A DNA stretch of 18,265 nucleotides, from the IMG/VR virus record IMGVR_UViG_2630968639_000010. One strand, written 5' to 3'. The notes below the pieces were generated by a model, which saw nothing but the letters and a program-made list of their open reading frames with translations, was not told where the DNA came from and made no database searches. The translations under genes were made by a program, and so were the position numbers. Of this stretch, positions 1 through 18,265 are shown in pieces (within the stretch, counting starts at the first letter, position 1; the number at the start of each line of letters is the position of its first letter). The stretch is from a virus. Its lineage: Duplodnaviria; Heunggongvirae; Uroviricota; Caudoviricetes.

Positions 1-156
1 TTACTCCTCAGGTTCGTAAACTGTGAAGACAGCGATCTCCGTCTGACCGGTTCGGATTCGCACCTCGCAGAGGTCTTTCCACGTTACCAGTACCGTCACT
101 ATGACGGTTAAACAGATGACGATTAGAGCGAGTAACATCGCCTTTTGCTGCTTCAT
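1..156 (-). CDS. hok: Hok/Gef-family type I toxin (small membrane peptide), 51 aa
   Basis: Translation MKQQKAMLLALIVICLTVIVTVLVTWKDLCEVRIRTGQTEIAVFTVYEPEE closely matches Hok/RelF-type toxins as I remember them. ATG at 156-154, stop at 3-1. The in-frame upstream extension in the ORF track (to 183) is not used. Confidence 0.85.
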   Translation of the reverse strand: MKQQKAMLLALIVICLTVIVTVLVTWKDLCEVRIRTGQTEIAVFTVYEPEE

Positions 157-212
157 AGCCCGCTTCTCCTTGCCTTTCGGCACGTAAGAGGTAACCTATA
201 GGTGCAAGTCAT
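153..212 (-). CDS. mok-like leader ORF (19 codons) coupled to hok
   Basis: Minus-strand ATG at 212-210 preceded by GAGGA. The ORF runs in a different frame from hok and ends in TGA overlapping the hok ATG (ATGA overlap at 156-153), the arrangement known for hok/mok/sok loci. Confidence 0.4.
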   Translation of the reverse strand: MTCTYRLPLTCRKARRSGL

Positions 213-493
213 AGATATATCCTCAGATTAATGTTAAGCGTCTTGCAGGACGCGTAATGTTAACTGGGACTTTTCTCTATCGGCCTTTGGTGGCATGCCC
301 GAGGCAGATAGCCTCAAGCACCCGTAGTCATTCGACCCGTTTTAGATTTCTCAGCCAACTTTATGCTCACAACATATACAAATTTCCCGGTTAAAGCTCA
401 TCATGTTAGATAGTTTTTGCGTACGCACTATTTTTTTGTGTAAACTGCGCAAAGAAGTTTAGCACCCTAAATTGTTAAGGAAAAATTAAGGAA
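213..493. promoter_or_regulatory. hok mRNA leader region (expected Sok antisense RNA target) plus divergent promoter region for the plus-strand operon
   Basis: Noncoding gap between hok/mok and the operon start. The minus-strand sequence resembles hok leader fold-back regions from memory. A possible plus-strand promoter is TTGCGT (417-422) with TAAACT (441-446). Sok boundaries were not determined. Confidence 0.35.
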
Positions 494-1591
494 GTGTTAA
501 TGCTTGAGCAAACAGTAAAAAACATCAATTCACGCTTTGGCTGGCGCAACACCCGTAAGCTTCTTGGTTCATCACTGGGTGTAACGGCCCAAGGATTACC
601 CCTTTTTATTGAACGTGTAAATAGTGTAGTTCAGCATAATCCCGACCTAAAAGATAGAATCGACGATTTCTGGAAAGGTTTAATTTTTAGCGGGAATCGA
701 TTACTTTCTATTTATAGAATCACCGATGAAGACGTAGCAAAATTACAAACAATTTTCACAAATCAGAAAAAGGACAATAGCCCCTTCTCAGAAAAATACC
801 CAACTCCTTTATCCAGAGAGGAGCTGTTAGTTGCTGATACTGAGCTGCATTTTGCTGAACTACGTCAAGATATCATTCGTGATAAACAAATTGACACTGC
901 TGTTTTTTTATCCAAAGCGTATTACACTGAAGTGATAGAGCTTGACCCAACACATCTTAGCGATGCGGGTATGGAATTACGTGCTAATGGTGGAGAAATA
1001 AAATGCAAAACACGCCAAGTCACGCAATGCTTTAATACCATCATGCTAATGCCTGCAGAAAAAATATTAATTCTTACGATTGATTTATCTATCCTTCCAA
1101 GAAGTGAATCACAGCCTCAACAATACCTTGTGGCTAAATTTATAAAAAAAGAAGCTGGCGTTATTTTAAACAATCCCCTTGAGTTATTTGGTTCAATACA
1201 AGATCTTTACGAAAAAGTAGATGGCAGAATTTCTCATGTATCTTTTATCACCTCAGATGGCAATACAAGTTCTTTAAAACTCAAACCAAGTCAAAAGTGT
1301 TTGCGTCAAGATGTTTACCATCATAGTGGAGAGTCCGCAAGCCCAATATTGACAAAGTTTAAGTTGGGAAAAATTTGGGATTTACCACAAAGTTCTTCAC
1401 ATATTTTATCAGTAGAGTTAATATTACCAGGGAAAAGGACAATGCTTGATAATCCTAGAATTAGGTTGCATGAAGCAATTGCGAAGAACTGTAACAACAT
1501 TGATTCGATTATATTTATTGTTGAAAAAATATTGGATTCTGTTAAGTCCTGTGAAGAGAAAAGAAGAGCGAGATCATCAGGCCATAAATGA
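494..1591 (+). CDS. Hypothetical protein, 365 aa; first gene of the AT-rich three-gene operon; no recognisable motif
   Basis: Long ORF with AGGAAG Shine-Dalgarno 6 nt before the ATG at 494. Its stop overlaps the next start (ATGA at 1588-1591). No Walker A, HTH or nuclease signature seen. Confidence 0.7.
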   Translation: MLMLEQTVKNINSRFGWRNTRKLLGSSLGVTAQGLPLFIERVNSVVQHNPDLKDRIDDFWKGLIFSGNRLLSIYRITDEDVAKLQTIFTNQKKDNSPFSEKYPTPLSREELLVADTELHFAELRQDIIRDKQIDTAVFLSKAYYTEVIELDPTHLSDAGMELRANGGEIKCKTRQVTQCFNTIMLMPAEKILILTIDLSILPRSESQPQQYLVAKFIKKEAGVILNNPLELFGSIQDLYEKVDGRISHVSFITSDGNTSSLKLKPSQKCLRQDVYHHSGESASPILTKFKLGKIWDLPQSSSHILSVELILPGKRTMLDNPRIRLHEAIAKNCNNIDSIIFIVEKILDSVKSCEEKRRARSSGHK

Positions 1592-2016
1592 AAAAGAGTA
1601 TATATCACGACATTATCACGCAAATAGAGCAGGATTTTAATGATCCTGTTCGCAGTGTGTGTCGTGATCTTTTTCTTTTTCTGGTTAGTAAAGATGCTAA
1701 AAATATCAATCACTTTACATACAAAACCCTTATCAATGGTTTGACCTATCTAACTGATACGAAAGATGACTATATCCTGCTAATAAAAGCAACTGATTAT
1801 TTATCTAGCTATAAAGCACACCTATTGGATATGCATTTTCAATACATTGATAATTTAACGGAAGAACCAATACCAGTTGAAGATGATCTTATTTCCTATG
1901 CTTTAGACACAGGAAGTTTTTACCATCCAGAAACTGGCGAATTGGTTGATAATTTTAGCCAGTATCTTTATCCATACTTTACTCCTTCGAGTCTTTTGGA
2001 GAGTCTGCATGAGTGA
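1588..2016 (+). CDS. Hypothetical small acidic protein, 142 aa; second operon gene
   Basis: Start overlaps the stop of the previous gene. The C-terminal half has no Lys/Arg and many Asp/Glu. Confidence 0.65.
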   Translation: MKKSIYHDIITQIEQDFNDPVRSVCRDLFLFLVSKDAKNINHFTYKTLINGLTYLTDTKDDYILLIKATDYLSSYKAHLLDMHFQYIDNLTEEPIPVEDDLISYALDTGSFYHPETGELVDNFSQYLYPYFTPSSLLESLHE

Positions 2017-2650
2017 TGTAAACATCTGTACTGCAGACCTTCAATCATTAATTAGAATGGATCCTGAATTTAGGGGAATGGTTCAAAGAAAATTAGCTGC
2101 AGACAAAAATATTTTTGTAAAGCAACTCTATGAAGATTTAGACGACGCTATTCAGAATTTAGAAAATGACAAACACTTCTATCAAGATGCTAAGTGGGGA
2201 GAGGACGAGCTAACAGCGTCGATCAAAAATTTCCTGAAAGGTAGGTTTTATGATGTTGAACATGATACTCAACATGGCGGTCACGTTGATTTATTAGTCA
2301 AACATCAATTCGGAAAATTCGAATGGATCGGTGAAGCAAAATTATGGAGAGGCCCAAAATCTATTCATAATGGCTGGATTCAGCTAACCGAACGTTACGG
2401 CACGGGTACGTCACGTGACGATCATGGAGGAATTCTAATTTATATAAAGTCTGACAAATCAGCAGTAAAATTCAATGAATGGAAAGAATTTTTCTCTACG
2501 ACCGTTTCGGACGCAGAAATTGAAGCGGAAGGCTCTCCCCTCCGCTTTAAGAGTATCACAAAGCATCCAGCAACAGCACTTCCATATCATGTAAGACACA
2601 TGGGAGTATCCTTATACCATTACACTGGTAAAAAACCCGCTGACTCTTAA
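2009..2650 (+). CDS. Hypothetical protein, 213 aa, with a PD-(D/E)xK-like nuclease motif; third operon gene
   Basis: ATG at 2009 preceded by GGAGAG; overlaps the previous stop (ATGAGTGA). Motif GHVDLLV followed 15 residues later by FEWIGEAKL, with an upstream acidic helix (WGEDELTASIKNFL). The track start at 1946 is rejected as an unsupported hydrophobic extension. Confidence 0.7.
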   Translation: MSDVNICTADLQSLIRMDPEFRGMVQRKLAADKNIFVKQLYEDLDDAIQNLENDKHFYQDAKWGEDELTASIKNFLKGRFYDVEHDTQHGGHVDLLVKHQFGKFEWIGEAKLWRGPKSIHNGWIQLTERYGTGTSRDDHGGILIYIKSDKSAVKFNEWKEFFSTTVSDAEIEAEGSPLRFKSITKHPATALPYHVRHMGVSLYHYTGKKPADS

Positions 2651-3168
2651 CTGGTAATTGCTATATATCCAGTCAAAAAACCTAAGGCTTTTTGCAATCT
2701 TTTACGAATTGTTCCATCTGAACATCCTTGTTGTTTTGCAATAGCACGAAGAGATAAACCAATCACGAAATGAGCAACAATTAACTCATATTCTTGTTGC
2801 TTATATCTTTCTAACCTAAGGATACTAATGTCAATAACTCGCCCTTCATCATTGCTGCACTGACGACGTGATTTTTTACCATGAGGAACAACATTTTTAT
2901 ATTTATCAGCTATTTCCTGCCAATCAATAGAACTATTTCCAGCTACAGCCCAGGCTCCCCAACTGTCCAAAGTATCATATATATTAGCATTGCTATCTAC
3001 CTGTTTTTTATATTCTTCTTTGAAGCGCGCAAGAAGCATTCTAGCCATCGTTATTATTTCTATACTTGTAACTGATTCATAAGCATCAGGAGAAATAATT
3101 CTCCCATCACTTAATGCCCTATCACTAAGATTTGCTATTTCCAATAATCGTTCTTTAGTTATTTCCAT
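2647..3168 (-). CDS. Q-like late-gene antitermination protein
   Basis: Motifs WGAWA and KRLQKALGF resemble lambdoid Q-family antiterminators as I remember them. ATG at 3168 preceded by GGTGGAG; the track's GTG start at 3180 is less likely. Its stop overlaps the stop of the gene at 2009-2650. Confidence 0.7.
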   Translation of the reverse strand: MEITKERLLEIANLSDRALSDGRIISPDAYESVTSIEIITMARMLLARFKEEYKKQVDSNANIYDTLDSWGAWAVAGNSSIDWQEIADKYKNVVPHGKKSRRQCSNDEGRVIDISILRLERYKQQEYELIVAHFVIGLSLRAIAKQQGCSDGTIRKRLQKALGFLTGYIAITS

Positions 3169-3328
3169 TATTATCTCCACCGCCCTTTCGGGCGGCCTCC
3201 TGCTGTTCTGAGGGTGCAGAAATCCCTCAGGTTAAGGACTCTATTTTATTCACAGTGCTGAATTTAATTATTCAGATTTGGATTATGCTTTCTCTTTCAC
3301 TTCACGAAGTTCCGATTATTAATTTGGC

Positions 3329-3751
3329 TCAAAACAGCACCTCCTGAAAGTTTCCCCGATAAAACGCCAGTACACGCTGCATAACTTCGCTTTTCCGGCA
3401 CTCACGGCAAATTATGTTCTGACGCCTATCGTAGCGGCGTATTTCTCCGTCTGGTAATGACCTGATAAGGTCCGGATCAACCACAGCCGTTTTCTTCACC
3501 TTTGCCCTTGAGAGTTTTTTGCGGGCGTTTTGCCAGTCCTTACGAGCCTGTTCTGACGGGAATAACCCGTAGCCAGAGTTGTATACTTCACCACTCGAAA
3601 CCAGCTCTTTGGCGAGAATACTTATCAGATATCTGGTTGCCCCCATTTTAGCTTCCAGTTGTCGTAACGTCTCGCGCCCGCTCTGGCGTACGAGATCAAC
3701 AATCTGCCCTTTAATTTTTTCTCGCTCTTCCTGTGTAAATACTTTTGCCAT
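3329..3751 (-). CDS. Hypothetical nin-region-like phage protein, 140 aa
   Basis: ATG at 3751 preceded by GGGGAGGG; the track ORF start at 3817 would overlap the upstream gene. Contains CRECRKSE near the C-terminus. No family recognised. Confidence 0.55.
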   Translation of the reverse strand: MAKVFTQEEREKIKGQIVDLVRQSGRETLRQLEAKMGATRYLISILAKELVSSGEVYNSGYGLFPSEQARKDWQNARKKLSRAKVKKTAVVDPDLIRSLPDGEIRRYDRRQNIICRECRKSEVMQRVLAFYRGNFQEVLF

Positions 3752-3767
3752 AAGCCCTCCCCAGGAA

Positions 3768-4529
3768 TCACTTTTCCGACACAATACGACTGGAGGAATC
3801 GACAATCTGTCGGACAATATCCCGGTGCTTGTTCAGCTCCCGCAGCGCGGCGCAAACTCGCTCCCACTTCTGGGCATGACTTTTCGCCCGGCGCAGTTCG
3901 CGGTTTGCCATATGCAGCGATGGTAAAATCAGGCCATTCGCTCGCGTTCCGGTGAACGATGGTAGCGACTGCACAATGTCCGCCATAGTTTCTGTTTTAA
4001 TATCTTCCTGTGTTGCCGCTTCCTGTACTGGTAACGCAACACCGGCTGGCTGAGGAAAGGCTTTACCAGGTGTTTTCGCTACCGATACAACTTTCGGCTC
4101 TGCTGGTAAATTACCGTCCGGCAGGCAGTAACGAAATTTACCGTTCTGATTTACGCGAATCAGGCGTCCTTTGCTGATTGCCATAGCCAGCGTTGAAGCC
4201 ACTTTGCGTGATGTGGTACCGAACAATGTAGCCAGTTCATCCGCCGTTTGTGGGCCACGTTGTTCAATCGTCGCAGTTAAATCGCTCTCCGAAATTTTCG
4301 CGACTGTTGCCGTGGTGGTTTCTTCCGGCTGTTCTGTCGGTGCGGTCTGTTCCTGCTGAACGTTGTTATCAGCCACACGCCAGGTGTATACGCTTTTATC
4401 AACGAAGCCAGCCTTTTTCAGTTCCCACAGCTCGTTCAGCACTTCTTCACGACTGATATCAAGTCGCGTAGCCAGTTCTACCGACGTGGCTTTTCCCATC
4501 GCTTTCAGTGCATCAAAAACAGTCTCCAT
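3768..4529 (-). CDS. Phage protein with two putative winged-helix segments and an acidic linker
   Basis: ATG at 4529 preceded by GGGAGGAAA; the track start at 4580 lacks a ribosome-binding site and would overlap the DnaC-like gene. Confidence 0.6.
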
Positions 4530-4551
4530 TAAAATTTCCTCCCGGTAAAAA

Positions 4552-5298
4552 TCACTTCGCAATTCCTGGCTGGACGACATTCGGACGCCAGCTCTCCCAG
4601 TTAAAATTCACCCATCGCCCGCCGTTCATGGTCATGCGATCCATAATCCTCTCGCCGAGCAATGTTTTCATGGCCTCATAGTTCAGGTTTGTCAGCATCC
4701 CCACGCTGCGCATCGACGCTGTCCGGCGATCAACAATCTGGTGCAGCACCACCTGCTCGTTTTTTGTCTCGCGCTGAATGCCAATTTCATCAAGAACCAG
4801 CAGCCCCACTTCGCACAGTTCCCGCAAAAATTTTTCACCTGATTGCCCGTCGTCATAGCTGGCGTGTAGAGCACTCATGACATCAGCCACGGTAACCACA
4901 ATCACTGTCTGGCCATCTTTCAGCAGGCGATTCCCGATAGCCGCCGCCAGATGGTTTTTTCCGGTACCAGGTTTTCCGCTGAACGCAAAATTTGTACACC
5001 CGGTCATCAGTTCATCAGCGATAGATTGCGCCTGGCTCAACGCGTATCGCTGACCGTCGTTCTGCACCTGGTAATTCGCAAACGAGCATGTACGGTGCAA
5101 CGGCTGGATGCCTGAGCGATTCAGAATTTTTTCCACCCGCAACTGGCGATTCAGGCGGTTGATCTCCTCGCTACGTTTCTGGCCTTCAGCAAGTTGCCAC
5201 TCTCGCCACTCTGCTACCGTTCTGAATGGGGCGGTTACATGTGGCGGGACCAGTCTGCGGATACGTTCAAGAACGCCGCCTGTCGCAATATTTTTCAT
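4552..5298 (-). CDS. ydaV: DnaC-like helicase-loader ATPase (replication protein)
   Basis: Walker [16 protein letters not shown] and Walker B LLVLDEIG in an IstB/DnaC-like arrangement. Sits immediately downstream of the O-like gene, separated by 2 nt. Confidence 0.85.
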
Positions 5299-5304
5299 GG
5301 TCAG

Positions 5305-6429
5305 TTACCCCCTGAAGCCTGGCGGGATCGCACTATCCGGTAACGAGACTGTGTTAACCTGTCGGAGTAACGTCTCAGGTCGAACACCTTTCGGCGCGAA
5401 CAAGCCCTGGTATTCATTGGCGATGCTGTGTCGAATCACCTGCTCAGGTGAAAAACCCTGCTGGCGGAATTTTTCCAGCTCCCGTATCGCCCCGTTAGCG
5501 CCCTGCTCCGTTCGAATCGGTTTTCGCAATGCCCGCCTGAACTGGACCCACTCATGCCAGAGTGTTTCCGGCAACCAATCGGGCAGAGCAACTGACAACG
5601 GGTCGAATTTTTTCTGGCGAACCGCCCCACCGATAACCAGAATTCCCTGCTCGGTGTGCCTTGCGATATCACTGCGCCGCAAGACACATATCCCGGTTTC
5701 AACAGCACCGATTTTGAGCAGTGATTTTTGTCGTGGAGAATTTCGGTCAAGTTCGATCCCACACCGGACACCGTTCCTGTCAGTCACGACGATATCAATC
5801 CGCTCTCCGCAGCCGTCTCCACGCTCTGGTACCGGATACTCACGACAGACATCCAGGCCAGCAGCCTGCAACGCCGCCACCGCAGAATTACAAAATTCTG
5901 CTGCAGTACCGCCAGACAATCTCCCCTCAAGCACTCCAGCCACAAAATCCCGAAACTCCCTTCCGGAAGGGAAGGGTTTGGGATGGGTTAGATCAGTATT
6001 TATATCTTCCTCTTCCTCTGGTAACGCTTTTTGATCCGTTTGTGTAACGCTGCCAGCGTTACCTTTTCGTTTCAGTTCGCGTATTTTTGTTACTCGCTCG
6101 TTTGTAACCGCCCGTTTTTTAGAGCTTTTCCCGTTATGGCGCTCAAAGTTAGGAAGCGACAACACACCATTAGTTTCGACCAACCATCCAACCTGAATTA
6201 ACGCATCAGCAAAACCAGCCATAAAAGTGATGCGATCTATTGCGCTTTTTGTAACGCCGCGAGCGTTACACTCCGCGTTACCGTCTATCATTTGTTGATC
6301 CGCCCATACCCAGAAGCGAATGACTTTCCCTAATGCGGCATCTGGATCAATATTCAGAATCTCAGCAAGCCTGAATATTTCCGGCTTATCCGGCGTAATC
6401 ACTTCGAGCTTTATCCAGTTTGAAGCCAT
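5305..6429 (-). CDS. Phage replication initiation protein (O-like, YdaU-like)
   Basis: 374-aa ORF directly upstream of the DnaC-like loader, with AGGTGA ribosome-binding site. The position is that of the initiator in lambdoid replication modules. Confidence 0.7.
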   Translation of the reverse strand: MASNWIKLEVITPDKPEIFRLAEILNIDPDAALGKVIRFWVWADQQMIDGNAECNARGVTKSAIDRITFMAGFADALIQVGWLVETNGVLSLPNFERHNGKSSKKRAVTNERVTKIRELKRKGNAGSVTQTDQKALPEEEEDINTDLTHPKPFPSGREFRDFVAGVLEGRLSGGTAAEFCNSAVAALQAAGLDVCREYPVPERGDGCGERIDIVVTDRNGVRCGIELDRNSPRQKSLLKIGAVETGICVLRRSDIARHTEQGILVIGGAVRQKKFDPLSVALPDWLPETLWHEWVQFRRALRKPIRTEQGANGAIRELEKFRQQGFSPEQVIRHSIANEYQGLFAPKGVRPETLLRQVNTVSLPDSAIPPGFRG

Positions 6430-6506
6430 TTGTTTTCACCTTGTAACGCTCGCAGCGTTACATTTAACTGATACCGAACAAAACAGTCCGGCACGATTAA
6501 TTTCAA

Positions 6507-6929
6507 TCAATGCACTACGACAGAATCGCCGGGCGACCCACCGCCGCTGAAATGTGCTTTCCGGTAAACTGCCTGGACTGCATCATCATGCGCATCAATT
6601 GCCGTACTCAACGCTTCCTGCGCCGCCAGTAATGCACGGCGTTCCAGGGTATCGAAGATGCAGAGTCGGTGACGCAGCTCGCGCGGAAGAATTGCCAGAA
6701 CCGCAGGGATCAGTTTCTGAATTTTTTCCCTTTGCGCTTTCGTTTCACCTTTCAACCAACGGTGATAGATATTCTGATGATTGTTCCAGTCCTTGCCTGG
6801 TACCAGGGGCAATTCGCCGCCCCCCTGGCGCAGATATTCTTCAGTAATTGCATTGGCTACCCATGCCTGCCCTTTTTCAGCGGCCAGGGCTAACAGCACT
6901 GATTCAATGTGCTCATGCCTGATTTTCAT
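6507..6929 (-). CDS. ydaT: YdaT-like protein (CII-position protein of the RacR/YdaS/YdaT module)
   Basis: 140 aa beginning MKIRHEHI; AGGAG ribosome-binding site. Overlaps the upstream Cro-like gene by 17 nt. Same position as ydaT in Rac. Confidence 0.65.
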   Translation of the reverse strand: MKIRHEHIESVLLALAAEKGQAWVANAITEEYLRQGGGELPLVPGKDWNNHQNIYHRWLKGETKAQREKIQKLIPAVLAILPRELRHRLCIFDTLERRALLAAQEALSTAIDAHDDAVQAVYRKAHFSGGGSPGDSVVVH

Positions 6930-7188
6930 GAATCAACTCCTGTGCATTTTGTGTGTTAGCCTTACATCCAACAGGTAAACCATCGGTCGGATTCGGGTAG
7001 ATATCAGGCCGGAGTTCATGAGGTGTAACCTCGAAATTCGTTACTTCAGCAACACGTAATGCTTTTTCAGGGCTGAATCTTTCATAGCCCCCCAGCACTC
7101 GACTTACATGCACCTGAGATAAACCCGTTAGCTTCCCAAACTGTAGCTGGGTGATATTTTTCTCTTTTAAATAGTCTCTTAAGTTCAT
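6913..7188 (-). CDS. ydaS: Cro/YdaS-like HTH DNA-binding protein
   Basis: N-terminal HTH (ITQLQFGKLTGLSQVHVSRVLGG). Divergent from the repressor gene. ATG at 7188 preferred over the TTG at 7194. Confidence 0.75.
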   Translation of the reverse strand: MNLRDYLKEKNITQLQFGKLTGLSQVHVSRVLGGYERFSPEKALRVAEVTNFEVTPHELRPDIYPNPTDGLPVGCKANTQNAQELIHENQA

Positions 7189-7295
7189 AGCCAACCTTCT
7201 ACGTTATGCCTCGAGTAAATATTAGCCCCACTAATTTTAAAGATCAATAGTCAGACTATCTTTGATAATATTGGTAAAACAAATAAACTCTATGT
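7189..7295. promoter_or_regulatory. Divergent promoter/operator region between the Cro-like gene and racR
   Basis: 107-bp AT-rich gap between divergent HTH genes. Contains the palindrome ATAGTCaGACTAT (7247-7259) and a GATAAT -10-like hexamer (7264-7269). Confidence 0.5.
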
Positions 7296-7757
7296 ATGAA
7301 AAAAACACGTGACGTGATTGCAACTCCAGAAGCGAGCAAGAATTTAAAAGCCGCATGGAATGCAAGAAAAAAAGAGCTGAAGCTGACTCAAGAGCTGGCG
7401 GCTGAGTTGTTGGGATTCGAATCTCAAGGCACCGTTAGTCAGTATCTGAACGGCAAGATACCGGTAAATACCGACGCTGCGCTAAAATTTGCGGCTCTGT
7501 TAAAGGTAAAACCAGAGGACATTCGAGAAGACCTTAAAGACTTAATGAATTATGTAAGATCATCAGATACTTATGATGATAGCTTTTCAGGCAAAGGATG
7601 GAGGCTGGTCAATGAAGAACAGGCAGAGTTACTTAACCTCTTCGAGATTCTACCTGCGTCAGAAAAAGCCAAACTCCTTAACCAGCTACGTGGACTAAAC
7701 AAGCTCTACGAGGAAGCCTTCGAGAACATGCTGGCACTAAAGAAACGCAACCAGTAG
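7296..7757 (+). CDS. racR: RacR-like prophage repressor (XRE-family HTH)
   Basis: HTH LTQELAAELLGFESQGTVSQYLNG; position and divergent arrangement are as in Rac. No clear Shine-Dalgarno before the ATG. Confidence 0.8.
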   Translation: MKKTRDVIATPEASKNLKAAWNARKKELKLTQELAAELLGFESQGTVSQYLNGKIPVNTDAALKFAALLKVKPEDIREDLKDLMNYVRSSDTYDDSFSGKGWRLVNEEQAELLNLFEILPASEKAKLLNQLRGLNKLYEEAFENMLALKKRNQ

Positions 7758-7781
7758 CTACCGCTCACTACCCCATCTACA

Positions 7782-7816
7782 ACAAAAAAAAACCGACGTC
7801 TTAGTCGGTTTTTTTG
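7782..7816. terminator. Bidirectional intrinsic terminator downstream of racR
   Basis: A-run, stem AACCGAC/GTCGGTT with 6-nt loop, then a T-run (TTTTTTT). Confidence 0.8.
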
Positions 7817-7912
7817 TGCCATAACTTCTGCAAATCAGCCGTATAACTAATATTTTTCCCTTGAAAAAACATTTACTTAGTTACTAAATCAAAAACATCA
7901 TACGCCATACTA

Positions 7913-7941
7913 TTGACTTGAAATATCCGTATCACTAATAT
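7913..7941 (+). promoter_or_regulatory. Near-consensus sigma70 promoter
   Basis: TTGACT (7913-7918), 17-bp spacer, TAATAT (7936-7941). Confidence 0.6.
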
Positions 7942-8007
7942 CCCTATCAAGAACAGCACGGCGCTGTAGGTTTTAGTTCCGCCACCCGGCGTTAAGGGGA
8001 TACGAAG

Positions 8008-8286
8008 ATGATCGCAGATGAAAAGCAGGGACTGGTGTTAAAAATAGATACCAGCCCCCTGAGACATCAAATTGAGAAGTTATACAAACTACTTGTTCCT
8101 GCGGTTTTTAACTGTCCGGATGATTTTATTGATTGTTTTATTAAAGTGTTCACTGAAATCAGAATCTTTGATTTCCGCAAAACAATCACCGCAGATAAAA
8201 CGATCATTGTCAGAGCCAGAGTGCTCATCGATCTCAATGTGGCGAGATCGGCAATGAGGACAGCGAAATTTAATATCCATAATTAA
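8008..8286 (+). CDS. Small hypothetical protein in the rex-like position (ydaG-region ORF), 92 aa
   Basis: AAGGGGA ribosome-binding site 7 nt before the ATG, downstream of the 7913 promoter. Fully overlapped by an antisense zinc-ribbon ORF (see findings). Confidence 0.45.
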   Translation: MIADEKQGLVLKIDTSPLRHQIEKLYKLLVPAVFNCPDDFIDCFIKVFTEIRIFDFRKTITADKTIIVRARVLIDLNVARSAMRTAKFNIHN

Positions 8287-8417
8287 TATCCTTACAGCAA
8301 ATGACCATTTGTAAGGATATCACCTCACCTGATGTGGTTAAAAGCAGGTCGTAGGCTCCACGATACGGAGCAACTATGAAGCTAATTCCCCTAGCGTTAA
8401 GGGAAAATGAGGTCAAC

Positions 8418-8573
8418 ATGGATACTATCGATCTTGGCAACAACGAATCCCTGGTGTGTGGCGTGTTCCCCAACCAGGATGGAACGTTCACCTCCATGAC
8501 ATATACCAAAAGCAAAACGTTTAAAACCGAAGTTGGCGCGCGTCGCTGGTTGGAGAAGTACACAGTAAGCTAA
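8418..8573 (+). CDS. ydaF: YdaF-like small protein, 51 aa
   Basis: Translation MDTIDLGNNESLVCGVFPNQDGTFTSMTYTKSKTFKTEVGARRWLEKYTVS; GAGG ribosome-binding site. Below the ORF-track size cut-off when taken from its likely start. Confidence 0.6.
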   Translation: MDTIDLGNNESLVCGVFPNQDGTFTSMTYTKSKTFKTEVGARRWLEKYTVS

Positions 8574-9058
8574 CGATTAAAACGTCTGCTCCTACTGTTC
8601 CAGAATAACTTCATAAAGTGGGAGTATTTTTCGGTGACGAGATAATAAGAACAGTTTGCGCCATCACTCTGATGTTGAATGATGCCCTTCCGTTCTAATT
8701 TTTTCATAACCGGGTTACGGCAAGGAGAAGTGATAATAAGATTTCCTGTTTTAAGGAAATCTTTAAATACAGCGATTTCTTTCTCAGATAAACGAAGCAA
8801 TACTCGTTGCTCTGGTAGCAATGAATAATGTTTTTGAATATGTGCTCGCAATCTTGAGAAGGAAATGGCAACCACGAAAGAAAAGGCAAAAACTATAATC
8901 TGAAAGAGCCAGGTTATTTCAGTATAAGCATTAAATACGACAGCAAACTCTTTCGGTATCAGCCAGAGAGTGAGGCCAAAAATGATAATCGTGTACATAA
9001 GTCTTTCGAGTGGCTCTTTAGCAAAAAGTTTCAACAATGGAGTAAATACATCCAACAT
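8570..9058 (-). CDS. sieB: Superinfection exclusion protein B
   Basis: From Met at 9058 (MLDVFTPLLKLF...), hydrophobic membrane segments and a C-terminus matching SieB as I remember it. The track start at 9181 is an unsupported extension. Confidence 0.8.
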   Translation of the reverse strand: MLDVFTPLLKLFAKEPLERLMYTIIIFGLTLWLIPKEFAVVFNAYTEITWLFQIIVFAFSFVVAISFSRLRAHIQKHYSLLPEQRVLLRLSEKEIAVFKDFLKTGNLIITSPCRNPVMKKLERKGIIQHQSDGANCSYYLVTEKYSHFMKLFWNSRSRRFNR

Positions 9059-9735
9059 TTCAATAACTCTCGACTGTAAGGGTATTGAAATGTTAACACA
9101 AGCTCTCGCTGTAGGGGTATAGCCGAGACCACCGAAGCCCGGAGGTGGTGAAATAAAACCGGGCACAACACGAAGGCGCATTTCCGATATCCATAAAGAG
9201 TCGGTCTTGTCTGTTAAATATAAATGGTGGGAGTGCGCCTCCGGTTGTGAATAACGACATTGCTGTGTGTAGTCTTTGGCGGCATCGGTTTTTTCTTGAA
9301 GTTCGACTGATGCCCGCCCTTTTTAAAGTGAATTTTGTGATGCGGTGAATGCGGCTAAGCGCACGCGGAACAGTTAAAAAACTCTATATTAGTTTGGGTG
9401 GTATTTGTATCCGGTGTTAATTGTTAACTGGTTAACGTCACCTGGAGGCACCAGGCACCTCATCAACAAAGTTTATTTAATTATGCGCGAATTAACCGTT
9501 ATTCGTGTGTGGGGTTTCTACACCTGAAATCCACAGCTCTTTAATAATATGGATCGGGCTGTCACGTAAACCACAATTCGGGGTGCCGCCGAATGCCCTG
9601 ATTTATCCGCAGAACCGGATCACAGGGTCGGGATGTGATTTTTTTTGGACAAACCAAACTGGTGGCTTCCGCCGCTTGCGAGAAAACCAAATATAGACTA
9701 AATTATGACTAAGTTTAACGACAAGGCCGTACTTC

Positions 9736-9969
9736 ATGAAAATAGAAACTATCAGCTACATCAAGAAAAACGCAGCCTCACTGGACCTGGCAGAACCCAT
9801 TCTTGTCACGCAGAATGGTGTTCCTGCATACGTAATTGAATCCTATGAGCAGCAACAGGAACGCGAGAACGCTATTGCGTTACTGAAACTTCTCACTATT
9901 TCAGAAAACGACAAGTCTGAAGGTCGCGTGTTTTCAAAAGCACAGTTGCTGGATAGCTTTAACAATTAA
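9736..9969 (+). CDS. Phd/YefM-family antitoxin
   Basis: 77 aa with a Phd/YefM-like N-terminus (LVTQNGVPAYVIESYEQ); immediately upstream of a ParE/RelE-like toxin. Confidence 0.75.
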   Translation: MKIETISYIKKNAASLDLAEPILVTQNGVPAYVIESYEQQQERENAIALLKLLTISENDKSEGRVFSKAQLLDSFNN

Positions 9970-9977
9970 GGTTAACT

Positions 9978-10298
9978 ATGCAGGTTGAATACACACTTAC
10001 TGCCAGAACAAGCCTTGAGCAAATTGCCGACCATCTCCGGAGTAACGACATTGACCCACTCCCTGTAATAGAAGAAATTCTTGAACGATTTGAAACAAGA
10101 GTTACTGCATTCCCGTCCGGATGCCAGTTATGCCCGGAGTTGCTCAAACTTGGCGTGGCGAAATACAGAGAATGCAACACGCCAGAAGGTTACAGAGTGC
10201 TGTACTCTGTAGAAGGGGATGTTATCACTGCACACGCGGTTCTTTCCCAACGCCAGGATATTAAACAGTTACTGTTCAGGCGACTGATCAGAGTTTAG
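9978..10298 (+). CDS. ParE/RelE-family toxin
   Basis: 106 aa; C-terminal YRVLYSVEGDVITAHAVLSQRQD resembles the ParE/RelE fold signature. AGGT ribosome-binding site, 8 nt after the antitoxin stop. Confidence 0.75.
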   Translation: MQVEYTLTARTSLEQIADHLRSNDIDPLPVIEEILERFETRVTAFPSGCQLCPELLKLGVAKYRECNTPEGYRVLYSVEGDVITAHAVLSQRQDIKQLLFRRLIRV

Positions 10299-10614
10299 CA
10301 ATTACACGTTCAGCAACGCCCCTGTTCCCACCAGTTCAGGGGTTTTTGCTTTCTGGCGTTCGGGATATTGACAAAGCAACCTCCATTATTGCAAGATGAC
10401 AGCACTAGAACACATATGCGGTCATCCGCACCCGATAGCCTTGCGGCTTTTTTATGCCTGAAATATGGCACATCCGTACAAAGATCGGGTGGAGAGGCGT
10501 AATACAATACCCGCAAGGGAAATATGCCCGGAGCTTCATATGTGGCTCTAGTTGACACCCGATCACCAGCTACTAACTGGTGACTCGTAACTAAAACACA
10601 TATGGAGGCCAGCT

Positions 10615-11178
10615 ATGGTTGAGCCAATTTCCTGCGTCATCCCTAAAATTTCCATTCACAACAACCGCCCAGTAACGACTTCTGTCGCTATTGCTAATTT
10701 CTTTGGCAAGCAACACAAGAACGTACTTCAGAAAATCCGCGCTCTCGAATGCTCACCAACTTTCATGACGGCTAACTTTTCAGCCATCGCAATATCCACA
10801 AAGGCTGGCTTTGACGAACGCGAAACAGAAGCCTACCAAATCACCAAAAACGGCTTCGTTTTCCTGGTGATGGGCTTCACTGGCAAAAAAGCCGCTGCAT
10901 TCAAAGAGGCCTACATCGCTGAGTTCGACCGCATGGAAGCAGAGCTACGCCAGAATAATACCACTCCCACAAACAAAATCATTCCGGGCGATGGGCGCAC
11001 TCTGGTTGTTCGCTTCGACAAATTCGGCAACGTCGAATTCACTGAAACCGTTCCTGATGGCGCTCTCGTCTGTACCCTGGACACTTTCCGCCTTTATCTG
11101 GAGAAACAGGGCTGGACTCTTGTAAACCGAAGCGCAATTAAAAATATGACCGTCGAGCAGTTGCTGAGTATTAAATAG
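10615..11178 (+). CDS. Rha-family phage regulatory protein
   Basis: N-terminal VTTSVAIANFFGKQHKNVLQKIRAL resembles the Rha N-domain; GGAGG ribosome-binding site 6 nt upstream. Confidence 0.65.
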   Translation: MVEPISCVIPKISIHNNRPVTTSVAIANFFGKQHKNVLQKIRALECSPTFMTANFSAIAISTKAGFDERETEAYQITKNGFVFLVMGFTGKKAAAFKEAYIAEFDRMEAELRQNNTTPTNKIIPGDGRTLVVRFDKFGNVEFTETVPDGALVCTLDTFRLYLEKQGWTLVNRSAIKNMTVEQLLSIK

Positions 11179-11224
11179 TTTTCTGGAATTTTCTTAATAC
11201 GAGAAATTTATTAAGGAGATAATT

Positions 11225-11446
11225 ATGATTGCTCATCACTTCGGAACTGATGAAATACCACGTCAGTGTGTGACTCCTGGCGATTATGTTCTTCATGAAG
11301 GCCGGACATATATTGCCTCGGCAAATAATATTAAAAAGAGGAAACTTTATATCCGTAGCCTGACCACAAAAACATGCATTACTGACTGCATGATCAAAGT
11401 CTTCCTCGGTCGTGATGGTTTACCTGTAAAGGCGGAGTCATGGTGA
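11225..11446 (+). CDS. kilR: KilR-like cell-division inhibitor
   Basis: 73 aa beginning [14 protein letters not shown], matching KilR of Rac from memory; AAGGAG ribosome-binding site. Confidence 0.8.
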
Positions 11447-11616
11447 AGACTAAGAAAATAAAATGTGCTTACCACCTTTGCAATAAAGAAATTGAAGAAA
11501 GCAAAAGCATTAAAACACCACTTCATTTCATGCGTGGAGTTATCCCAACGACGGAAATGAAAAAATATTGTAGTGAAATATGTGCCGAAAAAGACCAGAT
11601 GGCACACGAACTTTAA
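11440..11616 (+). CDS. ydaE: YdaE-like small zinc-binding protein
   Basis: Not in the ORF track (under 60 aa). My translation: [58 protein letters not shown]. Overlaps the kilR stop by 7 nt. Confidence 0.65.
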
Positions 11617-11689
11617 TTAACTGACTATTCGAAACTGAATTTATGCCAGCAATGGCAGGGATTCGCTCAACCTAATTAAGGAGAAAAAC

Positions 11690-11965
11690 ATGATTACCAA
11701 TTATGAAGCCACTGTTGTAACTACCGATGACATTGTTCACGAGGTTAATCTGGAAGGAAAGCGCATTGGCTACGTGATTAAAACAGAAAATAAAGAAACC
11801 CCATTCACTGTGGTTGATATCGACGGTCCATCAGGCAACGTAAAAACACTTGATGAAGGAGTCACAAAAATGTGCTTGGTTCACATCGGAAAGAATCTGC
11901 CCGCAGAAAAAAAAGCCGGATTTCTGGCAACTCTGATTGCAATGAAATTAAACGGTGAAATCTGA
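11690..11965 (+). CDS. racC: RacC-like protein
   Basis: 91 aa; AAGGAG ribosome-binding site; position between ydaE and recE as in Rac. Confidence 0.7.
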   Translation: MITNYEATVVTTDDIVHEVNLEGKRIGYVIKTENKETPFTVVDIDGPSGNVKTLDEGVTKMCLVHIGKNLPAEKKAGFLATLIAMKLNGEI

Positions 11966-12066
11966 AAGAAATAGCCTGCGTATGGCGCAGGCTATGAACA
12001 GTGTGTATCCGGCAAGATCATTCACTGAACAAAACGAATTTTAATCTGAGTTGAGGTTAAAAAACA

Positions 12067-15000
12067 ATGAGCACAAAACCACTCTTCCTGTTACGGAAAG
12101 CGAAAAAATCATCCGGTGAACCTGACGTCGTCCTGTGGGCAAGCGACGATTTTGAATCGACCAGTGCCACTCTGGATTACCTGCTCGTTAAGTCAGGTAA
12201 AAAACTGAGCAGCTATTTTAAACCTGTTGCCACGAATTTTCCTGTCGTTAATGACCTTCCCCCTGAAGGTGAGATCGATTTTACCTGGAGTGAACGCTAT
12301 CAACTCAGCAAAGACTCCATGACCTGGGAACTAAAACCGGGAGCAGCGCCAGACGACGTTCACCATCAGGATATTGCACCGGAAATTGAAGAACCGGCGG
12401 GAGGCCAGGAAGAAAACACACAGGCAGACGCTCACGGGGATTGCCAGGATTGCGAAGTCTCTGTATCTACTTTGCGGTTCACACAGCGTCTTCTGCACAT
12501 TTTTACCTATGCGGCCGGGGATCGGAAATACCTGCATCATGCCACCCGAGAACAACGCGAACACATTACTGCTCTTGAGATGGATCAGGAAAACAGCTAT
12601 GTCCAGAATCTGCTGTTGGCCATACGCGGCATGGCAGAACCGACAACTCTGGATAATGCCGCCCTGCTCCGCCTGACTGATGCAATTAAGGCAGTTTTCT
12701 CTATCACGAAAAAACATCAGCCCTATGAATTTAAGAATTTCATTTCAGCCTGGCTGGATACCGAACACATTGATCGCGGTCTTCTGACAAAAGAATGGCA
12801 AAAAGGGAATCGTGTTTCACGCATCACTCGCACGGCTTCCGGTGCTAATGCTGGCGGCGGGAACCTCACCGATCGCGGCGAAGGTTTCGTCCACGATCTG
12901 ACGTCGCTGGCGCGCGATGTAGCCACTGGCGTACTGGCCCGTTCAATGGACGTGGACATCTATAACCTTCATCCGGCACACGCGAAACGCATTGAGGAAA
13001 TTATCGCTCAAAATAAACCGCCCTTTTCTGTTTTCCGCGACAAATTCATCACCATGCCTGGCGGGCTGGATTATTCACGCGCCATCGTGGTTGCGTCCGT
13101 GAAAGAAGCACCAATTGGTATCGAGGTCATCCCCGCGCACGTCACTGAATATCTGAACAAAGTACTGACTGAAACCGATCATGCCAACCCTGATCCGGAA
13201 ATCGTGGATATTGCCTGCGGTCGCTCCTCTGCCCCGATGCCGCAGCGTGTAACAGAAGAAGGAAAACAGGATGATGAAGAAAAACTACAACCATCTGGAA
13301 CAATGGCAGATGAACAGGCAACGGCTGAAACCATAGAACCGGACGCAACTGAACATCATCAGGACACGCAGCCGCTGGATGCTCAGTCACAGGTAAACCC
13401 TGTTGATGCGGAATACCAGAAAAAGCGGGCAGAACTCCATGAAGCCAGGAAAAACATTCCGCCCAAAAATCCTGTCGATGCAGACAAATTGCTGGCGGCC
13501 TCGCGTGGTGAGTTCGTTGAAGGGATTAGCGACCCGAACGATCCGAAATGGGTTAAGGGGATCCAGACTCGCGATTCTGTGTACCAGAACCAGCCAGAAA
13601 CGGAACAAAACACGCCAGAAACTGAAAAAACTAGCCCGGATGTGAAACAACCTGAGCCAGTAGTGCAACATGAACCGGAAAAAGTCTGCAATGCCTGCGG
13701 TCAGACTGGCGGGGATAGCTGCCCTGACTGTGCTGTGGTAATAGGCGACGCCACGTATCAGGAAACCTTTAATGAAGAAAATCTGGATGAATCTCAGGAA
13801 AAAGATCCGGAGGAAATGGAAGGCGCTGAACATCTGCACAAGGAGAACGCTGGCAGCGATCCGCATCACAATTGCAGTGATGAAACTGGTGAAGCGTCAG
13901 CTCCTGTAGCAATTGAAATCATGTGGCCATCATATTTCGAACCAGGCCGCTATGAAAACCTCCCGAACGAGGTTTATCACTCTGCCAATGGAATAAGCAG
14001 CACAATGCTGAAGGATGCTCGTATCAGCCTGATGTATTACCACGGACGGCACATTGCCGGAACTATTCCGAGTGAGGAAAGTGATGCATTGCTGCGTGGG
14101 CGGATCATTCACAGCTATGTTCTGGAAACGGATAAATTCGCTGATGAATATGCTATTCCGGTACCGGTTCCTGAACATGTGGTTACCACTTCTCACGAAC
14201 TGATCGCCATTATCAAAAAACACAATGCCAGTCTGCCAGCACTGATGACACCAGAGCAGATGAAAGAGTGGATCGAAAGCTACAACAGCACTCTTATCCA
14301 GCCACTGTCGGTAAGTGCTGGAGCCGAAGAAACAGGCATCCTTTACGGTTCGCTTCCGGTGGAATTCCAGCGTATTCCGGAGGAGGAGAAACATACTGCA
14401 TCGGCAATGAAAGCCTGCATTAGAGAATACAATGCAAGCCTCCCTCCTCTATTGAAAACCAGTGGAACACGGGAGCAACTTCTGGAGCAAATTGAAACTA
14501 TAGATCCAGAACTGGCGAAAAAAGAACGTGCTAAATCTTTGCCTTACAACATCAGTGGCACGAAAGAGCAATTAACCGAAATCGCCCGGAAAATTCGCCC
14601 GGAACTGGTTACCCTGGAGGACTGGCAAAAACGCCAGCAAGAAGAAAACGCCGGGAAAACGTTTATCAGTTCAGATATGTATGAACAGGCAAAAAATATT
14701 CACGCTGCACTGCAAAACAATACTGATGCAGCAAGGCTACTCAACCACCCGGATCGCAAATCTGAAATCAGCTATTTCGGGTTTGATGAAGAAACCGGGC
14801 TGGAAATCAGGGTCCGTCCTGATATCGAAATCCGACTGCCATACGAAAGCATTTGCGCCGACGTGAAGTCAGTCAGCCTCGGTTATGTGCGACAGGAACG
14901 ACTGAAAGATCGCCTGCACCGTGAAATTATTGAGCGTGATTATCACCTCAGCGCAGCAATGTATTGCGATGTGGCAAACCTGGACAAATTTTTCTGGATC

Positions 15001-15210
15001 TTCGTCAACAAAGATGCTGGCTATCACTGGGTGGCAGTCGTGGAAGCCTCGCAGGAACTCCTGGAACTTGGTCGACAGGAATATCGCCGGACGCTACGAC
15101 AGATAAACGAAGCCCTGGAGACAAACAACTGGCCAGCACCGATTACCGAAAGTTATACCGACGAATTAAACGACTTTGATCTTCGTCGTCTTGAAGCACT
15201 GAGCATCTGA
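12067..15210 (+). CDS. recE: RecE-like exonuclease VIII (PD-(D/E)xK 5'-3' dsDNA exonuclease) with an extra internal segment
   Basis: N-terminus [26 protein letters not shown] and a C-terminal core (RVRPDIEIR ... CADVKSV ... YHLSAAMY ... NNWPAP) match RecE from memory. 1047 aa, longer than the K-12 protein as I remember it. Confidence 0.8.
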
Positions 15211-15221
15211 GGAAGGACACA

Positions 15222-16274
15222 ATGAACGAATTAACTCAACAAGAAAATATTAACTCTAACGTTGCGGTTTTCAGCCCTCAGTCCCTGGCTGCAATTCAGA
15301 CATTTTCTCAGGTAATGGCTTCCGGCATGGCTACAGTACCGGAACACCTCCGGGGAAACCCATCAGACTGTATGGCCATCACCATGCAGGCGATGCAGTG
15401 GCAAATGAACCCTTACGCAGTAGCTCAGAAAACTTTCGTTGTGAATGGTGTGCTAGGGTATGAAGCGCAACTGGTTAACGCCGTAATCAGCACCCGTGGG
15501 CCGCTAACTGGGCGTATTGAATATGACTGGTTCGGACCGTGGGAAAAAATCATCGGAAAGTTTGAAATCAGGAAGAACGACAAAGGAAAGGAATATCGCG
15601 TCCCGGGATGGAAACTGGCTGATGAAAACGGGATCGGTGTTCGTGTCCAGGCAACACTACGCGGCGAAAGTAAACCGCGCGTACTGGAATTACTTCTGGC
15701 GCAGGCCAGAACACGTAACTCAACGCTATGGGCCGACGATCCTCGCCAGCAGCTTGCCTATCTGGCGCTGAAACGCTGGGCGCGCCTTTATTGCCCCGAA
15801 GTGATTCTTGGAGTGTACACCAGGGACGAACTGGACGAGCCACAGGAAAAAATCATTAACCCGGTTCAGGAACATAAAAACACATCCGCTTGCCGCGCGG
15901 AACGTGAAACAACAATTATTGAGCAGGATGCCGGGGAAAACTGGATCGATGCTTTCCGTGAACGTATTGAGCAGGCACAAAGCACCGGGGAAACAACAGC
16001 ACTTCGCCAGGAAGTGGAAGAGCATAAAAATACACTTGGCGCTCTCTATACGGAACTTAAAGGAAAAGTGGTTCAGCGTCATCACCGTCTCAATGCTATT
16101 GCCCGTATTGAGAAGATGATAAATGACCTTCCTTCTTCAGGTGATCCAGAAGCAGAACAAAAATTTACTGCTCTGGAAAATACGCTGAATGCTGCTCGGC
16201 CACATCTGGGTGAATTATATGAGGCGTATAAAACGACACTGACAGATATGAAACCAGAATATATCGGCTCCTGA
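15222..16274 (+). CDS. Putative single-strand annealing protein partnering the exonuclease (RecT/Red-beta-like position)
   Basis: Directly downstream of recE with GAGGAAGG ribosome-binding site. The sequence does not match K-12 RecT as I recall it, so family assignment is open. Confidence 0.55.
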   Translation: MNELTQQENINSNVAVFSPQSLAAIQTFSQVMASGMATVPEHLRGNPSDCMAITMQAMQWQMNPYAVAQKTFVVNGVLGYEAQLVNAVISTRGPLTGRIEYDWFGPWEKIIGKFEIRKNDKGKEYRVPGWKLADENGIGVRVQATLRGESKPRVLELLLAQARTRNSTLWADDPRQQLAYLALKRWARLYCPEVILGVYTRDELDEPQEKIINPVQEHKNTSACRAERETTIIEQDAGENWIDAFRERIEQAQSTGETTALRQEVEEHKNTLGALYTELKGKVVQRHHRLNAIARIEKMINDLPSSGDPEAEQKFTALENTLNAARPHLGELYEAYKTTLTDMKPEYIGS

Positions 16275-16337
16275 TATTTACTTTGGCGGTGTAGTCCCAC
16301 CGCCATCAAAAAAATTTATTTTATGAGAGAAAAGACA

Positions 16338-16532
16338 ATGCGGTATGAAAAAGTCAAACCATACCCTTTTTGTGGTTGTCCATCAGTAACGGTGAAAGCC
16401 ATTTCAGGATATTACCGCGCGAAGTGTAACGGATGCGAATCCCGAACCGGCTATGGTGGAAGTGAAAAAGAAGCACTCGAAAGATGGAATAAACGAACTA
16501 CTGGAAATAATAATGGAGGTGTTCATGTATAA
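16338..16532 (+). CDS. ralR: Lar/RalR restriction-alleviation protein
   Basis: MRYEKVKPYPFCGCPSVTVKAISGYYRAKCNGCESRTGYGGSEKEALERWNKR matches the Lar family from memory. Confidence 0.8.
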   Translation: MRYEKVKPYPFCGCPSVTVKAISGYYRAKCNGCESRTGYGGSEKEALERWNKRTTGNNNGGVHV

Positions 16533-16713
16533 AATTACCGCCACTATTGAAAAGGAAGGAGGTTCTCCTACCAGCTGGACAAGGTACTCAACAACAAAGT
16601 TAACCAAATCGGAATGCGAAAAAATGCTCTCAGGGAAAAAAGAAGCTGGTGTTTCCAGAGAGCAGAAAGTAAAACTTATAAATTTTAATTGCGAGAAACT
16701 TCAATCTTCGTGA
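16525..16713 (+). CDS. ydaC: YdaC-like small protein
   Basis: ATG at 16525 preceded by GGAGG and overlapping the lar stop; begins MYKITATIEKEGG. Confidence 0.65.
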   Translation: MYKITATIEKEGGSPTSWTRYSTTKLTKSECEKMLSGKKEAGVSREQKVKLINFNCEKLQSS

Positions 16714-16812
16714 ATTGCATTGTATTCAAATTAAAACTTCATAGCTGATTATTAATAATCAACATCGGGCGTCAATTTCAGTCTAACATTGGCGCCTGCC
16801 AGAGGTGATGCG

Positions 16813-17028
16813 ATGGCACAAGTAATCTTTAATGAAGAGTGGATGGTTGAATACGGCCTGATGCTTCGCACTGGTCTGGGAGCCAGACAAATTGAAGCAT
16901 ACCGCCAGAACTGTTGGGTAGAAGGCTTCCACTTCAAACGAGTATCTCCTTTAGGGAAGCCAGACAGTAAGCGAGGGATTATCTGGTACAACTATCCAAA
17001 GATAAATCAGTTTATCAAAGACTCATGA
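16813..17028 (+). CDS. xis: Excisionase
   Basis: 71 aa beginning [41 protein letters not shown]; immediately upstream of the integrase, 1 nt gap. Confidence 0.85.
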
Positions 17029-17029
17029 T

Positions 17030-18265
17030 ATGTCTAAATTACCAACAGGTGTCGAGATTCGAGGTAAATACATTCGCATCTGGTTCATGTTTCGAGGAAA
17101 ACGATGTCGGGAAACATTGAAAGGCTGGGAGGTTACTAACAGTAACATTAAAAAGGCCGGGAATTTAAGAGCGTTGATAGTTCATGAAATCAACTCCGGT
17201 GAATTTGAGTATTTAAGACGTTTCCCCCAGTCCAGCACTGGGGCAAAAATGGTGACAACGAGGGTCATAAAAACGTTCGGGGAGCTTTGTGATATCTGGA
17301 CAAAAATTAAAGAGACAGAGTTAACAACAAACACAATGAAGAAAACGAAATCACAATTAAAAACACTCAGGATAATAATTTGTGAGAGTACCCCAATATC
17401 ACATATTCGTTATAGCGATATCTTAAACTACCGGAATGAACTGCTGCATGGAGAAACATTTTACCTGGATAATCCAAGATCCAACAAAAAAGGAAGAACC
17501 GTGCGCACAGTTGATAACTATATCGCCCTGCTCTGTTCGTTGTTACGTTTTGCGTATCAGTCGGGATTTATATCAACCAAACCATTTGAAGGAGTAAAAA
17601 AATTACAGCGAAACAGAATAAAGCCTGATCCGTTATCTAAAACAGAATTCAATGCATTAATGGAAAGTGAAAAAGGACAGAGCCAGAACTTGTGGAAATT
17701 TGCCGTTTACTCCGGGCTTCGTCACGGGGAACTGGCTGCTCTGGCGTGGGAGGATGTGGATTTCGAGAAGGGAATTGTGAATGTCAGAAGAAACCTGACG
17801 ATACTTGATATGTTCGGTCCCCCAAAAACAAATGCGGGGATCCGGACGGTAACACTACTACAGCCAGCTCTTGAAGCACTGAAGGAGCAATACAAACTGA
17901 CCGGGCATCATCGCAAAAGCGAAATCACTTTTTATCATCGGGAGTACGGCAGAACCGAAAAGCAAAAACTGCATTTTGTTTTCATGCCCAGGATGTGTAA
18001 CGGAAAACAGAAACCTTATTACTCGGTAAGCAGTTTGGGTGCGAGATGGAATGCAGCAGTAAAACGCGCTGGTATTCGCCGCCGTAATCCGTACCATACG
18101 CGACATACTTTTGCCTGCTGGCTGTTGACGGCAGGAGCGAACCCGGCATTTATAGCCAGCCAGATGGGGCATGAAACTGCGCAGATGGTGTATGAAATTT
18201 ACGGTATGTGGATTGATGACATGAACGACGAACAGGTAGCTATGTTGAATGCGCGGTTACCGTAG
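17030..18265 (+). CDS. int: Tyrosine integrase (phage integrase family)
   Basis: 411 aa; C-terminal catalytic signature HTRHTFACWLL ... MVYEIYGMW, with earlier GLRHGELAAL. The stop is at the last base of the window. Confidence 0.9.
   Translation: MSKLPTGVEIRGKYIRIWFMFRGKRCRETLKGWEVTNSNIKKAGNLRALIVHEINSGEFEYLRRFPQSSTGAKMVTTRVIKTFGELCDIWTKIKETELTTNTMKKTKSQLKTLRIIICESTPISHIRYSDILNYRNELLHGETFYLDNPRSNKKGRTVRTVDNYIALLCSLLRFAYQSGFISTKPFEGVKKLQRNRIKPDPLSKTEFNALMESEKGQSQNLWKFAVYSGLRHGELAALAWEDVDFEKGIVNVRRNLTILDMFGPPKTNAGIRTVTLLQPALEALKEQYKLTGHHRKSEITFYHREYGRTEKQKLHFVFMPRMCNGKQKPYYSVSSLGARWNAAVKRAGIRRRNPYHTRHTFACWLLTAGANPAFIASQMGHETAQMVYEIYGMWIDDMNDEQVAMLNARLP

Follow-up and report, generated by a model that had tools for sequence, protein, structure and literature searches.

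An acidic winged-helix protein as candidate adaptor between an RdgC-like fold protein and a predicted nuclease in a three-gene prophage operon

The middle gene (gene 2) of a three-gene operon in an E. coli prophage encodes, as judged by its structural model, a compact, folded and moderately acidic winged-helix protein and not a disordered acidic tail, and this protein has in our estimate about an even chance of being the adaptor or regulatory subunit that connects a sensor to a nuclease in a candidate defence module. In such a module, the gene 2 protein would be an obligatory component, the middle one of a three-gene cargo unit carried by prophages and genomic islands, and would act by protein-protein contacts, holding the nuclease to the sensor and controlling the timing of the nuclease. 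The three proteins would be produced in coupled amounts from one transcript, with gene 1 specifying an RdgC-fold DNA sensor and gene 3 the effector nuclease. The whole would serve as an anti-phage or exclusion system with a logic like that of lambda RexAB, namely an RdgC-fold sensor and an effector expressed from a prophage, and the trio is probably an anti-phage defence system not described before. Complex formation, DNA sensing and the defence role are inferred from folds, motifs, gene order, gene junctions, a gene fusion and genomic settings.

Operon layout and reading frames

The stretch of DNA analysed (18,265 nucleotides, hereafter the window) is a Rac/lambda-like E. coli prophage with genes for an integrase, RecE/RecT, Rha, a Phd-ParE pair, SieB, a cI-like repressor, replication functions, the antiterminator Q and hokD. 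The three-gene operon lies on the plus strand between hokD and Q, both of which are on the minus strand (Table 1), and has a GC content of 36.7% as compared to 46.3% across the remaining window. The first position of the window coincides exactly with the stop codon of the hokD-type gene. An earlier, sequence-only reading of this DNA had proposed a small middle gene translationally coupled to both neighbours, and this is borne out, since the open reading frame of 142 codons is real and is joined to gene 1 by an ATGA overlap and to gene 3 by a ATGAGTGA overlap.

Table 1. Features of the three-gene operon and of selected flanking genes in the window
Feature	Position	Strand	Description
hokD-type type I toxin gene	1..156	-	Divergent from the operon; RefSeq hokD at the equivalent E2348/69 position
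Gene 1	500..1591	+	363 aa, pI ~8.9; RdgC-like fold protein; presumed DNA-binding or sensor subunit
ATGA overlap	1588..1591	+	Gene 1 stop TGA 1589-1591, gene 2 start ATG 1588-1590; from sequence
Gene 2	1588..2016	+	142 aa, pI 4.6; acidic winged-helix protein with C-terminal alpha/beta extension
GGAGAG Shine-Dalgarno sequence for gene 3	1998-2003	+	Inside gene 2; from sequence
ATGAGTGA overlap	2009-2016	+	Gene 3 start/gene 2 stop, 8 nt; from sequence
Gene 3	2009..2650	+	213 aa; predicted PD-(D/E)xK-type nuclease; presumed effector
Phage antiterminator Q gene	2647..3180	-	Pfam Phage_antitermQ, E 2e-31; convergent with gene 3, 4-nt overlap
SieB superinfection-exclusion gene	8570-9181	-	Pfam E 2e-29; adjoins the immunity region
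Phd/YefM antitoxin gene	9736-9969	+	77 aa; Pfam 30.1 bits, cut-off 29.8
ParE toxin gene	9978-10298	+	106 aa; E 4.5e-8

For gene 1, the alternative starts at 494 and 512 were discarded and ATG 500 was retained, while the start of gene 2 is preceded by a weak Shine-Dalgarno sequence consisting of AGG only. RefSeq annotations of gene 3, in E2348/69 and others, begin at an internal ATG at 2057, which yields a protein of 197 aa, and the ATG at 2009 yields 213 aa. The latter start was adopted because 24 homologues align from M1 and the gene calls of homologues overlap gene 2; the GGAGAG Shine-Dalgarno sequence and the conserved overlap between gene 2 and gene 3 likewise favour it. No internal promoter or terminator scored above chance within the operon.

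Fold, composition and conservation of the gene 2 product

An AlphaFold2 model built from a 65-sequence alignment (pLDDT 93.7, pTM 0.84) is ordered throughout, with no residue below a pLDDT of 50. It displays the three-helix bundle (helices 20-32, 45-51 and 59-72) followed by a beta-hairpin wing (strands 80-86 and 95-97) that defines winged-helix domains, an assignment which agrees with structure comparison. On its N-terminal side this core has one further helix, and on its C-terminal side a helix, a strand joining the sheet and a final helix. Structural matches were obtained with winged-helix domains only (the Scc1 C-terminal domain, JetB, ORC/Cdc6, NB-ARC and BrxC), many of which are protein-docking modules. 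The recognition helix (59-72) bears D60, D61 and D70, is devoid of conserved base-contacting residues and is acidic or hydrophobic in both clades of the family. At the sequence level, gene 2 has no match in Pfam, NCBIfam, PADLOC or PDB sequences, and matches PHROG 11490, a family of unknown function. A possible metal site or catalytic triad comprising C25, H42, H113 and D16 was dismissed, since H42 and H113 are not constant across the wider alignment.

The whole protein has a pI of 4.60, with 23 Asp/Glu residues against 10 Lys/Arg and an Asp+Glu content of 16%. It had been described from the sequence as strongly acidic, with a C-terminal half free of Lys/Arg; the acidity itself stands, the qualifier is overstated for 16% Asp+Glu, and the absence of basic residues applies to the last 66 residues (77-142, with 13 Asp/Glu) and fails for the half as a whole (72-142, with 13 Asp/Glu) by a single residue, K76. 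Moreover, the Lys/Arg-free tail is specific to this lineage, as homologues carry 2-7 Lys/Arg residues in the C-terminal half. Moderate acidity is by comparison a trait of the family, with a median pI of 4.72 (range 4.33-5.83) and a net charge from -17 to -4 among 65 homologues. Acidic positions are conserved at D16 (100%), E98/D99 (91-98%) and E115/E118 (85-88%), and the columns of K67 and K76 are the only ones that are basic in both family alignments. Gene 2 is under selection, as nonsynonymous differences amount to ~0.20-0.31 per site and synonymous sites are saturated at ~0.75. Full-length homologues can be aligned from E. coli to Vibrio and beta-proteobacteria. In the protein collection used, gene 2 (142 aa) and the unrelated gene 3 (213 aa) share one 90%-identity cluster, which is the probable reason why few proteins were recovered in the first search for gene 2 homologues.

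Properties of the partner proteins

Gene 1 was modelled with a pLDDT of 96.5, and structural similarity to RdgC places its product in the RdgC/RexA/Iml3-Chl4 fold class. It is on the strength of this model presumed to be a DNA-binding sensor with an RdgC-like fold, which is also the fold of RexA, the DNA-binding exclusion protein of lambda (PMC11077077). The gene 1 family comprises at least 254 cluster representatives, none of which belongs to a named family. Neither gene 1 nor 70 of its homologues gave a Pfam hit to the RdgC family PF04381, and hhalign comparisons were negative with E. coli RdgC (probability 0.8%) and with lambda RexA (probability 0.3%).

The product of gene 3 is predicted from its conserved motifs to be a PD-(D/E)xK-type nuclease. 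Residues E65, D66, H85, G91, H92, D94, W106-I-G-E109-A-K111 and Q125 are invariant among 24 homologues, and E65, D94, E109, K111 and Q125 correspond to the PD-(D/E)xK catalytic signature. In a weak match (hhalign, E 0.015), D94, E109 and K111 align on the TDITI...DAK nuclease segment of McrC; comparison with E. coli Mrr by hhalign was negative, and nothing significant was returned by profile searches of Pfam and PDB. With PADLOC-DB 2.0, genes 1 and 2 had no hit, and gene 3 matched no validated defence family and only the candidate PDC-S54, to which 18 of the 24 family members match in the region of the motif (best E 8e-9). The PDC-S54 model describes a single gene and has ~410 positions, of which gene 3 matches only positions 295-353, and no paper describing it was found in the literature. 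Across Pfam, NCBIfam, PADLOC and PDB sequences, neither the three proteins nor their family alignments yielded a significant named family, other than PHROGs of unknown function and, for gene 3, PDC-S54. The source names of all three proteins read 'hypothetical protein', apart from one UniRef entry that labels gene 3 'Restriction endonuclease'.

Conservation of the trio and its junctions

The gene order is the same in all 14 sampled three-gene operons, down to a gene 1 identity of 19-22%, some trios accompanying gene 1 homologues of only 21-26% identity, and the sizes of the three proteins stay within 350-407, 126-151 and 209-240 aa, respectively. Such trios were found in Enterobacter, other E. 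coli prophages, Vibrio, Photobacterium, Alteromonadaceae, beta-proteobacterial metagenome contigs and a Mu-like phage contig; a genome scan restricted to one genome per species and employing a narrowed alignment returned only 3 loci. The three genes diverge at similar rates. Junctions are equally tight, with gaps of -4 to +10 between genes 1 and 2 and of -11 to +8 between genes 2 and 3, in 11 of 12 operons each, the single bigger outlier at each junction (-32 and -41) being traced to a doubtful start call. Genes 2 and 3 overlap by 4-11 nt in 9 of the 12 operons, and the 4-nt overlap of genes 1 and 2 recurs in four other loci (L002, L005, L008 and L019). With this junction geometry conserved, the fixed stoichiometry that had been read from the tight coupling can reasonably be inferred.

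The beta-proteobacterial clade has, 23 nt ahead of gene 1 and on its strand, a 155-aa HTH_3 (XRE-type) gene (L019, 3970-4437; L020, 668-1135). This gene is missing from the E. coli operon and may encode a dedicated regulator.

A two-gene variant with gene 2 fused to another upstream module

One lineage, L021, represented by at least three contigs, has two genes only (4743-6630). The first encodes a 423-aa protein whose residues 300-418 form a C-terminal gene 2 domain (hmmsearch 1e-16), and the gene 3 homologue follows directly downstream, overlapping this fusion. The N-terminal ~290 residues match neither the gene 1 profile nor Pfam, and no other gene of this locus matches gene 1. An interpretation as a fusion of gene 1 with gene 2 was ruled out on the grounds that these ~290 residues are unrelated to gene 1, and the N-terminal module may constitute an alternative sensor. 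The fusion therefore points to the winged helix as what physically connects the nuclease to an exchangeable module upstream, and the linkage is to an upstream module in general and not to gene 1 specifically. The gene 2 domain within the fusion is basic (pI 9.05), which suggests that the acidity of the free gene 2 protein is tied to contacts made in trans.

Together with the constant order and co-divergence of the genes in 14 of 14 operons, this fusion gives the adaptor the best, though indirect, support among the three roles, DNA mimic, inhibitor and adaptor, between which the sequence-only reading had left the choice.

Genomic setting and distribution

In lambdoid prophages, including those of Enterobacter and other E. 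coli, the operon adjoins Q, lying between Q and hokD or the lysis genes in a cargo slot, and is usually oriented against the late genes. At locus L025 (3241-5931), the trio comes immediately after a Phage_CI_repr gene and shares its strand. The Vibrio operon (L012) resides in an integrase-bearing island and that of Photobacterium (L014) beside helicase genes. Two lineages of the E. coli operon were present in 14 and 12 of 5426 complete genomes, and the gene 1 and gene 2 proteins are each recorded in identical form on at least 1000 contigs, with the reference EPEC strain E2348/69 among them. None of 50,697 GenBank phage records matched the operon at the DNA level, or gene 2 by tblastn. Literature searches with the RefSeq accessions, PDC-S54, RdgC-like defence proteins and lambdoid hotspots revealed no description of the operon.

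At L008 (13085-15278), the prophage region of the trio also contains a gene for an AAA_15/AAA_21 ATPase and, after it, one for an HNH nuclease, together resembling a further defence-type pair, which suggests that this region collects defence-type cargo. The window itself encodes SieB as a second exclusion function of its prophage, as well as a type II toxin-antitoxin pair on the plus strand (9736-10298), whose Phd/YefM antitoxin matches its Pfam family directly, in contrast to gene 2.

Alternative roles of gene 2

A possible but unlikely alternative is that gene 2 acts as an antitoxin-like inhibitor of the gene 3 nuclease which is freed or degraded on infection, with gene 1 as an accessory or trigger sensor; this role could coexist with that of the adaptor if the adaptor gates the nuclease as well. 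As in type II toxin-antitoxin systems, a small acidic protein is encoded immediately upstream of, and overlapping with, a nuclease gene, the 8-nt overlap with the gene 3 start providing the adjacency and co-translation with the toxin that are typical of antitoxins. The pairing of gene 2 with gene 3 also persists in the L021 lineage, where gene 1 is replaced, and no gene 3 homologue without an upstream gene 2 domain was encountered among the sampled loci. However, gene 2 does not look like a classical antitoxin: the middle protein is fully ordered in its model without a disordered, flexible toxin-binding tail, has neither the DNA-binding domain, with its conserved basic residues, that is typical of antitoxins nor a match to any antitoxin family, whereas the true Phd/ParE pair in the same window matches its Pfam families directly. 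Covalent fusion to a large protein and a basic character, as seen in L021, would be unusual for a labile antitoxin. In addition, the trio consists of three genes, with gene 1 co-inherited in every three-gene operon although a two-gene toxin-antitoxin logic has no need of it, and gene 3 is by its motifs of the PD-(D/E)xK type and not a typical RNase toxin.

Improbable in our view is a direct role in DNA binding, either as the target-recognition module of a split Mrr/DpnI-like endonuclease, composed of a winged helix and a PD-(D/E)xK domain, or as an autoregulator of the operon. The charge and conservation pattern of gene 2 make a DNA-reading winged helix unlikely, because all 65 homologues are negatively charged (-4 to -17), no column besides K67 and K76 is basic in both family alignments and both clades have an acidic or hydrophobic recognition helix. 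Furthermore, some operons, such as that of L019, have a separate HTH_3 regulator upstream.

A bolder model, to which we likewise give a small chance, envisages gene 1 as an RdgC/RexA-fold clamp that senses phage DNA or recombination and replication intermediates, with gene 2 seated on its DNA-binding surface as a DNA-competitive plug and holding the nuclease; phage DNA would displace this plug and thereby license the nuclease.

It is quite improbable that the operon serves prophage DNA metabolism, with the RdgC-like protein and the nuclease taking part in the control of recombination or replication and gene 2 being a structural subunit. RdgC does modulate RecA-dependent recombination, and many lytic phages encode RdgC-like proteins that are annotated as recombination-associated. 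Yet the lambdoid operon opposes the late genes and occupies a cargo slot, its distribution is patchy (14 and 12 of 5426 complete E. coli genomes), tblastn found it absent from the 50,697 GenBank phage records, it also occurs in non-phage islands, and its nuclease domain is common to a PADLOC defence candidate.

The least supported role for gene 2, and a highly improbable one, is that of a DNA mimic of the Ocr/ArdA type whose acidic surface would fill the DNA-binding site of a partner or foreign enzyme: like Ocr, ArdA and Ugi, gene 2 is small, acidic and carried on a mobile element, its homologues are acidic throughout (median pI 4.72) and retain acidic columns at 98-99 and 115-118, and a DNA-competitive contact is conceivable with a gene 1 fold of the DNA-binding type, but the protein is a well-ordered, ordinary winged helix of moderate acidity (16% Asp+Glu, pI 4.6, with some members of the family, which spans pI 4.3-5.8, reaching 5.8), and homologues do not share its Lys/Arg-free tail. 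The known DNA mimics clearly exceed it in acidity, and the composition of gene 2 is unlike that of the classical ones, with neither their extreme acidity nor, as judged on composition, a conserved extended array of surface carboxylates. Because the pI of gene 1 varies from 5.0 to 9.3 among homologues, there is also no consistent charge complementarity between gene 1 and gene 2. The suggestion of DNA mimicry made from the sequence hence finds no support, and the adaptor remains the preferred role.

Relation to known systems

The closest parallel to the trio, taken as a sensor-adaptor-nuclease module, is lambda RexA/RexB, since in each case a prophage encodes an RdgC-fold protein together with a separate effector, and the trio of L025 comes directly after a CI repressor gene with which it shares its strand, just as rexAB comes after cI in lambda. 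The Rex system proper consists of a RexA homologue and the membrane protein RexB; in the trio, no RexB-like gene is found and the partners of the RdgC-fold protein are, unlike in lambda, a winged-helix protein and a predicted nuclease. Gene 1 differs as well from E. coli RdgC, which acts alone, without an operon for a winged-helix protein and a nuclease. The likeness of gene 2 to the winged helices of JetB, Scc1, STAND and ORC proteins is generic, covering ~84 of 142 residues at 6-19% identity. As compared with the docking subunits of SMC and defence complexes, the trio has no SMC, kleisin or ATPase partner, and gene 2 has a C-terminal alpha/beta extension of its own.

Implications

For gene 2, a guess based on composition, that of a DNA mimic, is replaced by a defined fold, a conserved acidic patch (E98/D99 and E115/E118) and a testable role. 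Should the trio prove to be a defence system, it would extend the known sensor-adaptor-nuclease designs by a new type of sensor, one with the RdgC fold, and by a new connector subunit of small size. It would also be a soluble counterpart in which the detection of infection by RexA-like proteins could be studied, a long-standing question of the lambda Rex system, and if gene 2 indeed plugs the DNA-binding surface of gene 1, the trio would be a soluble and biochemically tractable relative in which to approach the unsolved problem of RexA sensing.

Follow-up and report, generated by a model that had tools for sequence, protein, structure and literature searches.

Position of the Long-Q Gene and Its Convergent Neighbor

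Why does a gene for a Q-type antiterminator run head-on into a three-gene operon, with no late promoter behind it? The window, as the whole analyzed stretch of 18,265 nucleotides is called here, matches with 100% identity a Rac-type prophage located at ttcA of E. coli STEC308, and its module of Q and operon is 97% identical in E2348/69, where the Q gene is E2348C_RS07430 and the operon RS07435–07445. The gene order on the Q strand is cro-like, ydaT, ydaU, ydaV, DUF1627, DUF977, Q, the opposite-strand operon and hok. An earlier note on this DNA took as its premise that the late promoter and the Q-utilization site lie directly behind Q. It proposed that either the late region had been deleted or remodeled in a defective prophage, or late transcription would run antisense across the operon.

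The local observations behind that proposal are sound. The open reading frame belongs to the Q family, with a match to PF06530 (Phage_antitermQ) at E=2.2e-31 and 108.6 bits (cut-off 26) and to phrog_79 “Q-like” at E=6e-34. It is called long Q below. The minus-strand frame (3180/3168–2647) has a GTG at 3180 as its mechanical start; the start codon that is conserved is an ATG at 3168, which has a GGAG Shine-Dalgarno motif 8 nt upstream, and MEITKERL opens all homologues. The resulting gene (2647–3168, minus strand; 173 codons and a stop) is intact in all 51 informative loci. Its stop codon (TAA, 2649–2647) and that of the third operon gene, cargo gene C (TAA, 2648–2650, plus strand), share the TTAA at 2647–2650. 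This exact 4-nt overlap is not conserved, since other operons at this position end in a 4-nt overlap, a 5–40-nt gap or a bidirectional terminator. The convergent arrangement itself is invariant among the loci compared. Downstream of long Q lies the antisense strand of the operon and then hok, as had been described. The AT-rich block at about 400–3200 does include long Q, with a GC content of 0.33–0.41 against 0.45–0.55 in the flanks.

A simple sigma-70 scan of the minus strand from 3500 to 2186 gave no promoter-like site, hence none in 2550–2646, where the earlier note had also seen none. In the 148-bp gap that precedes long Q, the scan was equally negative; early pR transcripts are therefore probably the only source of long Q. 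Directly 5' of the ATG, a conserved leader (3169–3236, minus strand) contains two putative hairpins, one at 3208–3230 and one with a GAAA loop at 3180–3195. RNAalifold found no compensatory pairs in this leader, and no RNA structure is therefore claimed; Rfam gave no match in the leader or at the junction of Q and operon. In a large part of the E. coli genomes matching the query (2,794 in all), the same element of about 100 bp precedes other genes.

A Separate Late Cassette in the Same Prophage

Beyond the window, the gene order continues with IS421, DUF1367, YbcO, a DUF1133 protein, a 390-bp gap and AB5 toxin genes, followed by two holins, an M15 endolysin and the terminase, before the prophage stops abruptly at uspF. 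The DUF1133 protein is encoded in the canonical late position, about 3.4 kb to the left of the window. It has a weak match that reaches the PF06530 threshold and a strong one to phrog_753 “anti-termination protein Q-like” (E=1.6e-77). Directly 3' of its gene, a promoter-like site (TTGATT-17 nt-TTCAAT), a conserved transcribed stretch and an intrinsic terminator are found, all kept in relatives from E. coli and Salmonella. Judged from this organization, the DUF1133-type Q, which has a promoter-terminator cassette of its own, is the late switch of the prophage, and the Q of the window is not. Long Q itself lies between DUF977 and hok, and not directly before a late operon.

The idea of a defective prophage is correct in one half. 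Truncation after the terminase, IS421 and pseudogenes are defects, and they speak for the reading in which the window Q was the late antiterminator of a region since deleted or remodeled. The late region is not deleted, however, as the DUF1133-type Q, its promoter and terminator, the toxin genes, holins and endolysin are all in place. Against a complete and conserved alternative cassette of Q, pR', tR' and lysis genes, that reading retains hardly any probability.

Related prophages point the same way. Gene tables were available for 18 long-Q loci and DNA-level markers for 51; in the 38 loci from IMG/VR only long Q, hok and the box described below were located. All 18 loci with gene tables share one order: replication genes, DUF977 or small ORFs, long Q, convergent cargo, hok and nin-type genes; the canonical position is then taken by a second antiterminator, after which come tRNAs or toxin genes and lysis genes. 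Depending on the prophage, this second, late antiterminator is a DUF1133 protein, a PF03589 protein (lambda-Q type), a PF06323 protein or a short PF06530 Q. The long-Q module is found with all four, also in intact-looking prophages. As the module does not depend on which kind of late Q is present, long Q cannot be the late regulator. The apparent anomaly is, by this comparison of loci, a regular and conserved architecture rather than the result of decay or a broken late switch. The transcription that would cross the operon antisense is early transcription from pR, and not late transcription, the second of the two options in the earlier note.

Long Q as a Member of the Q21/Q933W Family

Homology of long Q to phage Q proteins is confined to residues 62–171 (tblastn, phmmer). 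This Q21-family core (2650–2985, minus strand) is 56–64% identical to short Qs of 113–120 amino acids. A phmmer comparison with the Q21 chains 6jnx and 6p18 gave E=1.4e-3 over residues 66–145. The core comprises a segment homologous to the Q21 torus and RNA polymerase (RNAP) contacts, assigned from the published structural facts on Q21 (10.1101/651190), and a predicted helix-turn-helix (HTH) resembling sigma region 4. The latter is matched by TIGR02937 (E=2e-8, residues 119–165) and scores 24.8 bits against Sigma70_r4_2 (sigma-70 region 4), just below the cut-off of 25.7. Its recognition helix, CSDGTIRK, is common to long and short Qs, and the torus/RNAP-contact segment is as conserved as in true Qs.

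The N-terminal extension (residues 1–61; 2986–3168, minus strand) is lacking in the canonical short Qs. It matches phrog_3323 (E=3e-14), and two helices are predicted in it at low confidence, in a part of the AlphaFold2 model with a pLDDT below 50. That model, based on an alignment of 54 sequences, reached a pLDDT of 55 for long Q and was left out of the fold search. An origin of the extension by gene fusion was considered and rejected, as the extension does not resemble the small ORF that precedes Q in Stx1a phages. To a protein of a related prophage region without a PF06530 Q (L007), the extension shows similarity over 13 residues only.

The long-Q clade consists of proteins of 170–185 amino acids that are 66–99% identical and occur in E. 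coli and Salmonella; long Q is present in 66 of the 5,426 complete genomes of E. coli. A scan of genome contigs for further long-Q relatives found none. Among ten alleles, dN/dS is about 0.30 overall, with 0.40 in the N-terminal segment, 0.28 in the middle and 0.19 in the HTH part. Values of 0.19–0.40 in all three segments indicate that long Q is maintained by selection. At the level of sequence, the ORF is an intact paralogue of the Q21/Q933W antiterminator family, in which a short-Q core is joined to a 61-residue N-terminal extension.

The gene is a mosaic. Residues 1–112 are 94% identical between loci with the same type of cargo and 81% between types, whereas from residue 113 onward identity is 98% within a type and drops to 56% between types. 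Synonymous divergence climbs along the gene, from a dS of 0.21 to 1.64 in the 3' third; the 5' two-thirds and the 65 bp preceding them hardly differ from one cargo type to another. From this mosaic and the rise of dS, it follows that the 3' third of long Q travels with the cargo. On the same pattern, the 5' part and the 65-bp leader are a shared arm. The suggestion that Q and operon had been acquired together finds support in the last ~60 residues.

This is also the pattern expected of a homologous-recombination arm, with hok/sok supplying the other one. Long Q might then be nothing but a conserved flank, a handle for cargo swaps without any regulatory role. Against such a purely passive role, the ORF is intact at every locus, and purifying selection extends even to the diverged 3' third. 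The recognition helix is conserved as well, and so, strictly and amid unrelated sequence, is the box described below. A mere recombination handle therefore appears quite unlikely.

A Slot for Unrelated Operons between Long Q and hok

The space between long Q and hok holds eight unrelated types of cargo in the 51 loci, all transcribed toward Q. The three-gene operon of the window (type 1; 363, 142 and 213 aa) is one of them. Its ribosome-binding site (AAGGAAG) lies at 488–494 and its genes are A (500–1591; phrog_12777), B (1588–2016; phrog_11490) and C (2009–2650), all on the plus strand. For gene C, translation more likely begins at the ATG at 2009, inside the 3' end of gene B, than at the annotated RefSeq start at 2057. 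Protein A is without a Pfam, NCBIfam or PADLOC match, and the three-gene cargo as a whole had no match in PADLOC. Protein C has a predicted PD-(D/E)xK restriction-endonuclease fold, similar to BamHI; a comparison of its sequence profile with the PDB returned chance matches only. The predicted nuclease fold fits a role in defense.

The other types are a DUF6731 protein with a 159-aa protein (type 2), an NA37-like protein with one of 406 aa (type 3), pairs of 311 and 199 aa (type 4) and of 273 and 161 aa (type 5), a single 332-aa protein (type 6), a pair of 352 and 493 aa (type 7) and a trio of 241, 94 and 182 aa (type 8). Type 4 corresponds to the PADLOC candidate PDC-M53A/B (E=2e-21 and 6e-39), and is the only one of the eight that matches a catalogued candidate defense system. 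Types 2, 3, 4, 5 and 7 each appear, by eye, to pair a soluble with a putative membrane-spanning protein (in type 2 the 159-aa one). The last protein of the trio was also read by eye as membrane-spanning. In three cargo types, long Q is immediately followed by a terminator, either intrinsic or bidirectional.

The far flank of the slot is a hok/sok locus (1–358, minus strand), with the hok coding sequence at 156–1 and the leader of the hok mRNA with sok. The Hok peptide (PF01848, E=5.5e-20) and the sok antisense RNA region (Rfam RF01794 at 151–323, 91.5 bits against a threshold of 59), the two hallmarks of this type I toxin-antitoxin system, are both present. In the window, the predicted hok promoter is TTGGCT (358–353)-17 nt-TCGAAT (335–330) on the minus strand; across long-Q loci it reads TTGGCn-17 nt-TAGAAT, at a variable distance from the box.

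A Conserved Box over the Cargo Promoter

Next to hok/sok, at 418–427, lies the 10-bp palindrome TGCGTACGCA, a candidate binding site of long Q that we call the Q box. The window contains this one copy; no further copy was found even with two mismatches at regulatory sites, and the expected count of the 8-mer core in the window is 0.15. A search at pR and at the DUF1133 promoter found no copy either. The core, GCGTACGC, is present as a single copy between cargo start and hok in 51/51 long-Q loci that reach far enough, and seven of the eight cargo types have the full palindrome. Around it, the sequences of the different types are otherwise unrelated. Three related prophage regions without a PF06530 Q (L005–L007), one of them with a convergent KilA-N gene, lack the box. 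Most matches in an IMG/VR scan with the 14-mer TTTTTGCGTACGCA appear to be due to chance (61 of 80 had no Q), and the scan is uninformative on specificity.

The box overlaps the predicted cargo promoter (417–446, plus strand), which is composed of a -35 element TTGCGT at 417–422, an 18-nt spacer and a -10 element TAAACT at 441–446. In an anchored comparison of the eight cargo types, it is located 56–83 bp before the cargo start codon, over the -35 element of a TTGCGT-17 nt-TATAnT promoter. A function as the Q binding element (QBE) of the hok promoter was tried as an explanation and ruled out by the variable spacing, with 244–393 bp between box and hok start codon. Taken together, the gene comparisons and the box lead us to conclude that long Q and the box frame a slot for at least eight unrelated operons.

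Short-Q Phages Also Separate Q from Its Target

The closest canonical short Qs are those of Stx1a_499, vB_EcoS-569R4, mEp460_4F5 and Klebsiella phage ST846-OXA48phi9.1, where Q has its normal late position. Also in these isolated phages, genes on the opposite strand follow Q immediately. Past this cargo comes a conserved block made of TAAC-GCGTACGC-AAAA, seven nucleotides, a -10 hexamer of the TAATGT type, GTTAAGAGTGGTTACTTCGCCACAC and an intrinsic terminator, and the block precedes tRNAs, stx1 or lysis genes. The -10 hexamer begins 11 nt after the core. From its composition, the block is a unit of pR', short RNA and tR', in which the box falls between the sites of the -35 and -10 elements. 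For comparison, the QBE of Q21 lies within -40 to -1 of pR'21 (10.1101/651190).

A scan of IMG/VR with a 16-mer of this short-Q class was clean. A same-strand short Q was found 635–3030 bp upstream in 63 of 80 contigs and was never adjacent; most of the remaining contigs are too short upstream to judge. The gap between short Q and box holds opposite-strand ORFs with about 48 size signatures in the 63 contigs. In Stx1a phages, it is occupied by a distant homologue (23–32% identity) of the three-gene system of the window, to whose first gene cargo gene A is 23% identical. A gap of 0.6–3 kb with convergent cargo makes the separation of Q and target a family trait. In this subfamily, the gene and its target are normally split by a cargo slot, and Q would act in trans over 0.6–3 kb. 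The premise of a late promoter directly behind Q does not apply to such a subfamily, and the lack of a promoter right after long Q is normal. In the literature searched, no description of the long-Q module, of DUF6731 or of a cargo slot between Q and pR' was found.

On the Q strand of the long-Q loci, the box is present, and a conserved -10 element, initial transcribed region and terminator are missing. Here hok/sok stands in place of the pR'/tR' half, and the box is left over the -35 element of the cargo.

A Possible Role of Long Q

The explanation that we favor, with moderate confidence, is that long Q frames the cargo slot, is not a late switch, and takes over the cargo promoter through the box. 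Without a promoter of its own, long Q would be made only from the early right operon (pR), upon induction or infection. It would bind the box through its conserved sigma-R4-like HTH and take control of the cargo promoter, with occlusion of the -35 element as the most likely way. Silencing of the cargo would turn off a putative defense operon expressed during lysogeny, one that could attack the phage's own lytic growth. It would also clear the head-on collision with early transcription, which crosses the operon antisense.

Several points count against this reading. Some other factor may be the one that recognizes the box. The conserved torus/RNAP-contact segment would be superfluous in a plain repressor. 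The HTH part diverges to 56% identity between cargo types while the box remains unchanged, and linkage alone could explain the co-variation of HTH and cargo. In addition, a single cargo type out of eight matches a catalogued candidate defense system, and the AlphaFold2 model of long Q is poor.

The conserved contact segment leaves room for two other roles. Long Q could still be a working antiterminator, the first of a two-step cascade, which loads at the box onto RNAP from a weak promoter on the Q strand and carries it through hok, its terminator and the nin genes up to the DUF1133-type late Q. The segment is under purifying selection, the box core is the same as inside pR' of the closest short Qs, and the QBE of Q21 likewise lies inside the promoter. 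In the window, a -10-like TAACAT is located 10 nt after the A-tract of the box. The terminators right after long Q in three cargo types would mean that the early genes downstream need re-initiation or antitermination. However, the -10 element at 11 nt, the GTTAAGAGTGG... region and tR', all invariant in short-Q phages, are absent or unconserved in long-Q loci, and any TAnnnT near the right place is seen in only 2–3 of the eight cargo types. The distance from box to hok, as noted, does not suit a QBE. Such a cascade is, in our judgment, unlikely.

Alternatively, long Q could activate the cargo operon, or load onto RNAP there, by means of the palindromic box read in the direction of the cargo. 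The symmetry of the box in seven of the eight types would allow this, and so would its position, at about -33 to -26 of the cargo promoter compared with -31 to -24 in pR'; the conserved RNAP-contact region is in line with it. The cargo promoters, though, already have a -35 element starting with TTG and a good -10 element, and their 5' UTR of about 45 nt is free of a leader terminator. Termination-resistant transcription of the cargo would, moreover, run antisense into the replication genes of the phage itself. Activation of the cargo by long Q is thus very unlikely.

Silencing by long Q, the role favored here, can tentatively be extended to the whole Q21-type subfamily. All of its members may be wired to this hotspot, a Q bound at the box when late development begins both firing late transcription and silencing the divergent, overlapping cargo promoter, and long Q having kept the silencing only. 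Long Q would then be a duplicated and subfunctionalized Q without a late promoter, and the slot would take dozens of defense operons expressed during lysogeny. Any defense system inserted there would be shut off automatically whenever the phage itself grows lytically, which would explain in a simple way why induced prophages escape their own defense cargo.

If the reading holds, lambdoid prophages are a rich source of candidate anti-phage systems that is easy to search. One would start from a PF06530 Q, go on to the GCGTACGC box and examine the genes in between. In Shiga-toxin phages, some of this cargo lies directly between Q and stx1. For annotation, an “antiterminator Q family protein” at the position of long Q should not be read as a regulator of late genes.

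Comparison with Known Systems

Long Q resembles Q21 and Q933W (PF06530; 6P18, 6JNX) in its homologous core, its sigma-R4-like HTH and the presence of a short DNA box in promoter DNA. It differs from them by the 61-aa N-terminal extension and by the place of its gene, between replication genes and hok instead of before the lysis genes. Furthermore, its box is not followed by a conserved -10 element, a pause region and a terminator, and its prophage has another late Q.

With the short-Q phages, the long-Q loci share the convergent and variable cargo after Q, and the GCGTACGC core on the far side, over the cargo promoter. Only in the short-Q phages is the box part of TAAC-GCGTACGC-AAAA-N7-TAATGT-GTTAAGAGTGG...-terminator, ahead of stx1 or lysis genes. 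In the long-Q loci, this pR'-tR' half has given way to hok/sok, and the 10 bp of the box form a perfect palindrome.

The slot is also comparable to the defense hotspot of P2/P4-type phages (2022, PMC9122126), in which conserved flanks enclose many unrelated and mostly uncharacterized small operons, including candidate defense systems. Conserved flanks with unrelated cargo at one position are found here as well, for eight types in 51 loci, in another phage family and at another genomic position. As a further difference, the flanks of the long-Q slot are a gene of a regulator family and its probable binding site, which suggests a built-in control of the inserted cargo.

A parallel for such control exists in S. 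aureus prophages, where the defense gene tha, expressed in lysogeny, overlaps the convergent or antisense lytic-phase gene ith (Rostol et al. 2024, PMC11087260). On induction, Ith turns off the defense by inhibiting the Tha protein (PMC11087260). The proteins are unrelated to those described here, and the control that we propose would act at the promoter, through a DNA-binding protein of the Q family.

Leader element and related Q regions

Just upstream of the gene for long Q, the 173-aa PF06530 protein, lies a leader element of ~100 bp (window 3179-3287, minus strand). It contains two hairpins, one of which carries a GAAA tetraloop, and it extends as far as the Shine-Dalgarno sequence. No covariation was detected in the element by RNAalifold. 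A large proportion of the 2,794 query-matching E. coli genomes contain copies with 88-91% identity; in these genomes, the copies occupy different intergenic junctions of lambdoid prophages and precede unrelated small genes. The element was also located in two related prophage regions devoid of a PF06530 Q (L005, 3501-3607, and L006, 3501-3599).

One prophage, represented by L016 and likewise by L017, encodes long Q together with a short PF06530 Q (6179-6700 and 10757-11107, respectively, in L016). Each Q of L016 has its own convergent cargo operon and its own GCGTACGC box, the proposed long-Q binding site, at 8114 and 13304. A pR'-like block, a terminator and tRNAs follow the second box (13304) only, and not the one at 8114. 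Cross-talk between the long and the short Q seems possible.

In the Rac-type relative L007 (2144-3541), a 167-aa non-Q protein occupies the position of long Q and converges on a KilA-N gene. Its similarity to long Q is restricted to ~13 N-terminal residues, and the GCGTACGC box is absent at this locus with the convergent KilA-N gene.

Other loci of the STEC308 prophage

The ydaU-like ORF (window 5305-6429, minus strand) is uninterrupted in the six-frame list, with a length of 374 aa; in the RefSeq annotation, it is split into a pair of pseudogene fragments that lie 370 bp apart. It may be a hybrid or bear an in-frame insertion. Further accessory loci on the pL side of the prophage include a Phd/YefM-RelE/ParE pair (9736-10298, plus strand), sieB (8570-9181, minus strand) and ralR (16323-16532, plus strand).

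In STEC308, hok is separated from the nin-type genes by an IS421 transposase gene (L001 18695-19807), which lies immediately to the left of window position 1. This insertion probably prevents continuous transcription of the early operon through to the late regulator DUF1133. The prophage terminates immediately after the terminase genes.

Toxin genes and comparison with Stx phages

Two genes on the minus strand of L001 (15057-16275), at a distance of about 4-5 kb from the left end of the window, are annotated as "enterotoxin A family" and "subtilase family AB5 toxin binding subunit". As they lie directly behind the DUF1133 promoter-terminator unit, the defective Rac-type prophage of STEC308 carries an AB5 toxin, apparently under late-promoter control. 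This is the position of stx in Stx phages.

The Stx1a-converting phage Stx1_499 (L062 3373-5480) encodes a three-gene system (350, 130 and 221 aa), a distant homologue of the cargo in the window. In Stx1a phages, this system is situated between the Q gene and stx1A, its transcription being directed away from stx1.

Follow-up and report, generated by a model that had tools for sequence, protein, structure and literature searches.

In the immI region of phages P1 and P7 (c4, icd, ant), a tRNA-like RNA processed from its target's own transcript carries two sequences, a' and b', whose complements are found upstream (a1/b1) and on the ribosome-binding site of the gene leading to the antirepressor (a2/b2), and a few covarying bases set the specificity. 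P4 CI (seqA, seqC) and Gifsy-1 IsrK/STnc1160/orf45/anrP (PMC4825925) combine an upstream target copy and terminator, a processed antisense RNA, a downstream target and an antirepressor-type gene. The effect is transcription termination in P4, whereas experiments on Gifsy-1 showed activation by the short RNA IsrK, through orf45 coupling (PMC4825925). sRNA-Xcc1 (RF02221), an integron sRNA of Xanthomonas campestris, is described as a virulence-regulated trans-acting sRNA with no mechanism given, and in the literature searched we found neither covarying flanking target sites nor an antirepressor or SymE link for it. A paper from synthetic biology on switches that mimic tRNAs (PMC7689881) proved to have no bearing on these systems. 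Among toxin-antitoxin systems, PfiT/PfiA of the P. aeruginosa filamentous prophage Pf4 (PDB 9w3a; PMC7264888, PMC13048266) keeps the production of its own phage in check (PMC7264888).

We analysed an 18,265-nt stretch of Caudoviricetes DNA (IMG/VR record IMGVR_UViG_2630968639_000010), hereafter the window. Its sieB-kilR interval is probably best explained as an accessory island that holds a toxin-antitoxin cassette and a c4/CI/IsrK-like antisense switch over a complete rha gene.

An accessory island between sieB and kilR

The neighbours proposed by the first-pass annotation were confirmed, with sieB at 8570-9058 on the minus strand and kilR at 11225-11446, and between them lie three ORFs, all on the plus strand. 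BLAST homology to K-12 Rac covers 8414-9478 and resumes at 11215, so that the DNA in between is extra relative to K-12. This stretch forms an accessory island of the Rac-like prophage and is built from three modules, each complete in itself:

9479..11214, plus strand: accessory island (1.74 kb) with no K-12 Rac counterpart; toxin-antitoxin cassette, RNA leader and rha
9736..9969, plus strand: PfiA-like Phd/YefM-family antitoxin, 77 aa (Pfam PF02604, PDB and PHROG matches)
9978..10298, plus strand: PfiT-like ParE-superfamily toxin, 106 aa (Pfam PF05016, PDB PfiT, AlphaFold2 and Foldseek)
10615..11178, plus strand: rha, a complete Rha-family (pRha domain) regulator or antirepressor-type gene, 187 aa (PF09669, TIGR02681)

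The earlier annotation thus holds for the identities of the three genes (Phd/YefM antitoxin, ParE/RelE toxin, Rha-like protein), each with a Pfam match above cut-off, and for their absence from K-12 Rac at this position; its operator and promoter upstream of rha are not supported, as discussed below. The sieB-kilR interval of K-12 contains no gene other than kilS, which encodes an sRNA; a kilS homologue is retained in the window at 9227-9324. There is reason to doubt that the three genes stand at the head of the early-left operon: same-strand racR and ydaF homologues and the KilS terminator lie upstream, the cassette has its own terminator, and rha very probably has a promoter of its own.

In O157-type Rac (L002) the equivalent slot is occupied by isrK-C4-rha, and in strain A34 (L004) it holds both the toxin-antitoxin pair and isrK-C4-rha; VL40 (L005) and a Salmonella prophage (L129) share the layout of the window. 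A search for flanking repeats and transposon ends at the island junctions turned up nothing beyond a loose resemblance, TTTATT(T)AA, shared by both, and the K-12 sequence is not a simple deletion product of the window's island. A 63-aa ORF at 9505-9696 was considered and dropped, and so was a minus-strand 82-aa ORF at 10310-10558, which overlaps the RNA leader and the terminator.

The toxin-antitoxin cassette

The antitoxin matches PhdYeFM_antitox (PF02604; 30.1 bits, cut-off 29.8) and phrog_2268 (antitoxin), and across residues 1-67 it aligns to PfiA (PDB 9w3a_E, E = 7.9e-22) with about 65% identity. Its N-terminus, MKIET, aligns to MRVET of PfiA, with Thr5 conserved, as in the PfiA-type DNA-binding domain. 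The toxin matches ParE_toxin (PF05016) with 34 bits against a cut-off of 23 over profile positions 1-88 of 89, while its match to NCBIfam RelE_StbE falls below that model's cut-off, and it is 29% identical to PfiT (E = 2e-7). Its AlphaFold2 model (mean pLDDT 87.6) has its best Foldseek match in PfiT (TM 0.87, rmsd 1.8 Å), followed by ParE proteins (0.62-0.71) and by RelE, YoeB, HigB and YafQ (0.45-0.58); the modelled fold is closer to ParE than to these ribonucleases. Toxin and PfiT also have in common a C-terminal helix, predicted here at residues 95-105 with a pLDDT of only 55-68, and an alanine: A9 aligns to A12 of PfiT, which is essential for PfiT toxicity (PMC13048266). Both genes are under purifying selection (dN/dS 0.09-0.16 for the antitoxin, 0.10-0.13 for the toxin). 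They are co-oriented and 8 nt apart, as in type II toxin-antitoxin operons, and are flanked by these elements:

9676..9704, plus strand: candidate cassette promoter, TTGCGA-17 nt-TAAATT, tentatively read from the sequence
10312..10350, plus strand: cassette intrinsic terminator, a GC-rich stem CCCCTG/CAGGGG followed by a T-run

The hexamer regions of this promoter are conserved in A34 and VL40, and a consensus scan did not pick it up. Upstream of the antitoxin gene (9400-9760) there are no inverted repeats of 8 bp or longer, and no PfiA-like palindrome over the -35 that would point to autoregulation; by eye, only direct GACTAA repeats were seen. The terminator folds with -17.6 kcal/mol (z = -4.3), and homology to A34 stops at 10352, just past it. 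The pair is a self-contained PfiA/PfiT-type cassette of the ParE superfamily.

The antitoxin-then-toxin order and the location in a prophage are likewise shared with PfiT/PfiA. The differences are that the window's phage is of the lambdoid/Rac type of enterobacteria whereas Pf4 is an inovirus, that the toxin is 9 aa shorter, that the promoter shows no PfiA-like palindrome, and that no partner kinase system is known for the window pair. With ParE/ParD and ParE2/PaaA2 the pair shares the modelled ParE fold, but its antitoxin is Phd/YefM-like and not ParD (ribbon-helix-helix) or PaaA2; its own relatives, at 60-65% identity, are on conjugative plasmids. The cassette was found in 7 of 5,426 complete E. 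coli genomes. Its carriers are mostly plasmids, with relatives in 193 plasmid records, and on conjugative plasmids these adjoin traI; a tblastn search with the toxin against 50,697 phage records gave no match.

We picture a moron-like cassette, an additional gene unit complete in itself inside the prophage, with candidate promoter, antitoxin gene, toxin gene 8 nt on and strong terminator. In the antitoxin, DNA binding would fall to the N-terminal Phd-like domain and neutralisation of the toxin to the C-terminal part. If PfiT/PfiA and the plasmid relatives are a guide, the cassette may penalise loss of the prophage, modulate its own prophage's development, or both. The roles suggested earlier, stabilisation or phage interference, fit PfiT/PfiA as the closest characterised relative.

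The RNA leader in front of rha

The DNA between the cassette terminator and rha holds the following elements:

10368..10397, plus strand: candidate rha-leader promoter, TTGACA (10368-10373)-18 nt-CAAGAT (10392-10397), at the 5' edge of the conserved leader module
10404..10418, plus strand: upstream target-like sites b1 (ACTAGA, 10404-10409) and a1 (CACATATG, 10411-10418), complementary to b' and a'
10418..10453, plus strand: GCGG-N4-CCGC hairpin, then a terminator-like GCGG stem and T-run, from sequence and folds
10483..10572, plus strand: sRNA-Xcc1-family RNA (Rfam RF02221) with closing stem and two hairpins
10537-10544, plus strand: a' (CATATGTG), in the loop of hairpin 2 of the sRNA-Xcc1 RNA
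10547-10552, plus strand: b' (TCTAGT), in the linker of the sRNA-Xcc1 RNA
10563..10583, plus strand: hairpin TCACCAG-N7-CTGGTGA, overlapping the ACCA tail at the sRNA 3' end
10589..10608, plus strand: b2 (AACTAAAAC), a2 (CACATATG, 10597-10604) and Shine-Dalgarno GGAGG (10604-10608), before the rha ATG at 10615

The sRNA-Xcc1 covariance model matches over its full length (positions 1-87 of 87; 65.8 bits, gathering score 53), and the fold of the RNA agrees with the model (z = -3.1). An acceptor-like closing stem is followed by ACCA, the one feature that speaks for processing by RNase P; a tRNA gene is ruled out, as ARAGORN finds no tRNA or tmRNA. The a' sequence is the exact reverse complement of an 8-mer present once 5' of the RNA, as a1, and once abutting the rha Shine-Dalgarno, as a2, and this 8-mer occurs within the 18-kb window at those three sites only. 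The hairpin set at 10418-10453, probably a pair of alternative hairpins, occupies the IsrK/SeqA terminator position of the known systems, and the pattern recurs across leaders; its terminator stem is short and folds no better than shuffles (z = -0.8).

The Rfam models for C4 (RF01695) and isrK (RF01394) have no match in 9000-11300 at E values up to 5, and they do match L002 and L004, the sister loci; the element is thus tied to c4 by architecture and not by homology. Compared with P1/P7 immI, the RNA family differs, there is no icd-like leader ORF, and a2 lies directly on the rha Shine-Dalgarno; compared with P4 CI and Gifsy-1 IsrK, the two RNA parts are of a different structural family. The sister Rac-like prophages L002 and L004 have exactly the P4/Gifsy-1 arrangement, isrK plus C4, before the orthologous rha, with the same a1/a'/a2 logic and a comparable 3' hairpin, so that relative to them an isrK-C4 leader is replaced by an sRNA-Xcc1 leader at one and the same locus.

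To assess the agreement between the three sites we used a permutation test of a':a2 on position-restricted zones, because variable spacing prevents a column-by-column count. Across 213 leaders with about 100 distinct specificities, a1, a' and a2 change together, with a':a2 complementary in 52-60% against about 2.6% for mismatched pairs. Among 98 unique viral leaders (42 specificities), a':a2 complementarity of at least 7 nt is found in 60% versus 2.7% for mismatched pairs, and a':a1 complementarity in 75% versus 4.7%; an independent set of 115 genomic leaders (51 specificities) gave 52% versus 2.5% and 60% versus 6.2%. Five E. coli leaders carry four different 'a' sequences, each with a1 and a2 identical and equal to the reverse complement of a'. 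In sRNA-Xcc1 leaders the distance from the end of a2 to the start codon is 8-11 nt in 48 of 55 cases, and a2 adjoins or overlaps a Shine-Dalgarno-like motif in 52 of 59. The genes that follow encode Bro-N, KilA-N, P22 antirepressor, pRha, AntA and ORF6N proteins and SymE toxins, and in about 185 E. coli genomes a leader of the window type precedes an Ant gene by 17 nt. In EHEC EDL933 an sRNA-Xcc1 RNA is abundant and barely covered by ribosomes (PMC5331693).

An RNA loop complementary to both an upstream site and a downstream ribosome-binding site, with covariation among them, places the element in the functional class of c4/CI-type antisense control: it appears to work like c4 without being a member of the C4 RNA family. 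Our best reading of the leader is a c4/CI/IsrK-like antisense switch controlling rha, which looks built to keep rha silent, like the c4 RNA of phage P1 on the antirepressor. For the mechanism we draw on the covariation and on the P1 c4, P4 CI and Gifsy-1 IsrK precedents; we infer from this the direction of regulation, and processing of the RNA, as in P1, is presumed, as are toxin activity and the role of Rha. A transcript from the leader's own promoter (about 10368-10397) would comprise b1-a1 and then the terminator-like hairpin set, run into the tRNA-like sRNA-Xcc1 RNA with a' in a loop and b' in the linker, and end in b2-a2 fused to the rha Shine-Dalgarno. The stable sRNA would pair via a'/b' with b2/a2 and block ribosome binding to rha, and its pairing at b1-a1 on the nascent leader would favour termination and limit the leader's own transcription. 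Alternatively, a short b1-a1 RNA might soak up the sRNA and so switch rha on. The hypervariable 'a' sequence (6-9 nt) would set specificity, as between P1 and P7. In the minimum-free-energy fold of the whole leader, b1-a1 pairs with a'-b' in cis and the Shine-Dalgarno is left free, so the resting state could be ON rather than OFF.

Alternative readings and the meaning of the leader

The first-pass annotation took the 7-bp inverted repeat for a protein operator and the TTGACA at 10552-10557 for the -35 of the rha promoter. Both elements exist just 5' of rha, and TTGACA occurs twice in 316 bp where 0.08 are expected, but at spacings of 15-19 the best -10 hexamer has 2/6 matches, and this TTGACA lies in the 3' part of the sRNA-Xcc1 RNA, in the closing stem of a full-length match to a curated family. 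The consensus scan also sees no promoter there; this promoter and terminator scan of 8900-11500 was uninformative, with fewer promoter-like sites than shuffles and every element discussed here missed. The repeat itself (TCACCAG/CTGGTGA at 10563-10569 and 10577-10583, 7-nt spacer) is present and conserved, one base off its earlier left edge. A perfect 7-bp repeat of this kind arises in 11% of shuffles of 10299-10614, which is no excess over chance, and we take it as real because it is conserved with compensatory changes in related leaders: WG5 has CAACCAG/CTGGTTG in its place, and pairs such as GCCC/GGGC stand there in other leaders, so that pairing is kept and sequence is not. It folds with -12.4 kcal/mol (z = -4.5); a hairpin stands at this position in 84% of 63 leaders with a locatable 3' end, with differing sequences, and the C4 RNA in L002 has an analogous one. 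This pattern fits a conserved RNA hairpin and not a conserved palindromic sequence, and we regard an operator and promoter here as highly improbable. The likelier promoter is TTGACA at 10368-10373 with CAAGAT, a region where TTGACAAA is invariant in five leaders with unrelated upstream DNA; the -10 is weak in the window (3/6 matches) and reads CATACT in Stx-phage ant leaders. Nor do we favour the proposal from Xanthomonas and Xylella that would make the RNA a free-standing trans-acting sRNA against host genes, with its place before rha incidental. The literature does treat sRNA-Xcc1 as a virulence-linked trans-acting sRNA (PMC2996969; PMC12189769), but the variable loop tracks two flanking sites in about 100 specificities, the downstream site falls on the Shine-Dalgarno, and the 8-mer is absent from the rest of the window, which makes this reading improbable; host targets may still be a further role of the RNA.

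On rha itself the public annotation differs: PGAP marks it as a pseudogene ("incomplete; missing N-terminus"), that is, a dead remnant truncated on insertion of the cassette and leader DNA, and the annotated genes of the sister prophages are indeed longer (268-282 aa), with a Pfam Phage_ASH match in the extra part. That part, however, spans two RNA genes, isrK and C4, above their gathering scores, together with a promoter-like site, and in the annotated frame it is neutral (pN/pS 0.94; codon-position differences 18/24/20), in contrast to the Rha part (0.37; 36/22/52). The long genes also contain an internal Shine-Dalgarno and ATG that yield the N-terminus MATIP..., as in the rha ORFs of 184-185 aa that follow the same leader type in VL40 and Salmonella. 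The window's ORF, complete at 187 aa as called in the first-pass annotation, has a GGAGG Shine-Dalgarno, matches the whole Phage_pRha profile (PF09669; 90.8 bits, cut-off 29.9), TIGR02681 (87.4 bits, cut-off 45.95) and Rha-like and anti-repressor PHROG families, shares 81% identity with the O157-type protein over the latter's C-terminal 178 aa, and evolves with a dN/dS of 0.21-0.29. We therefore hold a dead remnant to be very unlikely, and rha is, on its domain matches, an intact antirepressor-class gene with a full pRha domain. For the cassette, a chief role in anti-phage abortive infection, and not in stabilising or regulating its own prophage, is suggested by its moron-like nature, by the adjacent sieB (superinfection exclusion) and by the frequency of defence genes in prophages. 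We think it somewhat unlikely, since no PADLOC defence-system model matches the pair, the nearest studied relative acts on the production and immunity of its own phage (PMC7264888), and the closest non-prophage relatives are plasmid maintenance loci beside traI.

Within a family solved only recently, the toxin-antitoxin pair is unremarkable apart from its rarity. With it, a PfiT/PfiA-type system is present in a lambdoid prophage of E. coli and Salmonella, and so in a host that is easy to work with. More is to be gained from the RNA leader. sRNA-Xcc1 RNAs span Proteobacteria, Acidobacteria, Bacteroidota and other phyla, and there is in our view an even chance that they constitute a third structural class of "RNA immunity" elements in phages, one so far overlooked and without sequence kinship to P1 c4/isrK and P4 CI, that silences antirepressor-type genes and SymE toxins via a programmable loop of 6-9 nt matched to two flanking sites and is interchangeable with isrK-C4 before the same rha in Rac-like prophages. 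If so, many annotated "Ash-Rha" fusions and "rha pseudogenes" would be annotation artefacts. At this locus a recurrent error is corrected, in which RNA leaders are translated as "Ash" N-termini and an intact rha is called a pseudogene. The leader gives a concrete candidate mechanism to an Rfam family so far regarded as a virulence sRNA with no assigned mode of action, its family offers about 100 natural orthogonal specificities, and the proposed switch would explain how antirepressor-type genes with their own promoters can sit in prophages.

The extra DNA and its toxin-antitoxin cassette

The Rac-like prophage is integrated beside ttcA, and its segment 9060-11230 matches five complete E. coli genomes, ETEC1746 and STEC306-308 among them, at 100% identity. 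BLAST homology to K-12 Rac covers 8414-9478 and resumes at 11215, which makes 9479-11214 (1,736 bp) extra DNA; the sRNA gene kilS is all that K-12 has in this interval. The three ORFs lie where the first-pass annotation placed them (antitoxin 9736-9969, toxin 9978-10298, rha 10615-11178), flanked by sieB, kilR, ydaE, recE and recT, and their identities were correctly assigned (Pfam PhdYeFM_antitox, ParE_toxin and Phage_pRha). That they head the early-left operon is doubtful, given that same-strand genes and the KilS terminator lie upstream, that the cassette ends in a terminator and that the leader probably has a promoter of its own.

Signals around the cassette
9227-9324, kilR strand: KilS homologue, retained, 93% identical to the K-12 sRNA KilS
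9321-9496, kilR strand: STnc100-like element 3' of the KilS homologue (38.5 bits, below the gathering score)
9676-9704, + strand: candidate cassette promoter, TTGCGA-17-TAAATT, conserved but weak
10312-10350, + strand: terminator 3' of the toxin gene, strong fold (z -4.3)

Both the KilS homologue and the STnc100-like element are upstream of the cassette; the former also resembles DicF, at 37 bits and thus under the gathering threshold. Strain A34 has a tRNA-like gene in the KilS position (L004:3903-3977; Rfam tRNA, 44 bits; tRNA-OTHER in PGAP).

The antitoxin matches PfiA of the Pseudomonas aeruginosa Pf4 prophage (PDB 9w3a chain E; E 7.9e-22) with about 65% identity over residues 1-67, and conserves Thr5, the phosphorylated residue of PfiA (PMC13048266). 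The toxin matches PfiT (E 2e-7), and its A9 aligns to A12, on which PfiT toxicity depends. In a Foldseek search with the AlphaFold2 model of the toxin (mean pLDDT 87.6 from 38 homologues, with only 55-68 in the last ~12 residues), PfiT ranked top (TM 0.87, rmsd 1.8 A), followed by ParE2, ParE1 and PaParE (0.62-0.71) and by the RelE, YoeB, HigB and YafQ ribonucleases (0.45-0.58). This order places the modelled toxin in the ParE branch, as a PfiT-like protein. Both genes are under purifying selection (dN/dS 0.09-0.16), and the pair joins the PfiT/PfiA type as a new member.

Homology of the cassette with strain A34 ends directly past the terminator. A PfiA-like palindrome was searched for upstream of the antitoxin gene and not found. 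Just upstream of the candidate promoter is a weak hairpin, ATCACA/TGTGAT plus eight T (9619-9647), which folds no better than shuffles (z -1.2) and could insulate the cassette. The cassette is present in 7 of 5,426 complete E. coli genomes and, in the same layout, in one Salmonella Rac-like prophage, with no match among 50,697 phage records. Relatives of at most 65% identity occur on 193 plasmids (Yersinia pestis, Serratia, Enterobacter, Pseudomonas), and one 62%-identical relative directly follows traI on conjugative plasmids. PADLOC returned no match for the pair. PfiT limits how much of its own phage is made and contributes to immunity (PMC7264888); by analogy, the cassette would act on its own prophage in this way, serve in maintenance as the plasmid relatives suggest, or both.

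Two further RNA antitoxins, RalA (close to ralR; 16531-16709) and a sok-like RNA (151-323), lie on the - strand and score above their Rfam gathering thresholds, so the prophage holds at least three toxin-antitoxin-type modules. Its recE ORF (12067-15210) encodes 1,047 aa versus 866 aa in K-12 (2,601-bp CDS), with the surplus in the acidic, low-complexity N-terminal half. PGAP breaks the ydaU-like replication gene (5305-6429, - strand) of the identical ETEC1746 genome into a pair of partial pseudogenes, and therefore the prophage may be defective for replication.

The rha gene and the RNA genes of its sister loci

PGAP annotates rha as a pseudogene without its N-terminus, because the annotated genes of sister prophages are 268-282 aa long. 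The additional N-terminal part of those genes matches Pfam Phage_ASH, and in both the O157-type Rac locus (L002:3404-3700) and strain A34 (L004:5092-5390) it overlaps isrK and C4 antisense RNA genes that score above Rfam gathering thresholds. In the O157-type locus, a promoter-like TTGAAA-17-TATAGT lies directly 5' of isrK, which contains an a1 site, TCACTAGAG, with its complement in a C4 loop; a second copy of TCACTAGAG runs directly into AGAGG, followed by an ATG in frame. Translation from this internal ATG would give a product starting MATIPTLSHPDVTIENG, in essence the N-terminus that the Rha proteins (184-185 aa) have in VL40 (MATIPALSH...) and in Salmonella (MAIIPALSH...). Between the two loci, the extension in its annotated frame is neutral (pN/pS 0.94; codon-position differences 18, 24, 20), versus a pN/pS of 0.37 for the Rha part (36, 22, 52). 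The window rha (187 aa) has an entire pRha domain, a GGAGG Shine-Dalgarno sequence 6 nt 5' of its ATG and a dN/dS of 0.21-0.29. A truncated pseudogene is unlikely, since the "extra" part contains RNA genes and evolves neutrally, and the pRha domain is entire: the 187-aa ORF is the full gene, and rha is otherwise unremarkable for its family. Translated RNA leaders may partly underlie the Phage_ASH and PHROG 995/821 profiles, which cover the isrK/C4 region.

An sRNA-Xcc1 leader with covarying sites

The stretch 10397-10597 has counterparts of about 87% identity in some 185 E. coli genomes, O157:H7 and O104:H4 prophages among them, and there the matching DNA stands 17 nt ahead of an Ant antirepressor gene.

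Elements of the leader
10368-10397, + strand: likely promoter, TTGACA (10368-10373), 18 nt, CAAGAT (10392-10397)
10483-10572, + strand (that of rha): sRNA-Xcc1 RNA, full-length Rfam match (65.8 bits, gathering score 53)
upstream of the sRNA: a1, equal to a2
loop of hairpin 2 in the sRNA: a', reverse complement of a1/a2
just 5' of the Shine-Dalgarno sequence: a2, equal to a1

The promoter is likely from sequence: TTGACAAA is invariant where five otherwise unrelated upstream sequences start aligning, and the -10 hexamer of Stx-phage leaders is CATACT. The sRNA folds as two hairpins inside a 9-bp closing stem.

In five aligned leaders, three short patches vary between leaders and agree within each, such that a1 and a2 are identical and a' is their reverse complement in all five. 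The window carries a1 CACATATG, a' CATATGTG and a2 CACATATG, an 8-mer found in the 18 kb only at these sites; AGTTAA, TTCAAA and TTACAA make up the remaining three specificities. A second, flanking set is less variable (b1 ACTAGA, b' TCTAGT, b2 AACTAA). We scanned two wider collections with the conserved core AATACAATACCCGNAAGGG, scoring complementarity of at least 7 nt against mismatched pairs.

Complementarity of at least 7 nt (mismatched control in brackets)
Viral contigs, 98 unique leaders: a':a2 60% (2.7%); a':a1 75% (4.7%); 42 specificities
Genomes of many phyla, 115 leaders: a':a2 52% (2.5%); a':a1 60% (6.2%); 51 specificities

Of 55 a2 sites, 48 end 8-11 nt 5' of the start codon, and 52 of 59 are in contact with a Shine-Dalgarno-like motif. 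Genes following the viral-contig leaders (59 scanned) encode Bro-N (19), KilA-N (18), P22 antirepressor (7-14), pRha (7), AntA (4) and ORF6N (1) proteins; genomic leaders precede the same families and SymE toxins (9/72), and sRNA-Xcc1 upstream of symE in Xanthomonas was already noted in a preprint.

The first-pass annotation read a TTGACA (10552-10557) and an inverted repeat, TCACCAG-N7-CTGGTGA (10563-10583), as promoter and operator. Both exist in the sequence, but this reading is not supported. The hexamer lies within the 3' strand region of the sRNA closing stem, and no -10 hexamer was found 3' of it. The repeat by itself is not beyond chance (11% of shuffles have one); it forms an RNA hairpin beginning in the sRNA's ACCA tail (-12.4 kcal/mol, z -4.5) and kept with compensatory change in WG5 (CAACCAG/CTGGTTG). 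Hairpins of differing sequence occupy the equivalent position in 84% of 63 leaders with a locatable 3' end, and the O157-type C4 RNA has a comparable one.

The hairpin-1 core AAUACAAUACCCGNAAGGG (10501-10519) comprises a GNAA tetraloop and an internal loop. At least 120 loci (L136-L255) share it without a single change, and the species among the matches listed include Gamma-, Beta-, Alpha- and Deltaproteobacteria, Acidobacteria, Bacteroidota and Planctomycetia. This depth of conservation suggests a universal cellular partner.

A proposed antisense switch

In the leader-rha layout, an upstream target copy with a terminator comes first, then a tRNA-like, putatively processed RNA with an antisense loop, and last a downstream target that lies on the ribosome-binding site of a gene of the antirepressor class. 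This layout is the same as that of P1/P7 c4-icd-ant, reportedly described by Citron and Schuster in 1990, and of P4 seqA-CI-seqC. It is shared by Gifsy-1 IsrK-STnc1160-orf45-anrP, in which a short RNA activates translation (PMC4825925). Sister Rac-like prophages have isrK and C4 at the locus where the window has the sRNA-Xcc1 leader, and their use there marks this leader as a predicted functional replacement; it is not homologous to them, since neither the C4 nor the isrK model of Rfam matches it. Searches of papers that mention sRNA-Xcc1, and related searches, turned up no reading of the family as a c4/CI-like switch of hypervariable specificity; their incomplete coverage makes an earlier description possible.

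In the whole-leader minimum-free-energy fold, b1a1 pairs with a'b' in cis and the Shine-Dalgarno sequence is free, and in the centroid fold a'b' is paired with b2a2; the resting state of rha could be on or off. Because the layout matches known antisense systems and isrK/C4 is replaced at the same locus, we propose a three-part action. Pairing of the sRNA's a'b' with b2a2 would occlude the rha Shine-Dalgarno sequence, pairing with b1a1 would tip the GCGG/CCGC/GCGG-T-run alternatives (10418-10453) toward termination, and a short b1a1 RNA could titrate the sRNA.

Follow-up and report, generated by a model that had tools for sequence, protein, structure and literature searches.

The recE locus and its exchanged cassette

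The window, i.e., the whole analysed stretch of 18,265 nucleotides of caudoviricete DNA, carries a recE gene followed by a gene for a RecT-family annealase (Table 1). The former occupies the same gene position as its counterpart in the Rac prophage of E. coli K-12, namely in a Rac-like prophage at ttcA, and a 100% identical recE is found in E. coli STEC308. Its product exceeds the cut-off (1269) of the NCBIfam exodeoxyribonuclease VIII equivalog NF007259 with 1331.5 bits, with Pfam Exonuc_VIII (PF06630) matching residues 2-182 (216.8 bits) and DUF3799 (PF12684) matching the C-terminus (55.2 bits, cut-off 26).

Table 1. Features of the recE/recT region, with positions in the window and the basis of each assignment.
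Feature	Position	Strand	Details and basis
recE gene	12067..15210	+	1047 aa; ORF list; Pfam PF06630, PF12684; NCBIfam NF007259
N-terminal region common to K-12 RecE	12067..13908	+	divergent at 12369-12771; blastn, protein alignment
PD-(D/E)XK nuclease domain, RecE/DUF3799 family	13900..15210	+	aa 612-1047; DUF3799 55.2 bits, AF2, Foldseek
Swapped cassette: nuclease domain and RecT-family annealase	13909..16283	+	blastn gap; 29% nuclease identity; RecT not alignable to K-12
Insert	14152..14652	+	aa 696-862, 167 residues; anchor mapping, family length, AF2
Helix A1 ('HN' C-cap), putative first helix of outer SAP-like unit	14173..14244	+	AF2 helix 11-24; invariant N22; single-SAP helix 1 aligns, Prob 83%
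Nested unit 1, helix A2 ('YN' cap) and degenerate B0, acidic	14245..14382	+	helices 31-44, 55-63; invariant N42
Nested unit 2, A3 ('YN' cap) and B1 ('[11 protein letters not shown]')	14383..14538	+	helices 80-93, 104-123; invariant N91
Helix B2 ('[19 protein letters not shown]'), putative second helix of outer SAP-like unit	14539..14622	+	AF2 helix 135-145
RecT-family annealase, 350 aa	15222..16274	+	Pfam RecT 148 bits; PHROG 561; long helical C-terminal tail
RecT tail segment, aa 232-314	15915..16163	+	accompanies nuclease type on different RecT core (Serratia L038)

The C-terminal nuclease domain was modelled by AF2 with a pLDDT of 92.5, and Foldseek searches with this model returned K-12 RecE (3H4R) as the top match (E 4.7e-10), the PD-(D/E)XK fold and the catalytic residues being common to both proteins. 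At the sequence level, similarity to PDB 3H4R is weak (phmmer E 3.2e-6, ~29% identity), and it is within this modest similarity that both flanks of the insert align to K-12 RecE, as had been claimed in a first-pass annotation of the window. Four of the catalytic residues, H682 (the counterpart of H652 in K-12), E900, D919, and D932, do not vary in either family alignment, and the fifth, K934, is invariant in one and retained by 90% or more of the sequences in the other; judged by these residues, the active site is intact. From K-12 RecE (PMC11611040), we infer that the domain would act as a toroidal tetramer with processive 5'->3' dsDNA exonuclease activity. An antisense ORF (13930..14394) overlaps the nuclease-domain region and is regarded as a chance ORF because the plus-strand frame is conserved across the family.

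Comparison with K-12 Rac by blastn aligned positions 11215-12368 at 94% and 12772-13908 at 90% identity, and the N-terminal ~600 residues of the protein are highly similar to those of K-12 RecE (64% identity over a 775-column BLAST alignment). Between 13908 and 16284, no DNA similarity of the window to K-12 Rac was detected by blastn, while both sides of this gap show 90-95% identity. The encoded RecT likewise could not be aligned to K-12 RecT in sequence comparisons, i.e., the two annealases are unrelated at the sequence level. The segment 13909-16283 is a cassette swap to a nuclease/RecT pair of the type known from the Salmonella prophage Gifsy-1, and the RecE of the window joins a K-12-like N-terminal region to a C-terminal nuclease domain of the Gifsy-1 type. 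The window owes the insert described below to this exchange in its Rac-like prophage. A long-tailed RecT is co-inherited with this nuclease type and lies downstream of it at almost every locus inspected, and even at a Serratia locus with a K-12-like RecT core the tail is of the window type (40% identity, E 4e-13).

A probable ancient structured domain in one surface loop

The anchors 'DKFADEY' and 'GKTFISS' enclose 167 residues in the window protein, whereas the corresponding K-12 anchors 'EEFSNRF' and 'GKTVITA' enclose 27 (aa 666-692), which places the site within the disordered 665-698 loop of K-12 RecE. The resulting surplus of 140 residues agrees well with the ~145 estimated in the first-pass annotation, which had also located the segment correctly (14140-14665), and direct alignment ruled out that K-12 RecE has the same segment. 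The term 'insertion' fits in part: the segment is indeed extra with respect to K-12, but it was not inserted into a K-12-type domain, as the whole domain belongs to the ~29%-identical Gifsy-1-type lineage. A recent insertion was rejected, since the segment is long-standing in that lineage and conserved in length there. An intein or mobile insertion was rejected as well: the reading frame runs through the segment, no domain of these kinds was matched, and the segment is conserved as a component of the fold, with a beta-bridge linking its two ends. No break in GC content marks the insert. We regard the insert as an ancient structured domain that grew within a single surface loop of a PD-(D/E)XK nuclease domain of the RecE family.

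Structure prediction, which had been suggested as a check for a separate domain, modelled the insert alone as a confident helical module (pLDDT 92.0, 8 helices), and its helices are identical in the nuclease-domain and insert-alone models. Both models also contain a beta-bridge between insert residues 7-8 and 150-151, by which the two ends are brought together. Despite the high pLDDT, the pTM of the models is 0.69-0.73. Among the BFVD viral models, Foldseek found nothing that matched the insert significantly.

Internal repeats are evident in the protein. Smith-Waterman alignment between parts of the insert reached a score of 69 as compared to 27.8 +/- 3.9 for 200 shuffles (0 of 200 reached 69), and comparison of the family profile with itself yielded a pair of matches off the diagonal, one with a Prob of 96.4% (E 1.3e-9) and one with a Prob of 95.9% (E 6.4e-9), the latter of which aligns nested unit 1 to nested unit 2. 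The first-pass annotation had seen the repeats 'most clearly in DNA', which was not borne out: Tandem Repeats Finder detected nothing in the insert DNA, an exact-repeat search found only 12-15 nt matches of chance size, and the best DNA self-alignment (55 nt, A1 versus A3 region) scored 15 as compared to 10.7 +/- 1.3 for codon shuffles, a value reached by 1 of 100. With a marginal repeat in the DNA and a significant one in the protein, the duplication is thus an old one that shows chiefly in the protein, and a recent tandem duplication was dropped as an explanation. The proposed relatedness of the units could be upheld, though not as simple head-to-tail tandem copies, as the helix types follow one another in the order A A B A B B.

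The sequence of helix types is consistent with an outer SAP that has two units nested between its helices. Profile comparison suggests that the two helices of an ancestral single SAP correspond to A1 and B2 at the insert ends, with A2-B0 and A3-B1 nested between them. In this comparison, helix 2 and the tail of single-SAP relatives align at B2 (Prob 96.9%, E 1.7e-10); in the window protein, ~105 residues of nested units separate the two helices of the outer unit. The most SAP-like of the units is nested unit 2, where a sub-threshold SAP_new25 match falls on insert residues 98-113.

Relationship to SAP domains and distribution

A resemblance of the units to SAP- or HeH-like modules had been noted at first reading. 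Pfam searches with the insert gave sub-threshold matches only (SAP_new25 with 13.1 bits, Ish1 with 14.8 bits), and the units are therefore called SAP-like rather than members of the SAP domain family by the Pfam criterion. Among 27 orthologous inserts, Pfam SAP (PF02037) was the commonest match and was found at E <= 1 in 16 (best E 1.2e-5), and two same-site relatives exceed its cut-off of 23.9 bits, namely P0231 (33.4 bits) and P0250 (27.5 bits). In hhalign comparisons, inserts with a single SAP matched the window-type family at both B2 (Prob 96.9%) and A1 (83%). Further SAP hallmarks are retained in alignment and AF2 model, i.e., two helices with an extended loop between them and, where helix 2 begins, a conserved Gly and a basic residue followed by a Leu pattern (motifs 'SGTREQLL' and 'SGTKEQLT'), and conservation is pronounced across the insert family: N22, N42, and N91 are invariant, and G102, R104, L107, and G133 are present in at least 90% of members. 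We take the ancestral state to be one SAP domain in the nuclease loop, as still seen in relatives. The reading of the window's insert as an array of three SAP-like two-helix units (helix-extended loop-helix), with putative nucleic-acid binding, is weighed below together with its function.

Of 5426 complete E. coli genomes, 190 carry the window-type nuclease domain, which also occurs in ~60 other Enterobacterales species and in active phages. Throughout, the insert measures 163-170 residues (166-168 in 24 of 27), and this length is kept from 97% down to ~20% (19-25%) identity; the insert also occurs in stand-alone nucleases of ~430 aa that are devoid of the RecE N-terminal region. Across the wider family the loop ranges from ~20 to 229 residues and falls into discrete classes near 30, 62-70, 76, 125, 174, and 225 residues. 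The one representative checked in each class has as many A as B helices, with motif counts of 2/2, 3/3, and 4/4, and 1/1 as read from the sequences. In another lineage, the same nuclease loop carries unrelated 'GKPENQxLKPSDK' repeats.

Several known exonucleases belong to the same nuclease lineage and include the whole insert, namely those of Gifsy-1 and the phages SPN3UB and HK225 (each 52% identical to the window type), Rac-SA53 (96.8%), and Klebsiella ST16-OXA48phi5.1, with coverage of 98-100%; they differ only by sequence divergence and by their N-terminal regions. None of these five is annotated with the insert, and no published description of it was found. Single-SAP DUF3799/RecE nucleases (e.g., P0231, P0227, and P0269) share the insertion point, the flanking motifs, and a SAP recognised by Pfam (in P0231), but contain a single unit in a loop of 62-70 residues as compared to three in the window protein. 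K-12 RecE, in contrast, has a disordered loop of 34 residues in place of the ordered 167-residue array.

Possible roles of the array

[quoted passage not shown] With K-12 RecE as the guide to where the array sits relative to the channel, its most likely role would be the capture or guidance of a duplex DNA end, and to this role, taken jointly with the reading as three SAP-like units, we assign roughly an even chance. Four array copies might then form an ordered crown round the channel mouth, in which the DNA backbone would meet the basic N-termini of B1 and B2 as well as a basic face on A3, so that the duplex end could be held or guided while the 5' strand feeds to the active site. Mechanistic analogies may be seen in FAN1 (SAP combined with the PD-(D/E)XK-type VRR_nuc) and in the C-terminal SAP of Ku70, which contact duplex DNA beside the processing site. 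These proteins are unrelated, however, and their SAP is a single separate domain instead of an array nested within the nuclease fold, the comparison implying homology for the SAP motif only.

While the ring position favours DNA handling, the charge of the insert calls for caution. In every family member examined it is net acidic (net -1 to -12, pI 4.6-6.2), unlike typical DNA-binding SAP domains. The acidity is conserved in the first half (net -6 in the window copy, ~-7 on family average), which would point away from the DNA or take part in a different contact, and the second half is near neutral with the conserved basic residues concentrated there. The sub-threshold SAP score of the window sequence (13.1 bits) likewise speaks against the joint reading, as does the fact that SAP-type modules mediate protein contacts in some proteins, SLX4-MUS81 and LEM-BAF being examples.

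Another scenario, for which the chances appear fairly small, is that the array is a docking platform for the helical tail of the co-inherited RecT or for a host factor, thereby coupling resection to annealase loading. A model is provided by the C-terminal domain of Redβ, which binds λ exonuclease. The acidity of the insert would suit a basic partner better than DNA, SAP/LEM-type modules are able to make protein contacts, the nuclease domain and RecT were exchanged as a single cassette, and retention of the RecT tail (aa 232-314) with the nuclease type even on another RecT core makes this tail a good candidate for a nuclease-specific contact. However, nucleases with 1, 2, 3, or 4 units all have this long-tailed RecT behind them, so that the number of units does not track the tail, and co-variation of tail and array was discarded as unsupported. 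Moreover, the partners downstream of insert-bearing nucleases comprise not only long-tailed RecT and a K-12-like RecT core but, behind distant SAP-insert nucleases, also an AAA_24/Sak4-like protein or an unclassified protein instead of RecT, which, together with the stand-alone nucleases, fits a function intrinsic to the nuclease. The λ annealase has furthermore been placed at the face where the 3' strand exits, and the K-12 loop at the entry rim (PMC11611040).

Duplex-end capture also has to be weighed against a mainly architectural or regulatory array, e.g., a rigid collar that lengthens or narrows the channel, an oligomer stabiliser, or an acidic gate or DNA mimic directed against non-end DNA. 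This is conceivable in view of the very strict length, the high pLDDT values, the conserved acidity of the first half, and the equal A/B helix counts (one representative per size class), which suggest a structurally obligate pairing. We nonetheless consider it unlikely, as the pTM values suggest that sub-modules shift against each other, unlike in a rigid collar, and as the G-x-(K/R) motifs typical of SAP helices in contact with nucleic acids are conserved. That the segment is a tolerated, functionless expansion by slippage of a permissive loop, which is a hot spot given its range of lengths and the unrelated repeats in another lineage, is very improbable in view of the conservation of length and many residues over ~60 species down to ~20% identity, the lack of a DNA-level repeat pointing to recent slippage, and the confidently predicted fold.

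A more speculative extension of duplex-end capture, in which we place little confidence, regards the loop as an evolvable 'reach' element: hairpins added as balanced helix pairs (1 to 4 units) would set the distance ahead of the ring at which the duplex is gripped, with the basic half holding DNA and the acidic half serving as a DNA-mimicking gate or as a dock that passes the 3' strand to the annealase. Whatever its role, the array-bearing RecE is a real and widespread, apparently undescribed variant of a known enzyme rather than a new kind of system. RecE and RecT are a workhorse of recombineering, and the array is a candidate determinant of differences in efficiency or substrate preference between RecET systems. 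As it is ordered where K-12 RecE is disordered, the variant offers a better structural target and could allow the complex of the nuclease with DNA to be visualised, and the natural series of 0 to 4 units is usable for testing the function of the loop. The locus also shows that nuclease domain and annealase travel as a single exchangeable cassette, with the break exactly at the domain boundary.

Exchange of the nuclease domain together with recT

The window represents a Rac-like prophage at the E. coli ttcA site. Its recE ORF matches recE of strain STEC308 at 100% identity; there, the gene neighbours are kilR, ydaE, recE, a RecT-family gene, ralR, xisR, intR, and ttcA. In Pfam, the N-terminal part of the encoded RecE (1047 aa) matches Exonuc_VIII and its C-terminal part DUF3799, a PD-(D/E)XK domain of the RecE type; the protein also matches the exodeoxyribonuclease VIII equivalog of NCBIfam. 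In routine annotation, a gene of this type is called recE or exodeoxyribonuclease VIII. When the protein is aligned directly with K-12 RecE (sequence from NC_000913), the first ~600 residues are highly similar except for a divergent stretch near residues 100–230, whereas the C-terminal nuclease domain shares only ~29% identity (phmmer against PDB 3H4R: E 3.2e-6).

In blastn comparisons with K-12 Rac, identities of 90–95% flank a segment of zero similarity that comprises exactly the nuclease domain and recT. On the left, the break lies where the nuclease domain starts (aa ~614, corresponding to ~590 in K-12), and RecT of the window is not alignable with K-12 RecT. Relative to K-12 Rac, nuclease domain and recT are one exchange cassette. 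The extra segment in the nuclease domain, which the first-pass annotation had read as an insertion, is a lineage feature imported by this swap and not a local event. Among 5426 complete E. coli genomes, 190 encode this nuclease domain with its insert, as do ~60 other Enterobacterales species. The domain shares 52% identity with Salmonella Gifsy-1 RecE and is also encoded by the phages Rac-SA53 (96.8%), SPN3UB, HK225, and Klebsiella ST16-OXA48phi5.1.

A second block without DNA similarity to K-12 sits within the otherwise K-12-like RecE N-terminal region. The early region of the prophage carries a Phd/YefM-RelE/ParE toxin–antitoxin pair, adjoined by a truncated Rha-family regulator; the pair is annotated in STEC308 and absent from the list of K-12 Rac genes in the compared annotation. 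An unbroken 374-aa ORF, the STEC308 counterpart of which consists of two partial pseudogene pieces (RefSeq), is K-12-like in DNA only at its 3' end (5305–5562), matching the ydaU 3' end.

Coordinates of features in the window and at related loci (L numbers)
Feature	Position	Remark
374-aa ORF	5305-6429	- strand
Its STEC308 counterpart	L002 6240-6554, 6924-7364	pseudogene pieces
Toxin–antitoxin pair	9736-10298	STEC308: L002 10670-11232
Rha-family regulator	~10642-11178	truncated
recE ORF	12067-15210
Second divergent block	12369-12771	RecE aa ~101-235
Exchange cassette	13909-16283	breaks 13908/13909 and 16283/16284
Insert between anchors	14152-14652	RecE aa 696-862
RecT-family annealase gene	15222-16274	next gene after recE
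RecT C-terminal tail	15915-16163	RecT aa 232-314
Serratia RecT with portable tail	L038 5251-6411; L041 5254-6414
Four-unit version, Silvania confinis	L066 4001-5431
AAA_24 (Sak4-like) protein	L084 4341-5372	downstream of P0250

Architecture of the insert

The anchors DKFADEY and GKTFISS enclose 167 residues in the window RecE, as compared to 27 in K-12 (aa 666–692). This surplus of 140 residues upholds the size (~145 residues) and placement (14140–14665) proposed in the first-pass annotation, and the motifs it listed are present when the protein is aligned with K-12 RecE. The insert keeps a length of 163–170 residues from 97% down to ~20% identity; three Asn (positions 22, 42, and 91 of the insert) are invariant, and G102, R104, L107, and G133 each occur in at least 90% of sequences. 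AlphaFold2 gave a pLDDT of 92.5 for the whole nuclease domain and 92.0 for the insert alone, with a RecE-like core (Foldseek top match 3H4R, E 4.7e-10). Both models agree in eight insert helices and in a small beta-bridge joining the insert's two ends, a predicted feature that fits a domain grown in a loop. Two types of helix alternate, in the order A1 A2 B0 A3 B1 B2: type A ends in a conserved (Y/H)N (IIKKHN, WIESYN, CIREYN) and type B starts with S-G-x-(K/R), a pattern shared by the weaker B-like helix B0.

The internal repeat claimed earlier is real at the protein level, but almost nothing of it is left in the DNA. The best local self-alignment of the insert scored 69 (27.8 ± 3.9 in 200 shuffles), and self-comparison of a profile built from 27 orthologous inserts yielded two off-diagonal alignments (insert residues 3–74 with 72–154, Prob 96.4%, E 1.3e-9; 78–118 with 29–69, Prob 95.9%, E 6.4e-9). 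At the DNA level, Tandem Repeats Finder reported no array, a repeat search found nothing beyond matches of 12–15 nt, and the best self-alignment score was equalled in 1 of 100 codon shuffles; the duplication is therefore old.

Loop size classes and relationship to SAP

When 1.84 billion cluster representatives were searched and the loop was then mapped between the two anchors, discrete loop sizes emerged among 102 representatives of the nuclease family: 20–40 residues as in K-12 (29), 61–70 (16), 75–78 (8), 123–126 (2), 171–184 (29, the class of the window protein), and 225–229 (3), the remaining 15 falling into other bins. In part of the 61–70-residue class, the loop has a classical SAP motif such as MKAALKEAGLKVTGKKEDLVARLKQA, and Pfam SAP scores reach 33.4 bits in the family protein P0231 and 27.5 bits in P0250 (cut-off 23.9). 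SAP is also the commonest Pfam match of the 27 orthologous 167-residue inserts (16 at E ≤ 1, best 1.2e-5), ahead of SAP_new25, Ish1, and Thymopoietin, all three belonging, like SAP, to the helix-extended loop-helix class. The window's own copy lies below the Pfam threshold.

When a profile of seven single-SAP proteins from the 61–70-residue class was aligned with the insert, its second helix fell on B2 (Prob 96.9%, E 1.7e-10) and the first helix on A1 (Prob 83%), which suggests that the two helices of an ancestral SAP now lie at the insert ends and enclose A2-B0 and A3-B1 as nested units. In one representative per size class, A and B helices are equal in number (1/1, 2/2, 3/3, 4/4) and arranged as in a balanced set of brackets, consistent with obligate pairing of the helices. 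Four-unit versions (225–229 residues) are P0129, P0158, P0161, and the Silvania confinis protein; by motif count, P0129 has one A and one B helix added at separate places, so that the counts stay equal. In another lineage of the family (P0176, P0177, P0178, P0184, P0185, and P0187), the same loop holds 2 to 6 copies of the unrelated repeat GKPENQxLKPSDKxIxxVExW. The nuclease-domain loop is a general hot spot for repeat growth.

Position on the nuclease and possible roles

Since the replaced K-12 residues 666–692 fall inside loop 665–698 (direct numbering), the SAP-like array takes the place of the presumed DNA-capture loop of K-12 RecE. [quoted passage not shown] If a tetramer forms here too, four arrays would surround the DNA-entry mouth, and we infer that capture or guidance of a duplex end is the most likely role of the array. 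Conserved basic residues lie in the second half of the insert (K77, K84, R88, K99, R104, R123, K125, K135, and R143), where the mean charge is ~0 as compared to −6.8 in the first half. The main caution against DNA-end capture is the acidic net charge of the insert in every family member examined (−1 to −12).

A plausible alternative is a docking site for a partner, as nuclease domain and RecT travel together and, in Serratia, the RecT tail accompanies nucleases of this type even where the RecT core is K-12-like. However, nucleases with one, two, three, or four units are all followed by the same tail, distant stand-alone SAP-insert nucleases precede an AAA_24/Sak4-like or unclassified protein and not RecT, and ~430-aa forms entirely lack the RecE N-terminal region. 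Because of this mismatch between tail and units, the non-RecT partners, and the ~430-aa forms, a function intrinsic to the nuclease is favoured. An architectural or gating role is conceivable, while the conservation of the insert makes neutral expansion improbable.

The helical C-terminal tail of the window RecT ('LYTELKGKVVQRHHRLNAIA') is a portable module; at two Serratia loci, it is joined to a K-12-like RecT core and again follows a nuclease of this type. The tail may provide a nuclease-specific contact, in analogy to the way in which Redβ engages λ exonuclease through its C-terminal domain. P0250 is a distantly related, stand-alone nuclease that carries a SAP insert; at its locus, the AAA_24 gene in place of recT adjoins a DEAD/ResIII helicase gene.

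In the literature searched, no paper mentions all three of RecE, RecT, and a SAP domain, and a looser search including HeH/LEM domains returned nuclear-envelope papers only, none on RecE or RecT; likewise, excerpts of a PD-(D/E)XK survey and of a 2023 review (PMC11611040) mention no such RecE insert. The main value of the insert is that of an ordered stand-in for the disordered loop of K-12 RecE, together with a natural series of zero to four units usable in experiments.
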